A stretch of 64,000 bases of DNA from Minisyncoccota bacterium (GTDB taxonomy: Bacteria > Patescibacteriota > Minisyncoccia > JAHIHE01 > JAGLIN01): contig JAQVBZ010000001.1 of the NCBI GenBank assembly GCA_028690055.1, forward strand, positions 20,452-84,451, written 5' to 3'. Both the position numbers and the translations under genes were made by a program. The number at the start of each line of letters is the position of its first letter. Within the stretch, counting starts at the first letter, position 1. The notes beneath the pieces were generated by a model. That model was not told where the DNA came from and ran no database searches. It saw only the letters and a list, made by a program, of their open reading frames with translations. Shown in pieces: positions 1 through 64,000 of the stretch.

Positions 1-1
1 C

Positions 2-1150
2 GGGGAACACGTCGATCTCAACCGCTCACTCAAAGACCGTATTTCGGGAAGAACGGCTCTTACCGATATCAAGGATCCGGAAACAGGCAAACTTCTGGTG
101 GAGAAGGGTATGCAAATCACTAAAGATGATGCCAAGCTGGTGGAAGCGGCAGGAATCAAAGAGGTAAACGTGCGCAGCTTGGTTAGTTGCAAGACTCGTC
201 GCGGTTGTTGTCAGCAGTGCTACGGACACGACCTCGGCAAGAACAAGCTGGTGGAAATCGGTGAGGCGGTAGGAATCGTGACCGCACAGGCTATCGGTGA
301 GCCGGGAACCCAGCTTACTATGAGAACCTTCCATAGTGGAGGTGTGGCCGGAAAAGATATTACACAAGGTCTCCCTCGTGTGGAAGAAATCTTCGAGGCT
401 CGTATGCCTAAAGGAAAAGCCATCATCTCCGAGGTGGATGGAAAAGTGGTCGATATTGAGAAGCTTGGAGATAAGAAAACTATCAAGATTGAGTATCAAG
501 TGAAGGAGGCCGGTAAGGAGGAAGAAGGTGAGCCTATCAAGAGCTACACTATGGATAGCGATATCGCACTCTTGGTTGATAAAGGCGATCTCGTCGTTGC
601 CGGACAGCAGCTGGTGGAAGGACATGTTGATGTTCATGAACTTTTCAATCTCAAGGGTATCGAGGAAGTCAAACGCTACATCATCAAAGAAGTCCAACAG
701 GTATATACTTCTCAGGGTGAATCTATCGACGACAAGCACATTGAGATCATCATCAAGCAGATGCTGTCTCGTATGCGCGTAACCGATCCGGGGGATACGA
801 CGCTCCTTATCGGCGATGTCATTGAAAAGGCACAGCTGGCCGATGCCAATGAAGAAGTCAATAACTGGAACGATGAGCATACTGGTGTGACTGACAAGAA
901 GAAAAATCTTGCTACCGCCGATCAGTTGCTCTTGGGAATTACCAAGGCATCTCTCGCGACCGAGAGCTTCCTCTCAGCCGCATCTTTTCAGGAAACGGCA
1001 CGTGTTCTTATCGGTGCCGCAACCTCGGGCAAGGTGGATAAACTCCGCGGGCTCAAAGAGAATGTCATTATCGGACGCCTCATTCCGGCCGGTACCGGTT
1101 ATAAGCGAGGTTTCGGTGGTACTAACATCGAGCTTGAAGAAGAAAAATAG
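2..1150 (+). CDS. rpoC: DNA-directed RNA polymerase subunit beta' (C-terminal part; 5' end upstream of window)
   Basis: Frame is open from nt 2 with no stop. Translation contains conserved beta' C-terminal blocks (AQAIGEPGTQLTMRTFHSGGVA; LLGITKASLATESFLSAASFQETARVL; GLKENVIIGRLIPAGTGY). Stop at 1150. Confidence 0.9.
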   Translation, partial: GEHVDLNRSLKDRISGRTALTDIKDPETGKLLVEKGMQITKDDAKLVEAAGIKEVNVRSLVSCKTRRGCCQQCYGHDLGKNKLVEIGEAVGIVTAQAIGEPGTQLTMRTFHSGGVAGKDITQGLPRVEEIFEARMPKGKAIISEVDGKVVDIEKLGDKKTIKIEYQVKEAGKEEEGEPIKSYTMDSDIALLVDKGDLVVAGQQLVEGHVDVHELFNLKGIEEVKRYIIKEVQQVYTSQGESIDDKHIEIIIKQMLSRMRVTDPGDTTLLIGDVIEKAQLADANEEVNNWNDEHTGVTDKKKNLATADQLLLGITKASLATESFLSAASFQETARVLIGAATSGKVDKLRGLKENVIIGRLIPAGTGYKRGFGGTNIELEEEK

Positions 1151-1235
1151 GATTAAGGACATTTTACGAACAGCGACTTTTAAAAGGGTCGTTGTTTTTG
1201 TTGTACCTTGTTTTTTGCGGGAGTATATTTAAACT

Positions 1236-1375
1236 TTTCGCGGGAGCAGGTTTAAACCTGTTCCTTTCGGTTTGGATTTTACAACAAAACATCATAAGGT
1301 AAGCAAGGCTATCTTGAACAGTATCAATAAAAACTGGTGATGAAAATATATTAGTTTATTGAGTTTTCAAACCCG
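1236..1375 (+). repeat. Conserved ~140-nt noncoding element, family 5 copy a (terminator hairpin + conserved downstream segment)
   Basis: About 70% identical over ~140 nt to 38414-38555, including the exact 23-mer GCGGGAGCAGGTTTAAACCTG. Confidence 0.6.
1247..1268 (+). terminator. Putative rho-independent terminator after rpoC (palindrome CAGGTTTAAACCTG + T-rich)
   Basis: 14-nt perfect palindrome followed by ttcctttc. It is part of the conserved family-5 element also found after the 37402-38379 gene. Confidence 0.5.
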
Positions 1376-1587
1376 AATGACCGAGCATAAAACCGTCCTC
1401 GTATCGTGGAGACCGCCTCCCCGCTAAGCGTCGAAAAATTCGTAGATTGTGAGCTGCGGATAGCATCTTTTTTACCCCGTTTTATTCCCTTCTGTCGCAT
1501 TATTTGTGGACTGGCAGTTTTTGTGCGTTCTCTTTGCCTCAAACGCTATTTTGGGCTATACTGTAAGGGTAATAACTTAAGCAGATT

Positions 1588-3909
1588 TTGGATATGAGTA
1601 GAAAAAAGGGTAAGAAAAAAGGCGGAGATTTCAAACTTGATTTGCCGCAGATCGGTTTGGGTGACGGGGTCAATAAAGATATTTTCGGCATTTTGCTGTT
1701 TGCTTTCGGGGCGATTACCGCGCTCAGTTTTCTTTCTCTCTCCGGAGCGCTCGGGGCTGATCTCAACAGGTTTACCCGTATTCTTTTTGGCTATGGTTTT
1801 GTCGTAGTTCCTTTCGTTCTTTTTATCTGGGGATGGCGAATCATAAAGTCGGAAAGTCTCTTCAAAAGCCAATCATATTTTATCGGAATCTTTTTGCTGG
1901 TGATTTCTATATTAACCTTCCTGCATCTTCCCTACGCGCCGGATACGATGTTCGCTGCAGCGCAAGAGGGGAAGGGTGGAGGTCTTTTTGGTGCAGCTGT
2001 CGCCTGGGCTTTTGTAGGACTTGTCGGCAAATGGGGGGCGGCGGTTTTGGCCTTCGCACTTTTGATATCGTCAATCGTTTTTACTGTTCAAATTTCGCTT
2101 TTGCAGATATGGAATTCTTTGAAGTCGCTGGTAATCGCACCGTCCGAACCACAAGATATAAAAAATAATCCCGCTAAAGTTGTAGTAGCTGGAACCAAGG
2201 AAGAACGACCGGGATTTCTTGGTGCTCTAAAAGAAAAGATTGCGGGCAAGAAAAAATCGGAAGCTAGGGCGGATATTGAGAAAGAAAATGAAGCTACGAC
2301 AGAGGAAGTGATGCCGGTATTCTCTGTTAAAACGATGGAGGAAGAAAAACCGATAGCGACATCACGAGGAGGCGAAGAAGTAGAAAAGAAAGACAAAGAC
2401 AGAGAGAAAGATATCGTCAAGGAAGAAGTGACAGTAAATCGTTTCATAGATAAGAAGAGTAATTGGAAATTGCCGACAGTAGCCCTTCTAAACGGTTCGG
2501 ACAGCGAACCTACCAGCGGCGACATTCAGGCCAATTCCAATATCATAAAGCGGACGCTTTCCAATTTCGGTATCGAGGTGGAGATGGGTGAGGTCAACGT
2601 CGGACCGACGGTGACGCAGTACACATTAAAACCTTCAGTGGGCGTGAAGCTCAGTAAGATTACCGCGCTACAAAATGACTTGGCACTCGCGCTGGCCGCT
2701 CGGACTATCCGTATCGAGGCGCCGATCCCCGGCAAGAGCTGGGTCGGCATCGAGCTGCCTAACCAAACAGTGGCTATGGTCACTCTTAAGAATGTTTTGG
2801 ACTCTCCTGAATTCCATAATCGCAAGACCAATCTCAGTATGATTCTGGGGCGCGATGTGGCGGGAAATTCGGTGATTGCTAACGTTGCCAAGATGCCGCA
2901 CCTGATGATTGCCGGCTCGACGGGCAGTGGCAAGACGGTCTGTGTCAATACGCTAATTACAGGGCTGCTCTTCCAGAATTCTCCTGAAAATTTGAAATTC
3001 ATTATGATCGATCCGAAGCGCGTGGAACTTACTCCTTACAATGATATCCCTCACCTCTTGGCGCCGGTTATCGTTGATCCGGACAAGGCGATCAATTCGC
3101 TAAAATGGGCGGTGAAAGAAATGGAAAATCGCTATGACTTGCTCAGTAAATTCGGCTGTCGCAATATCGAGTCCTATAACGAGGCGGTGAAAACGAGGTT
3201 CACAGACCAGGACCCTCTGCCTTACATCATTATCGTCATCGATGAAATGGCGGACCTTATGGCCACGCACGGGCGGGAAATGGAAGCAGTGGTTGTGCGT
3301 CTGGCACAGATGGCGCGCGCTATCGGTATCCATTTGGTTCTTTCGACACAGCGTCCGTCGGTGGAAGTTATTACCGGACTCATCAAGGCGAATATCACGA
3401 CCCGCATCGCTTTCTGTGTGGCGAGCCAAATCGATTCGCGCACTATTTTGGACGCGTCGGGTGCGGAAAAACTTTTAGGAAATGGGGATATGCTTTATCT
3501 TTCCAGCGATGCCAGCAAGCCTAGGCGTATACAGGGTGTTTTTATTTCAGAAGAGGAGGTGGGTAAAGTGGTAGATTTCATCAAGTCACAGAAGCAAGAA
3601 GGCACCGAATATGATAGTGAAATCGTGGAGAGCAAGAGATTCGGATCCGATCCTATGGCGGAAAATAACGATGTCGATGACGAACTTTATAACGAGGCAC
3701 TGGAAGTGGTGCGTGATGCCGGCAAAGCTTCGGCTTCTCTACTGCAGCGCCGGCTTAAAGTGGGCTACTCGCGAGCAGCACGGCTCCTGGATGTCATGGA
3801 AGACAAAGGGGTTGTCGGTCCGGCACAGGGAGCTAAACCGCGGGAATTGTATGCGGATGGCGCTGCTTCTGCCGAGGAGGATTTTGAAGATGAAATCAGT
3901 TTAGATTAG
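1588..3909 (+). CDS. ftsK: DNA translocase FtsK/SpoIIIE
   Basis: 773 aa. N-terminal multi-TM region, K/E-rich linker, motor domain with Walker A (AGSTGSGKT) and Walker B (IIIVIDEMADL), C-terminal winged-helix gamma domain (LYNEALEVVRDAGKASASLLQRRLKVGYSRAARLLDVMEDKGVV). Confidence 0.92.
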   Translation: MDMSRKKGKKKGGDFKLDLPQIGLGDGVNKDIFGILLFAFGAITALSFLSLSGALGADLNRFTRILFGYGFVVVPFVLFIWGWRIIKSESLFKSQSYFIGIFLLVISILTFLHLPYAPDTMFAAAQEGKGGGLFGAAVAWAFVGLVGKWGAAVLAFALLISSIVFTVQISLLQIWNSLKSLVIAPSEPQDIKNNPAKVVVAGTKEERPGFLGALKEKIAGKKKSEARADIEKENEATTEEVMPVFSVKTMEEEKPIATSRGGEEVEKKDKDREKDIVKEEVTVNRFIDKKSNWKLPTVALLNGSDSEPTSGDIQANSNIIKRTLSNFGIEVEMGEVNVGPTVTQYTLKPSVGVKLSKITALQNDLALALAARTIRIEAPIPGKSWVGIELPNQTVAMVTLKNVLDSPEFHNRKTNLSMILGRDVAGNSVIANVAKMPHLMIAGSTGSGKTVCVNTLITGLLFQNSPENLKFIMIDPKRVELTPYNDIPHLLAPVIVDPDKAINSLKWAVKEMENRYDLLSKFGCRNIESYNEAVKTRFTDQDPLPYIIIVIDEMADLMATHGREMEAVVVRLAQMARAIGIHLVLSTQRPSVEVITGLIKANITTRIAFCVASQIDSRTILDASGAEKLLGNGDMLYLSSDASKPRRIQGVFISEEEVGKVVDFIKSQKQEGTEYDSEIVESKRFGSDPMAENNDVDDELYNEALEVVRDAGKASASLLQRRLKVGYSRAARLLDVMEDKGVVGPAQGAKPRELYADGAASAEEDFEDEISLD

Positions 3910-3913
3910 TTAA

Positions 3914-4882
3914 GTGTATATTATGTTTAAGAATAAATTTAAAACCAAGCCGATCATCGAGACGATTACCGTGGGTAGCTGTCTTAAGACCAAGCGGGAG
4001 GAACTGGGACTCTCTCTGCCGGACCTAAGCAGGGAACTCGGCATAAAGTACGAGTACCTGAAAAGTCTGGAGGAGGGCGATTATACCCAGCTGCCGCCAC
4101 AGGTTTATGTCCGCGGTTTCATCAAGAGCTATGCAAAACATCTCGACATTGATGCGTCGCAGCTCGTCAAAATTTACAACCGCGAGACGTCCTATCTTTT
4201 TGAGGAAGAGCGGGAGAGCAGACAGCGAAGCGCAAAGGCGAAAAAATCCGATTGGAAAGATTACCTGACTGTCACGCCGCGGATACTGACTGGTATTTTT
4301 AGCCTCTGCATCGTGACGGTTCTTGGATATTATTTTATGCATCAGATAAATTCTTTCAACTCCAAACCATATCTTTTTGTTGACAATCCTGTGGCGGATG
4401 GCGTGGTAAAAGAAAAAGACTTATGGGTTAGCGGCAAGACGGAAAATGACGCCATCTTGAAAATCAACGGACAGGAAATCAGTGTGAATGCGGAGGGTGT
4501 TTTTAGCCAGAAGATAGTACTTGCTGAAGGGAGAAATCTACTGGTGGTGGAAGCCAAAAATAGATTCAGCAAAACTGATAAAAAGGAAATCAATATAGTC
4601 TATGAAAAATCTGAAGAGGACAAACTGGTAGTTAAAGAGTCGGAAGCGGAAACTGTGGCGGAACCGATCAAGGAAATAAGCATTGTCGAGGAAAAGTCCG
4701 GTACTGTAGCTGGAGCAAAGACTCCGGTAGAGCCGGTCAAGAAAGAAATTGTCGTCAAGAAGGAACCCGATTCTGTCTTAGGGGCGAAAGCTTCCGCGGC
4801 GAGCATCGAAGAAGAAGTCGCAGTCAGTGGCAGCGAGGATGCGACAGTTCCGGTCGCAGATACGGAATCGGAAGGATTATGA
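3914..4882 (+). CDS. RodZ-like cytoskeleton protein (XRE-type HTH + single TM + extracytoplasmic region)
   Basis: N-terminus LGLSLPDLSRELGIKYEYLKSLEEGDYTQLPPQVYVRGFIKSYAKHLDID matches the RodZ HTH signature. A TM helix (LTGIFSLCIVTVLGYYF) follows. Alternative start at 3923. Confidence 0.6.
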   Translation: MYIMFKNKFKTKPIIETITVGSCLKTKREELGLSLPDLSRELGIKYEYLKSLEEGDYTQLPPQVYVRGFIKSYAKHLDIDASQLVKIYNRETSYLFEEERESRQRSAKAKKSDWKDYLTVTPRILTGIFSLCIVTVLGYYFMHQINSFNSKPYLFVDNPVADGVVKEKDLWVSGKTENDAILKINGQEISVNAEGVFSQKIVLAEGRNLLVVEAKNRFSKTDKKEINIVYEKSEEDKLVVKESEAETVAEPIKEISIVEEKSGTVAGAKTPVEPVKKEIVVKKEPDSVLGAKASAASIEEEVAVSGSEDATVPVADTESEGL

Positions 4883-5040
4883 TCCACTCACGATTTTGTA
4901 TTTGAGACTATACCGGAAATGGTATAAATGTCGGTCAAAAATGTTTTATCTCGCGCGCACACTTTTTCGAGCGTGGTCCTGAATACGGATTAAAAATACG
5001 AATACAAAAGCATTTAAATATATAAAACTAAATTAAAACT

Positions 5041-6114
5041 ATGGTTAAAAAAGAAACCGATAAGAAAGATGAAGAGCCGGTAGTCGCGGATAAAAAAGCC
5101 GCAGCGCCGATCGTCTCGGACAAGAAAGAGAAGGCTATCAAAGACGCTCTGGATGAAATTCAAAGCCGTTTTGGTGAAGGGGCTATTATGAAGTTGGGCG
5201 ATGCCAAGTCAATGGATGTGGATTTTATTTCTACAGGATCTATTTCGTTGGATATCGCACTGGGGGGCGGAATTCCAAAAGGAAGGATTGTTGAAATCTA
5301 TGGATTGGAATCGAGCGGTAAGACTACTCTTACTTTGCATGTAATTTCTGAAGCACAAAAAAGGGGAGAGTCTGCAGCTTTTGTGGACGCTGAGCACGCG
5401 TTGGATCCGGAGTATGCCAAGAAAATCGGAGTCAATACTAAAGAGCTTATCGTATCCCAGCCGGACAGCGGAGAACAGGCTTTGGAAATAGTGGAGGCTC
5501 TTGTCAGGTCTGGCGCAGTCGATGTCATTGTGATCGACTCGGTGGCTGCATTGACACCGCGAGCGGAAATCGAAGGCGAGATGGGGGATTCCCATATGGG
5601 GCTTCAAGCGCGGCTGATGAGCCAGGCGCTTCGCAAATTGACCGCTATCGTTAGCAAGTCCAACTGTACCGTCATTTTCATCAATCAGATCCGTATGAAA
5701 ATCGGCGTGGTGTTCGGCAATCCGGAAACGACTACGGGTGGTAACGCTCTGAAATTTTATTCTTCGGTGCGTATCGAGGTGCGCAAGGCCGCGCAGATCA
5801 AGCAGGGGGAAAATATCATCGGAAATCGCGTTAAAGCTAAAGTGGTAAAAAACAAAGTTGCTGCGCCTTTCAAAGTTGCGGAATTCGATATCATGTATAA
5901 TGAAGGTATCTCCTATCTGGGGGATTTACTAAACGTTGCCGTCGAGCATGGGGTCGCAAAAAAAGGCGGGGCCTGGTATAACTACAAAGAGATAAAACTG
6001 GGACAAGGGTTCGAGGCCAGCAAGAAATTCTTGAAAGACAATCCTAAGATTATCGAGGAGATGGCGAAGGAAGTGAAGGAGGCGATTAAGAAGGAAGAGT
6101 TGGCTGTTGCATAG
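5041..6114 (+). CDS. recA: Recombinase RecA (with ~25-aa K-rich N-terminal extension)
   Basis: Walker [11 protein letters not shown]; L1/L2 region and [37 protein letters not shown] conserved. Confidence 0.95.
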
Positions 6115-6196
6115 TTAAGCATACTGTGATGGAGAAGGAAAAAATTTTTTCCAGTTTGGCGAATCCGGTTTACGAATATTTTACCGACTAAAATCG

Positions 6197-6232
6197 GAAA
6201 GCCTATCTGGTCTGTCAGATAGGCTTATTTAA
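6197..6232 (+). terminator. Rho-independent terminator after recA
   Basis: Stem AAGCCTATCT...AGATAGGCTT followed by ATTT. Confidence 0.55.
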
Positions 6233-6248
6233 CAACGAATAGAATATC

Positions 6249-9101
6249 ATGAAGAATCTAGCGGGGTTATCCTTAATTCTCTTATTGGTGTTAGTATGTT
6301 TGGCGCCGTCTTCTGTCTGTCGTGTGGCAAACGCCGGTACACTTATTACGGAGGAAAGATTTGAAAACAGTATCAGCTCTTACTGGTACAGGGCAATGAA
6401 TAATTATTCCTATTCCGGTACTTACATTACCTCTCCTTTTGTTTCGCCTACTCATGCTTTTCGTATCGAACTGCATAGCAGCGATTCAGAGGTGGAAGGA
6501 GGCATGCGTGCGGAGTTGGAAAGCGAACCGGAAACGCGGCTGCAGGAGCGCACTTACAATTTTAATATTATGCTTCCCGGCGGAGGGGCGGATGATTATG
6601 CGTTGGATAATTACGATTGCGATGAAATTATTGCTCAATGGCATAACAATCCCGATTCCGGGGAAGATTGGACCATGCCACCACTGGCCCTTACTACAAC
6701 TACAAACGAGAAGGGGGAGGGGCGCTATGTACTTCTGAATCTATGGGATGATGCTGCTAAGTCCACGACGGAAGAAATGAAATCGGAAGGCAAAATCAGT
6801 TATTACGATCTTGGTTCGTATACGGAGGATAAGGGTAAATGGGTTAAATGGACTTTTCATGTCAAATGGGGGTGGCTTTCTTCTCATAACACTATTTTGG
6901 AAGTATACAAGAACGGAAGTTTGATCTTTAGTCATAACGGATATCCCAACACCACTAACGATCAAAAGGGTGTGAATCAACAGTTTGGAGTTTATAAATG
7001 GGAATGGGATGGCAGCGGACCCGATTCCAAACTATCGAAGCGCGTAATCTATTTTGATGATGTTAGCGTATATCAGGGATGGGAGGCTCCCGGTTCCACT
7101 TCTAACCCTCCCGCTACCACTTACACCGTCACAGTAAATAACGGCCTAGGCGGAGGAACCTATTCGGCGGGAGAAGAGGTGACTATTGTAGCTAATCTGC
7201 CTGTTTCCGGCAAAGCTTTTGACAGGTGGACAGGAAGTACTCAATATCTTGATAGCATCACTTCATATACCAATACTTTCACCATGCCCGCATCAAACAT
7301 ATTCTTTACTGCAACCTATCAAAACATAGCCCCCGCCACCTACGACCTCACTGTCACCAAAGGCTCCGGTGACGGAGCATACACTACAGGCACGCAAGTG
7401 ACTATCACCGCCAACACTCCCGCTCCCGGCAAGGTATTCGACAAATGGACAGGCGGTACTTCTAGTATAGCCAGCACGACATCATCGACCACTACAGTCA
7501 CGATGCCATCTGCGGATATCACTTTAATTGCCAATTACAAAGATGCCCCCAAGTATACTCTGACAGTAGCAAACGGTACCGGCGACGGCTCATACGCCCA
7601 AGGCGCGGAAACAGTGATCACCGCCGACACTCCCGCCACCGGCAAAGTCTTCGACAAATGGACAGGCAGTACCACCTACATCTCTAGCACGATATCACCA
7701 ACCACTATCGTAACGATGCCAGCTTCATCCATTACCCTCACTGCCACTTACAGAGATTCCGATCTTCTTGATCCTTCTACCAGCTTCCTGATGATAGGCT
7801 ACGGCTCCGGTGACGGTGCTTACCCTGTGGGTACACAAGTTACCATCACCGCCAATGAACCTGCCAAGGGATTGGTCTTTGACAAATGGACAAGAGACAC
7901 TGAATACGTTTCAGACATATACAGCACGACACCTACAGTTACCATCCCCGATCACGGCATCATCCTTGTTGCTTCATACGAGAGATCCGATGATGAGACT
8001 TTCAGACTGGTAGTATCCGGTGGTACCGGAGGAGATGATTATCTCCCCGGCACAGAAGTCACCATCACCGCCGACACTCCCGATACCAACAAAGTCTTCG
8101 ATCAATGGGTGGGAGACATCAGCCATATCGATGATACCGGCAAAGCCATAGCTATCGTAACTATGCCTGAAGAAGACATTACTCTGGTTGCTACATACAA
8201 AACCATAAACCAAGGAGAATACCTGCTTACCGTAAGGAACGGCACCGGTAACGGTTCTTATCTTCCCGGCTCTGAAATCATTATCAAAGCCGACACTCCT
8301 CCTACCGGTAAGATCTTCAGCAGATGGACAGGCAACACCTCTTACATCAACGACATCGATTCAGCCACTGCCACCGTTACGATGCCGTCGCTATCTATCA
8401 CCTTGACTGCCACCTACAAAGACAAAAACAATAATGGCAATTACCCCGACGGTACTCTCATCAAGCTCCCGGATTCTCCCAAGATATATGTCATCACCAA
8501 TGGAGAAAAGAAATGGATATCTACCCCTGAACAATTCGAACAACTGGGATATCAATGGACAGAGGTACAGACTGTCACCGAAGAGATATTGAGTACTCTT
8601 GAAGACATCGAAGATAATCTGATCCGTCTCATAGGAGACTTCAAAATCTATCTGGTTACCAACGGTACCAAACGTCACATCCCCAACCCCGATGTCTTCC
8701 TTAACTACGGTTTCAATTGGAACGATGTCAAAGAAGTGGATGAATCGATTTTCAACAAATACAAAGATGTCTATCTCATCAGAGAGTCAGGCAAAGAATC
8801 CGTATACTACCTGACCCCCGCGGGCATCCGCAAGCACATCCCCACCACAGACATCTTCAACTCTTACGATGACAAATGGGAAGATGTCCAAATCATTTCT
8901 CAAAACGAGATGAATACTTATACTCTTTCCAATCTTGTCAGGTTGGAAGGAACAAATGACGTTTATCTTATCGAGGGCAATATCAAAAGACGTATCCCCG
9001 ATCCAACAATCTTCAATAAATACAAGTTTAATTGGGAATACGTTCTTTCTGTAAATCAAACAGAATTCAACTGGTACCAGAATGGGGGAGAGTTGAGGTG
9101 A
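6249..9101 (+). CDS. Secreted multidomain protein: signal peptide, concanavalin-like jelly-roll (polysaccharide-lyase/glucanase-like) domain, ~10 Listeria-Bacteroides (Flg_new/InlB-B-type) repeats, 4 C-terminal ~55-aa Trp-containing repeats
   Basis: Signal peptide MKNLAGLSLILLLVLVCLAPSSVCRVANA. The N-domain (res ~40-280) has the block ILEVYKNGSLIFSHNGYP...QQFGVYKWEW...VIYFDDVSV typical of jelly-roll lyases. Repeats of ~80 aa follow with consensus YTLTV.NG.G.GSY..G..VTI.A..P..GKVFDKWTG.T.Y.....S.T..VTMP...ITLTATYK. The C-terminus has 4 repeats with pattern IYLVTNG.KRHIP.P.VF..YGFNW..V. Confidence 0.8.
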   Translation: MKNLAGLSLILLLVLVCLAPSSVCRVANAGTLITEERFENSISSYWYRAMNNYSYSGTYITSPFVSPTHAFRIELHSSDSEVEGGMRAELESEPETRLQERTYNFNIMLPGGGADDYALDNYDCDEIIAQWHNNPDSGEDWTMPPLALTTTTNEKGEGRYVLLNLWDDAAKSTTEEMKSEGKISYYDLGSYTEDKGKWVKWTFHVKWGWLSSHNTILEVYKNGSLIFSHNGYPNTTNDQKGVNQQFGVYKWEWDGSGPDSKLSKRVIYFDDVSVYQGWEAPGSTSNPPATTYTVTVNNGLGGGTYSAGEEVTIVANLPVSGKAFDRWTGSTQYLDSITSYTNTFTMPASNIFFTATYQNIAPATYDLTVTKGSGDGAYTTGTQVTITANTPAPGKVFDKWTGGTSSIASTTSSTTTVTMPSADITLIANYKDAPKYTLTVANGTGDGSYAQGAETVITADTPATGKVFDKWTGSTTYISSTISPTTIVTMPASSITLTATYRDSDLLDPSTSFLMIGYGSGDGAYPVGTQVTITANEPAKGLVFDKWTRDTEYVSDIYSTTPTVTIPDHGIILVASYERSDDETFRLVVSGGTGGDDYLPGTEVTITADTPDTNKVFDQWVGDISHIDDTGKAIAIVTMPEEDITLVATYKTINQGEYLLTVRNGTGNGSYLPGSEIIIKADTPPTGKIFSRWTGNTSYINDIDSATATVTMPSLSITLTATYKDKNNNGNYPDGTLIKLPDSPKIYVITNGEKKWISTPEQFEQLGYQWTEVQTVTEEILSTLEDIEDNLIRLIGDFKIYLVTNGTKRHIPNPDVFLNYGFNWNDVKEVDESIFNKYKDVYLIRESGKESVYYLTPAGIRKHIPTTDIFNSYDDKWEDVQIISQNEMNTYTLSNLVRLEGTNDVYLIEGNIKRRIPDPTIFNKYKFNWEYVLSVNQTEFNWYQNGGELR

Positions 9102-9123
9102 TTAACATAAAACATCTACAAAA

Positions 9124-9157
9124 AAACAGACCTTTTCGGATCTGTTTTTTTGTTTGC
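9124..9157. terminator. Bidirectional rho-independent terminator between the convergent 6249-9101 gene and the rpsR operon
   Basis: A-run, hairpin ACAGACC..GGATCTGT, T-run. Confidence 0.55.
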
Positions 9158-9158
9158 T

Positions 9159-9398
9159 TTATTTGGAGATGTAGGGCAATAGCGCCATAAATCTCGCACG
9201 TTTGATTGCTGTCGCGACCTGTCTCTGGTGCTTGGTGCAAGCCCCTGTCCTTTTCGGGGACATGATTTTGGCGCGTTGGTTGATGAATCTTTGGAGTGTC
9301 TGCGGATCCTTGAAGTCCGCATTTCTCTCGCGCTCCATACAGAAAAGACACTGCTTCTTCACCGTAGGGGCGTTGTTTCTCTTAGTATTGTTTATCAT
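9159..9398 (-). CDS. rpsR: 30S ribosomal protein S18
   Basis: KKQCLFC...DFKDPQTLQRFINQRAKIMSPKRTGACTKHQRQVATAIKRARFMALLPY matches the S18 signature. ATG at 9398 preferred over the upstream TTG at 9407. Confidence 0.85.
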   Translation of the reverse strand: MINNTKRNNAPTVKKQCLFCMERERNADFKDPQTLQRFINQRAKIMSPKRTGACTKHQRQVATAIKRARFMALLPYISK

Positions 9399-9415
9399 GA
9401 TACGCAATTATTTTT

Positions 9416-9883
9416 TTAAAAAGGTATGTCCTCAATTCTGATCTCTTCTTCGAAATTCTCGCTTTCTTTTGCCGGCGCCGGCGCGGAGTGGCTTTCGTGA
9501 GGTGCTGCGCTTGTACTTGCAGGCTTCTCGTAACTGCCGCTGTTTCCGGTACCTTTGCTCTTGGCGCCCATCTGCATATTTTCCGCGATGATTTCCGTGC
9601 GTGACCTTTTTTGTCCGTCTTGGCCTTCCCAAGTTCTGGTTTCCATCCTTCCTTCGAAGAGGACTTCCTGACCTTTGGTCAGGTATTGTCCACAGATTTC
9701 TGCTAGCTTTCCCCAGGCCACGATATTGTGGAACTCGGTTTTTTCCTGTCTTTCGCCGGAATTGTTGTTCCAGACACGGTTAGTGGCGATACTGAGCGTG
9801 GCAACCGATTGTCCGCTGGGAGTGGTGCGGATTTCAGGATCCTTGGTAACTCTCCCGATGACGATAGCTTTGTTGAAATTCAT
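9416..9883 (-). CDS. ssb: Single-stranded DNA-binding protein
   Basis: OB-fold N-terminus MNFNKAIVIGRVTKDPEIRTTPSGQSVATLSIATNRVW...FHNIVAWGKLAE, Gly/Ser-rich linker and acidic tail ending DIPF. Sits in the conserved rpsF-ssb-rpsR arrangement. Confidence 0.9.
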   Translation of the reverse strand: MNFNKAIVIGRVTKDPEIRTTPSGQSVATLSIATNRVWNNNSGERQEKTEFHNIVAWGKLAEICGQYLTKGQEVLFEGRMETRTWEGQDGQKRSRTEIIAENMQMGAKSKGTGNSGSYEKPASTSAAPHESHSAPAPAKESENFEEEIRIEDIPF

Positions 9884-9921
9884 AACCTTAAAGTTATTTT
9901 GTAAAAATTTAGCGGATAAAT

Positions 9922-10722
9922 TTATACAATAGTATCCTCCAGAATCGCATCAAGCTTATCTTCGAGCTCTTCCAATTTGATTTTGCTTTTCTTGCCTTTG
10001 CTTTCTTCTTTCTTCTCTTTACTCGGCGCCTTTTCAATCTTGCTTTCTTCTTTCTTCTCTTCTATCTTTGCCTCTTCAGACTTCAGCACCGATTCTTCCT
10101 CTTTCACTTCTTCTTTCTCCTTTTCCTCTTTCACTTCTTCAATTTCGAGTGTTGCTTCTTTCACTGCCACCTCTTCTTTTTTCTCTTCTTCTACCGTTTC
10201 CACAGCTGGCTCTACTGCTTTCACTTCTTCTTTCTTTTCGGCACCTGTTTCTTTCCTTGCAGTTTTACGGTCTTCTTTCCCTTTGCTGTTTTCAGCTTCT
10301 TCTCTTTCCTGCTCGGCTTTTTTGCGAGCAAAGAGTGTTTGCAGTCTCTCCCATTCTTCCTTAGTCATCGGGTCGGCTTCGAGGATGATGTGTCTGAGTA
10401 CGACTTTGCTGAGTCGCAAGTATTCGTCGATTTCTTCGATTTTCTTGCCCTCTGCTTCGAAATTGACGAGACAGTAGTAACCGAATCTTTCGTGCTTGAT
10501 CAAGTAAGCCAATTTTCTTTTCACGACCGGCAGAGCCTTGATTTCATCGGGTTCGTCTTCTTTGCTCATTCCGGCCTTGGTGAGGAACGGGTGTTCAAGC
10601 AAAGTCTCAAGCATCTTACCACCGAATTTTTCAATGTGCTTCTGCACATCTTGGAAATTCTTTACGATCTCTTCGCTGGTTTCTGACGCCGGAAGGATGT
10701 AAAGGAGTTCGTAATTTTTCAT
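9922..10722 (-). CDS. rpsF: 30S ribosomal protein S6 with ~150-aa Lys/Glu-rich low-complexity C-terminal tail
   Basis: N-terminus MKNYELLYIL...KRKLAYLIKHERFGYYCLVNFEA is S6-like. It lies upstream of ssb and rpsR on the same strand. The tail is EEKKEE-type repeats. Confidence 0.7.
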   Translation of the reverse strand: MKNYELLYILPASETSEEIVKNFQDVQKHIEKFGGKMLETLLEHPFLTKAGMSKEDEPDEIKALPVVKRKLAYLIKHERFGYYCLVNFEAEGKKIEEIDEYLRLSKVVLRHIILEADPMTKEEWERLQTLFARKKAEQEREEAENSKGKEDRKTARKETGAEKKEEVKAVEPAVETVEEEKKEEVAVKEATLEIEEVKEEKEKEEVKEEESVLKSEEAKIEEKKEESKIEKAPSKEKKEESKGKKSKIKLEELEDKLDAILEDTIV

Positions 10723-10942
10723 TCTTTTTTCTTAATATAATAAATTATGATTTTGGCACAAAAAATACAGATATATATGGACCTAGGACGTAGCGGTACT
10801 ACGCCATATATCTTTACCTTTCGATGCTTTATCCTAACATGGTTTTTCAGGTTTGGCAAGCGGTTATGTGGACTGACATGTGGACTGATAAATCTGTATA
10901 GTCTTTATTATCTTTAATCCCGAATAGGTCGGTTTTAAAGAT

Positions 10943-11142
10943 TCCCTTCTCGAGAGGGGAAGAACCGTCATGGCTTTAGCCATAACGTTGTGAGGGGTGT
11001 GTTGAATGTGCGAATGACTGAAGGTTTACATCTTATAAAAACAATGCCTGATATCGTAATTGTGAGTAGCAGACCGTCTCCACGCACCCCGCGTGACAAC
11101 AATACTACGCTTATGTTGGCGCTACCTCTCCCGAGAGGGGAA
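10943..11142. repeat. Family-6 composite element: two ~75-bp arms in inverted orientation
   Basis: Arm motif CCCTCTCGRGAGRGGTAGCGCCAACATAAG...CGCGGGGTG. The right arm (11062-11142, minus orientation) is about 85% identical to 22478-22555; the left arm is a degenerate copy. It lies in a ~1-kb noncoding gap between rpsF and ychF. Confidence 0.6.
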
Positions 11143-11574
11143 TTAAAAAGATACCCTGTTATATCGTTTAGCTGAAAAAGAAAAGAATTCAGGACAGTTC
11201 GGTTAGGTATGATTATTAAAAAAACACGTCTGTGAAGATATGTCTCGGAACAAAGAAGCCTATAAAGAGAAGAAAACAATACTTAAGTATTGTTTGTTGT
11301 GAGTTGAATTTTTTTTGGGAGAGTTTTTGTTTTTTGAAGGGTGATTTTTTGAGGTGAGATGGGATAACACTATTTTGTTTTTTATTGAGGAGGAGATAGA
11401 GGGATGTCTCTGCACTTAAAGAAATCCTTTAAGTTCAAGGATATCCTCCTTCCTCTTCCTTATCTATATTTTACACCTCTAATAAAATACGTCAATAGCG
11501 CATTTTTCCTTTTATTCAAGCCAAAATATACGCTAGCGAAACGGGAGTAATGGATTCTAAGAGTAAAATATATT

Positions 11575-11685
11575 GCGGAGTAGCGGGATTCATCCCGCGC
11601 GGTTGTCACAAGCCGAAAAATGCGTCGTATATCTTTCACTATTCTCTCGTGGGATAACAGCGCAGACTAAAGTCTGCTACTCCAT
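11575..11685 (+). repeat. MITE-like family 1, copy 1 (~110 bp, ends GGAGTAGCGGGATTCATCCCGCGC ... GCGCAGACTAAAGTCTGCTACTCCA)
   Basis: Terminal inverted repeat GGAGTAGC/GCTACTCC. Each end has its own hairpin (GCGGGAT..ATCCCGC; GCAGACT..AGTCTGC). It lies 30 bp past the ychF stop. Confidence 0.8.
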
Positions 11686-11714
11686 TTTTTTCTATCCGTT
11701 TCTACTCCTTCAAT

Positions 11715-12788
11715 CTATATCTTAAATTCAATCACATCTCCATCCTGTACAATATATGTCTTACCCTCGGTTCGCAGCAGTCCTTTTTCCGCCGCATTTC
11801 CTAGTGAACCCGCCTCGATCAGTTTCTGCCAATTGATGACGCTGGCGCGGATGAATCTTTCTTCAAAGTCGCTATGGATGGCACTGCCGGCTTGGGGCGC
11901 GGTCGAGTCTTTTTTGATAGTCCAGGCTCGGGTCTCGTCTGTACCGGTGGTAAGGAAGGTAATGAGACCGAGCAGGTCGTAGCAACGTGTGGTTAAATCT
12001 TCCAGTGAAGAAACCTTCGGATCCAGCTCCGCTTCTGCTCGAAAAACTTCCGCTTCTTCGGCTTCGAGTTCTCTCAGCTCCAGTTCGAATTGGATAGGGA
12101 GGAAAATCTTATTTTTGATATCGGGCAAGATGGCGTCTAGTTCGGCAGCTTTCTGCTCTTCGCTGACATTGACGACGTAGAGGACCGGCTTGTTGGTGAG
12201 GAGTTGCAGTTCTTTCACAACTTCTTTTTCTTTCTCATCCAGCACTACGGAGTTGGCCATCTTTTCGTCTTCAAGCGCGACTTTGTATTTTTCCAAGACT
12301 GCCTTGAGCGTGATAGCCTTTTTATCTCCCGAACGCACTTCTTTCTCTATTTTAGAAAGCCGTTTGTCTACCGTGTCCAAATCCGCCAAGATGAGTTCGG
12401 TATTGATTACGTCGACATCATGCGCGGGGTCTACTTTGTCGTGCACGTGTGTAATCTTGCCACTCGGAAATCCTCGGACGATGTGCGCGATCATATCTAC
12501 CTCGCGGATGTTGGCGAGGAATTTATTTCCCAGTCCTTCACCCTCGTGCGCGCCCTCGACCAGTCCGGCGATGTCTACGAACTCTATCGCGGTGGGAATG
12601 GTCTTGGCGCTCTTGGAAAACACGGTCAGTTTTTCCAATCTCTCGTCAGGCACTTTAACGATGCCCACATTAGGGTCGATGGTGCAGAAAGGGTAGTTCG
12701 AGATGTCGATCTCTTTTTTGGTCAGGGTCTTGAAAAGCGTGGACTTGCCGACATTGGGCAGTCCGACGATGCCTACTGAAAATCCCAT
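11715..12788 (-). CDS. ychF: Ribosome-binding ATPase YchF (Obg-family GTPase)
   Basis: G1 motif GIVGLPNVGKSTLF, TGS C-terminal domain, 357 aa. Confidence 0.9.
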   Translation of the reverse strand: MGFSVGIVGLPNVGKSTLFKTLTKKEIDISNYPFCTIDPNVGIVKVPDERLEKLTVFSKSAKTIPTAIEFVDIAGLVEGAHEGEGLGNKFLANIREVDMIAHIVRGFPSGKITHVHDKVDPAHDVDVINTELILADLDTVDKRLSKIEKEVRSGDKKAITLKAVLEKYKVALEDEKMANSVVLDEKEKEVVKELQLLTNKPVLYVVNVSEEQKAAELDAILPDIKNKIFLPIQFELELRELEAEEAEVFRAEAELDPKVSSLEDLTTRCYDLLGLITFLTTGTDETRAWTIKKDSTAPQAGSAIHSDFEERFIRASVINWQKLIEAGSLGNAAEKGLLRTEGKTYIVQDGDVIEFKI

Positions 12789-12903
12789 ATGTATAAAATT
12801 AAATGTATATTAACTATACTTAAACTTAGCCTGAAGTCGGCTCAAAGTCAATAAAATAAGGAACCTTTTCTGCCGTCATTCCGGTTTAGAAAGTTCCCGA
12901 TAA

Positions 12904-13236
12904 TTATTTTTCTTTTCCCAAAATTATGTCTTGAATCTTATCTATTAGTTCGTGTTCACCCGACATAAATTCTTTTATCAGGGCGAGCCCGGTCGTTCCC
13001 CATACTATTTTGGGAATAAATATTCCTATCAGTACGAGGCCAACCGTCGTTATTAGTAGACGGAAAAGCATTCTCTTCTTGTTGTCTTTTTTGTTTTTCT
13101 TTATTTCCTCCCTCAGTTTTCCTGCAAATTTATCGAGTATCTTTATTAAGGTCGCACGGTCCTTCTGATTCATTTTTTCGGCTACTTTGATTAATAGCCC
13201 GAGGTCTGTTTCCTCCGTCGGTCTCACCTTCATCAC
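12904..13236 (-). CDS. Hypothetical small membrane-anchored protein
   Basis: 110-aa ORF with a C-terminal TM segment (LLITTVGLVLIGIFIP). No recognised motif. Confidence 0.35.
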   Translation of the reverse strand: MMKVRPTEETDLGLLIKVAEKMNQKDRATLIKILDKFAGKLREEIKKNKKDNKKRMLFRLLITTVGLVLIGIFIPKIVWGTTGLALIKEFMSGEHELIDKIQDIILGKEK

Positions 13237-13397
13237 ACTATGTCATCGATGCGGAAAAAAGTCAACACCCAATATTTTCCATGCTTCGTATTATTTTCAT
13301 CTTAAAGTGAAGGATCTAAGGTATCGTCCTCCTGATTTCTTTATCCAAATCGAATCTTTTGCTATAATAAAGATATAACAAAAATAAAAACACAAAT

Positions 13398-14474
13398 ATG
13401 ATAACCAAATATATCGGTGAGATAAATCAGGCGTTGGAATTCTATGTCGGTGCGGGGATTTCTCCCTATGCGATTGTTGTTTTGCTTCTAACCGGGTCCT
13501 TTTTCTTAGCGCAGGTCATAAGCTTTATCTTTTCCCATATCATTGTAAAGCTTACAATCAGGACTAAGCTTGAGGGGGATGATAAGATTATAAAAATTCT
13601 GGAGCCTTCTATCTTTTACTCGGTGCTGTTTTGGGGTTTTTATCAGGCTCTTTTCTTTATGGAATTTCTTGACGGTTACGTCATCTATTTTTCATACATC
13701 ATACAGTCTCTCACAATAATAGTCTGGGTATCGGCTATATCTAAGATTGTGCAGATAATAATTGGTGGACTAGGGTCGCGAGTCGCGGCAAGATCCAAAT
13801 ACGCCGTGGATGAGGGGATGGTCCCACTTTTTAATAATGTGAGCAGTATCGTAGTCTGGTTTCTTGGTGTTGCTGTTCTGCTCCGGGTCTGGAATCTGGA
13901 TCTGACTCCTCTCCTGGCTTCGGCGGGGATTGCAGGTTTGGCGGTCGCTCTTGCGGCACAGGAGACTATCTCTCATATCTTTGGTGGACTTTCCCTTTAT
14001 CTTGATAAGCCTTTTCGTGTAGGGGATCGGGTTCAACTAGACAGTGGAGAAATCGGAGATGTGCTGGAGATAGGGATCCGTTCCACCAAGATAAAAACTT
14101 TCGATGAAACGGTCGTTATTATCCCCAATAATATTGTTGCCAGTTCGCGTATTATCAATTACAATAAGCCGAAGTCCAAAATCAAGGTAAAAATAGACAT
14201 GAGCTTGGCTTACGGCACGAATGTCAATAAGGCCAAGGCGGCGATATTGGACGTGCTTGAAACTACGGAGGGAGTAGAGAAGGATCCGTCGCCGTCGGTG
14301 TATTTCACTGAGATGGGGGATTTTGCTCTCAAATTTCTGGCGGTAGTGTGGGTTGCCAATCCCAAGAAGCAGTTCGTCACAAAGACGCTTCTGACGGAAA
14401 AACTCTATGAGAGGATTAATAAAGAGAAATTTATCATTCCTTATCCTACGCAGGAGGTCCATATAAAAAGATAA
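13398..14474 (+). CDS. Small-conductance mechanosensitive channel (MscS family)
   Basis: TM3/beta-domain signature GLAVALAAQETISHIFGGLSLYLDKPFRVGDRVQLDSGEIGDVLEIGIRSTKIKTFDETVVIIPNN. Confidence 0.8.
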   Translation: MITKYIGEINQALEFYVGAGISPYAIVVLLLTGSFFLAQVISFIFSHIIVKLTIRTKLEGDDKIIKILEPSIFYSVLFWGFYQALFFMEFLDGYVIYFSYIIQSLTIIVWVSAISKIVQIIIGGLGSRVAARSKYAVDEGMVPLFNNVSSIVVWFLGVAVLLRVWNLDLTPLLASAGIAGLAVALAAQETISHIFGGLSLYLDKPFRVGDRVQLDSGEIGDVLEIGIRSTKIKTFDETVVIIPNNIVASSRIINYNKPKSKIKVKIDMSLAYGTNVNKAKAAILDVLETTEGVEKDPSPSVYFTEMGDFALKFLAVVWVANPKKQFVTKTLLTEKLYERINKEKFIIPYPTQEVHIKR

Positions 14475-14493
14475 ATAGTTAAGGAATAAGTTT

Positions 14494-15696
14494 ATGCAAG
14501 CTGTAATTCTGGCTGCGGGAAAATCTACCCGCACCTATCCTCTCACTCTGACTAAGCCGAAGCCTCTTTTGAAGGTGGCAAACTTGACCATAGTCGAACG
14601 CAATCTAGAGCAATTGCGAGGCCTGGTTGACGAGGTGATCATGGTGGTAGGATATCAGTCGGACATGATCAAGGGGTTCTTAGGTGAAAATTATCGGGGC
14701 ATGAAGATAAGATATGTCTCGCAGGAAGAGACGTCCGGCACCGCCAGTGCTTTCAGTCTGACCAAGCAATATGTACAAGGCAAATTTATTCTTATGTTCG
14801 GCGATGACCTTTACAGTCGAGCGGATATTCGCAATCTTGCGAAATACAACAATGCCATCTTGGCGCAAAAGGTAGAGGACCCTTCCCGTTTCGGCGTGTT
14901 GAAAGTGGAAGGAGATAAATTTCTGGAAGTCATTGAGAAGCCGCAAGAATTCATTTCTGATCTGGTAAGTATAGGTTGCTTTATTTTTACTCCGGAAATC
15001 TTCAACGTTTTGGAAGATATCAAACTTTCCCAAAGAGGGGAATACGAGCTCACTGATGCTTATAATTTTTTAGCTCAAAAAGAGGAGATTAAGGTTGTTT
15101 CAGCTAAGGATTTCTGGCTTCCAATCACTTTTCCGTGGAGTCTATTGCGTGCGAATAGTTTTCTTCTGCAGAGAACCAAGACCGATATCAGCAAAAAATC
15201 CAAAGTAGAAAAAGGTGTTATTATTAAAGGGCAGGTGATTATCGGAGAGAAAACTGTCATTAAGTCCGGTGTATATATTGAAGGGCCAGTCGTAATCGGG
15301 GAAAAATGTGTAATCGGACCTAATGCTTATCTACGTGCAGGTACGACTATCGGGGACAACTGTCATATCGGTCAGGCGGTAGAAATCAAAAATTCCATTA
15401 TCGGTGACAATACCAATGTGGCGCATCTTTCTTATGTCGGTGATTCTGTCTTGGGTGATAATGTAAATTTCGGTGCCGGCACTATCACAGCCAATTTGCG
15501 TCACGATGACAAGAATATTAAATCATTGGTGGGTGATAAAGTGATGGATTCTGAGATGAAAAAAATGGGCGTGATCGTGGGTGATGGCTGCAAGACCGGA
15601 GTGCACACCTCTTTCTATCCCGGCGTCAAAATGGACCCGGGCACGACGACGTTGCCGGGAGATGTCGTGGTGAGGGATATAAAAAAAAGTGAATAG
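14494..15696 (+). CDS. Bifunctional sugar-1-phosphate nucleotidyltransferase / left-handed beta-helix acyltransferase (GlmU-like, archaeal-type)
   Basis: N-terminus AVILAAGKSTRTYPLTLTKPKPLL is an NTP-transferase fold. The C-terminal third has hexapeptide repeats (IGEKCVIGPNAYLRAGTTIGDNCHIGQAVEIKNSIIGDNTNV...). Confidence 0.8.
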   Translation: MQAVILAAGKSTRTYPLTLTKPKPLLKVANLTIVERNLEQLRGLVDEVIMVVGYQSDMIKGFLGENYRGMKIRYVSQEETSGTASAFSLTKQYVQGKFILMFGDDLYSRADIRNLAKYNNAILAQKVEDPSRFGVLKVEGDKFLEVIEKPQEFISDLVSIGCFIFTPEIFNVLEDIKLSQRGEYELTDAYNFLAQKEEIKVVSAKDFWLPITFPWSLLRANSFLLQRTKTDISKKSKVEKGVIIKGQVIIGEKTVIKSGVYIEGPVVIGEKCVIGPNAYLRAGTTIGDNCHIGQAVEIKNSIIGDNTNVAHLSYVGDSVLGDNVNFGAGTITANLRHDDKNIKSLVGDKVMDSEMKKMGVIVGDGCKTGVHTSFYPGVKMDPGTTTLPGDVVVRDIKKSE

Positions 15697-15931
15697 CATA
15701 AGCTCCTATTTTGTTATTTTGAATTGTAGGGGCTCAATATCTTGTGCTCTTGCGATTGTGAATCTGCTAATAACGCCATATGATATTAAGTTCTTTGTAA
15801 TATAACGTCGGTAGAGAATGAAATGTTTCCCATATTCCTCAATCGCTCCGCTCATTTCGGAATGACAAATAGAATCTGGTTTCTGACGATATATAATTTT
15901 GACGTTTATGTTTAAAAAGTAGTGCTCATCT

Positions 15932-16561
15932 ATGAAAATATATTTAGATTTTGACGATACTATCTTTGATACCCGCGCTTTTGCCGAAGATCTCAGCCGG
16001 ATTTTTGAGCGTGTAGGTTTCTCGGAAAAAGATTTTTTTGATAATTATGCCCTTGTTAGGGATAATCGGGGAGGGCTTGATCTCGATGCTCTTTTTAATC
16101 AGCTATCCCGCCAGAGAGAATTCGATATTCGCAAGACTAGGCGCAGTGTAGATAATCTTTTTGCCAACGTGGATGTTTTTGTTCACAACGATTTTTTCGA
16201 TTTCGCAAGGGGCTTTTCTAAAGAGGATTTGACACTGCTTTCTTACGGCCCGACGCTTTCCCAGCGAGAGAAGATTGAGAATTCCAAGGTTATCCCCTTT
16301 TTCAATGAAATTATTGTGACTTCCCGAAGCAAAGAGGAGAGTTTTCCGGACATACTCCGTAAATATCCGAGTGAAGAATTGTTTTTTGTGGATGACAAAG
16401 CTGACCAGATCGATCGCGTCAAGACGGTGGCTCCGTCCGTGGTAGTGATGAAGATGGAACGCCCGGGAGGACGGCATACGGGCATCAAATCCGAATTGGC
16501 GGATCATATCGTAAAAGATTTTTATGACGTGGCGGAGATTATAAAAGGCAAAAGTAAATAG
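15932..16561 (+). CDS. HAD-superfamily phosphatase-like hydrolase
   Basis: N-terminal MKIYLDFDDTIF (DxD motif I) and later FVDDKADQ (motif IV-like). Embedded in the sugar-activation cluster. Confidence 0.55.
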   Translation: MKIYLDFDDTIFDTRAFAEDLSRIFERVGFSEKDFFDNYALVRDNRGGLDLDALFNQLSRQREFDIRKTRRSVDNLFANVDVFVHNDFFDFARGFSKEDLTLLSYGPTLSQREKIENSKVIPFFNEIIVTSRSKEESFPDILRKYPSEELFFVDDKADQIDRVKTVAPSVVVMKMERPGGRHTGIKSELADHIVKDFYDVAEIIKGKSK

Positions 16562-16585
16562 TAGGGATATAGAATTTCGAATAGG

Positions 16586-16695
16586 TGTCATTCTGAGGTA
16601 CCCCCGAAGAATCCCAGTCTATCTCGCGTAGTGCAGTACCTTTTTTGATTGTCATCCCGAAAGGCGTACTCGATTGAGGAATCTGGGAAATATAG
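16586..16695 (+). repeat. Degenerate family-2 MITE fragments
   Basis: TGTCATTCTGAGG... and TTGTCATCCCGAAAGGCGTACTCGATTGAGGAATCTGGGAAATAT match the 5' arm of family 2. Confidence 0.5.
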
Positions 16696-16736
16696 AAGAC
16701 TCTATGAGTGATATTAATAAGAGCATTACTAGCTCA

Positions 16737-16774
16737 AGGGTACAAGATATTGTGCCCCTACAATTCGAAATTAC
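16737..16774 (+). repeat. Family-4 palindromic core AGGGYACAAGATATTGTGCCCCTACAA
   Basis: Same core occurs at 15724-15757 (rc), 37011-37037 (rc), 39164-39196 and 54490-54530. Confidence 0.7.
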
Positions 16775-16872
16775 AAAATGAACCTTTTATTGCATAGAGG
16801 AAGGCAAGGTGGTGATATATAATTTTACTATCCACATCAAATCAAATTAATTTACTATAAGCTGTAAAAAAT

Positions 16873-18237
16873 ATGGAGAAGATAAGTGAAGGGGTGTTCA
16901 AAGCTTATGATATCCGGGGCATCTATCCGAGCGAGATCGATGAAGATTTTGCTTACAAGTTAGGAAGGGGTTTTTCTACATTCGTGCTGGAAAAGAATCC
17001 TGCAGCCAAATCAGTTGTGCTTAGCAGCGATATGAGACTTTCTTCGCCGGCTCTGCGTGTCGAGGTGGAGCGAGGCATCCTTGATAGCGGACTCAACGTT
17101 ATCGATATCGGATTGGCGAGCACGCCGACTTTCTATTTTGCGGTCGCTTACTATGGCTACGACAGTGGTATCCAGGTTTCAGCTTCGCACAATCCCAAAG
17201 ATTACAACGGTTTCAAAATGGTGCTCGGAGGTGGTTTTCCGGTCAGCAAGAATTCCGGAATTATGCGCATTAAGGAGATAATGTTAAACGAAACTTTTGT
17301 GAATAAGGTTGAGCAAGGGACGATTTTTAAAGAGGAAAGCGTATTAGAAGACTTGGCAAATGAGCAGTTGGCCAACTTCGATATGAGCAGGATTCGGAAA
17401 TTCAAAATCGTTATAGACGCTTCCAATGCTATGGGGGCTTTGGATATGGAAGAATTTTTCAATCGTGTACCGGGTGATATCGTGAAGATGAATTTCACTC
17501 TGGATGGCAGCTTTCCTGTGCACGAGGCGGATCCGCTCAAAGAAGAGAATCTTGAAGCGCTACAAAAGGCGGTCGTGGAGAATGGAGCCGACTTCGGCAT
17601 CAGTATCGACGGTGATGCCGACCGATATTTCTTCGTGGATGAGAAGGGCGATTTGTTGCGGCAGGAAATCTTGCGTGGAATCATGGCGCAAATCGAACTC
17701 AAAAGAAGTCCCGGCGAGGTGGTTTGCTATGATATCCGTCCGGGCAGAATCACTCGAGATATGATCGAGGAGATGAAAGGAGATCCGATCGTGACTCCGG
17801 TCGGGCATTCACTCATAAAGGAAATTATGATTGAAAATGACGCGGTGTTCGGTGGCGAGTCATCCGGCCACTATTTTTACCGGGAGCATTACGGGACTTT
17901 CGAGATGCCATTCTTGTTGGTGTCGCGTTTCTTACAGTTTCTTTCCAGTGAAGATAAGACTTTTTCACAGATGATGGTGCCGTACAAAAAATACTTCCAC
18001 TCCGGTGAAATTAATCGCAAAGTTGCGGACTCGAAGGCTGTACTGGAAAAATTGAAAGAGAAGTACAAAGACGCTAGCCTTTCCGAGATCGATGGCATCA
18101 CGATTGAATACCCCGACTTCTGGTTTAATGTCCGGACTTCCAATACCGAGCCTCTGGTGCGTCTCAACTTGGAGTCGAAGAGTAGGGAACTGACCGATGA
18201 GAAAGTACGGGAAGTTTTAGAGGTGATTGAAGGATAA
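16873..18237 (+). CDS. Phosphomannomutase/phosphoglucomutase
   Basis: Active-site serine loop VSASHNPKDYNGFK, Mg loop SIDGDADR, sugar-binding GGESSGH. Confidence 0.9.
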   Translation: MEKISEGVFKAYDIRGIYPSEIDEDFAYKLGRGFSTFVLEKNPAAKSVVLSSDMRLSSPALRVEVERGILDSGLNVIDIGLASTPTFYFAVAYYGYDSGIQVSASHNPKDYNGFKMVLGGGFPVSKNSGIMRIKEIMLNETFVNKVEQGTIFKEESVLEDLANEQLANFDMSRIRKFKIVIDASNAMGALDMEEFFNRVPGDIVKMNFTLDGSFPVHEADPLKEENLEALQKAVVENGADFGISIDGDADRYFFVDEKGDLLRQEILRGIMAQIELKRSPGEVVCYDIRPGRITRDMIEEMKGDPIVTPVGHSLIKEIMIENDAVFGGESSGHYFYREHYGTFEMPFLLVSRFLQFLSSEDKTFSQMMVPYKKYFHSGEINRKVADSKAVLEKLKEKYKDASLSEIDGITIEYPDFWFNVRTSNTEPLVRLNLESKSRELTDEKVREVLEVIEG

Positions 18238-18263
18238 GGTTTTTCGTCTTTATAAAAAAATAA

Positions 18264-18294
18264 AAAGGGTTTCCGGTTGGAAATCCTTTTTTAG
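18264..18294. terminator. Rho-independent terminator (bidirectional) after the PMM/PGM gene
   Basis: AAAGGGTTTCC ggtt GGAAATCCTTTTTT. Confidence 0.6.
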
Positions 18295-18341
18295 TATAAA
18301 AATATTTTTTCTTTAGTGTCTTCTTTCTTTTTTGTTTAGAA

Positions 18342-18563
18342 TTAACCTTGCAGGCCTATAGCATTCATGGCTGCCCACATATTTATGTCGTTCTCTGCAT
18401 CTTTAAGAATTTGCTTAATCCTTTTTTTATCAGTGACGCCCCGTAGCCTTTTCTCTGTTGTTTTCCGAAGCTCATCGTTTCGAATGTCAGAAAGTTTTCT
18501 TATTTTTTCTCTTCCGTCTTCGTCGTTTGCTGTTTCAAATTCCGCATTACTTAATGTTGTCAT
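18342..18563 (-). CDS. Hypothetical 73-aa protein
   Basis: Start chosen at the internal Met preceded by GGAGGG (9 nt spacer). The ORF-track start at 18596 lacks an RBS. No recognised domain. Confidence 0.4.
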   Translation of the reverse strand: MTTLSNAEFETANDEDGREKIRKLSDIRNDELRKTTEKRLRGVTDKKRIKQILKDAENDINMWAAMNAIGLQG

Positions 18564-18875
18564 TTTTGTTTTACCCTCCTCTTCAATGGATGACAATCGT
18601 CATACTTTATCATACGATTGCAAACCTACTTCTCATTATAGTACTGCAATAATTATGTGTCAATCGTCAAAAGATGCCCCTAATAAGCCAAAAAATGTAA
18701 CATGCTGGGAAGTAAAATATTGATTTTGACGAGTTTTTGTATATAAATGGGGCGAAAAATTTTGTCTGATTTGCATTCTTTTAAACTTGTGCTAGGCTAT
18801 AAGTATGACAAGTTATGACGAAGTGTGAAAAGTTATGAAAAACTATCATGCGTTCTTATTTTTAAATCATATAAT

Positions 18876-19670
18876 ATGAACCGTTCTCGAGTCACTATTA
18901 CTATTCGTACCGATTTGCTGCGCAGTGTCGATGCGCTTATAGATGGTACCAAGATCAAGAATCGGTCGCATGCCATCGAGTCGCTCTTAAGCAAGGATTT
19001 TTCCAACCGCACCATACGCAAGGCGGTGATTCTTTCAGGCGGCAAAGGAATTAAGATTAAAGGACATAAAGAGGAGGTTTCGCGCGTCCTTTCTCCTTAT
19101 CGGGGAAAGTTATTTATCGAACATACCTTCGATTGGTTGCGAGCTCAGGGCATAGAAGAAGTAATTATTTCCGCCAGTGCGCTTTCCTCGGGTATCAAAG
19201 AAGAAATCGGTGACGGCAAGAAATTCGGACTCAGTGTTTCCTACTTGGCCAAGGACGAGGGGACGGCAAGCGTGCTTAAATATCTGGTAAATCTGGTGGA
19301 TGAGACTTTCTTGATGATCAACGGCGATGTCCTTTCGGAGGCGGATTTGGGTGAGATGTTTGAATTTCACAAGAAGTGCGGAGGCGCCTGTACTGTGGGC
19401 ATGATCTCGGTTAAGGAGCCTGCGGCTTATGGTAATATCGTGCTTTCCGGTAATCAGATTGTTGATTTTATTGAGAAGCCCAAAGCAGGCAAAGAGGAAT
19501 CATACCTGGTGAACGCCGGTGTGTATCTGATGGAGCCGGATATTTTTAATCTGGTTTCTCCGCAATGTGTCAGTTTGGAACGGGACCTTTTTCCTACACT
19601 AGCTAAGCGCGGCGTCCTATGCGGGTATTATTTACAGGGGGAGTGGATCAGTCTGGATAGTGCCAGGTAA
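18876..19670 (+). CDS. Ribbon-helix-helix (CopG/NikR-like) domain fused to a sugar-phosphate nucleotidyltransferase
   Basis: Residues 1-45 MNRSRVTITIRTDLLRSVDALIDGTKIKNRSHAIESLL form an RHH. They continue without stop or Met into KAVILSGGKGIKIKG...LFIEHTFDWLRAQGIEEVII (NTP_transferase fold). ATG at 18876; the ORF-track start at 18825 is less likely. Confidence 0.7.
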   Translation: MNRSRVTITIRTDLLRSVDALIDGTKIKNRSHAIESLLSKDFSNRTIRKAVILSGGKGIKIKGHKEEVSRVLSPYRGKLFIEHTFDWLRAQGIEEVIISASALSSGIKEEIGDGKKFGLSVSYLAKDEGTASVLKYLVNLVDETFLMINGDVLSEADLGEMFEFHKKCGGACTVGMISVKEPAAYGNIVLSGNQIVDFIEKPKAGKEESYLVNAGVYLMEPDIFNLVSPQCVSLERDLFPTLAKRGVLCGYYLQGEWISLDSAR

Positions 19671-19942
19671 TAATTTGGCACAGACTGGATTCCCGTCGGA
19701 GTTTATCCTTGTGCAAGCAAGGGGGGGATGACGATATGATACCAAATCAACTTAATCTGTGACATAATGATTTCACTTTTATTCCCCCTTACCCCGACCC
19801 TCTCCCGGCAGGAGAGGGAGAATTCCAAATGCTATATGACTGGACTGTAGAACAGCTTAAGCTAATTTGATATTAGATATTAATACAACGCAGGAAGGGG
19901 TGACAAGTAGTTTCGATATAATTTATTTAATAATTTCAGGAG

Positions 19943-21010
19943 ATGAAATTCCTAATCATGGCGGGAGGTAAAGGCACACGTTTGTGGCCGGTGTCTCGTG
20001 TGGAAAAGCCAAAACAATTCCAGAAACTGGTCAGCGAGCAGACGATGCTGCAGGAAACGGTACAACGTCTTTTGCCGCGGTTTCCTGTGAGTGATATCTA
20101 TGTGGCGACCAATAAGATCTATGCCGAGGAGGTACATTGCGAACTTCCCGAATTGCCAAAAAAAAATATCATTGCGGAGCCGTCTTTTCGGGAAAGGGCC
20201 TCGGCGGTGGCGCTTTCGTGCGCGTTATTGGGGCAAGAGTGGGACGATGATCTCGTAATCCTCCCCTCTGATCATCTCATAGAAGACAAAGAGGCTTTTT
20301 GGCAAGCGCTGGAGGAGGCTGAGAAATTCATATCTCGACACAGCGATGCCTTGCTCACTATCGGTATCAAGCCGACTGGGCCTGAAACCGGCTACGGTTA
20401 TCTCAAGTGCGAGGAAAAGCAGATAAAGTCCGGCAAGCTCGATCTTTACAAGGTGGAAAGTTTTTTTGAAAAGCCGGATATGGACAGCGTGCAAAAATAT
20501 CTGGATAGCGGGTGCCTGTGGAATTCGGGGATATACGTCTGTCGTATTTCTGCTATTATGGAACGTTTTGCCAGGTTCATTCCCGATACTTATCTGAGAC
20601 TCAAGCGTATTCAAAAGGCGGCAGGAACGAGCAAGCTGGAAAAAACTATCGCCAAGGAATATCCGCTGATGGACATGGTATCTTTCGAATACGGTATTTT
20701 GGAAAACGACGACAAAGCGTATGTCATCGCCGCCAATTTTATCTGGAGTGACGTCGGCAGCTGGTCGGCGCTCAAGGATTCTCTCCTGTCCGGCAACAGC
20801 AATAACTTGATTAAGGGCGAACATCTGGACATCGGCTCGAAGAATATTATGGTTTACGGCTCGAAAAAACTGATTGCCACTGTCGGATTGAAGGACATTG
20901 TTATCGTGGATACGGAGGATGCTATACTGGTCTGTGATAAGAAAAACACACAGTTGGTGCGTGACTTGGTGGGCAAATTGGAAAAAGAGAAGAAGATAAA
21001 GCTTCTGTAG
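19943..21010 (+). CDS. Mannose-1-phosphate guanylyltransferase-like nucleotidyltransferase (no cupin domain)
   Basis: MKFLIMAGGKGTRLWPVSRVEKPKQF...GIKPTGPETGYGYLKC...GCLWNSGIYV is ManC-like. Confidence 0.75.
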   Translation: MKFLIMAGGKGTRLWPVSRVEKPKQFQKLVSEQTMLQETVQRLLPRFPVSDIYVATNKIYAEEVHCELPELPKKNIIAEPSFRERASAVALSCALLGQEWDDDLVILPSDHLIEDKEAFWQALEEAEKFISRHSDALLTIGIKPTGPETGYGYLKCEEKQIKSGKLDLYKVESFFEKPDMDSVQKYLDSGCLWNSGIYVCRISAIMERFARFIPDTYLRLKRIQKAAGTSKLEKTIAKEYPLMDMVSFEYGILENDDKAYVIAANFIWSDVGSWSALKDSLLSGNSNNLIKGEHLDIGSKNIMVYGSKKLIATVGLKDIVIVDTEDAILVCDKKNTQLVRDLVGKLEKEKKIKLL

Positions 21011-21042
21011 ATAAGAATTATTAATCAGTTACATCAAAAATT

Positions 21043-22431
21043 ATGATCGGAATAATACTTTGCGGCGGATCAGGCAAGCGTCTCTGGCCGTTGTCGCGCA
21101 CAAATTTCCCAAAACAATTCCTGAGACTCTATTCCGACAGATCTTTGCTGCAGGAAACTTTTTTGCGCATACAAAAGGTCATGTCGGCGGACCATATTTA
21201 TCTGGTCACTAATCAAGCGAACTATTATAATGTATTCAATCAGATCCGCGAAGTGTATCCGCTGATCAAGAAGGATCAGATTATCATCGAACCGATATCG
21301 CTCAATACCGCACCCGCGATATTGCTGGCGGTGAAATATCTTTCTGACCGGACCAAGATAGACGAGAAAGAGCCTCTGATATTCTTGCCGGCTGATCATT
21401 ATATCGGTCAATCGGAAAAGTTCGCCGAGACAGTAAAGCTGGCGCTGGAAAATGTCGGCGATAATGTGGGCACGCTTGGCATCGCGCCGACCGGGCCGGA
21501 AACGGGATTCGGTTATATTGAAAAAGGAGAGCCGCAAGGAGCTTATCATCTGGTCAAGTCATTCAAAGAAAAGCCTGACCGCGCCACAGCGGAAAAATAT
21601 CTCGAATCGGGACAGTATGTCTGGAATGGCGGCATATATTTTTTTAGTACCGAAACATTCCTCGGAGAAATCAAGAGTCATGCACCGCAGCTTTTCGAGC
21701 ATTTTGAAAAAACATATGAAGAATTTTTGGAAGGATTCGGACAATTGAAGGAGGAACCTATCGATACCGCACTTTCGGAGAAATCCGATAAAGTAATCGT
21801 TTTTGACGGTGATTTTGATTGGAGTGATATCGGATCATTCGATGCACTTGCGGAAATTGCCGAAAAAAACAATCTGCTTGAACCGAAACATATATTTATG
21901 GATTCGAATAATGTGTTTGCTCATTCCGAATCGGACAAGACGATTGCGACTTTGGGTGTCGACGATGTGATTATCATCGAGAGCAACGACGTGGTGTTCG
22001 TGCAGAAACGGGGAGAAAGCGAAGGTGTTAAAAAAGTGGTGGCCTATTTGAAGGAGAATAAACGCAAGGAGGCTGAGCATAATGTTATCGTGTATCGTCC
22101 TTGGGGGAAATATGAAGTACTTATTGATAGCGATAGCCATAAGGTAAAGAAAATAACCGTTTTTCCGGGTGCGTCCCTCAGCTTGCAATCGCACGAACAT
22201 CGCAGCGAGCATTGGGTGGTGGTCAAAGGAACTGCGACGGTCGTTAATGGTGAAAACCTGTTGACTCTCCGTGAAAATGAAAGTACGTATATTCTGGCTA
22301 AATCCCTACATCGGCTTTCCAATTCCGAGAAGGAAAATCTGGAAATCATCGAAGTACAGACCGGGGACTATCTGGGGGAAGACGATATCGTGCGCTACGA
22401 GGATGTTTACGGCAGACAGGACGGAGTATAA
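21043..22431 (+). CDS. Mannose-1-phosphate guanylyltransferase / mannose-6-phosphate isomerase (type II PMI, C-terminal cupin)
   Basis: MIGIILCGGSGKRLWPLSRTNFPKQF, GIAPTGPETGFGYIE, C-terminal cupin PWGKYEVL...SLQSHEHRSEHWVVVKGTATV. Confidence 0.85.
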   Translation: MIGIILCGGSGKRLWPLSRTNFPKQFLRLYSDRSLLQETFLRIQKVMSADHIYLVTNQANYYNVFNQIREVYPLIKKDQIIIEPISLNTAPAILLAVKYLSDRTKIDEKEPLIFLPADHYIGQSEKFAETVKLALENVGDNVGTLGIAPTGPETGFGYIEKGEPQGAYHLVKSFKEKPDRATAEKYLESGQYVWNGGIYFFSTETFLGEIKSHAPQLFEHFEKTYEEFLEGFGQLKEEPIDTALSEKSDKVIVFDGDFDWSDIGSFDALAEIAEKNNLLEPKHIFMDSNNVFAHSESDKTIATLGVDDVIIIESNDVVFVQKRGESEGVKKVVAYLKENKRKEAEHNVIVYRPWGKYEVLIDSDSHKVKKITVFPGASLSLQSHEHRSEHWVVVKGTATVVNGENLLTLRENESTYILAKSLHRLSNSEKENLEIIEVQTGDYLGEDDIVRYEDVYGRQDGV

Positions 22432-22477
22432 TGGTTATTCTATATCAAAAATTTCTTTGCGATGCATTTTATAATTA

Positions 22478-22555
22478 CCCTCTCGAGAGGAGTAGCGCCA
22501 ACATAAGGGTAATGTCGTTGTTGCGCGGGGTGTGTAGGGTCGATCTGTGGCTTAT
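22478..22555 (+). repeat. Family-6 repeat, solo arm
   Basis: About 85% identical to the reverse complement of 11062-11142. Confidence 0.6.
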
Positions 22556-22602
22556 AACTCCAGTAATATTTAGCGATTGCGTTTATAATCTATTTTTCTA
22601 TC

Positions 22603-22756
22603 TGTCATTCCGGAACTTCGTTACTGCGAAATATCCGGAATCCCGAGACTATGCAGGATAAATATTATATTCCAGTTGTATAGTTACGTATTACAGACTT
22701 AGTAACGGGATCCCGGATATCTGCTTTGCAAATTTCGGGATGACAGTCTATACAGA
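22603..22756 (+). repeat. MITE-like family 2, divergent copy (TIR TGTCATTCCG...CGGGATGACA)
   Basis: Shares terminal ~12 nt and internal GGAATCCCG/CGGGATCCC pairing with family 2. Confidence 0.6.
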
Positions 22757-23231
22757 GAATAAAAGTGTGACAAATCTAAGCCAAAAATATATCATAGGAA
22801 GTGCAGATGATTCAGGAAAAATATGGTATTGACACAATCTTATCTTTGCGGTAGTATTAAAAACAAGAAATAAGCTGGTAATAAATCGTATATGGCAAAA
22901 ACGAAATGGGAAAAAATGTTTTGCGCGGCGACGCTATCTTCAAAGACATTTTTTCTTTTTCCGTTTTTCTCATCAAAAAATAACCTCTAAAAGAGGTATT
23001 TTTTTTGATGATTGGTATGATACGGAAAATAAAATTGATAAATCCAACCAAAGAAACAAAAAACCCGAAAAATGTAAAAGGAGGAGAGAACATGGACAAA
23101 GGAGAGCAGAAAGAAGAAAAATTACCCGATAAAAAAGAAAGTGGCCCCTCACCTGAATACAGGAAGAGGGGATTGCCACCTCAAGTCAATCTGTGCTAAA
23201 TGGAATTATTAATCTTTTGAGAGGATTGTTC

Positions 23232-24209
23232 TTAGTTGAGCAATCCCACTTTTTTTATAACTTCCCTCATCGTTTCTTGCGCCTTGATGTCCGCTTTCTC
23301 CGCTCCACGGCGGAGTATGTCTATAACTTGCTCTGGATTTTCCTCCAGTTCCGCCCGCTTTTCTCGAAATATTCGGAAATATTCGGAAATATCTTCCGCG
23401 AGAGCTTTCTTTAGCTCGGAAAATTTGATGCCCTTGTCCTTGAATTGCGCGGTGAAATATTCTTGATTTTTTGCGGAACCGAATTCCTCCAGTAGCGTAG
23501 CATAAAAATCATAAACATCCTCATCGTAAGTGGTAGCGGAAACTGCTTTTTTTATTTTATTTTCGATCACTTCCGGCGAGTCATTGATCGCGATATAAGA
23601 CTTGGGTCCGTGCGACTTGCTCATTTTCTTGCTGGGATCGATCAGACTCATAATTTTCGGAGTGGGAGTGATGACTTCTTTCGGTTCCTCAAAAGTCTGC
23701 CCGAAGCGATTGTTGAAATATCTTGCAATCTTGCGCGTGAGTTCGACATGTTGGAATTGGTCTTGCCCGACCGGAATAGTAGTTGCCTTGTAAATCAAAA
23801 TGTCCGCGGCCATCAAAACTGGGTAATCCAAAAGCCCCATATTTATATTCTGTGTATGTTTTTGTGATTTATCTTTGAATTGGGTCATCCTCTCTAATTC
23901 GGCCAAGGGGGTGACAGTATTGAAAATCCATGCGAGTTCGGTGCAGACCGGCACTTGAGACTGGACATAGATAGTGGACTTTTCCGGATCAAGTCCGGCG
24001 GCGAGGTAATCCAAAGCCAAGTTCATAGTCTGCCTGGCTTTTTCCTTCGGGTCGTAGTCGATGGTCATAGAGTGCAAGTCGGCAATGAAGAAAGTGCATT
24101 CATAACCGTCTTCCTGTAACTTGACGAAATTACGGAGTGCGCCTAGGTAGTTGCCGATATGTAGTTCTCCTGAAGGCTGGATGCCGCTCACGATGATATT
24201 TTTTTTCAT
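23232..24209 (-). CDS. trpS: Tryptophan--tRNA ligase
   Basis: HIGN motif (GELHIGNYLG) and KMSKS (KMSKSHG), 325 aa. Confidence 0.92.
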   Translation of the reverse strand: MKKNIIVSGIQPSGELHIGNYLGALRNFVKLQEDGYECTFFIADLHSMTIDYDPKEKARQTMNLALDYLAAGLDPEKSTIYVQSQVPVCTELAWIFNTVTPLAELERMTQFKDKSQKHTQNINMGLLDYPVLMAADILIYKATTIPVGQDQFQHVELTRKIARYFNNRFGQTFEEPKEVITPTPKIMSLIDPSKKMSKSHGPKSYIAINDSPEVIENKIKKAVSATTYDEDVYDFYATLLEEFGSAKNQEYFTAQFKDKGIKFSELKKALAEDISEYFRIFREKRAELEENPEQVIDILRRGAEKADIKAQETMREVIKKVGLLN

Positions 24210-24481
24210 TTGTTTGTTGGGTTATGTCTTTATAAATTTCTAAAACAAATCAAAGCTTACTGATGTTGTTTCGTCCTATCCCTCTAGTTAATTATAAGAT
24301 ATATGGAAAATTAAGCAATTCGATGTAGAAGTGGAAGATGGCGGACAAGTCTTCTGTCCACCATCGGTTTTTTACTTTTTAAACACCCAAAAGTTTACGC
24401 ACGTACCGTATCTTTTTGTTTTGATTTTTTCTCTTTCTGATAATTTTTCCTATGTTCATATTTCTCAACCTCTCTTTTCGT

Positions 24482-24654
24482 TTAGGCGAATACTTGTTCT
24501 CTGCTGATTTCGAATACCTGTTTTCCGCCCCAGCCTACTATAGCCATCGTCCAAAGCTTGCCGCATTTCTTACAGGTTGTGATAGCTCCTGTTTGAACTT
24601 CAATGGCAGTGCCGCATGTACAGAATTCTTCTACGGATTTTTTTGGTTATTCAT
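24482..24654 (-). pseudogene. Zinc-ribbon mini-protein, paralog A, interrupted by a frameshift in an A7 homopolymer
   Basis: ATG at 24654 reads MNNQKNP then stop. The +1 frame continues KKSVEEFCTCGTAIEVQTGAITTCKKCGKLWTMAIVGWGGKQVFEISREQVFA to a stop at 24482. One extra A in the A7 tract restores a 59-aa ORF, the same length as paralog B. Confidence 0.45.
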
Positions 24655-24829
24655 TTTATGACCTCACTCTCTTTTTTGTTTTTGTAATTTTTTATAAAGT
24701 AAATAACAGCACTCGGGCTGTTATGGTTTTCTTCAATGATTTGTAAGAAAGGCAAAACAGCCTGAAATGTTTTTCAGTTGAGTCGCCAAGTGTGGCAGGT
24801 GTCATTTTGACTTTCTCTTAGCATGGTTT

Positions 24830-25009
24830 TTAAAATTTATTTCCCAGTAGAGGCAGAAGAGTTTTCTTTCCGCAATTCGGACAGATCAACGCTCCTGCTT
24901 TTGTCGGCTCCCTCAATGCTTTATGGCAGTTGCTGCATACGCTACAGTAGACTGCCGTTGTTCCTTGTGAGAAGTGGAATGTTTTGACGGTTATTTTTTG
25001 TTCATTCAT
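24830..25009 (-). CDS. 59-aa zinc-ribbon mini-protein, paralog B (CxxC...CxxC)
   Basis: MNEQKITVKTFHFSQGTTAVYCSVCSNCHKALREPTKAGALICPNCGKKTLLPLLGNKF. RBS AGGAGGA lies 9 nt upstream. Not in the ORF track (<60 aa). Confidence 0.55.
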   Translation of the reverse strand: MNEQKITVKTFHFSQGTTAVYCSVCSNCHKALREPTKAGALICPNCGKKTLLPLLGNKF

Positions 25010-25014
25010 GTCTA

Positions 25015-25160
25015 ATCTTCCTCCTGCTTTTATTTTTGTTTATCACTAAAAAACAGCCCCATCGGGCTGTCGTGGATTTCCTCAAGATATAGCTTCTATA
25101 AGAAAATAGCAAAACAGCCCGACATAGTCTGCCACTTCTTGAAATACATGTTGGTGCTGT
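25015..25160 (-). promoter_or_regulatory. Conserved upstream region of the zinc-ribbon mini-genes (copy B); copy A at 24665-24800
   Basis: Shared hairpin ACAGCCC(N3)GGGCTGT and a downstream block AGCAAAACAGCC.GA. The segments are duplicated together with the ORFs. Confidence 0.45.
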
Positions 25161-25292
25161 TTGTTATTTTCATAAATGTGAATATTATTTCTAATTACAT
25201 TATATACAAAAGATATAATCGGTCAAGAGAGAGTTTTGTTCATGGCAGAAGGCCTGGTTACGACGACCGGACCAACAATCGATAAAAACAAA

Positions 25293-25325
25293 AAACCCGA
25301 CTTTTAAAAATCGGGTTTTTCTATC
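25293..25325. terminator. Rho-independent terminator downstream of RNase J (minus strand; A-run/hairpin/T-run bidirectional)
   Basis: AAACCCGAC ttttaaaaa TCGGGTTT flanked by A- and T-runs. Confidence 0.6.
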
Positions 25326-25335
25326 TATAAAGTTT

Positions 25336-27006
25336 TTACACTTCAATCACTACCGGCAATACCATCGGTCTTCTCTGCGTTTTGTCGAACAGGAATTGTC
25401 CGACTTGGTCACGGATATTGTCTTTGACATAAGCCCAGTTGGCGTCATTCTCCGGCGTTGCAGTCTTGTTGGCAATGTCAATTACGCGCCTCTTGGTTTC
25501 GTTGATCAATTCCGGCGAACCTTTCATATAGATGAATCCGCGCGAGATGATGTCCGGCTGACCTAAGACTTTTCCGGTCTTGCTATCGATGATTACGATG
25601 ATAGTAAACATACCGTCTTCGCTCATCTGCTGTCGGTCGCGCAGTACCACATTGCCCACATCTCCCACGCCGAGTCCGTCCACCATCACATAATTGGATG
25701 GTACTTTCTCTTTCGTGAGTACGGCCGAGTCGGCTGTGAGCTCGATTACTCGTCCGTTACTGGCTACGATGGAATTGCTCAGAGGAACTCCCACCGCTTC
25801 CGCGATTTCCGCGTGCAGCTTCAACATATAATAGTTGCCGTGTACGGGGATGAAGAATTTAGGCTTTATGAGATTTATCATCATCTTTAGATCTTCCACC
25901 TGTCCGTGTCCACCTGCATGGACATCCATCATCTTGTAGTGGACGACATGTGCCTCTTGTCGGTAGAGCTGGTCTTTGAGATTCTGTACAGTCCTTTCAT
26001 TTCCCGGCACTACCGAGGATGAGAAAATCACGGAATCTCCCTTTTTTATGTTGACGAATTTGTGCTCCTTGTTGACGATACGCATCAAAACCGCTTTTTC
26101 TTCACCTTGCGCACCGGTGCACATAAGCGAAACTTGATTATCGGGATAATTCTTGATCTGGTCCGTTTTTATGAGCGTACCTTTCTTGATTTTGAGATAA
26201 CCCAGCTGATGGGCGATTTCTACGTTGTTACGCATACTGTATCCGTCGATTGCAACCTTGCGTCCGTATTTTTCTGACAGGGTAATGATCTGCTGGATAC
26301 GGCTGATCAGCGAGGAGAAAGTGGCCACGATGAGTCGTCCTTCCGCCTTGATGAAGATGTCCTCCAGAACTTTCTGGATTTCGCTCTCACTGATCGAATA
26401 TCCTGGGACTTCCGCATCCGTACTGTCTGACATCAGCGCCAGAATATTTTTGCTTCCGATCTGAGCGATGCGGCCGATATCCGCCGGTTTGTCTGTCACC
26501 GGACTGTGATCGAATTTGAAGTCACCTGTGTGTACCACGATTCCTTCCGGGGTGTGTATTACCAGACCCAATACGCCGGGAATGTTGTGGTTGACGTGGA
26601 AGAATTCTACCTTGAAAGTTCCCAGATTGATCTTGCTGTCGTAATCGACGACATTGATCTTGATGGTGCTGTTGGGGTAGTCTTCCTGTCTCTTCTGGAT
26701 GATGCCGGCGGTAAGTGCCGAGCCGTACATAGGCGGATTTCCCAGCTTGGGCATCAAGTGGGGAATACCTCCGATATGGTCGTAGTGTCCGTGAGTGATA
26801 AATACTCCTTTGATATTTTTTTCTTTACCTTTGAGGTATTCAATGTTGGGGATAATGTAGTCGATTCCCGGCATATCTTCTTCCGGAAATTGCAGTCCCA
26901 TATCAACAATGATGATTTCTTGGCCGTATTCGAACACGGTCATGTTTCTTCCGATCTCCCCCAGTCCTCCCAGGGGAATTATTCGGAGTTTGTTTTTTTG
27001 TAACAT
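25336..27006 (-). CDS. rnj: Ribonuclease J (metallo-beta-lactamase / beta-CASP)
   Basis: HxHxDH motif (ITHGHYDHIGG), beta-CASP motifs, 556 aa. Confidence 0.9.
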   Translation of the reverse strand: MLQKNKLRIIPLGGLGEIGRNMTVFEYGQEIIIVDMGLQFPEEDMPGIDYIIPNIEYLKGKEKNIKGVFITHGHYDHIGGIPHLMPKLGNPPMYGSALTAGIIQKRQEDYPNSTIKINVVDYDSKINLGTFKVEFFHVNHNIPGVLGLVIHTPEGIVVHTGDFKFDHSPVTDKPADIGRIAQIGSKNILALMSDSTDAEVPGYSISESEIQKVLEDIFIKAEGRLIVATFSSLISRIQQIITLSEKYGRKVAIDGYSMRNNVEIAHQLGYLKIKKGTLIKTDQIKNYPDNQVSLMCTGAQGEEKAVLMRIVNKEHKFVNIKKGDSVIFSSSVVPGNERTVQNLKDQLYRQEAHVVHYKMMDVHAGGHGQVEDLKMMINLIKPKFFIPVHGNYYMLKLHAEIAEAVGVPLSNSIVASNGRVIELTADSAVLTKEKVPSNYVMVDGLGVGDVGNVVLRDRQQMSEDGMFTIIVIIDSKTGKVLGQPDIISRGFIYMKGSPELINETKRRVIDIANKTATPENDANWAYVKDNIRDQVGQFLFDKTQRRPMVLPVVIEV

Positions 27007-27219
27007 TCTTTGTTAAGTTAAAATTGTGCCACAGCGGTTTGGTCGATCCGGTGTAATATTTCTCCTTTAAAAAAGAGAAAGACGGATCAGCTCAAAACAA
27101 AACCAGGTCGGCAGACCCATAATCTGCTCATTTGGCGTTTCGAACCGCTTATGGCTCGTTGATAAAATTTAGGCTAAATGATTTAAGAATTCAGTCCTAA
27201 AAAAGTTTTTTAAACTATG

Positions 27220-27301
27220 TACCGATGGTGGGAGTCGAACCCACAAGCCGTGAAGCACACGAACCTGAATCGTGCGTGTCTACCAGTTCCACCACATCGG
27301 C
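27220..27301 (-). tRNA. tRNA-Leu (anticodon CAG), long variable arm, no encoded CCA
   Basis: Acceptor GCCGATG/CATCGGT, D-arm GGAACTGGTAGACAC, anticodon stem CACGA/TCGTG with loop TTCAGGT, T-arm GGGTTCGACTCCC. Confidence 0.85.
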
Positions 27302-27406
27302 TGAAATGACTAATGTCTAACTTATGACGATATACAAGGCTTACCCGGGTATTATAATCGGTTTTTTCCGTTTTGTATAGACCCGGACGTAGTCTATCCC
27401 CCCGAC

Positions 27407-27548
27407 TGTCATTTCGAAATGAGGCGCTACGATTGAGAAATCTGGGGATAGTAGAAAACGCTTATCATTATATTTATAAAAATAATGATATCTGCGCGTC
27501 ATATATTTCCCAGATTCCTCAGGCGAGTACGCCTTTCGGGATGACAAA
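27407..27548 (+). repeat. MITE-like family 2, copy a (~140 bp; TIR TGTCATTCCGAAATGAG ... TTTCGGGATGACA)
   Basis: Terminal and sub-terminal inverted repeats (GATTGAGRAATCTGGG / CCCAGATYCCTCAG). Confidence 0.75.
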
Positions 27549-27586
27549 ATCCCTAGGGTACGAAATAATATAAAAGAAAACCCTTG

Positions 27587-28786
27587 CTATTTCTCCTTTA
27601 TCAGCTGAAAAATATACTCCTTGCTTTTCTCCACGCCCGGTTGATTGAAGGGGGCTACGTCGCGGAGGATCGAGGAATAGAAAGCGGCGTATTGGAAGAA
27701 AGCTGTTAACATACCTGCCGAGGAAGGGGTCAATCTTTGTAATTCGAGGTGTATGGCCGGAATATTTTCTTCAATCGTATCCTTCCAAGTGCCTTCAAAC
27801 TCCGTATGGATGATATCGGACAGGCTCATCTTTTCGAGTTGTCCAAGCTCTATATTCCTGCACTTGATACTCTTTAGCTCTTCAGGCACCGTGAGAGAGA
27901 TATTGTCATCAAAGTCCTTGATTGTCATAAAAAATCCCACGGAGTTTCTCTTTCCTGAATTGAATCTTTGCAGGGTATGATGTTGATTTTCCGGGGCTTC
28001 GCCGCCATAAATCGTTTGTCCTTTGCCTCCTTTGCAGACGCTTTCGTGGAAAAGCTGAGTTATCAATTCAAAGTAACCGGTCAGTTTTTTTGAATATATC
28101 GATAAGAAGACTTCATCATAGCTCATTTTTTCCAACTTGTCAAGATGCATCGCCAGACGCAGTGCCGGATTGTTCGCAAATGGGGAATCCGGGGCGCATC
28201 GGGCGTACATGATTTGAGCTCCTCGGGCAATCTCTGTAGCGTCCATTCCCAGCATTGCTGCGGGAAATAAGGCGCATTCAGTGATGCCGGAAAAGCGGCC
28301 TGAGATTTCAGGATGGTTCAAGACGGGAACGTTTTCGCTGCGGGCAATTTCATAAAGGGCCCCTTTTTCTCCTGTTACAAAAACTGTGTCGTAATCGCGC
28401 AGTGCCAGATAATCGGCGATTGCGTTGATGCTTTCTCCGGATTTGCTGGTCACGATCAACAGTGTGTCTGTCGCTTCACACTTCCGCTTGATTTCGGAAA
28501 GGTAATCCGGATCGTCTGTGTCCAACAAAAAGACATTCTTGCCCTGTGTATCTAAACAGCTGGCAAAAGCGCGGATAGTCGAGATAGATCCACCGTTGCC
28601 TTCGATGATTATATTCTTTTTATCGGGGTATTTTTCGCTCAGCTCTTTCAGGGAGCTGAAGTCAGGAGAGTATGTAGCGAAGGAAGGAGTCTCCAATTTT
28701 ACGATTTTCTCTTCGCAGACTTTTATTTCTTCTTCGGTTAGCTTCGCTCGGGAAAAATCCAAATCCAAGAAATATTCTTCGCTCAT
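27587..28786 (-). CDS. pgi: Glucose-6-phosphate isomerase
   Basis: SIS motifs NGGSIST, TSKSGESINA, GRFSGITECALFPAAMLG. Start moved to the ATG at 28786 (MSEEYFLDL...). The longer ORF-track start at 28867 would overlap the upstream gene. Confidence 0.75.
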   Translation of the reverse strand: MSEEYFLDLDFSRAKLTEEEIKVCEEKIVKLETPSFATYSPDFSSLKELSEKYPDKKNIIIEGNGGSISTIRAFASCLDTQGKNVFLLDTDDPDYLSEIKRKCEATDTLLIVTSKSGESINAIADYLALRDYDTVFVTGEKGALYEIARSENVPVLNHPEISGRFSGITECALFPAAMLGMDATEIARGAQIMYARCAPDSPFANNPALRLAMHLDKLEKMSYDEVFLSIYSKKLTGYFELITQLFHESVCKGGKGQTIYGGEAPENQHHTLQRFNSGKRNSVGFFMTIKDFDDNISLTVPEELKSIKCRNIELGQLEKMSLSDIIHTEFEGTWKDTIEENIPAIHLELQRLTPSSAGMLTAFFQYAAFYSSILRDVAPFNQPGVEKSKEYIFQLIKEK

Positions 28787-28833
28787 AAGTGTGATAATTA
28801 ATATTTTAGCGGGGGCGAGTACTATGTGAATGT

Positions 28834-30432
28834 CTATTTCGCGATCAGTTTCGTGTCTACATACCAATCCTCTACGTTGTTGAAGCGGTCGGCGGGGGTG
28901 ATGATATTTTGTGCTCCCAATCCTTGGACTGACTTGTCTTGCAGGTAGATGTAGTCGGGGCTGTATAAGAAGATAGCTGGCACGTCTTCGACTAATAGGT
29001 TTTGGAATTCCTGATATTTTTGTGCGCGCAGTTCGGGATCGGTTTCCTTGCGTGCTTCCTCCAGTATCTTGTCCACGTCGGAATTATCATAAAGGGATAA
29101 GTTCAGTCCCGGGTCTTTTTTTTGCGAAGAGTGCCAGAAGGCGAATGGGTCCGGGTCATAGCTCAGGATTTGTCCGAACAGGATGGCCTGATAGGATCGG
29201 GTTTTGATGTAGTCCTCTTGGATATTGTCAGTAGTCTCGATTTTTACATCGGCGCCGATTTCTTTCCACATCGCTTGCAGCTCAATGGCAGTGACGGCGA
29301 TATCTGTCCAGCTGGTCGCTACCAGAGCGAAGGATAATTTTTCATCGCCCTTCTCACGGATACCGTCGTTGTCGCCGTCTACCCATCCCGCCTCGGTCAA
29401 GATGTTCTGCGCGTGTTCTTTGGCATAGTCATAGACTTTGGTATTGGGGTTGTATCCCAGGAGTTGGGGCGTGATGGGAGTGTCGATTTTTTGTCCTTCG
29501 CCTTTGAGTACGCTGGAGATAAGCTTGTCCTTATCAATCGCATACGAGAGCGCCAGTCTCACTGTCTTGTCGGCAAGCGCCTTGCTCTGGGTTTGATTGA
29601 AGAAGACCGCGTAATATCTCGGGATACTGAGGCGGTTCAGGTTCTTCTTCTCTATATCTACCACTTTGCCCAAGTTACTCGGAGAGATATAATTGATGCC
29701 CTTCACTTCCTTGCGGTTGAATGCGGAAATCGCATCATCTTCACTGGCATAAAATTTGAAGGTGATAGTTTTGATATATGGTTTTTGTCCGTAATAATCA
29801 TCGTTGACCCCCATCTCGATGGAGATAATTTTGCCGTTTTTATCTTTTTTGAAACTGTTCAACTTATACGGTCCGCTGCCGACTGGCTGGGAATTGAGTT
29901 CGCTCAGCGGGAATTCATTGCCCGCTACTTGCTCCCATAAATGTTGGGGGAGTATACCGAAAGTCAGACCGTTCAAAAACGGTGCGTAAGTATTTTTTAA
30001 AATGAAATTCACTGTATAATCATCTACTTTCTCCGCGCGCACCCCTTGCCAGTTGGCGATGAGCGGACTTTTGTAGCTGTCTTTTTGGATAGTTTTGATA
30101 GTGTAGATGATGTCGTCTGCCGTCAGCTTCTCGCCGTCATGCCAGAGGACATTCTGTTTGATATGAAAAGTATAGGTCAGCTTGTCCTCGCTTACTTCGT
30201 AGCTCTCTGCCACGTCGTTTTCGAGCCGCCCGTTTTCGTCGGTCTTAAGCAGACTGGAGAAGGTTAGTGTTACCAGATCGGCATCGACGTCATTGGTCTG
30301 GGAAAGGATAGGATTGATGAAATGGATCGTGCCTACTACCGCTTCCGTATATTTGCCACCGCGCTGTGCAACAACCATTGTATTATCGAAGTAATAGTTT
30401 ACACCGATATAGGCGCTGCTTGCGATCAACAA
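28834..30432 (-). CDS. ABC transporter substrate-binding protein, family 5 (oligopeptide/nickel type)
   Basis: Family-5 SBP fold blocks (VVGTIHFINPILSQTNDVD..., ...DDYTVNFILKNTYAPFLN). The ORF-track start is a TTG. The upstream in-frame sequence (to ~30500) encodes KERRVLYALVFLLIASSAYIG with no stop and no ATG, so the true start is probably further upstream and non-canonical. Confidence 0.75.
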   Translation of the reverse strand: MLIASSAYIGVNYYFDNTMVVAQRGGKYTEAVVGTIHFINPILSQTNDVDADLVTLTFSSLLKTDENGRLENDVAESYEVSEDKLTYTFHIKQNVLWHDGEKLTADDIIYTIKTIQKDSYKSPLIANWQGVRAEKVDDYTVNFILKNTYAPFLNGLTFGILPQHLWEQVAGNEFPLSELNSQPVGSGPYKLNSFKKDKNGKIISIEMGVNDDYYGQKPYIKTITFKFYASEDDAISAFNRKEVKGINYISPSNLGKVVDIEKKNLNRLSIPRYYAVFFNQTQSKALADKTVRLALSYAIDKDKLISSVLKGEGQKIDTPITPQLLGYNPNTKVYDYAKEHAQNILTEAGWVDGDNDGIREKGDEKLSFALVATSWTDIAVTAIELQAMWKEIGADVKIETTDNIQEDYIKTRSYQAILFGQILSYDPDPFAFWHSSQKKDPGLNLSLYDNSDVDKILEEARKETDPELRAQKYQEFQNLLVEDVPAIFLYSPDYIYLQDKSVQGLGAQNIITPADRFNNVEDWYVDTKLIAK

Positions 30433-30555
30433 AAAGACAAGAGCATATAAGACTCGGCGCTCTTTATTACTCAGAACAGAAAAAATAGCTTTAAGTGTGG
30501 TTTTAAAACTTCGTTTGATATATTTTTCTTATGTATTTATGTGACGCGAAGGTCT

Positions 30556-30780
30556 TTAAATCCCTTGCATCAGTCTGTAAATCGCTATTCCCAGGAAAGC
30601 CACGGCAATAACGATGCTTGCTCGAAAAAGAAATTTGTCGAAACCGCGCTTGGTTTGATAGGAAGAGTTACCGCTGTCTCCACCGAAAGTCTCGCTCAGT
30701 CCCGTTCCTCTATTTTGCAACAGAATGGAAACGATAAGCAGGACGGCAATGACTGCTTGGGCTATGTCGATTTGATTCAT
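30556..30780 (-). CDS. secG: Preprotein translocase subunit SecG
   Basis: 74 aa with two TM segments and LLQNRGTGLSETFGG matching the SecG LLQxGKGxG motif. Confidence 0.7.
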   Translation of the reverse strand: MNQIDIAQAVIAVLLIVSILLQNRGTGLSETFGGDSGNSSYQTKRGFDKFLFRASIVIAVAFLGIAIYRLMQGI

Positions 30781-30795
30781 ACAGGTTTTGTTATA

Positions 30796-31146
30796 TTATT
30801 TCTTAGAGAAAAATCCTATAAAGATATTGACGGCGCTTATTACCAGCATTGCCCAAAACGCGGCCCAGAATCCTTCGATTTGGATTGCCAGCAAAGCGTA
30901 ATCCAGCAAAAACAGCATAGCAACGTTTATCACGATTGTAAAGAGTCCGAAGGTCAGCAGAACAAATGGCAGGGATAGCAACTTCAGAAATGGTTTCACG
31001 AAGAAGTTGATGAGTCCGAGAACGAATCCGGCAGTTACCAGTGTTTGAAAATCATTTCCTAGCACGATGAAACCCGGAACGACTTGTCCTGCGATGTAGA
31101 TAGCCACCGCGTTGGTGAGTACACCGATGACGAGCGCGCTCAGCAT
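30796..31146 (-). CDS. 4-TM membrane protein of the YvlD/phage-holin-4_2-like (PF04020-like) family
   Basis: 116 aa with four hydrophobic segments. GLINFFVKPFLKLLSLPFVLLTFGLFTIVINVAML resembles that family. Confidence 0.45.
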   Translation of the reverse strand: MLSALVIGVLTNAVAIYIAGQVVPGFIVLGNDFQTLVTAGFVLGLINFFVKPFLKLLSLPFVLLTFGLFTIVINVAMLFLLDYALLAIQIEGFWAAFWAMLVISAVNIFIGFFSKK

Positions 31147-31374
31147 AGTTTTATATTATGGAATTTAATCAGTCTATAATGATAAATTATCACAATTCGC
31201 CGATTCTGTCCATTTATTCAAGGATGCTCCGGTTATCAAGACCTTGTCCTTTTTTCTGTCGTTTTTTCGAAAAGCATGGTCTTTACAAAATCGATAATAT
31301 GTGCTAACTATGTAATATAGTCAATTAAGAGAATGGCCTCTTAGCTTTTTTGTTTATTTGTAATTTTCATAAAT

Positions 31375-33840
31375 ATGAAAAAAAACCTGTTCGCGGTGGC
31401 GGTAATGGCCGGTGTCGGTCTGTTCGCTCTCTGTTCTCCGGTCTCGGCTTCAATTTCCGAATGTGACTACTCGAAAACTTATGACGATGTCAAGACTCTT
31501 TATGTCGCTCGCGATGGCAGCGGAGATTACAATTGTGACGGTACTGATGATGAAGTGGAAATCAACGCAGCTTTTCAGGCGGTTAAAAATAGCGGCGGAG
31601 CGTATGACTCTGTTTTTTTGAAATCCGGAACTTACATTGTCGGTACCAAAATCAATATGGTGACCAATTCGGTTTTTGAGGGGGACAAGGATGCAATTCT
31701 CAAACTGAAAGATCAGGCAGACTGGGAGGTTAATGTGCCGATGATCGGCTCTACAGATATACATACTGACAATGTAGAAATAAAATGTTTCGAGGCGGAT
31801 ATGAATTATGATGGTAACTATTCAACCGATGCTTATAGCTGCCTGGCGGGCTGGGGTGATGAATGCGTTGCGGGCGATTTTACCTGCTGTGAGGCTTACA
31901 GTACTTTCCGCACCACAGGCAAGGGATACTACAACGTGGCCGGTTTCACTTACGGAAAAAATTACTCGATGCACGATATGTATCTGCACGATGGATTGGG
32001 AGACGGACTTAATATTTTGCATAGTAGCAGTGTAAAATTTTATGACAATTTGATTTACAAGATGGGGCACGAAGGATTGTACGTGAAATATTCGGATATT
32101 GCCGAAGCATTCGGTAATGTGATTACCAATCGTACCAATTCGGGTCTGCGCGCGGATGATACCAATCATGTTTCTTTCCATGATAATGACATCACAGCTT
32201 TTGATCATTGGAGCGCCGGGGGGCCGGGCATCGAAATCGTTAAAGATGACAGGTTCGTGACTCAGATGAATGATATCCAGATTTACAACAATTATATCCA
32301 CGGCACTTACGGTCCTGGTATCTGGATTATTGCCAGTGGCACTAATCATACTGCGGCGGATCTTGCAGCAAATATCCATCACAATATTTTCTCTGGAACG
32401 GGTATCAATCCTACCATCAATTGGACGGCGGGGATTCTGACTTCCGGTTTCTATAACCTTACGGTAGAGAATAATGTTTTTGATAAAGTTTATAATGGTA
32501 CCTTACTTGTGTCGAATGCAATTGCGACACCTCCTGCCTCGTCAGGGTATGTGATAACTTTTCGCAATAATACCATTACCGGTACTCAGCCCCAGCGCAA
32601 CACCACGAGTAACGGTTATGGTATTATCAATCTGCTTTCCGGCACACACACGGTGAATTCCGAGAATAATTGTTTCTATGATAATTATGCGGGAGATTAT
32701 TACGGTAACGTGAACAGTGTGGATGATATTCATACCGATCCGCTTTATGCCGACGCTGCTGATCAAGATTACCACCTGCAGTCTGCCTGGGGCAGATGGA
32801 ATGGTTCATCTTGGGTGAAAGACGCGGAGACTTCTCCTTGCATCGATGCGGGATACGCTGCTTCCGATTATTCTCTTGAACCTGAATCCAACGGTGGCAG
32901 GATAAATATCGGCCGCTACGGCAACACCGTCGAAGCCAGTCTTTCTTTCACACCTGTTTTAATCCCTGTGGCTACGACCTACGACCTTACGATAAATGGA
33001 GGATCCGGTTCCGGTTCATATGTGGAAGGTCAAAACGTAGTTATTATCGCTGATGCTTCAGCTACAGGCAAAGTATTTGACAAATGGATAGGCGACACGA
33101 CTTATGTTTCAAATGCAACTGCTGCTATCGCTAATGTGACAATGCCGGCAGACGGCGTCTCTCTGACTGCAACTTATAAAGATGTTTATTACAATCTTAC
33201 TGTTGATGGTGGTACCGGTTCAGGATCGTATATTTACGGCCAGCAAATCAGTGTTACTGCTGATGCTCCGAGTGCCGGAAAATTATTCGACAAATGGACG
33301 GGAGATATTTCTTATATCACCAGCGCCATTTCAGCCGCTACCACTGTGACGATGCCGACAGGCGCCGCCTTTCTTACCGCGACTTACAAGGATGCTCCGG
33401 TTACGACCTACGACCTTACGGTCAGTGGCGGTTCGGGCTCCGGGTCTTATGTTTCAGGAACCAAAGTGACCATTACGGCTGCTACTATTACGGGCAAAGT
33501 GTTTGTCGGATGGATAGGAAGCACTTCTTATCTTTCCAGTACCACTGCTGCGACCGCTACGGTGATTATGCCGGCTAAGGCGATTACGTTGACCGCCACC
33601 TACAAAACGGCTTACTACCTCACTATTTACAACGGTTCCGGTTCCGGATGGTACGCTGCCGGTACTAAGGTGACTATCGCTGCCAATGCTCCGGCAGTGA
33701 GGCAAGTTTTCTATAGATGGACAGGCAGCACCAGCTACGTGGCGAGGATCACTTCCGCCACCACTACGGTTACTATGCCGAGTAAATCCATCTCTCTTAC
33801 TGCGACTTATAGTACTTCAAGGTCTTGGTATTATAGATAA
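31375..33840 (+). CDS. Secreted right-handed parallel beta-helix (pectate-lyase-fold) protein with 5 C-terminal Listeria-Bacteroides (Flg_new-type) repeats
   Basis: Signal peptide MKKNLFAVAVMAGVGLFALCSPVSA. beta-Helix coils with N/H/D-rich PbH1 repeats (LHDGLGDGLNILHSSSVKFYDNLIY..., VSFHDNDITAF, IHHNIFSG). It ends with the typical DYHLQS...SPCIDAG. Five repeats follow: YDLTINGGSGSGSYVEGQNVVIIADASATGKVFDKWIGDTTYVSN...VTMP...LTATYKD. Confidence 0.8.
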   Translation: MKKNLFAVAVMAGVGLFALCSPVSASISECDYSKTYDDVKTLYVARDGSGDYNCDGTDDEVEINAAFQAVKNSGGAYDSVFLKSGTYIVGTKINMVTNSVFEGDKDAILKLKDQADWEVNVPMIGSTDIHTDNVEIKCFEADMNYDGNYSTDAYSCLAGWGDECVAGDFTCCEAYSTFRTTGKGYYNVAGFTYGKNYSMHDMYLHDGLGDGLNILHSSSVKFYDNLIYKMGHEGLYVKYSDIAEAFGNVITNRTNSGLRADDTNHVSFHDNDITAFDHWSAGGPGIEIVKDDRFVTQMNDIQIYNNYIHGTYGPGIWIIASGTNHTAADLAANIHHNIFSGTGINPTINWTAGILTSGFYNLTVENNVFDKVYNGTLLVSNAIATPPASSGYVITFRNNTITGTQPQRNTTSNGYGIINLLSGTHTVNSENNCFYDNYAGDYYGNVNSVDDIHTDPLYADAADQDYHLQSAWGRWNGSSWVKDAETSPCIDAGYAASDYSLEPESNGGRINIGRYGNTVEASLSFTPVLIPVATTYDLTINGGSGSGSYVEGQNVVIIADASATGKVFDKWIGDTTYVSNATAAIANVTMPADGVSLTATYKDVYYNLTVDGGTGSGSYIYGQQISVTADAPSAGKLFDKWTGDISYITSAISAATTVTMPTGAAFLTATYKDAPVTTYDLTVSGGSGSGSYVSGTKVTITAATITGKVFVGWIGSTSYLSSTTAATATVIMPAKAITLTATYKTAYYLTIYNGSGSGWYAAGTKVTIAANAPAVRQVFYRWTGSTSYVARITSATTTVTMPSKSISLTATYSTSRSWYYR

Positions 33841-33872
33841 TAAGTAGCTTCTGATTCCTTAGTTTCTTAAAG

Positions 33873-33898
33873 AGGACCGGTCGAAAGGCCGGTTTTTT
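33873..33898 (+). terminator. Putative rho-independent terminator after the beta-helix protein gene
   Basis: ACCGG tcgaaagg CCGGT TTTTTT. Confidence 0.45.
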
Positions 33899-34167
33899 GC
33901 TTGGGGCCATGCCAGAAATGGCATGAACCACACAAAGAGAACTTTTTATTATGCCGATATGTCTTTATCTCACATCTCCCTTTGCCATATTTTCCACATC
34001 ATCTCTGACGTGATTCGAAATACAAAGCTGGAATGTAATGATCTGAAATACCTGAGCTCAGGTCTCAAGTCCCCGCCCCCTTGATTTCTTCATTAAAGTG
34101 TGATAAAATCACAAATATTTCAGGCACATAATACATTGTTAATATTTTATTAAATCGTCTGCAACCT

Positions 34168-36996
34168 ATGGATACAAAAAAAATTTCTATAAGAGGCGCG
34201 AGAGTGCACAATTTAAAAAACGTAAGCGTGGATATTCCGCGTGGAAAGCTGGTGGTGGCCACTGGTCCATCGGGCAGCGGGAAGTCGTCGCTTTTTTTTG
34301 ACACGATTTATGCCGAAGGGCAGAGACGGTATTTGGAGAATATTTCCGACTATCCCAAGCAGTTTCTGAATATTCTGAGCAAGCCGGACGTGGATCAGCT
34401 GGAGGGGTTGTCGCCGGCTATTTCCATCGGGGAAAAAACTTCCGCTCGTTCGCCGCGTTCGACCGTGGGGACAATGACGGAAATCTATGACTATATGCGG
34501 GTCCTCTTTTCGGTCGAGGGCAAGGCGCACTGTGCGAATTGCGGGGGAAGTCTCGAGAAACATTCTTCGGGCAAAGTGGCTGATTGGGTGATGTCGCTGC
34601 CCAAAGACGCACGTGTTTTTATTATGGCTCCGATTATAGTGGGTGAAGGAAATGCAGCCGATTTGATACGCAAATATGGGAAGATGGGATATCAGCGGAT
34701 CCGCATCGGCGACGAGGTGATGGAGCTCAAAAATTTTTCTTGGCCCAAGAACCTCGACCAGATTGACAAGTTTGATCTTATAATCGACCGGTTCAAATTC
34801 AAAGAGAAGGAAGTCAGTTATTCGGGCGTGTTGGATTCTATTGAGACAGCCTTCGGCATCTCGGGAGGGTTTGCGATTGTTAACTATTATTCCCTCAAGC
34901 AGGACATCGAGCGGGAAGAATTTTTTTCCGACCATCTCTACTGTCAGAAATGTGCCACGGGCTTCCAGGAAATAGAGCCTAAACTTTTTTCTTTCAATAA
35001 TCCTTACGGTGCCTGTCCTCATTGCACGGGACTCGGAGTGAAACTGGAAATAGATTCCAGCCTGGTGATTCCGAATCGCGCGCTTACTTTGGCGGAGGGG
35101 GCGCTCCGTCCGTGGGCAAATTTACTTAATAAGTGGGACGAATATATCGATACGCTCAAATCTATCGAGAAGAAATATCACATACCGATCGATATTCCGG
35201 TGGACAAGATGAAAGAGAAAGACATACTCTTTGTTCTCTTCGGTGAGAAACGGGAGAGGGGGGACGCCTGTGAAAAGCGCCCGGATAAGGATGCGACAAA
35301 CGAGTACCCGGGCGCGGTCGGTATCTTGGAGCAGAAATATTATGAGACGAATTCCGATTATATCCGCACGGAATTGGAGAAATATATGGTCCGCAAGATC
35401 TGTCCGGCCTGTGGTGGCGATCGACTCAACAAGAATGCTTTGGCGGTGGGAATAGAAGGCAAATCCATCAGTGATTTGACGCGACTCAATGTCAAGGAAG
35501 AGATTGCGTTCCTTGCCGCTTTGCGTGGCAAACTGAACCCGAAGTCTCAGACGGTGGCGGAAGAAATTATGAAGCGGCTGGCATTCTTGGAAGAAATCGG
35601 TTTGAATTATCTTTCGTTGATGCGTTCTTCCGAGACTGTATCTGCGGGTGAGGCGCGGCGGGTAAAATTGGCTACGCAACTTAGTTCTTGTCTGCAGGGT
35701 ATAACCTATATCCTTGACGAACCTTCTATCGGATTACACCGTAAGGATGATGGTAAGCTTTTGACTTCAATGCGGAAATTGCGTGATTTGGGGAATTCAG
35801 TTCTTATCGTTGAGCACGATGATTATTTCATCCGCAATGCGGACTTCATCATCGATATGGGACCGAAGTCGGGTGAGGCGGGCGGAGAGATTATCGCAGT
35901 GGGTACGCCGGAAGAGATTATGAAATCGGACTGCGTGACCGGTCAATATCTCTCGGGCAGAAAGAAAATAGAACCGCAGAAGCATTTGCGTAAGGGCAGT
36001 GGTAAATTCATCACTATCGAGCATGCGACTGAACACAATCTAAAAGATGTAAGCGTCAAGATTCCGTTGGGGAAATTCGTTTGTGTAACAGGTGTTTCGG
36101 GTTCGGGAAAATCTACGCTCATCAACGATATCCTTGCCAAAGCACTCGCCAAAAAACTCCATCGCGCGCAGGCAGAGCCGGGCAAGTGCAAGAAAATTGA
36201 TGGCATCAAGAACGTGAGTAAAGCGATCTGTATCGACCAGTCGCCGATCGGGCGCACTCCGCGCAGCAACCCGGCAACTTACACTGGTATCTTCACTCAT
36301 ATCCGTGAACTATTTGCCGATACCGTGCAGTCGAGAAATAAAAAATTCAAAGCCGGGCATTTCAGCTTCAATGTGAAAGGCGGACGTTGTGAAAATTGTA
36401 AAGGAGACGGCGCTACCAAGCTGGAGATGTATTTTCTTCCCGATGCTTACGTCGAATGCGAACAGTGTCATGGCAAGAGGTACAATAGTGAGACTCTCGA
36501 GGTGGAGTACAAGGGAATAGACATTGCCGCTGTGTTGGATATGAGCGTAGATCAGGCGCTGAAATTTTTCTCCGACGTGCCGGCGCTTTTCCACAAGCTC
36601 TCTGTTTTGAGTGATGTCGGTCTGGGGTATATGCGTTTGGGTCAGAGCGCCACTACACTTTCCGGTGGGGAGGCCCAGCGCATCAAGCTGGCGACAGAGT
36701 TGGCGCGCCCGGTCAAAGAGGGTAAGACGATTTATATCCTCGACGAGCCGACGGTTGGCTTGCATTTCGACGACACCAAAAAGCTTCTCAGTGTGCTTTC
36801 CAAGCTGGCGGACCGTGAGAATACAGTGTTGGTGATCGAGCACAACATGGAAGTCATCAAGTGCGCCGATTGGATTATTGATTTGGGACCCGATGGCGGC
36901 GACCAGGGAGGGGAAGTTCTTTTCGAAGGCACGCCTAAAGATATCAAAAAATGCAAACGCAGTTATACGGGGAAGTATTTGAAGGAAGTTTTGTAG
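34168..36996 (+). CDS. uvrA: Excinuclease ABC subunit A
   Basis: 942 aa. Two ABC ATPase modules ([10 protein letters not shown] and [10 protein letters not shown]), zinc-finger cysteine clusters ([26 protein letters not shown]). Confidence 0.95.
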
Positions 36997-37059
36997 GAGG
37001 CTATCGCGTTTCGTAGGGGCACAATATCTTGTGCTCCTTTTGGTTATACGAAAGATAAC

Positions 37060-37168
37060 GTGGAGTAGCGGGATTCATCCTGCGCTGCTATCCCAAGCCA
37101 TAAAGTCATTGCATATATTCTTCCTGTCCGCATTGGACAACCGCGCAGACTGAAGTTCTCTACTTTGT
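37060..37168 (+). repeat. MITE-like family 1, copy 2 (3' end degenerate)
   Basis: GTGGAGTAGCGGGATTCATCCTGCGCTGCTATCCCAAGCC...CGCGCAGACTGAAGTTCTCTACTTT. Confidence 0.75.
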
Positions 37169-37241
37169 GTATTTTTGCTACCGGGTCTAAAATGACGTAT
37201 TTCTTAACTATATGCTAAAATGATGGTATATGAACATATTA

Positions 37242-37360
37242 TGGAGTAGCGGGATTCATCCCGCGCTGCTGTCCTAAGCCTTTAAATCCTACGCCATCGC
37301 GCATTCCATTCGCATCGGACAACTGCGCAGGTTAAAACCTGCTACTTCGTGTATTTTCGC
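37242..37360 (+). repeat. MITE-like family 1, copy 3
   Basis: ATGGAGTAGCGGGATTCATCCCGCGCTGCTGTCCTAAGCC...GCGCAGGTTAAAACCTGCTACTTCG. Tandem with copy 2, 75 bp apart. Confidence 0.8.
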
Positions 37361-37401
37361 CGCTGAATTAAAATTCGGTTAACCATTATAAAACTATTCC
37401 A

Positions 37402-38379
37402 ATGACCCCTCTTGAAAAAACTATCCTTGCCACCGTTTCTTATTACGATATCTTTGACTACCCGCTGACCGGATTTGAAATCTGGCGGTATTTGGTTCGG
37501 TCAAAAGATTTTGCAGAGGATAATTTTAAGGCCGGAGATACGATTGCGGCCTTGCATGAGAGCGAAGCCCTAAAAAATCACATCGGGCATAAATTCGGAT
37601 TCTATTATCTGCTGGGCCGGGAAAGAATCGTGGAAAAAAGATTATGGCGGAAAAAGCTCGCGGATCAGAAATGGAAAAAGCTCAAATATATTTTTAAAAT
37701 TTTAGTGCTAGTGCCGTTTGTGCGCGGGATTTTCGTTTCCGGTTCGCTGGCGATGGAAAATAGCAAAGACGATTCGGATGTGGACATCATCGTCGTGGCC
37801 AAGAGCGGACGGATCTGGACGGTGCGGACCTTGATGACTTCTTTGACTTTCATCCTCGGAGTCCGCAGACATGGAAAAAAGACCAAGGACCGGATTTGCC
37901 TTAATCACTATATTACGGACGAGTCTCTGCGGATTCCTTTCGAGAGTCTCTATAACGCCGAGAGCTACGCGCATCTGCTCAACGTCTATATCGAGGACGA
38001 CGGAATCTTTCATCTCTTTCAGGAGGCGAACGGCTGGCTTGCGGATTATCTTGTTAATTATCAACCTACCGAACTGCACAGTGCGCGCGCCGTGCGGAAG
38101 AATCGTTTCTTCATGAGCTTGGTCCGGATCGAGGAATTGTTTCTGGGCGGTGCAGTGGGGGGCAATTTGGAAAAAATATTTTCTGTCGTCGAGAGCAAGC
38201 GCATCTATAAGGACCCTCTTCATCTCAAACCCGGCGGACGTATCACTATTGATGATGGACAGCTGGAATTTCACCCTGACTCACACGAGCAATTCACTAT
38301 TCCCGAATTTAATTGGCGGATGCAGGAAGCGGGGCTTACGGAATTTGCCGGACAAAAAGATTCCGGGCTCAATAGATAG
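37402..38379 (+). CDS. Polymerase-beta-superfamily nucleotidyltransferase-domain protein (function unknown)
   Basis: GS...DhD motif GSLAMENSKDDSDVDIIVV. Downstream acidic residues (NHYITDE) could be the third carboxylate. 325 aa, no partner gene. Confidence 0.5.
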   Translation: MTPLEKTILATVSYYDIFDYPLTGFEIWRYLVRSKDFAEDNFKAGDTIAALHESEALKNHIGHKFGFYYLLGRERIVEKRLWRKKLADQKWKKLKYIFKILVLVPFVRGIFVSGSLAMENSKDDSDVDIIVVAKSGRIWTVRTLMTSLTFILGVRRHGKKTKDRICLNHYITDESLRIPFESLYNAESYAHLLNVYIEDDGIFHLFQEANGWLADYLVNYQPTELHSARAVRKNRFFMSLVRIEELFLGGAVGGNLEKIFSVVESKRIYKDPLHLKPGGRITIDDGQLEFHPDSHEQFTIPEFNWRMQEAGLTEFAGQKDSGLNR

Positions 38380-38413
38380 GGGCTGGTTTAATTGCCTCAA
38401 TCGGACTTTTCAC

Positions 38414-38555
38414 CTTTGCGGGAGCAGGTTTAAACCTGCTTTTTCCAGTTTAGATTTCATACCTAATCATTACGAAACAAGCGAGATTATATAGAATAGT
38501 ATCAGCAAAAACCGGTAATAAAAACATCGGTTTGTTGATTCTTCAAATTAAAAGG
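38414..38555 (+). repeat. Conserved ~140-nt element, family 5 copy b (includes perfect palindrome GCAGGTTTAAACCTGC + TTTTT terminator)
   Basis: Matches 1236-1375. Palindrome at 38424-38439 followed by a T5 run. Confidence 0.6.
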
Positions 38556-38736
38556 TCCGGGTGTATACCCGCTCCTGCAACATCAGTCTACAGTTTGTAT
38601 CTTTCTAATTATTGACAATCTTTCTATCGAATATATAATGAAGTTAGCACTCGCGAAGAAAGAGTGCCAATCGTCTCTTTAGTTAATAATTCAATAATCG
38701 GCACTTATCAAAGTGCTTAAAAGAAAGGAATCTGAT

Positions 38737-39027
38737 ATGAAACTTAAACCTCTTAGTAACAAGATTATTTTGGAAGCTGTCTCAGCAGAAGAGAAGACCA
38801 AGAGCGGACTTATCATCCCTGATACGATAAATCAGGAAAAGCCTGAGCAAGGCAAGGTTTTGGCAGTCGGCCCAGGCAAACTTTTGAAGAGCGGTGAGCG
38901 CAGCAAGATGGATGTCAAAGTCGGCGACACAGTTATTTTTTCCAAGTATTCTCCCAGCGAGATCAAGCTCGACGGTAAGGAATATCTGGTTGTCGGCGAA
39001 GAAGACGTTTTAGCGATCGTGGGATAA
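38737..39027 (+). CDS. groES: Co-chaperonin GroES
   Basis: MKLKPLSNKIILEAV...KSGLIIPDT...GKVLAVGPG...VKVGDTVIFSKYS...EYLVVGEEDVLAIV. Start at 38737 rather than 38713. Confidence 0.9.
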   Translation: MKLKPLSNKIILEAVSAEEKTKSGLIIPDTINQEKPEQGKVLAVGPGKLLKSGERSKMDVKVGDTVIFSKYSPSEIKLDGKEYLVVGEEDVLAIVG

Positions 39028-39061
39028 TCCATATCACGGAAATTCGCTCTATCTCTTATGT

Positions 39062-40926
<1,865 letters not shown>

Positions 40927-40992
40927 TGTGTATCGCAAGAGAGGCTCGGGCTCGTTGTGGGTCCGGCCTTTCTCGTGAAACATTACAGCATG

Positions 40993-41134
40993 TGGAGTAG
41001 CGGATTTCATCTCTCGCTGTATTGTATGGAGTAGCAGGATTTATCCCGCGCTGCTTCCCAAGCGGAGAAATACGCCGATTATACTTGTACTTTTCGCATA
41101 GGATAGCCGCACAGACTAAAGTCTGCTACTCCAT
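40993..41134 (+). repeat. MITE-like family 1, copy 4 (with a duplicated, degenerate 5' arm)
   Basis: Partial arm at 40993-41025, then a full copy GGAGTAGCAGGATTTATCCCGCGCTGCTTCCCAAGC...GCACAGACTAAAGTCTGCTACTCCA. Confidence 0.8.
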
Positions 41135-41176
41135 TGTGGCGGATATTATCTCCTTGTGTCTGATAAGGAGTAATCA

Positions 41177-41248
41177 GTCCTCGTAGTTCAATGGATAGAA
41201 CGTAGGTTTCCGGAACCTATGATACGGGTTCGATTCCTGTCGAGGGCA
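41177..41248 (+). tRNA. tRNA-Arg (anticodon CCG), no encoded CCA
   Basis: Acceptor GTCCTCG/CGAGGGC, anticodon stem TAGGT/ACCTA with loop TTCCGGA, T-arm GGGTTCGATTCC. Confidence 0.85.
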
Positions 41249-41368
41249 CAGTGAAAATAAAAGCCGGTATGTCCGGCTCTTGTTGTCAATCTTCTTGATA
41301 TTTCCTGATTATATCGCTTTTGCAAACCATCGAAGCATGTCTACAAGAACTACGGAACGTTTTTTTAC

Positions 41369-41474
41369 GTGGAGTAGCGGGATTCGTCCCGCGCTGCTGT
41401 CCCAAGCCGAGAAATGCATCAAATACGTTTTTCCCGTATGAGATAGCCGCGCAGACTAAAGTCTGCTACTCCAT
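41369..41474 (+). repeat. MITE-like family 1, copy 5
   Basis: GTGGAGTAGCGGGATTCGTCCCGCGCTGCTGTCCCAAGCCGAGAAATGC...GCGCAGACTAAAGTCTGCTACTCCA. Confidence 0.85.
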
Positions 41475-41655
41475 TACGATATCATTTATATATAGTATAA
41501 TTTGAGTTCTTTCTTAACGGTATGATTGTGATATAATAGAAGCAATCTCATTAATATAATTTTTCGCATTCGACTCTGCCTATGCTCGCAGCAGAAACCA
41601 AAAATTTTTACAAATATTTTACTTTTAGACTGAATTAATTTTTAAGCAGAAAACT

Positions 41656-42207
41656 ATGGATTTTACAATCATCCTTATGGTGGCTCTCGCCGCTATAGTT
41701 CTTTGGTTCATTGCCATTTACAACGGACTCGTCAAGCTCAAAGTCCGCACCGATGAAGCTTGGAGTGATATCGATGTTCAGCTCAAACGTCGATATGATC
41801 TTATTCCTAATCTTATCAACACCGTGAAGGGCTATGCCGCGCACGAGAGCGGAGTTTTTGAGAGAGTCACCGAAGCTCGTACCAAGGCGATGAGCGCCGG
41901 AACTGCCGCCGAAAAAGGCCAAGCAGAAAATGCTCTTTCCGGTACGCTCAAGAGTTTATTCGCGGTTGCGGAGAATTATCCGGAGCTTAAGGCCAATACC
42001 AATTTTTTGGAACTGCAGAGAGAACTTTCCGACACAGAAAACAAGATTCAGGCCTCACGCAGATTTTACAACGGCAACGTCCGCGACCTCAACACTAAGA
42101 TTCAGATTTTTCCCGACAGCATCGTGGCTGGCATTCTCAGCATAACCAAGAGAGAATTCTTCGAGATCGAAGAAGGGGAGAAGGCGGTACCGAAGGTCGA
42201 GTTCTAA
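41656..42207 (+). CDS. lemA: LemA family protein
   Basis: N-terminal TM, then IYNGLVKLKVRTDEAWSDIDVQLKRRYDLIPNLINTVKGYAAHE...AENYPELKANTNFLELQRELSDTENKIQASRRFYNGNVRDLN. Confidence 0.8.
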   Translation: MDFTIILMVALAAIVLWFIAIYNGLVKLKVRTDEAWSDIDVQLKRRYDLIPNLINTVKGYAAHESGVFERVTEARTKAMSAGTAAEKGQAENALSGTLKSLFAVAENYPELKANTNFLELQRELSDTENKIQASRRFYNGNVRDLNTKIQIFPDSIVAGILSITKREFFEIEEGEKAVPKVEF

Positions 42208-42464
42208 ATTTCAGTTCGAAAGTATATCACAATGGCCTGATATTCAATGTGTCTCTCTTAATTTGTCATTCTGGAATTTTGGTAACCCAAAATACCCAGT
42301 ACATGGTTTTAATTGACCCGCCAAGATACTTCGCATAATTAAGATATCGTTTTTGGATAAGATATTTTCTTCAAACGTAAAGTGTAAACTCTTAGGTAGG
42401 CAAATCTCAGAACCGCTTTATTGAACCTGCCAAATAGCATTTCCCGCTACAAAACCATTATTTT

Positions 42465-42560
42465 TGTCATTCCGGTAGGAATCCCTTGTCCCTTTATCGG
42501 TATTGTAATATCTGCTAGCTTAGTAATAGATAGTTTAAGGGATCCCTGCGGGATGACAAA
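42465..42560 (+). repeat. Short family-2-related MITE (TIR TGTCATTCCGG...CGGGATGACA)
   Basis: ~95 bp. Ends match family 2, with internal GGAATCCCTTG/AAGGGATCCC pairing. Confidence 0.55.
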
Positions 42561-42692
42561 ATGTGGGTTCTTGTCGCAGGGAAAGAAGTCCTGTATATTT
42601 GAAACGTTTATAAAGTTATGCAGAACTTCGGTTAAAGATGTCTGTTCCTCTACCGATGGTTTCTAAATTGTAGCAATTTAAATCTTACAAAC

Positions 42693-43583
42693 ATGGCCAC
42701 ACTCTATACACAATCTGACAGCAATACCCGCAAGACTTATTTGCTCATAAGTTTCTTTTTGATTTTTGTGATTGCGGTTGGGTGGGTCTTTTCACAAGCG
42801 ATGGGTTCCAGTGATATCCTTTATATTGCCGTTATTTTTTCTACGCTGATGAGTGTCGGCAGTTATTGGTATTCTGATAAGCTCGTGCTTTCGATGAGCA
42901 AGGCGCGTCTGGTGGAGTTTGAAGACAATAAAGAACTCTATCGTTTGGTGGAAAATCTTTGCATCACTGCAGGGCTTCCGCTTCCCAAAATATATATCAT
43001 CGACGATTCCGCACCTAATGCTTTTGCCACCGGACGTGATCCGCAGCATGCGGTAATCGCTGTTACTTCCGGTATTTTGCAAAAGCTTGACCGGAGCGAA
43101 CTGGAAGGGGTGATTGCGCACGAGCTTTCTCATATTGGTAATCGAGATATATTACTTGCGACTGTGGTAGTGGTTTTGGTGGGAGTCGTGGCGCTGCTGG
43201 CCGATTATTTTAAGCACATGCTTTTTTGGGGAGGAGGACGCGATAATGATAATAAGGGGGGCAATCTATATATTATGATTCTGGCAATTCTGTTATCCAT
43301 TCTGGCGCCGCTTTTCGCTATGCTTATCCAGCTGGCGATTTCGCGCAAAAGAGAATTCCTTGCCGATGCCGACGGTGCGCTTCTAACTCGTTATCCCGAA
43401 GGTCTTGCCAGCGCGCTGGAAAAGATTTCGTCGGACCAAGAACCCTTGGAAGTCGCCAATCGTGCCACGGCGCATCTCTATATTGCTAGCCCATTTAAAG
43501 GCAACAAAGTCAGCAAGCTTTTTATGACCCATCCGCCTATCGAAGAAAGAGTCGCGGTTCTACGCGGGATGGACGTTAAATAA
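42693..43583 (+). CDS. htpX: Zinc metalloprotease HtpX (M48)
   Basis: HELSHI zinc motif, four TM segments, conserved C-terminal SPFKGNKVSKLFMTHPPIEERV. Confidence 0.85.
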   Translation: MATLYTQSDSNTRKTYLLISFFLIFVIAVGWVFSQAMGSSDILYIAVIFSTLMSVGSYWYSDKLVLSMSKARLVEFEDNKELYRLVENLCITAGLPLPKIYIIDDSAPNAFATGRDPQHAVIAVTSGILQKLDRSELEGVIAHELSHIGNRDILLATVVVVLVGVVALLADYFKHMLFWGGGRDNDNKGGNLYIMILAILLSILAPLFAMLIQLAISRKREFLADADGALLTRYPEGLASALEKISSDQEPLEVANRATAHLYIASPFKGNKVSKLFMTHPPIEERVAVLRGMDVK

Positions 43584-43802
43584 GATATGAAACAAAGATA
43601 CAGGCACTTTTCGCAAGAACAACTTTTTTCTTTTGCTGTTTTTTTAAAATCATTTCTGTCTCATCGGTAAGCCTGGGGGAGAGGAAAAAAATATCGAAAA
43701 TCAGCGCCGTCACAATCAAAAAATTTTTACCATTTCCTTTAATCTTTATTTCTGCTAAAATAAAATCATAGATATTATTCTGTAAGACTTAAAAGTTATT
43801 AT

Positions 43803-44288
43803 TTGCTTGCCATGAATATTACCAAAAAAACGGCCGTCGCGGCGCTTTTGATTGTTGCCGTTTTTATGCTTCCTGGTTGTTCGGTCAAGGAGTCGGATAA
43901 GCAGGCCGAGAAAGAAGAAAATCGAGATAAGATCGATACCGACAGTGACGGACTTTACAATTATGAAGAGGTAAAGTTCGGTACGGATATCAGCAAGAAA
44001 GACACTGACAGTGACGGACTTTCCGATTATGACGAGGTAAGGAGGTGGAACACCGATCCGAATAAGGCGGACACTGACGACGATGGCTCCGATGATGGGG
44101 AGGAAGTCATAGAGGGGCACGATCCCAATAGTAAGACGGCGCAACTCGATACCGACAATGACGGCTTGGGCAATGCGGACGAGATGAAATTCGGCACCGA
44201 CCTGGAGCAGCCCGATACGGATGGCGATGGATTCACCGATAAACAGGAAGTCGACGCTGGGCGCGATCCTTTGAATCGCTACAAGTAG
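43803..44288 (+). CDS. Lipoprotein with six thrombospondin-type-3-like calcium-binding repeats (DTDxDG)
   Basis: Lipobox LPGC. Repeats are DTDSDGLYNYEEVKFGTD / DTDSDGLSDYDEVRRWNTDPNKADTDDDGSDDGEEV / DTDNDGLGNADEMKFGTD / DTDGDGFTDKQEVDAG. Confidence 0.6.
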   Translation: MLAMNITKKTAVAALLIVAVFMLPGCSVKESDKQAEKEENRDKIDTDSDGLYNYEEVKFGTDISKKDTDSDGLSDYDEVRRWNTDPNKADTDDDGSDDGEEVIEGHDPNSKTAQLDTDNDGLGNADEMKFGTDLEQPDTDGDGFTDKQEVDAGRDPLNRYK

Positions 44289-44336
44289 AATACTCGAAAC
44301 ATCAACAAATATAAAAACTAAAGTTAAACAAAAATT

Positions 44337-45317
44337 ATGGAAAACCTATTTTCAAAGGAGCTTCTGAGTGCGGACGATCTTATTAAGGTTTCTTGGAAAG
44401 CGTTTTGGCAAAGGTTCTTGAAATTTGCTTATGTGCGTATGCTGGCAATCGTATCATTCTTGTTTGCATCTACTGTTCTGGTGGCATCGGCACTAGCTTC
44501 ATTTGGCGGTGGTATCATGCTTACCGCTATCCTGTTAGACATCGTTGTTTTTCTGATCATTGTTTTGGTTGAGAATATAATGTTCTATGAAATCATCAAG
44601 GACAAAAACATCAGGATTCGAAAAGCTTTTCGAAAAGCTCTTCCCAAAATCAAACCGGTTATCGGATGCTGGTCCGTATATTTTTTGACCTCTCTTAACC
44701 TCGTTGTCCTTTTGATGTTTCTGGGAGGATTCTTTCTTATGTCAGTCGCCTTAATCAGCATTCTCCCGGCTGCGCATACTATGAACGTCGTTTTTGGTAT
44801 GATGTCGGCCTTTTTGATATTGTTTGTCGGTGTCATATTGATGATTCTTTCCATCTTTGCCGGTATATGGCAACGTTTTCTTTTCTTCAATGTAATTATC
44901 GAAGGAATGCCTGTGCGCGAGGCGCTGGACCACTCTTTTTCTCTGCTCAGCAAGAATAAACAATTCGTATTTGAGCGAGCAGGCGGTTTTTTCCTTCTCT
45001 ATATCCTCATCCAGACGACTCTCGTGGTACTTTCTTACATACATCCCGTTTTTGATACTGTCAGGGGTGTAGCGAATTATGTCTTGGCGGGTTGGTGGAT
45101 AGTTTTCCATTATTCGATGTATGAAAATATTAAAGCCGCGGGAGCGGAGAAGAAGGTGGATGAAGTAGATCGGCAGGCGGTAGCGTCCTTGCTCAAGAGT
45201 GGGTGGGTTATCCTTTTGACAGGCATTATGGTGACGATTTTTTCTTGCGTATTCCTCGTGGCGCAATCGGATTTTTGGAGTGTGGCGGCGCTAGCGTCTT
45301 CTCTTTTTCGATTATAA
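44337..45317 (+). CDS. Hypothetical polytopic membrane protein
   Basis: 326 aa with >=6 hydrophobic helices. No recognised motif. Confidence 0.4.
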   Translation: MENLFSKELLSADDLIKVSWKAFWQRFLKFAYVRMLAIVSFLFASTVLVASALASFGGGIMLTAILLDIVVFLIIVLVENIMFYEIIKDKNIRIRKAFRKALPKIKPVIGCWSVYFLTSLNLVVLLMFLGGFFLMSVALISILPAAHTMNVVFGMMSAFLILFVGVILMILSIFAGIWQRFLFFNVIIEGMPVREALDHSFSLLSKNKQFVFERAGGFFLLYILIQTTLVVLSYIHPVFDTVRGVANYVLAGWWIVFHYSMYENIKAAGAEKKVDEVDRQAVASLLKSGWVILLTGIMVTIFSCVFLVAQSDFWSVAALASSLFRL

Positions 45318-45630
45318 TTTTTGAAAAAATATTTGTAAGGGCAAGGCGAAATTTCTCGCCTTGCTTTTTTAAGGCGCGTGTTTTATCGGCTTGGTTAACT
45401 CTGTACGTTTTCTGTTTGTTCTTTCGAAAGGAGCGCTCGTCTGATGAATATGAAAAATATCTAAGTTTCTACTAAAACAATGTTGATATGTCTGGAGTAG
45501 GCAGAGGATCAGTTCTTTCTGCTAAAAAATAAAATATCAGAAGATCCTTAATCTTTATCGCATCGTTTCTCGGCATTTTAAAACTATGCTATAATGAAGG
45601 CATTATTTAAACAAATAAAAAAATAAATCT

Positions 45631-48066
45631 ATGGCTAAAAATAGAAAGGAGAAACTCATTCTCTGGTTCGATGAAGTCAACAATCAGGATGTTTCTCTGG
45701 TGGGCGGAAAGAACGCGTCGCTGGGTGAAATGTATCAGAAACTTACCAAGCAGAAAGTAAGTATTCCGAATGGTTTTGCGACCACAGCTTATGCTTATCG
45801 GTACTTTATGAAAGAGACCGGACTGATGGACGAAATCAGGATTATTTTAAAAGACCTGGATACGCGTGATATGAAAAATCTTTCCGACCGCGGGGAAAAA
45901 ATCAGACATGCTATTATGGCGGCAGAATTTCCGGAGGATTTTACCGAAGAGATTACTGCGGCTTATCATAAGATAGAAGAGGAGTACGGAGAGCGCGCCG
46001 ATATGGCGGTCCGGAGCTCCGCTACTGCCGAAGATCTGCCGGATGCGTCTTTTGCCGGTCAGCAGGAATCATATCTGAATATCAGAGGCGTGCACGATAT
46101 ACTTTATGCTACCAAACAATGTGTCTCTTCGCTTTTTACCAATCGCGCCATTTCTTATCGTGTGGATAGAGGATTCGATCATTTCGATATCGCACTTTCG
46201 GTGGGAGTGCAAAAGATGGTACGCAGCGACAAGGCAGTAAGTGGAGTAATGTTCTCTATCGATACCGAGTCGGGTTTCCGTGATGCGGTGGTCATCAATG
46301 GTTCTTATGGTTTGGGTGAAAATATCGTCAAAGGTCGCGTCAATCCTGATGAATTTTATGTTTTTCAACCTACCCTTAAAAAAGGTTTCAAGCCTATCGT
46401 GGAAAAACGACTAGGCTTCAAGGAAGAAAAACTCATTTATTCCAGTGAAGGTCGCAACTCGACCAAGAATGTCAAGGTGTCGACCGAGGACCGTCGCAGA
46501 TTCTGCATCACGGACGAAGAGGTTTTGCAACTGGCACGCTGGGCGACCATCATCGAAGAACATTATAAGCGTCCGATGGATATGGAATGGGCGAAAGACG
46601 GTCTTACCGGAAAACTTTTTATCGTGCAGGCAAGACCTGAAACGGCGCAGAGTAATCGTGACGGTAATTTCCTTGAGGAATATCTATTGAAAGAAAAAGG
46701 AAAAATTTTGTGTTCAGGCGCGAGCGTTGGCTACAAGATCGGTAGCGGCAAGGCTAATGTCATAAAAGATGTTTCAGATATTGGAGATTTTAAGAAAGGC
46801 GAAGTTTTGGTTACTGAAATGACCGATCCGGACTGGGAACCGATTATGAAGATTGCTTCGGCTATCGTAACTAATTCCGGTGGAAGGACCTGTCATGCCG
46901 CTATCATTTCGCGTGAGCTGGGGATTCCTTGTATCGTTGGAACTCGTAACGCCACGGAACAAATAAAATCCGGAAAAGAAGTCACTGTTTCTTGCGCGGA
47001 AGGTGAGAGCGGATATGTTTACGACGGGGTTTTGAAATTCGAAATCAAAAAGACCGACCTTAAGACTCTGAAACGTCCTAAGAACGTGAAGATTATGATG
47101 AATCTGGGTGAGCCGGAACAGGCATTCACACAGTCACTCATTCCAAATGACGGAGTGGGATTGGCTCGGGAAGAATTTGTCATCAATAATGCGATAAGAA
47201 TCCATCCGATGGCGCTCTTAGCGATGGACGGCAAGGTCAAAGGTGTGAAGATCGACCGTCATACTGCCAAGATCATAGACAAAATTACTTACGGTTATAA
47301 GAACAAAACAGAATTCTTTGTGGACAAATTGGCGCAGGGTATCGGAAAATTGGGTGCGGCTTTCTATCCCAAGGATGTGATTGTTCGTTTCTCCGATTTT
47401 AAGACCAACGAGTATGCGAATCTTATCGGTGGACAATATTTCGAGCCCAAGGAAGAGAACCCGATGATCGGTTGGCGCGGAGCTTCCAGATATTACGATG
47501 AAAAATACGCCGCCGCTTTTGCTCTGGAATGTGAAGCGATCAAAAGGGTGCGCGAGCAATTCGGACTCACCAATGTGATTGTGATGATTCCTTTCTGCCG
47601 AACCGTCGATGAGGGCAAGAATGTTCTGGACATCATGAAGAAATTCGGATTGGAGCGGGGCAAGAACGGACTCAAGGTTTTCGTGATGGCGGAAATTCCG
47701 GCAAATATTCTGTTGGTCGATGAATTTTCAAAGATTTTCGACGGTTTCTCCATTGGCAGCAACGACCTTACTCAGCTGACTTTGGGATTGGATCGTGATA
47801 ACGGAACCATCGCCCATATCGGCAACGAAAAGAACGAGGCGGTGCGGATTCTTATCAGACAGCTCATCAAAGGCGCTCACAAGAGGAAACGTAAAGTCGG
47901 TATCTGTGGGCAGGCTCCTTCCGATTTTCCGGATTATGCCGAATGGCTGATGAAAGAAGGTATCGATAGCATCTCAGTCACTCCCGACACGGTGCTCAAG
48001 ACCACTCTCAATCTGGGCGGCGGCAACAAGCCGGCGGCTAAGAAAGCTGTGAAGAAGAAAAAATAG
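45631..48066 (+). CDS. ppsA: Phosphoenolpyruvate synthase (pyruvate, water dikinase)
   Basis: 811 aa. ATP-grasp N-domain, phosphohistidine domain GGRTCHAAIISRELGIPCIVG, C-terminal PEP-utilising TIM barrel. Confidence 0.9.
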   Translation: MAKNRKEKLILWFDEVNNQDVSLVGGKNASLGEMYQKLTKQKVSIPNGFATTAYAYRYFMKETGLMDEIRIILKDLDTRDMKNLSDRGEKIRHAIMAAEFPEDFTEEITAAYHKIEEEYGERADMAVRSSATAEDLPDASFAGQQESYLNIRGVHDILYATKQCVSSLFTNRAISYRVDRGFDHFDIALSVGVQKMVRSDKAVSGVMFSIDTESGFRDAVVINGSYGLGENIVKGRVNPDEFYVFQPTLKKGFKPIVEKRLGFKEEKLIYSSEGRNSTKNVKVSTEDRRRFCITDEEVLQLARWATIIEEHYKRPMDMEWAKDGLTGKLFIVQARPETAQSNRDGNFLEEYLLKEKGKILCSGASVGYKIGSGKANVIKDVSDIGDFKKGEVLVTEMTDPDWEPIMKIASAIVTNSGGRTCHAAIISRELGIPCIVGTRNATEQIKSGKEVTVSCAEGESGYVYDGVLKFEIKKTDLKTLKRPKNVKIMMNLGEPEQAFTQSLIPNDGVGLAREEFVINNAIRIHPMALLAMDGKVKGVKIDRHTAKIIDKITYGYKNKTEFFVDKLAQGIGKLGAAFYPKDVIVRFSDFKTNEYANLIGGQYFEPKEENPMIGWRGASRYYDEKYAAAFALECEAIKRVREQFGLTNVIVMIPFCRTVDEGKNVLDIMKKFGLERGKNGLKVFVMAEIPANILLVDEFSKIFDGFSIGSNDLTQLTLGLDRDNGTIAHIGNEKNEAVRILIRQLIKGAHKRKRKVGICGQAPSDFPDYAEWLMKEGIDSISVTPDTVLKTTLNLGGGNKPAAKKAVKKKK

Positions 48067-48082
48067 TTTCGCAAAATATAAA

Positions 48083-48110
48083 AACGACCCTTTTATAGGG
48101 TCGTTTTTTT
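48083..48110 (+). terminator. Rho-independent terminator after ppsA
   Basis: ACGACCCT tttat AGGGTCGT TTTTTTT. Confidence 0.7.
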
Positions 48111-48391
48111 ACACGCAGAAATAACCGAATTCAGTTAGATATGTTTTTAAGATGTATTTAAGAAGAACCATTCTTGCTTTTTAAAGAAACATAACTATAT
48201 TGTCAGGTGAAATATCGTAAAGGGATTCCGGATATTTCGCAGTAACGAAATTTCGGAATGACACACAGGAGAGGATCGGGATTGATTAAAGGAAGGATAA
48301 GAACTGTTATTCAAAAGACATGCCAGCATCGCCCCTCTGGTCAAAAACCGCTATTTTGCATAGAATGTAGATAGATACTTAAGCCATACAT

Positions 48392-49588
48392 ATGCAAAAA
48401 AGACCTCTAGCCGACCGGATGCGCCCCAAGTCTTTTGAGGAGTTTTTTGGTCAGGAAAAAATCGTCGGGGAGGGAAAAATGCTTAAAAAAGCGATTGAGG
48501 GAGATAAGATTCCGTCGATGATTTTTTGGGGGCCGCCAGGATCGGGCAAGACTACGCTCGCAGGGATTATCGCCGAGAAGACCGGAAGTGAATTCGTTTC
48601 TATGAGCGCTACCAATAGCGGCGTTAAGGATTTGCGGCGGGAGATGGAGAGGGCCGAGTCGTTGGGGCGTTTAGGAACTAAGACTATCCTTTTTATCGAC
48701 GAAATACATCGCTTTAATAAATCTCAGCAGGATTTCCTTTTGCCTTATGTTGAGCGTGGCACTATTACGCTCATCGGCGCCACTACTGAGAATCCCAGTT
48801 TTGAAGTAAATAACGCGCTACTTTCCCGCGCGCGGGTTTTTGTTTTGGAAAAACTCAGTGTGGAAGATTTGGAGAAGATAATCTCTCGTTCAATCAAAGA
48901 TAAGAAAAACGGTCTCGGGGGCGAAGGGATAAAAATGGGCAAAAAGGAAATCGAGTTTCTTGCCCAGATGTCGGATGGTGATGCGCGCATCGCCTTGAGC
49001 GTTCTTGAATTTGCAGCAGAAATGAATAAAAATATCAGTCGGGAGATAATAGAGGAGTCTTTGCAGAAAGCCATAATGTATGACCGTAACGGCGAAGAGC
49101 ATTACAATCTCATTTCGGCCCTGCATAAATCGATGCGCGGCTCCGATGCTGATGCGGCGTTATATTATTTGGCTAGGATGCTTTCTGGCGGTGAGGACCC
49201 TCTTTATATAGCACGCCGTCTCGTCCGTTTTGCTTCTGAGGATATCGGCATTGCCAATTCACAAGCGCTTACTCAGGCAGTGGATGTTTATCAGGCTTGT
49301 CATTTTATCGGTTATCCTGAGTGCTCGGTCAATCTGGCGCAGGCCGTGGTCTATATGGCCAAATCCAAGAAAAGCAATAAGCTCTATATTGCATATAACG
49401 AGGCTCAAAAGGATGTTGAGGCTTTCGGAGCATTGCCGGTACCGCTTCATATCCGTAACGCTTCCACCAAACTGATGAAAGAGCTCGATTACGGCAAGGG
49501 CTATAAGTACTCGCCGGACTTTGGTTACAGCGAAAATCAGGAGTATTTGCCGGAAAAGCTTAAGGGTAAAAAATACCTTGATTTCTAA
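48392..49588 (+). CDS. rarA: Replication-associated recombination protein A (AAA+ ATPase)
   Basis: Walker A GPPGSGKTTLA, Walker B ILFIDEIHRFNKSQQD, MgsA C-terminal domain. Confidence 0.9.
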   Translation: MQKRPLADRMRPKSFEEFFGQEKIVGEGKMLKKAIEGDKIPSMIFWGPPGSGKTTLAGIIAEKTGSEFVSMSATNSGVKDLRREMERAESLGRLGTKTILFIDEIHRFNKSQQDFLLPYVERGTITLIGATTENPSFEVNNALLSRARVFVLEKLSVEDLEKIISRSIKDKKNGLGGEGIKMGKKEIEFLAQMSDGDARIALSVLEFAAEMNKNISREIIEESLQKAIMYDRNGEEHYNLISALHKSMRGSDADAALYYLARMLSGGEDPLYIARRLVRFASEDIGIANSQALTQAVDVYQACHFIGYPECSVNLAQAVVYMAKSKKSNKLYIAYNEAQKDVEAFGALPVPLHIRNASTKLMKELDYGKGYKYSPDFGYSENQEYLPEKLKGKKYLDF

Positions 49589-49648
49589 AATTTCCAAAAA
49601 TATGGTAAAATGGAGTTAAATGGACAAACTAATCCGTAATGCAAAAAA

Positions 49649-50467
49649 ATGAGTGATTCAATGCAAAACGATTTCGATGAAATTTTGCAAAAAACGCAAA
49701 GCACTCCCATGCCGGAATTAGGGGAATCTAAAAAAGAAGATCTTTCGGTTCAAAATATCAAATCGGCAGTACCAGGGATGATAGAAGATCCGAAAGAGGT
49801 GCATCAGGCGATATCTTTTGCCCGGCAGCTGCAAGCGACTCGCGCAAAAGCGTCGGAGCAGGAGAAAGAGTTTATGAAAAATCTGCAGACGATACAGGAG
49901 CAGGATCCGGCACTGATCAAGAAAATCAAATTGGTGGGTATCGGAATCGTTATTTTGCTACTCATATTTGCCACGGTGATTTATCGAAACAGCCGAGATA
50001 ATAGTGCCGCAGTGGCTCCGGCGGTAGTGCAAAAGAATAACGCCACGAATGTACAAGAAAGCGCGGCCGATAAGCTGAAGGCGTCGCAGAATGTGAACGA
50101 CAGATTACGGGTAGGAAACTTGATTAATATCGCCCAGCTGGCTGTGGTATATCATTTAGAGCAGAAAGCGGATCTTCCCGTCAGCGCTACTTACGTGAAA
50201 TTGAATGAGAATAATCCTGTTACTGAATATCTTAAAGACGCTCTGATCAGGTATGGCAATTCTACGGGGATACTGTTGGATCCCAAAGACCCCGATTTTT
50301 ATTATGCCTACATATCCGTGGACGGAAGGAGCATTGAACTGAGCGCTAGGATCGAGAACGAAGACGGAGAATATTGTGATGGCGGAGGCAGTCCTTGCAT
50401 CTATAAAAAGACGATTACGGAAGCACAGATGACGGAAATGAGCTCTGATTTGGAAAGATATAAATAA
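49649..50467 (+). CDS. Hypothetical single-pass membrane protein
   Basis: 272 aa. TM at LVGIGIVILLLIFATVIY. C-terminal Cys cluster YCDGGGSPC. Confidence 0.4.
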   Translation: MSDSMQNDFDEILQKTQSTPMPELGESKKEDLSVQNIKSAVPGMIEDPKEVHQAISFARQLQATRAKASEQEKEFMKNLQTIQEQDPALIKKIKLVGIGIVILLLIFATVIYRNSRDNSAAVAPAVVQKNNATNVQESAADKLKASQNVNDRLRVGNLINIAQLAVVYHLEQKADLPVSATYVKLNENNPVTEYLKDALIRYGNSTGILLDPKDPDFYYAYISVDGRSIELSARIENEDGEYCDGGGSPCIYKKTITEAQMTEMSSDLERYK

Positions 50468-51016
50468 TTGTTTAAGTTTAAACATATGAAATGTCCTCGA
50501 TGCGGAAAATCTCTGGATGAGATTATTGTCGGTAATTGCCGGGTAGATCGCTGCGATAAATGCGGCGGCATCTGGTTCGACAAAGATGAACTCAGCACAA
50601 TCAGAGACGAGCGCGATGGAAATCTTAGCTGGCTGGATTTTGATTTGTGGAGCGATATAAATAAATTGAAATCGGGCGGCACTTATCTTGATTGTCCCCG
50701 CGATGGCGGTCCTCTCTACAAAATCCAATACGGTTCGTCAGACGTGATGGCGGACGTCTGCTTGGAGTGCCACGGCGTGTGGCTGGAAAAGGGTGAGATG
50801 GAAAAGATTATCAAAAATCTGGAGCAGAAGATAAATAAGGAAACTCTGCCTGAATATCTCCGGGATTTGGAGTTGGAAGTCCACGGTCTTTTTCTAGAGG
50901 CTGGACACACTAAAGAAGAGCTTCGCAACATTGCGATCATTATGAAGCTTATCGCTTATCGCCTGGTAGCACAGTATCCGAAGATTACGAAGATTGTGGC
51001 GTCTCTACCTGATTAG
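50468..51016 (+). CDS. Protein with two TFIIB-type zinc-ribbon modules (CPxC...C..CGG.WFD..EL)
   Basis: MKCPRCGKSLDEIIVGNCRVDRCDKCGGIWFDKDEL and LDCPRDGGPLYKIQYGSSDVMADVCLECHGVWLEKGEM. Start abuts the upstream stop. Confidence 0.5.
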   Translation: MFKFKHMKCPRCGKSLDEIIVGNCRVDRCDKCGGIWFDKDELSTIRDERDGNLSWLDFDLWSDINKLKSGGTYLDCPRDGGPLYKIQYGSSDVMADVCLECHGVWLEKGEMEKIIKNLEQKINKETLPEYLRDLELEVHGLFLEAGHTKEELRNIAIIMKLIAYRLVAQYPKITKIVASLPD

Positions 51017-51033
51017 AAAAATAATATTCTAAT

Positions 51034-51780
51034 ATGCAAAAAAAAGATCTGGCGAATGTGTTTTTGCTTATGACGGTTTTCGTTCTGTCATTGTTTATCT
51101 ACCTCACTCCTGTCGCTGCCCCGAGCGGGTCAATAATAGAAGAGAAAGGTAAGGTTTTGGGCGAACGTATCACAACGGAAACTGACGACGCGCCTTTCTC
51201 TCTTTTTGTTGGGGGGCTTCTCAGCAAGCGCAAAGAACTTGATGATAGCAATTGTGATTTTGTCGTGTCAGAAGAGTCGTCAGAAGGTTCCATCGCCTGG
51301 GAAGGGGAGCTGATTTGGAGCGACCCCGATAATTATAAAATTTTTATGGATCAGGGTAGGAAAATCATTGCGGTCAACCAGGGAGAAATCAATGAAATCA
51401 AGGATGACGGGAGCAAAGAATACTTTGGTACCATAGATGACGACGCTAGCGGATTTTTGAAATTTTCAGAAATCAGGAATTATGTCTTTGAGGATTTCCT
51501 TGCCGAGGTGGCGGAGAATCTGACGGAAAGCAACCTGGCAGGGGAAGAAGTCATTGACGGTACCAGATATTATATTTTTCAAAGCAAGATATCCATAATC
51601 AATTCCGGCAAAGAAATCAACCGAACATTTTATGTTTCAGGGGAGGGGGTATTTCTCAAAGCGTTCATCGAGGAAAAGACGAATGACTACGAGGTTTATG
51701 ATTCATCCGGTGAGGCTGTTGCTCAGAAAGGCCATGTGAAGAACATCAATATCGAAGTAAAAAACAGGGTGTTTTTCTAA
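51034..51780 (+). CDS. Hypothetical secreted protein
   Basis: Signal peptide MQKKDLANVFLLMTVFVLSLFIYLTPVAA. 248 aa, no recognised motif. Confidence 0.45.
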   Translation: MQKKDLANVFLLMTVFVLSLFIYLTPVAAPSGSIIEEKGKVLGERITTETDDAPFSLFVGGLLSKRKELDDSNCDFVVSEESSEGSIAWEGELIWSDPDNYKIFMDQGRKIIAVNQGEINEIKDDGSKEYFGTIDDDASGFLKFSEIRNYVFEDFLAEVAENLTESNLAGEEVIDGTRYYIFQSKISIINSGKEINRTFYVSGEGVFLKAFIEEKTNDYEVYDSSGEAVAQKGHVKNINIEVKNRVFF

Positions 51781-52052
51781 AATGATCTTCATTAAAGAAA
51801 ACTCCTGTTTTTTAGTGTTTCTAAATCTGCCATCTTATTCTGCAAATCATACCTTTTGCACCAAATTGCGTATAGACGTTATGGCTGTATTTTATAAATG
51901 AATTTTGAAGTAACAGGTTCTAACCTGCATATATTGGTGGTCAGGACAGAGATAAAGATTGTCTGTATTTACAAAATCGAACAAATAATATAGACTTACT
52001 GAGTGTTTTGAGGCTTTTGGTCTGACCGGACCTTAGGCCGTGACTATTCTTT

Positions 52053-52139
52053 GGAAGGGTGGCTGAGCGGTCGAAAGCGCACGCTTGGAAAGCGTGTGAG
52101 CCAGTAATGGTTCCGCGGGTTCGAATCCCGCCCCTTCCG
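52053..52139 (+). tRNA. tRNA-Ser (anticodon GGA), long variable arm, no encoded CCA
   Basis: Acceptor GGAAGGG/CCCTTCC, anticodon stem CACGC/GCGTG with loop TTGGAAA, T-arm GCGGGTTCGAATCCCGC. Confidence 0.85.
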
Positions 52140-52278
52140 CATTCTGGGTGGGATGAGAAGTTTATTCCCTGGAAGGGTAAATCCCGCCTTGACCTGTACC
52201 TAATAAAATGAAAACCCCGTATAGGTGTATATGCTGTTTTTAAAGGAGTAGGGCGATTATTTAAGGATAAAAATTATC

Positions 52279-52815
52279 ATGAAAATATTTGCTGTTTACG
52301 GACGATTGAATTTGACAAAGAAACCGGAATGGTTTGAGGCTTTTCGCGCCAAATATGGAACTATATTTGAATACCACGTAACACTCAAACAGTCGTGTTT
52401 TATTGAAGAGCCACAGATTCCAGATCTCAAGAAAAAACTGAATGATATCTTCGAAAACTTCGCCGTGCCTGGACACAAAATTGATATGATTTTCGATGAA
52501 TTGTATTCAGAGAAAGATGCGATAATGGTCCGTACGAAAGAGACCAGACCAATAATAGATCTACAGAAACAGATAAGAGATACCCTGAAAGATTATGACC
52601 GGTATGTGGCACCAGAACTTAAAACTTACGAATACAATTTTCATCCGCACGTTTCAATCGTCATAGATCTAACGCCGGAACAGTACGCGGCGGCAAACAG
52701 GGAACTGAAATCCGATTATCGTTGCGAAGGAATCATTGAGGAGATTGTTTTGGTGGTTGCGGAACATGCTAGGAAACCAGTAGATCTCGAAAACCAGATG
52801 ATTTATCATTTATAA
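52279..52815 (+). CDS. 2H phosphoesterase (LigT/ThpR-like 2'-5' RNA ligase family)
   Basis: Two HxT/S motifs: HVTLK (res ~33) and HPHVSIV (res ~133). Confidence 0.6.
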   Translation: MKIFAVYGRLNLTKKPEWFEAFRAKYGTIFEYHVTLKQSCFIEEPQIPDLKKKLNDIFENFAVPGHKIDMIFDELYSEKDAIMVRTKETRPIIDLQKQIRDTLKDYDRYVAPELKTYEYNFHPHVSIVIDLTPEQYAAANRELKSDYRCEGIIEEIVLVVAEHARKPVDLENQMIYHL

Positions 52816-52946
52816 AAATCTGGGTAAGGATTTGATGGTCATTGTATAATGATTAATCCTTAGCTTTCCAATCTGAATTAGCAGCTTTGATTATTTCTTT
52901 CCGTATTCGGTACGCAGTAGTGCACTTATTGCGCGACCCATCCTAT

Positions 52947-53086
52947 TGTCATTCCGAAATGAGCGGAGCGATTGAGGAATCTGGGAATAATACTAAGCGC
53001 TTATAACATTTCATATAAACATATCACTAGAAGATTCTTCCGCATTTCCCAGATCCCTCAGTCGAGTACGATTTTCGGGATGACAA
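52947..53086 (+). repeat. MITE-like family 2, copy b
   Basis: TGTCATTCCGAAATGAGCGGAGCGATTGAGGAATCTGGGAATAAT...CCCAGATCCCTCAGTCGAGTACGATTTTCGGGATGACAA. Confidence 0.85.
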
Positions 53087-53102
53087 AGTTATATATGTTA
53101 TT

Positions 53103-53185
53103 GTGATTGTAGAGACGTCGATTTATCGCGTATTTTTTTGACAAAGAAATCTACACTTGCCGTATAGATTTTTTATTTTGCTTTC
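53103..53185 (+). repeat. Family-3 module (GTAGAGACGYCGATTTATCGC...hairpin + T-run), copy a; directly follows family 2
   Basis: Also at 54262-54345, 58785-58862 and 59052-59120. Hairpin AATCYAYAC...GTRTRGATT followed by TTTTT suggests terminator-like function. Confidence 0.7.
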
Positions 53186-53262
53186 TAACTTGGTAGAAAT
53201 ATGATATAGCCATTTTTATCCGGCAGATTAGAAAATGAAAGAATTGGAAAAATATAAAATAT

Positions 53263-53556
53263 TTAATTTTCTCCAATGTTTTCATTTGTAATTTCGATTG
53301 CCTTTCCTTCAATTAGGGCTATGGAAATTTTTTTATAGGCAGACGAAAGAATTCTTTGAAAAGTGCTCTGCGATGTATTCATTTTTTTAGCACATTCTGT
53401 TTGCTCTAGATCTTTGATATTTCTAAGTCTCAAAGCTTCAATTTCTTCAAGCGTCAGTTTGATTACTTCCAAAGATCTCATCGGCACGCCTTGAGGTTTG
53501 AAATAGGTTATCTCCGGATTGAATCCTATTTTTCGACAAAGTCTCGGTCTTGGCAT
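53263..53556 (-). CDS. DUF134-like (UPF0251) predicted DNA-binding protein
   Basis: N-terminus MPRPRLCRKIGFNPEITYFKPQGVPMRSLEVIKLTLEEIEALRLRNIKDLEQTECAKKMNTSQSTFQRIL matches the MPRPxKCRRV...FKP.GVP...L...E.EALRL signature of DUF134 (sigma-70 region-4-like HTH). Confidence 0.65.
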   Translation of the reverse strand: MPRPRLCRKIGFNPEITYFKPQGVPMRSLEVIKLTLEEIEALRLRNIKDLEQTECAKKMNTSQSTFQRILSSAYKKISIALIEGKAIEITNENIGEN

Positions 53557-53647
53557 AAATCTAATCCTTTCTGTATCTTATGATAAACTGATTGATTAAT
53601 GAAAGCTATCCGGCCTCTTTATTGCGAAGAGGCCGGATTTAGCTTCT

Positions 53648-53890
53648 TTACTTTTGCTGGGATTGTAAGGCTGATTTTTCTTCTTTAATCGCCGCTAACT
53701 CTTCTTCGAGCATTTTTTCTTCGTTTTCCAGAGCGGAGAGTTCGTTTTTGGGAGAAATGAATCTCCTGCGACCGAAACCGCGTCCACTACAACAACCTCG
53801 TCCCATTCCAAAACCGGCACCGCAAGAACCCATTCCTCGTCCGGTTCCAGCACCTTGACCCGTAGGGCCTGTTCCATTTAATTCTGGCAT
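53648..53890 (-). CDS. Small Gly/Arg/Cys-rich protein with C-terminal coiled coil (DUF5320-like)
   Basis: MPELNGTGPTGQGAGTGRGMGSCGAGFGMGRGCCSGRGFGRRRF then ENEEKMLEEELAAIKEEKSALQ. Strong RBS AGGAGGTG lies 7 nt before this ATG. The longer 125-aa ORF-track version lacks an RBS. Confidence 0.55.
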   Translation of the reverse strand: MPELNGTGPTGQGAGTGRGMGSCGAGFGMGRGCCSGRGFGRRRFISPKNELSALENEEKMLEEELAAIKEEKSALQSQQK

Positions 53891-54104
53891 AATATTCTCA
53901 CCTCCTTTCTTGATTTCAATAAACATTCCGACCTTTGTGTCACCATCTATATTGAATATATATTCATAATGACTTTTCGTCAAGTTTTCTGATCGAATAT
54001 AAAACTGAATGAAAAATGTCGCCAAGGAAAAAGTAATCGTTCAATCTGAAGGGGGGGGCAGGTACGCAGTAGCGCGCCTACAACGTGACACAGCCTCCCC
54101 TATA

Positions 54105-54245
54105 TGTCATTCCGAAATGAGCTACTGCGACCCCGGAATCTGGGAATAATGCTATGCGCTTATAATATTTTATATAAATATAACGCCAGAAGATTTTCCC
54201 GCATTCCCCAGATCCCTCAGTCGAGTACGACTTTCGGGATGACAA
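54105..54245 (+). repeat. MITE-like family 2, copy c
   Basis: Same orientation as copy b, ~85% identical. Confidence 0.85.
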
Positions 54246-54261
54246 GGTTGCGTTATGTCTC

Positions 54262-54345
54262 AGGAGTTGTAGAGACGCCGATTCATCGCATCTTTCTTGG
54301 TAAAGGAATCTATACTCCCTGTATGGATTTTTGTTCTGCGCCGTG
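54262..54345 (+). repeat. Family-3 module, copy b
   Basis: TGTAGAGACGCCGATTCATCGCATCTTTCTTGGTAAAGGAATCTATACTCCCTGTATGGATTTTTG. Confidence 0.7.
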
Positions 54346-54395
54346 ATAGTATGAAGTATGAAATGCCTTACTATTATTACAAGGTGGCGATAATG

Positions 54396-54535
54396 GTTGT
54401 CATTGCGACGACGCGGCAATCCCGAGGCTATGCGAAACAACCCGTATGTAACTACTGGTGAAATATAGTAACAGGATTGCCACGTCGGAAAGGGCACAAG
54501 ATATTGTGCCCCTACAGTTCGCAATGACAAGTCGT
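54396..54535 (+). repeat. Family-4 extended element (TIR TGTCATTGCGA...TCGCAATGACA) with palindromic core
   Basis: See 39062-39200. Terminal TTGTCATTGCGACG / CGCAATGACAAG inverted repeat. Confidence 0.7.
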
Positions 54536-54579
54536 ATATCGTTTGCTATCCATAAATGTAATCATAAAAAATAAAACTG

Positions 54580-56313
54580 ATGCAACAAATCATAAAATAT
54601 TTCAAACCATATCTGCTGTGGCTTCTTGTCCTCATCTTTTTTGTGGGCGGGCAGAGTTATGTCAACCTGACCTTGCCGGATTATACCGCGCGGATCGTTA
54701 ACGAGGGGGTAAGCAAGCAGAACTTGGGTATCATTTACTCTGTGGGTGCGGAGATGCTGCTTATCACTTTGCTTGGCGGACTTTTTACTGTGGCCGCTGG
54801 TTTTTTGGCGGCCAAGATTTCCACCGGTTATGCGAGGCGACTACGTGAGGCTACCTTCACCAAAGTGGAAAGTTTCTCGCTGGATGAATTCAATGATTTT
54901 TCTTCTTCGTCGCTGATTACACGCGCGACCAATGATGTCCAACAGTTGCAAAATGTGCTGGGGATGCTGATGCGTATGACTTTTATGGCGCCCTTGATGG
55001 GGGTGGGAGCTATCATCAAGGCCAACCAACTGGCGCCGAGTATGTCTTGGATAATGTTTTGTGCCATAGGTTTTTTGATTGCAGTATTGTTGGTTCTTTT
55101 TATTCTGGCTATCCCGAAATTTACTGTTATTCAGAAGCTGGTAGATAAGCTGGGTTTGGAAGTTCGTGAGATGTTGGTGGGGGTGCGGGTAATCCGCGCT
55201 TATGACAAGGATGCCTCGGTGCAGAAGAAATTTTCCGAAGCCAATCAGGAATCTACCCGTTTGAACATATTCGTGGCAAGACTGATTTCGATCGTATCGC
55301 CGGTGATGACGCTGCTGATGGGGCTTACGGGCGTGGCAGTGGTCTGGGTAGGCGCTTATCTCGTCGATGGCGGGACGCTTGATATCGGTCACATCGTGGC
55401 TTTGATGCAATATATTTCTCAGGCTATCTTTTCTTTCTTTATGCTGTCTATCGTCTTTATCATGATTCCGCGTGCGGCGGTATCGGTCCGGCGTATCAGC
55501 GAGATATTGGAGGTTAAGTCTCGCATCAAGGATCCGGAAACTTCGGAGCATCTGCATGACACTGTCCGGGGCAAAGTGGAATTTCGAGATGTGAGTTTCA
55601 GTTATGAAGGTTCGGAACAGCCGATATTGAATGATATTTCTTTTATTGCCAAGCCCGGCGAAACTACCGCTATCGTGGGTGGCACGGGATCGGGCAAGTC
55701 GACGCTTCTCAATTTGATTCCACGACTCTATGATGTCACGGTGGGGTCGATCACTCTGGACGGTGTTGATATCCGTCATATTACACAGCACGAACTCCGC
55801 AAACATATCGGATACATTCCGCAAAAATCCTCACTTTTTTCTGGGACGGTAAAAAGCAATATCGCATACGGAGCGGGAAAAGTGAAGAAAGGAGAAATAG
55901 AGAAAGCGGCCGCCATCGCCCAAGCGACGGAATTTATCGGAGAGCTTCCGGAGGGTTTTGAGAGTCCTATCGCTCAGGGAGGCACCAATCTTTCCGGCGG
56001 ACAGAAGCAGCGACTCTCCATTGCCCGAGCGCTTGCCAAAAAATCCCCAGTCATCCTCTTTGACGACAGCTTTTCGGCACTCGACTACAAGACGGATGCG
56101 GCATTGCGCCGTGCACTGCAGAAAGAATTGAAGGAGTCAACCATTATTATCGTAGCGCAGCGGATCAGTACTATTATGCACGCTGACAATATTATCGTTC
56201 TTGATAATGGTAAAATTGTGGGGCAGGGCAAACACGAGGAACTTCTCAAATCGTGTCCGGTTTATCAGGAAATAGCCGCCTCGCAATTATCGGCGGAAGA
56301 ATTAGGAAAATAG
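54580..56313 (+). CDS. ABC exporter, fused permease/ATP-binding subunit (heterodimeric MdlA/B-type, subunit 1)
   Basis: 6-TM domain plus NBD with Walker A GGTGSGKST, signature LSGGQKQRLSIARAL, Walker B ILFDDSFSALD. Confidence 0.9.
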   Translation: MQQIIKYFKPYLLWLLVLIFFVGGQSYVNLTLPDYTARIVNEGVSKQNLGIIYSVGAEMLLITLLGGLFTVAAGFLAAKISTGYARRLREATFTKVESFSLDEFNDFSSSSLITRATNDVQQLQNVLGMLMRMTFMAPLMGVGAIIKANQLAPSMSWIMFCAIGFLIAVLLVLFILAIPKFTVIQKLVDKLGLEVREMLVGVRVIRAYDKDASVQKKFSEANQESTRLNIFVARLISIVSPVMTLLMGLTGVAVVWVGAYLVDGGTLDIGHIVALMQYISQAIFSFFMLSIVFIMIPRAAVSVRRISEILEVKSRIKDPETSEHLHDTVRGKVEFRDVSFSYEGSEQPILNDISFIAKPGETTAIVGGTGSGKSTLLNLIPRLYDVTVGSITLDGVDIRHITQHELRKHIGYIPQKSSLFSGTVKSNIAYGAGKVKKGEIEKAAAIAQATEFIGELPEGFESPIAQGGTNLSGGQKQRLSIARALAKKSPVILFDDSFSALDYKTDAALRRALQKELKESTIIIVAQRISTIMHADNIIVLDNGKIVGQGKHEELLKSCPVYQEIAASQLSAEELGK

Positions 56314-56574
56314 ATATATGAATATTCATCTCGAATCAAGCAAAATAAATTTTTGTGAATTCTTTCCCCTGAAGATGTTCTTTCGTCTTTGCTATTCCGG
56401 ACGAATGTGAGGAAGCTCCTCATTACATTAAAGTTATATGATGCGGGTTTGTTTCGGCAATGAAGGGATCCTTCGGCTCCGCGCAGGATTACAAATCGAG
56501 GGTCCTATGGCAGAAGGGGGGTCGGGTGATCTTGATAGAGTTAAAGAGAGTGTTAAATCGATTCAAATAAAATT

Positions 56575-58419
56575 ATGGATAACGATAAGAAGAAAAAAAT
56601 ACAAGGATTTCGTGGCGGTTCTCCGGGAAGCATCGGAGTCGGCCCGGTATCCAAAGCGAAAGATTTTAAGAAAACCTCGCGCGCTTTTATCAGCTATCTG
56701 AAACCGTACTGGGGAAGTTTTATTTTGGTGCTGGTTTTGGCGATTTTGAGTACACTCTTTTCTTTGCTAGGGCCGAAAATTCTCGGGGATATGACGGACA
56801 TCGTCACTCGTGGAATCTTTGGCGCGGAAGGGGGAATTGATTTCGATGCGATTGCTCGCACAGGCTATCTTTTGGTGGGCTTATATGCCTTAAGTGCCAT
56901 CTTCGGATATATGCAAGGTTGGATAATGGCGGGAGTTTCACAGAAGATCACTTACGCCTTCCGGCGCGATATCTCTCACAAGATTTCGAAATTGCCCCTC
57001 AGCTATTTTGATCGGCACGAGAAAGGTGACATTATCAGCCGGGTAACGAACGATGTGGAAGCCGTCAGCCAGAATCTCAATCAGAGTTTGGTGCAAGTCG
57101 TCACTTCAGTAGTGTCCCTTGTCGGTATTTTGGTTATGATGATTTCCATCAGTGTCCCGATGACATTAATCGCGCTTTTGATATTGCCGGCGAGTATGAT
57201 ATTTATCCGTTTGGTCATGAAGAAATCCCAGCGTTTTTATCAGCGTCAACAAAGTTCTTTGGGAGAGATGGATGGTCATATCGAAGAGATGTTTTCCAAT
57301 CACGCTATCGTCAAAGCTTACAACGGCGAAAAGGATTCTGTCCGTCGTTTTAGTGGTATCAACGAGCAGCTCTACGATAGCGGTTGGAAAGCGCAATTCA
57401 TGTCGGGGCTTATGATGCCCGTAATGCACTTCATCAGCAATCTTGGCTATGTCGCTGTGACATTGGTGGGAGGCTATCTCGCCATACAAGGAAGGGTGAC
57501 TATCGGTGGCATCCAGGCATTTCTCCAATATATGAATCAATTCACCCAGCCCATCAGTCAGGCCGCGAACATCGCCAATGTTTTTCAGTCGACCATCGCG
57601 GCAGTGGAACGGATATTCGAATTCATTGATGAGCCGGAAGAAAGGATGGAAAAAAATACTTTGCCCGCGCCAAAAACTATTGCTGGTCGGGTGGAATTCA
57701 AGGATGTCTTTTTCGGTTATGATCCGCAAAAGCCGGTCATCCATGATTTTAGCGCGAGCATCGAACCGAAGCGCAATGTGGCTATCGTCGGTCCGACGGG
57801 GGCAGGCAAGACGACTCTCGTCAATCTTCTGATGCGCTTCTATGATATCGACCGCGGCACTATCACTGTCGACGGAGTGGATATCGCCAAGATGAAACGC
57901 CAAGATGTGCGACGTATGTTCGGTATGGTGCTTCAAGATACGTGGCTCTTCAGCGGTACGATAGCGGAGAATATCGCTTTCGGAAAACCTGATGCTACGC
58001 GCGAGGAAATCATCGCCGCAGCCGAGAAAGCTCACGTCGATCATTTCATCCGTACGCTATCGCTGGGTTACGACACAGTTATCGCCGATTCAATCGATAA
58101 TATTTCCGCCGGTGAAAAACAGCTTCTAACTATTGCCCGTGCCGTCTTGGCTGATGCGCCTATGCTCATCTTAGACGAGGCGACCAGCTCGGTCGATACC
58201 CGCACCGAGAGCCTCATCCAATCCGCGATGGAAAAGCTCACTCATGACCGTACCAGTTTCGTCATCGCGCACCGCCTCTCGACCATCAAGAACGCAGATT
58301 TGATTCTAGTGATGAAAAGCGGAAACATTATCGAGCAGGGGAAACATCAGGAGCTTTTGGAAAAAGGAGGTTTCTATGCAGTGCTTTATAACAGTCAGTT
58401 TGTTGGAGCGAGGGGTTAA
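56575..58419 (+). CDS. ABC exporter, fused permease/ATP-binding subunit (subunit 2)
   Basis: Walker A GPTGAGKTTL, signature ISAGEKQLLTIARAV, Walker B LILDEATSSVD. Confidence 0.9.
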   Translation: MDNDKKKKIQGFRGGSPGSIGVGPVSKAKDFKKTSRAFISYLKPYWGSFILVLVLAILSTLFSLLGPKILGDMTDIVTRGIFGAEGGIDFDAIARTGYLLVGLYALSAIFGYMQGWIMAGVSQKITYAFRRDISHKISKLPLSYFDRHEKGDIISRVTNDVEAVSQNLNQSLVQVVTSVVSLVGILVMMISISVPMTLIALLILPASMIFIRLVMKKSQRFYQRQQSSLGEMDGHIEEMFSNHAIVKAYNGEKDSVRRFSGINEQLYDSGWKAQFMSGLMMPVMHFISNLGYVAVTLVGGYLAIQGRVTIGGIQAFLQYMNQFTQPISQAANIANVFQSTIAAVERIFEFIDEPEERMEKNTLPAPKTIAGRVEFKDVFFGYDPQKPVIHDFSASIEPKRNVAIVGPTGAGKTTLVNLLMRFYDIDRGTITVDGVDIAKMKRQDVRRMFGMVLQDTWLFSGTIAENIAFGKPDATREEIIAAAEKAHVDHFIRTLSLGYDTVIADSIDNISAGEKQLLTIARAVLADAPMLILDEATSSVDTRTESLIQSAMEKLTHDRTSFVIAHRLSTIKNADLILVMKSGNIIEQGKHQELLEKGGFYAVLYNSQFVGARG

Positions 58420-58434
58420 CTCGGAAGCGGGCGT

Positions 58435-58539
58435 GTGGAGTAGCGGGATTCATCCCGCGCTGCTGTCCCACTCGAAAAATATGTCGTATACGTTCTGCCT
58501 GCGTTGGACAATCGCGCAGGCTAAAGTCTGCTACTCCAT
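58435..58539 (+). repeat. MITE-like family 1, copy 6 (starts 16 bp after the ABC transporter stop)
   Basis: GTGGAGTAGCGGGATTCATCCCGCGCTGCTGTCCCACTCG...GCGCAGGCTAAAGTCTGCTACTCCA. Confidence 0.85.
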
Positions 58540-58625
58540 GTGAGGTATCGTGTGAGTAAATTTATATTTGTAATTTTACGATGATTGGCGCAATCCCGTC
58601 ATTATATTTTCACCCTCCTCAATTT

Positions 58626-58768
58626 TGTCATTCCGAAATGAGCTACTGCGATTGAGGAATCTGGGAACAATATTATACAATGGCAGAATTACTTTTATAA
58701 ATATAACGTCAGAAGCTTCTTCCGCATTTCCCAGATCCCTCAGTAGAGTACAACTTTCGGGATGACAA
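58626..58768 (+). repeat. MITE-like family 2, copy d
   Basis: Full-length copy, followed by a family-3 module at 58785-58862. Confidence 0.85.
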
Positions 58769-58784
58769 GGTAATATTATGCCGC

Positions 58785-58862
58785 AGGAATTGTAGAGACG
58801 CTGATTTATCGCATTTTTTTTGGCGAAGTAATCCATACTTTTGTGTGGATTTTTGTTTGGCG
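58785..58862 (+). repeat. Family-3 module, copy c
   Basis: TGTAGAGACGCTGATTTATCGCATTTTTTTTGGCGAAGTAATCCATACTTTTGTGTGGATTTTTG. Confidence 0.7.
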
Positions 58863-58923
58863 GTATACTAAGAATAGGCGATAAGTTTATATCCGACAGG
58901 AAAGTATATGTCCGATTATCTAT

Positions 58924-59120
58924 TGTCATTCTGAGCGGAGCAGCGCGGAGTCGAAGAATCCCTTCATCACCACCTGTCCCATCTCATACAGTTTTATTAT
59001 AATGAAGCGATTCCTCGACAGGCTCGGAATGACAAAGTTTATGCCATCTCGTAGGACCCGTAGAGAAGCCGATTTATCGCGTCTTTCTTTGACAGCGGCC
59101 ATAAACTTGGATGTTTTTTG
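58924..59120 (+). repeat. Divergent family-2 variant (TGTCATTCTGAGCGGAG...GGAATGACAA) plus family-3 module copy d
   Basis: Same terminal architecture with a different interior. Followed by CGTAGAGAAGCCGATTTATCGCGTCTTTCTTTGACAG. Confidence 0.65.
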
Positions 59121-59219
59121 ATGAGGTCGTATAATTGTTATTATGAATATAGTGATACTGTCTCGCGGATGAAACAGACAATATTATTGCATATTATCCT
59201 AAAATTTTAAAATAATCAT

Positions 59220-60437
59220 ATGTCTTCAGTGCGTAAGAATATAATCAGGACATTCTTTTATATCGGTCTATTTTTTATTGTCATAGGTAATGTCTTCGGT
59301 TCGAAAGATTATCTCTTGCAGCAAATAGAACATGTCGTTTCAACCTCAAATGAAATATCCGACGTAGATTTTCCGAGCCAGCTGGAAAATCCTAAAACTG
59401 TAGATTTCCAGTGGTCCTACAGGGGCAAAGAATACTCTATCAAGGAAACATTTTACGGAAACATTGACGCATATTACAAAGAACATCCGGTCAAGGCTCT
59501 TTACGAAGGAAGAGCGGAAGATGAATATTACGAAAATTTTGCTCTCAACCTTGAACATGAAGAAGATCCGACTATAAATGATGTAGTAAACGATATAAAG
59601 TCAGAGGGGGTAAAAAATAATCTTTCAGAAGAAGAAATCTTGGAGCTGGTAATATCCTTCGTGCAAGATATTCCATATGATGATGCAAAATATGATCTGA
59701 TTGAAAGTGCGAGCGGTAATGTTGAAGAATCTTGGACCAGGTTTCCATATGAAGTCCTATATGACAATACCGGTATTTGTACCGATAAATCTATGCTTAC
59801 CGTGGCCCTGGTTGAAAAGTTGAATTATGGGACGGCGTTATTCGGTTTTGACAAAAAAGAGCATATGGTCCCGGCCATACAATGTACACAGGAATATTCG
59901 TCTTATTATTCGGGGTATTGTTATACGGAAGTTACGAACGTCGGATTTAAAATCGGCGATTCAACCGCTGGCGATATTGAAGGCGGCAAGGCTGTCGCAA
60001 AATCCTCTATAGTATACACGGGAGGTAATCAGTTATTGGTACCCGATGCGGTTACGCCTGAAGACTTAAGCATCTATGGTAAAAGGAGTGGGGTAATATA
60101 TGATGGCGTGATTGAAACCGTCGACACTATGCACAAGATAACTGAATTGGAAAATCAGCTGCATTTTATGAGTTTGGATGTGGAAAATGCAAAAAAGGAT
60201 TATCTGGAATTCGTGGTAACTGTGGAGGATTATAAAAAACAGGCGGATGATGCATACAATAGGCATCTGATTAAAAAGGACGCTTCATCCTATAACAGCT
60301 ACCTAGCTTTGCATAAGCAGTACGGTGTTGCATATTCTCAATATGAAGGTAAGGTAAAAATATATAACGACAGGGTCAACGAATACAACAACTTGGCGAA
60401 TGAGTATAATAGTTTAATCAAATCTTTTTATAATTGA
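59220..60437 (+). CDS. Hypothetical membrane-anchored protein, possible transglutaminase-like cysteine-protease core, C-terminal coiled coil
   Basis: N-terminal TM (FFYIGLFFIVIGNVF). GICTDKSMLTVALVEKLNYGTALFGFDKKEHMV is reminiscent of the Cys-His core of transglutaminase-like proteins. C-terminal heptad-rich region. Confidence 0.4.
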   Translation: MSSVRKNIIRTFFYIGLFFIVIGNVFGSKDYLLQQIEHVVSTSNEISDVDFPSQLENPKTVDFQWSYRGKEYSIKETFYGNIDAYYKEHPVKALYEGRAEDEYYENFALNLEHEEDPTINDVVNDIKSEGVKNNLSEEEILELVISFVQDIPYDDAKYDLIESASGNVEESWTRFPYEVLYDNTGICTDKSMLTVALVEKLNYGTALFGFDKKEHMVPAIQCTQEYSSYYSGYCYTEVTNVGFKIGDSTAGDIEGGKAVAKSSIVYTGGNQLLVPDAVTPEDLSIYGKRSGVIYDGVIETVDTMHKITELENQLHFMSLDVENAKKDYLEFVVTVEDYKKQADDAYNRHLIKKDASSYNSYLALHKQYGVAYSQYEGKVKIYNDRVNEYNNLANEYNSLIKSFYN

Positions 60438-60506
60438 TATGATCGTGCAGCTTGTTGCGCAAGCGATTGTTGTACACTCCTTATTCCACGGTAATATCTT
60501 TACATT

Positions 60507-60644
60507 GTCATTCCGAAATGAGCGGAGCGATTGAGGAATCTGGGAATAATACTATTCACTTATAATGTTTTATATAAACATAAAGGCAGAATACTCTCCC
60601 GCATTTCCCGGATCCCTCAGATGAGTACATCTTTCGGGATGACA
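60507..60644 (+). repeat. MITE-like family 2, copy e
   Basis: Nearly identical 5' arm to copy b (TGTCATTCCGAAATGAGCGGAGCGATTGAGGAATCTGGGAATAATACTA). Confidence 0.85.
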
Positions 60645-60728
60645 TAGTCATATCGTGTTGTGGAATCGGGGATCTGAGTTTTGCCTTCTTTGCCATCTTG
60701 AAAATATTAAATAAATTAAAAAAATCCC

Positions 60729-61193
60729 ATGGTACTTTCTTCTCAAGCAATCAAATCAGCAGTGCAAAAAAGCGAATTGGACATCACGCCCTTTGATGAA
60801 AAAAATCTGAAGCCGGCAAGCTATACTTTTACACTTGCGGCAAGATTATTGATTCCGAAAAAAGTTTCTCTGATTGTTATGGGCGGCGAGCAGGAATACG
60901 AAGAAGTTGTGATGGGATTGGACGGATTCGTTTTGCAGCCGGGGGATTTTGTACTCGGGTTTACGGCGGAGCATCTCGCGCTCAAAAATAATTATGCCTG
61001 CTTTCTTTCTGCACGCGGCTCATGTGCGCAGGCAGGACTTTCGGTCCTCCTCAGTTCCAGCTTTGCCGAGCCAGACACGGATAACCCTATAATCTTGGAA
61101 ATCCATAACGCCGGAAAGTCTCCGATCAGGTTGGAAGCGGGAATGAAGATTGTTAAGGGAATATTTATGCCGGTAGAGGAATACTCGGAGTAG
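60729..61193 (+). CDS. dcd: dCTP deaminase / dUTPase-superfamily protein (short, 154 aa; 3' end supplied by a MITE)
   Basis: Blocks QPASYTFTLA, PGDFVLGFTAEHLAL, SARGSCAQAGLSV, IILEIHNAGKSPIRLEAGMKIVKGIFMPV match the dcd/dut beta-barrel fold. The stop codon TAG lies inside family-1 copy 7. Confidence 0.65.
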   Translation: MVLSSQAIKSAVQKSELDITPFDEKNLKPASYTFTLAARLLIPKKVSLIVMGGEQEYEEVVMGLDGFVLQPGDFVLGFTAEHLALKNNYACFLSARGSCAQAGLSVLLSSSFAEPDTDNPIILEIHNAGKSPIRLEAGMKIVKGIFMPVEEYSE

Positions 61194-61272
61194 CAGACTT
61201 TAGTCTGCGTGCATTTATGGTAACGTTATTATCGCATGGGACAACCGCGCGGGATAAATCCCGCTACTCCAT
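61187..61272 (-). repeat. MITE-like family 1, copy 7 (reverse orientation, ~86 bp, internally shortened)
   Basis: GGAGTAGCAGACTTTAGTCTGCG...GCGCGGGATAAATCCCGCTACTCCA is the reverse complement of the family-1 ends. Confidence 0.8.
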
Positions 61273-61401
61273 TGAAAGTACTTTCTAAGTCCGGAGATAG
61301 TCGTGTTTTGCGGTGCTTCGTTTAGGTTTTATAAAACCGCTTAACTTTGATAGAATTATAAACACTGAGTCGGACATTCTTAATTTCCAATAAATATTAT
61401 T

Positions 61402-62562
61402 ATGCAAAACAAGAATCAGTTGCTTAAAATCTTTTCTTTCCTCCTGCTTGCCCTGGTCGTGCGTTTTTTTGTGGTAGATAGAATCTTGCTCGAAACAGAT
61501 AGTTTATGGATGCAGGCAGTGGCAATCGGCGTTATTTTTGCTATCGGTATCGGCTATATTTTTCGCGGCACCGCCAAGGTGATTGAGGAAACCACTGATG
61601 TTTTGAAAGATCGGACGGGACTGGCCGGCGGTTTTTTGCAGGCGCTTGGGACTGCATTTCCGGATATGATTATCGGGGTGATGGCGGCTATCGTTTCGTT
61701 GCAAGTCAGAGATAGTGATTATGCCCGCGCAATCAATCTCGCTATCATCGCTGCAGCTTCGACTTTCGGTTCGAATATTTACAACATCATCCATGCGGCT
61801 TGGTGCGTGTCTCGGCAAAACTTGGCCAATAAGATAGATAAGTCGGTGATGATGTTTCCGGGCTTCAAATCCGGGGGAAACGTGAGGCCTCTTCGCGAAC
61901 ACACTACCAAGCCTTCAGCGGTGGAAATCGATAATGCCATCAGTATTCTGACTGCGCTGACTCTGCTGACAGCATTTGTAGCTGTCACGATGGTGCTCTT
62001 CGGCCAAGTCAAAGACGCCAGATTGGAAACGTCCGGCGAGCTTTATCAATTGATCAAACCGGTCGGAGTCGTACTCTTTGTCCTGTGCGCTTACATACTC
62101 TATTATTTCCGCAAGAACGAACGTCCCGAATCGTTGGACAAGAATGTCATCAAGGCTAAGCGTTATTATTCAGATCTCAGCACTTCGCGGATCTGGCTCG
62201 ATTTACTTTTGTCCGGTGCCGCTATCTTACTCACGGCAGAAGGAATGGTCCGCGCCATAGAAATTTTTTCGGATCTGACAAACACCCCTTTCGTTATCAC
62301 GGGTATCTTGGCGGGACTCATCGGCTGTTTCGGAGAAATGATGGTTGTGCATAATTTTTCCATCAACCCTAACGGGCGTATCAGCGACGCCATCTCCGGC
62401 GTGGCTATGGATAACATCGTCACGACTCTGGGCGCGTCCATCGTTGCCATAATGGGCGGTATCTTTTTGGGAGGCAACGCTCTTATCCTCATCTTCATCA
62501 TTATTTTGGCATCCAACACCGTGCTCGTCGAACAGATCACTAAATTGAGAAATAAGCTGTAG
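61402..62562 (+). CDS. Ca2+/cation antiporter (CaCA, YrbG-like) family membrane protein
   Basis: Two alpha-repeat-like segments (GGFLQALGTAFPDMIIGVMAAIVSL and FVITGILAGLIGCFGEMMVVHNFS), ~10 TM helices. Confidence 0.5.
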   Translation: MQNKNQLLKIFSFLLLALVVRFFVVDRILLETDSLWMQAVAIGVIFAIGIGYIFRGTAKVIEETTDVLKDRTGLAGGFLQALGTAFPDMIIGVMAAIVSLQVRDSDYARAINLAIIAAASTFGSNIYNIIHAAWCVSRQNLANKIDKSVMMFPGFKSGGNVRPLREHTTKPSAVEIDNAISILTALTLLTAFVAVTMVLFGQVKDARLETSGELYQLIKPVGVVLFVLCAYILYYFRKNERPESLDKNVIKAKRYYSDLSTSRIWLDLLLSGAAILLTAEGMVRAIEIFSDLTNTPFVITGILAGLIGCFGEMMVVHNFSINPNGRISDAISGVAMDNIVTTLGASIVAIMGGIFLGGNALILIFIIILASNTVLVEQITKLRNKL

Positions 62563-62587
62563 CTTTTTTCGGTTAGTGTAATAACGA

Positions 62588-62622
62588 AAGACCTTCTGCT
62601 CACTGGCGGGGAGGTCTTTTTC
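62588..62622 (+). terminator. Putative rho-independent terminator
   Basis: AGACCT...AGGTCT stem with a large loop, then TTTTTCT. Confidence 0.4.
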
Positions 62623-62766
62623 TGTGTAGAGGGGGTTGGATTTTTTCATCCTGCAGCGTAATATGGAATAAAGATAAATGGCTTGACAAAATAGCATTAT
62701 TATGCTAGTATGAAAAACAAGTAATGAAGATATCAAAATAAAAGAACCAAAGGGATTGATTAAAGA

Positions 62767-63054
62767 ATGACAATGGAATGGAAAATATTGATTCCCCTGT
62801 TTATTTTATGTCTGGCTGTCGCAATGTCAGGTTGCACCGATAAAGGGCAACAGGGCGTAGATGAAGTCTCGTCTTCGGTAGTGCCAATCTATCCGCAAGA
62901 ATCTTTATTCAAGACGCCACAAGGAAGGATATTCGAGGTAAGCTCTTCTAATGGAGTTTCCACTGGAAATATGACGGATTCTCCAAGGGCTCTCCTGAGT
63001 TGTTCAAATAACAACTGGTACTTCCTCGAAAGCGATGGCCTCTATGCGGCATAG
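62767..63054 (+). CDS. Hypothetical small lipoprotein
   Basis: Lipobox-like LAVAMSGC. 95 aa. Confidence 0.35.
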   Translation: MTMEWKILIPLFILCLAVAMSGCTDKGQQGVDEVSSSVVPIYPQESLFKTPQGRIFEVSSSNGVSTGNMTDSPRALLSCSNNNWYFLESDGLYAA

Positions 63055-63057
63055 CTT

Positions 63058-63372
63058 TTGTCCGATGATATAAACAATATTCCGGACATTGAAATAATAA
63101 CTCCAGTGAAGGAGGAAGTGTGGCTGAGAAACTTCCATGCAAAAAACGATGTAGATAACACGGGGAGGGAATATATAACTTTTACGTGGGAACAACAAGG
63201 ATTAAAAACGGTGAGCATTGATTACCTGAAAAAACAGGAATTTAGTCAATATTACCAGACTTATAATCTTTACAATGGGAACGCTGACGAATGCTCCGTT
63301 GTAATATATAAAACGAGTTTGGATGAAGGAGAAATGTGGCTGATAAGAACTTCAGGAGAACTGAGATTCTAA
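63058..63372 (+). CDS. Hypothetical protein
   Basis: 104-aa ORF immediately following. No motif. Confidence 0.3.
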   Translation: MSDDINNIPDIEIITPVKEEVWLRNFHAKNDVDNTGREYITFTWEQQGLKTVSIDYLKKQEFSQYYQTYNLYNGNADECSVVIYKTSLDEGEMWLIRTSGELRF

Positions 63373-63547
63373 TCTTTCACCTTTCTCTATTTTTTTGCCT
63401 ATTTTATTGCTATACTAGTATAATTCTAGCAATGGCCCCGGGGTTTGTTCGGGGTAATTTAGAATCTGGTACTTTCGGGAAGAGGGATGTTTCTTGATTT
63501 TTGTGGTATAGTTTTATCAAGAGGAATAACTAATATTAAAAAAGCTT

Positions 63548-64000
63548 ATGGAACTTATAAAAGAAATTTCTGAAGAAAATGCCGGTATATTGCCAAGCGG
63601 GAAGAGAGACATTCGTTATTCATTGCGCAAGGCGGCGCGGGCTTTGGTCTTTGACCGCGAGAGTAAGATTGCGATACTCTTCGCTTCGAAATTTAATTAT
63701 CATAAGCTTCCGGGCGGAGGTGTAGAAGATGGCGAGGACGTGGCGTCGGCGCTGACTCGGGAACTCTTGGAAGAGACAGGCTGTCAGGTCGAGGTGAGGC
63801 CGCAAGAGGTGGGAGCGGTTATCGAATATCGGGATGAAGATGAGCTGTTGCAGATTTCCTACTGCTACCTTGCGGATGTGATAGGCGAGCCAGGGGAAGT
63901 CGCTTTTACGGAAAAAGAAATCGCCAACGGATTCCAGCTCCAGTGGCTCGGTCTGGATGAGGCGATTGCTGTGTTGCATAGCGATGAGCCTGCAAGCTAT
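63548..64000 (+). CDS. NUDIX hydrolase (3' end beyond window)
   Basis: Nudix box GGGVEDGEDVASALTRELLEETG. Confidence 0.7.
   Translation, partial: MELIKEISEENAGILPSGKRDIRYSLRKAARALVFDRESKIAILFASKFNYHKLPGGGVEDGEDVASALTRELLEETGCQVEVRPQEVGAVIEYRDEDELLQISYCYLADVIGEPGEVAFTEKEIANGFQLQWLGLDEAIAVLHSDEPASY

Follow-up and report, generated by a model that had tools for sequence, protein, structure and literature searches.

The TAG stop of a short DCD-like gene lies in a REPIN terminus in a Minisyncoccota bacterium

REP sequences with a GTAG tag form inverted doublets known as REPINs, the non-autonomous partners of REP-associated tyrosine transposases (RAYT, TnpA-REP), and have been described together with RAYT genes in Pseudomonas, E. 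coli and Stenotrophomonas (PMC3733652, PMC3116915, PMC3479197, PMC8266576). In 2013, Di Nocera et al. reported that GTAG REPs give TAG stops to flanking ORFs, and REPs are generally held to stabilise or terminate upstream transcripts (PMC3733652). Here we describe such a stop in a CPR genome. The stretch of DNA analysed, 64 kb from a Minisyncoccota bacterium (the window), contains a dcd-like gene whose stop codon overlaps the end of a small inverted repeat. This arrangement had been taken for a MITE that shortened a dCTP deaminase. Our comparison points to a REPIN that arrived at the stop codon of a gene that was already short.

The repeat at the end of the dcd-like gene

The dcd-like ORF ends in ...MPVEEYSE and, as the initial annotation had recognised, its TAG falls within the first bases of a repeat copy, more exactly inside GGAGTAGC, the invariant terminus of the element (Table 1). 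The element, copy 7 of its family, is closed at 61263–61270 by GCTACTCC, the reverse complement of GGAGTAGC. An internal spacer deletion leaves it ~20 nt shorter than the 101–107-nt copies, and it is inverted relative to the other six copies. Its outer boundary possibly lies 1–3 nt further out on each side (61184/61186 to 61271/61273); the end first assigned at 61272 takes in two weakly conserved flank bases. All seven copies in the window have GGAGTAGC...GCTACTCC ends by alignment, the right end of the copy at 37062 being degenerate, and the terminal 26-mer has five matches in the window against zero expected from shuffles. An Rfam scan of 60400–61500 gave only sub-threshold snoRNA noise.

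Table 1 Coordinates of features in the window and, where a locus label (L) is given, in related contigs
Feature	Position	Strand	Remarks
dcd-like gene	60729..61193	+	154 aa; complete core fold; apparently natively lidless family
Extra codons TAC TCG GAG (Y-S-E) relative to orthologue ...MPVEE*	61182..61190	+	probably derived partly or wholly from element and junction
TAG stop = TAG of the REP's GTAG tag	61191..61193	+	inside GGAGTAGC (61187-61194)
REPIN copy 7	61187..61270		84 nt; two inverted GTAG REPs and spacer
Gene-proximal REP	61187..61210	+	GGAGTAGC + hairpin AGACTTTAGTCT + GCGT
Distal REP	61247..61270	-	GGAGTAGC + hairpin GGGATTTATCCC + GCGC
TGA after element	61273..61275	+	candidate native-stop remnant, or G61274 completing TA|G
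REPIN copy	58437..58537		18 nt downstream of stop of gene 56575-58419; typical extragenic placement
REPIN copy	41371..41472		
REPIN copy	41028..41132		preceded by partial REP fragment 40994-41027
REPIN copy	37243..37348		right hairpin AGGTTAAAACCT, compensatory variant
REPIN copy	37062..~37166		right end degenerate
REPIN copy	11577..11683		32 nt from stop of minus-strand gene 11715-12788
Second repeat family, copies	60504-60653, 27406-27555, 52945-53094, 54104-54253, 58626-58840, about 16670		
RAYT gene	L024:1893-2414		Y1_Tnp match, above NF047646 cutoff
RAYT gene	L030:12-545		Y1_Tnp match, above NF047646 cutoff
RAYT gene	L045:3001-3534		P0059 homologue (L045-L050)
RAYT gene	L051:710-1234		P0057 homologue (L051, L052)

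Each end of the element consists of YGGAGTAGC, a 12-nt palindrome and GCGC, the hairpin stem measuring 7 bp. Scanning the GTDB species genomes with the left unit returned 32 loci: four related CPR bins account for 31, and the remaining one comes from an unclassified bin. With the window included, the heads (YGGAGTAGC plus hairpin) number 103 and show at least 20 hairpin variants, among them GGGATTYATCCC, AGACTTTAGTCT, GAACTTTAGTTC, AGGTTTYAACCT and GGGTTTTAACCC. Across the 102 tabulated heads GGAGTAGC is invariant, and the base 5′ of it is a pyrimidine in all but one (101/102), so that the element reaches at least to 61186. The stem is conserved as a structure: in 80 distinct heads, picked by their flanking anchors alone and not by pairing, the 7 bp are 96.6% paired, four of the seven pairs show changes in both partners, and covariation scores 0.503, compared with 0.209 in shuffles (0 of 500) and at most 0.16 for slid partners. 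When folded, the doublet is closed by pairing of GGAGTAGC with GCTACTCC and contains a central stem besides the two small hairpins. Doublets and solo heads are both present in L010–L041, and solo heads are common there. The repeat is mostly extragenic, and a stop supplied by a REP is an exception in this lineage: only 1 of the 103 heads ends a long ORF. A second candidate (L012, +2570, 121 open codons) was rejected because its reading frame runs antisense to a 759-aa gene.

The codons preceding the stop also differ from those of relatives. An orthologue on a related contig (L042) ends ATG CCG GTG GAG GAA TAG (MPVEE*), where the window reads ATG CCG GTA GAG GAA TAC TCG GAG TAG (MPVEEYSE*). The MPVEE* tail recurs in P0045, and P0041 has MPVDE*. 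The native gene might already have ended in ...EYSE-TAG, with the element inserted just after a tag-like target and supplying nothing, and two observations lend this some colour: Y1 transposases (IS200/IS605) insert next to short specific motifs, and the TAG of L042 also follows GAGGAA, which loosely resembles GGAGTAG. Such an abutment would, however, require a pre-existing 8–9-nt match. Since GGAGTAGC recurs at the copy ends with its pyrimidine at −1, the tag is best counted as part of the element, and the EYSE tail occurs in no element-free homologue among the 54 whose tails were compared. We therefore consider it improbable that the element contributed nothing.

We consider it more improbable still that this is a classic MITE of the TIR type, descended from a DDE insertion sequence, although its copies are several, short and without coding sequence, and their termini are inverted repeats of 8 nt (perfect) and about 34 nt (imperfect). 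No consistent direct repeat flanks the seven window copies or those of L010–L041, as a target-site duplication would; the flanks share only the Y at −1 and a T/C-rich lead, and no insertion signature at the target is consistent among copies. Solo half-elements, too, are common, and each end carries a GTAG tag with a covarying hairpin. In about 320 kb of sequence we saw no autonomous IS with the same termini, and the sole transposase that adjoins arrays of these units is a Y1 transposase, a RAYT scoring above the NCBIfam cutoff. Because the GTAG tag sits at the hairpin foot and REP arrays flank RAYT genes in related genomes, we assign the element, on its sequence features, to the REPINs of a RAYT system. 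The label 'MITE' is then only loosely apt, in the broad sense of a small non-autonomous element with inverted repeats.

Several other repeats were observed in the window. The full REPIN at 41028 directly follows a partial REP head (40994–41027; GGAGTAGCGGATTTCATCTCTCGC...), an arrangement suggestive of nested or abortive insertion. A second, unrelated family of ~150-nt repeats has the inverted ends TGTCAT(T/C)CCGAAA... and ...TTTCGGGATGACA; one of its copies precedes the dcd start by 75 nt, and the gene thus has a different repeat element on either side. A third, short repeat is built around the palindrome GGGCACAAGATATTGTGCCCCTACA (16736–16776, 39167–39207 and 54490–54530), and related sequence occurs at about 745–775 of L001, downstream of the dcd orthologue. 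Finally, tandem coding repeats of ~215 nt (7143–8420 and 33001–33813) are common to the ORFs 6249–9101 and 31375–33840 and probably encode Ig-like or Flg_new-type domains of surface proteins.

A short DCD-fold family without a lid

The encoded protein matches Pfam DCD (PF22769) over profile positions 1–150 of 153, with 89 bits against a cutoff of 27. Its AlphaFold model, obtained with the family alignment as input, has a mean pLDDT of 95.6, a last β-strand at residues 140–148 and a disordered end (residues 151–154, pLDDT ~53). In Foldseek comparisons the model matches the dCTP deaminase cores of M. tuberculosis, B. halodurans and E. coli with TM 0.90–0.94; the core fold is thus common to this protein and to the canonical dCTP deaminases and bifunctional dCTP deaminase-dUTPases (1xs1, 2qxx, 4xjc), at 24–30% identity. 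Solved dCTP deaminases reach 177–193 aa owing to a C-terminal lid, and the initial annotation was right that the present protein, 23–39 aa shorter, has none. The chain stops six residues beyond the last core strand, as it does in most of 54 homologues, and the ~25–40 aa that follow in canonical Dcd are missing family-wide.

We then compared the active site. In the alignment to 2j4h/1xs1, E. coli S111, R115 and E138 correspond to G97, Q101 and E124. Ser111, Arg115 and Glu138 are the residues that we take to catalyse deamination in E. coli Dcd; only the equivalent of the last is kept. G97 and Q101 are near-invariant across the CPR DCD-like family, which also has an invariant E114-P115 where the 'IDPG' motif has D-P. 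The protein scores 76.2 bits against the NCBIfam equivalog dCTP_deam (TIGR02274), below the cutoff of 92.8. Given the sub-cutoff score, the replacement of two of three catalytic residues and the lack of a lid, the protein does not appear to be a bona fide Dcd. As a lidless DCD-fold family in which two of the three deamination residues are replaced, these Paceibacteria proteins carry the annotation 'dCTP deaminase' doubtfully. Archaeal dcd-like dUTPases (Thermococcus pacificus 8y1w, P45 9ln0, Sulfolobus tokodaii 2zdc) have a DCD-type fold and a similar length of 143–156 aa, while their sequence similarity to the CPR family is weak (E 1e-6) and TM is 0.73–0.79; the identities of 8Y1W, 9LN0 and 9LN3 are those of the Foldseek descriptions. 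By analogy, short or lidless members of the DCD superfamily of ~150 aa can be working enzymes.

Two further observations concern the family. Its genes often lie near a NUDIX gene (L002, L007, L043, L053). A second DCD-like protein of 150 aa (P0011), 72% identical to the first, carries the locus tag PHX30_06040 from the same MAG and may be a paralogue or come from a second strain in the bin.

A homologue search over 5.8 billion proteins yielded 55 homologues from Paceibacteria/CPR metagenome bins, most of them 148–156 aa long. After the last strand motif, KG[IV]F, 39 of 54 homologues have a tail of 4–5 residues and the window protein one of 8, which makes it ~3 residues longer than the modal orthologue. 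At the DNA level, no REPIN is present at the 3′ end of the gene in the orthologous loci L001–L006, L042, L043 and L044. The L001 orthologue (P0002) is 83% identical to the window protein. L002 (P0004) and L003–L006 (P0009) share the ABC-ABC-x-DCD synteny of the window and have REP heads elsewhere on the locus, none at the gene end. In L042 the orthologue (P0006, 77% identical) is followed by the gene for a 386-aa membrane protein, 73% identical to the downstream gene of the window, and the 3.7 kb of this contig contain no REP head. The long-tailed homologues P0018 (...FRLL) and P0019 (...IRLL) were considered as further REP-derived ends and rejected, there being no REP at either. As homologues are equally short without the element, the missing lid is not due to the insertion and appears, from this comparison, to be an old trait of the whole family.

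These results overturn the proposal that a MITE truncated or replaced the native 3′ end: relatives have the same length and the same end position without an element, alignment to element-free orthologues finds no residue lost, and the expected remnant of an original 3′ end is absent, since none of the three frames of 61271–61400 holds a lid-like remnant or lost C terminus. Nor does the gene look like one heading for inactivation or tolerating the loss of its end. Its dN/dS is 0.07–0.12 against three orthologues, a rough figure because dS is near saturation; at ~0.1 it indicates purifying selection. An insertion inside a longer dCTP deaminase gene that removed or replaced the lid, leaving a truncated and perhaps decaying enzyme, would explain the stop inside the repeat and a lidless protein 23–39 aa below the solved enzymes, but it is refuted almost entirely by the equally short element-free homologues, the absent remnant, the dN/dS, the complete predicted core fold and the persistence of the same arrangement in a 90%-identical allele.

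Insertion, age and possible effects

We consider it very probable that a natively ~150-aa lidless DCD protein was encoded here, that a REPIN inserted into the native stop or right at it, and that the TAG of its tag now serves as the in-frame stop, with the fold unchanged. Entry at or within the native stop is suggested by L042, whose GAG GAA TAG stands against GAG GAA TAC TCG GAG TAG in the window. The REP terminus GGAGTAGC would have put its own TAG in frame, so that translation ends two to three codons later (MPVEE to MPVEEYSE); ~3 disordered residues would have been appended to an intact folded core, and the arrangement would be neutral or nearly so.

The exact insertion point, like the native stop, is a reconstruction, as the closest element-free relatives are only 77–83% identical and no true empty-site allele was found; a scan of metagenome contigs with the last 26 nt of the gene had no match at all, the window itself included. 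Removing 61184–61273 (90 nt, by hand) restores GAG GAA TA|G AAA G and a protein of 151 aa, which would place the insertion inside TA|G. Removing 61185–61272 (88 nt) gives ...EEY followed by TGA, 152 aa, and removing 61182–61272 joins GAA to TGA. Three different boundaries each regenerate a stop, and hence none of them is proven. The TGA behind the element, or its G61274, is suggestive only as a remnant of the native stop. Cutting out exactly the 84-nt core was also tried as the native state and rejected, because it opens a 170-aa ORF with an unrelated tail.

The insertion can be dated relative to its alleles. Contigs identical to the window across the junction come from three other samples. 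A diverged allele (P0097, on L053/L054) shares the REPIN, its site and the synteny; it encodes a 90%-identical protein with the end ...VQVGEYSE*, carries the REPIN at its full 106 nt and has TAT as Tyr codon in place of the TAC of the window. Between L053 and the window (L053:29-1883 vs 60729–62562), identity is 90.6% over the dcd gene, ~90% over the REPIN and 86% over the downstream spacer, whereas the gene after the spacer matches at 1160 of 1161 positions. From this difference, with dcd and spacer at 86–91% and the next gene all but unchanged, we infer that the two are recombinant alleles within one population, with an implied breakpoint between the REPIN spacer and the 386-aa gene, and that the insertion predates their divergence. 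Its presence in the 90%-identical allele indicates an old and tolerated insertion that persisted through ~10% sequence divergence. The L053 copy retains GGAGTAG, but its hairpin next to the gene is degraded (AGACTTCAATCT, then GAGC), a pattern that, as a single case, fits selection on the stop codon and not on the REP.

Effects on the stability of the transcript 3′ end or on translation can be envisaged. The REPIN stem–loop may provide the dcd transcript with its 3′ hairpin; where the window has the REPIN hairpin, a plain G+C-rich, terminator-like one occurs in L042, and a scan of the window for intrinsic terminators gave no site at the element or beyond it. Liang, Rudd and Deutscher (Mol Cell 2015) reportedly found expression in E. 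coli to be lowered, via ribosome stalling, by a REP lying no more than ~15 nt from a stop; if this applies here, dcd expression could be reduced.

RAYT genes in relatives and comparison with known systems

RAYT genes were located in relatives with a tblastn probe and then examined with Pfam and NCBIfam (Table 1). Those of L024 and L030 score 99 and 103 bits against NF047646 (REP_Tyr_transpos, cutoff 80). Arrays of GGAGTAGC REPs lie beside the RAYT gene or on both sides of it in L024, L030, L045 and L051/L052. A few genes downstream of the RAYT, a histidine kinase is encoded in L024, L045–L048 and L051/L052, followed by a response regulator in L045–L048 and L051/L052. The 64-kb window itself contains no RAYT gene, and the only tie of L051/L052 to its organism is that L052 and the window-identical contig L009 come from the same sample. 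Judged from these loci, the RAYT locus of the CPR genomes is probably conserved, single-copy and vertically inherited. Our literature search found no paper linking RAYT to Patescibacteria/CPR, and a REP-RAYT system in a CPR host may be new. One may go further and see here the first REPIN-RAYT system in Patescibacteria, its single RAYT held in several genomes at a conserved locus upstream of the histidine kinase and response regulator, which would speak for long vertical co-inheritance under extreme streamlining, with the TAG at dcd perhaps exapted as a stop; we offer this wider reading tentatively and doubt it somewhat more than we credit it.

As originally posed, the finding matters little, in that no enzyme is truncated and TAG stops from REP tags have already been published. 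For annotation it is a useful warning: the short DCD-like ORF runs into a repeat and yet is no pseudogene. Two by-products deserve to be retained, namely a REP-RAYT system with dozens of copies in ultra-small CPR genomes and a conserved lidless DCD-fold family in Paceibacteria.

Among small inverted repeats, the Correia elements of Neisseria and other MITE-like repeats likewise have termini that give stops, promoters or processing sites to their neighbours. Correia elements differ in their TA target duplications, their terminal sequence and their lack of any RAYT association, whereas the window repeat shows no target duplication. The resemblance to the GTAG REPs and REPINs of Pseudomonas, E. 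coli and Stenotrophomonas is closer. Common to both are a short hairpin, its stem varying by compensatory changes and its foot bearing the GTAG tag, and inverted doublets with GTAG outermost (the 'HH' heterodimers of Di Nocera) around a spacer with complementary ends, besides singlets. In both, most repeats lie outside genes and near their 3′ ends, REP arrays flank RAYT genes (for the present repeat, in related genomes), and the TAG of the tag can serve as the stop of a flanking ORF. Unlike the known hosts, the present one belongs to the CPR/Paceibacteria lineage and has a very small genome; its REPs have a tag extended to YGGAGTAGC and short 7-bp stems, and the RAYT proteins of the related genomes are only ~23% identical to an E. 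coli-like probe. The REP-donated stop of the dcd-like gene is thus a known phenomenon, an ordinary instance in an unusual host.
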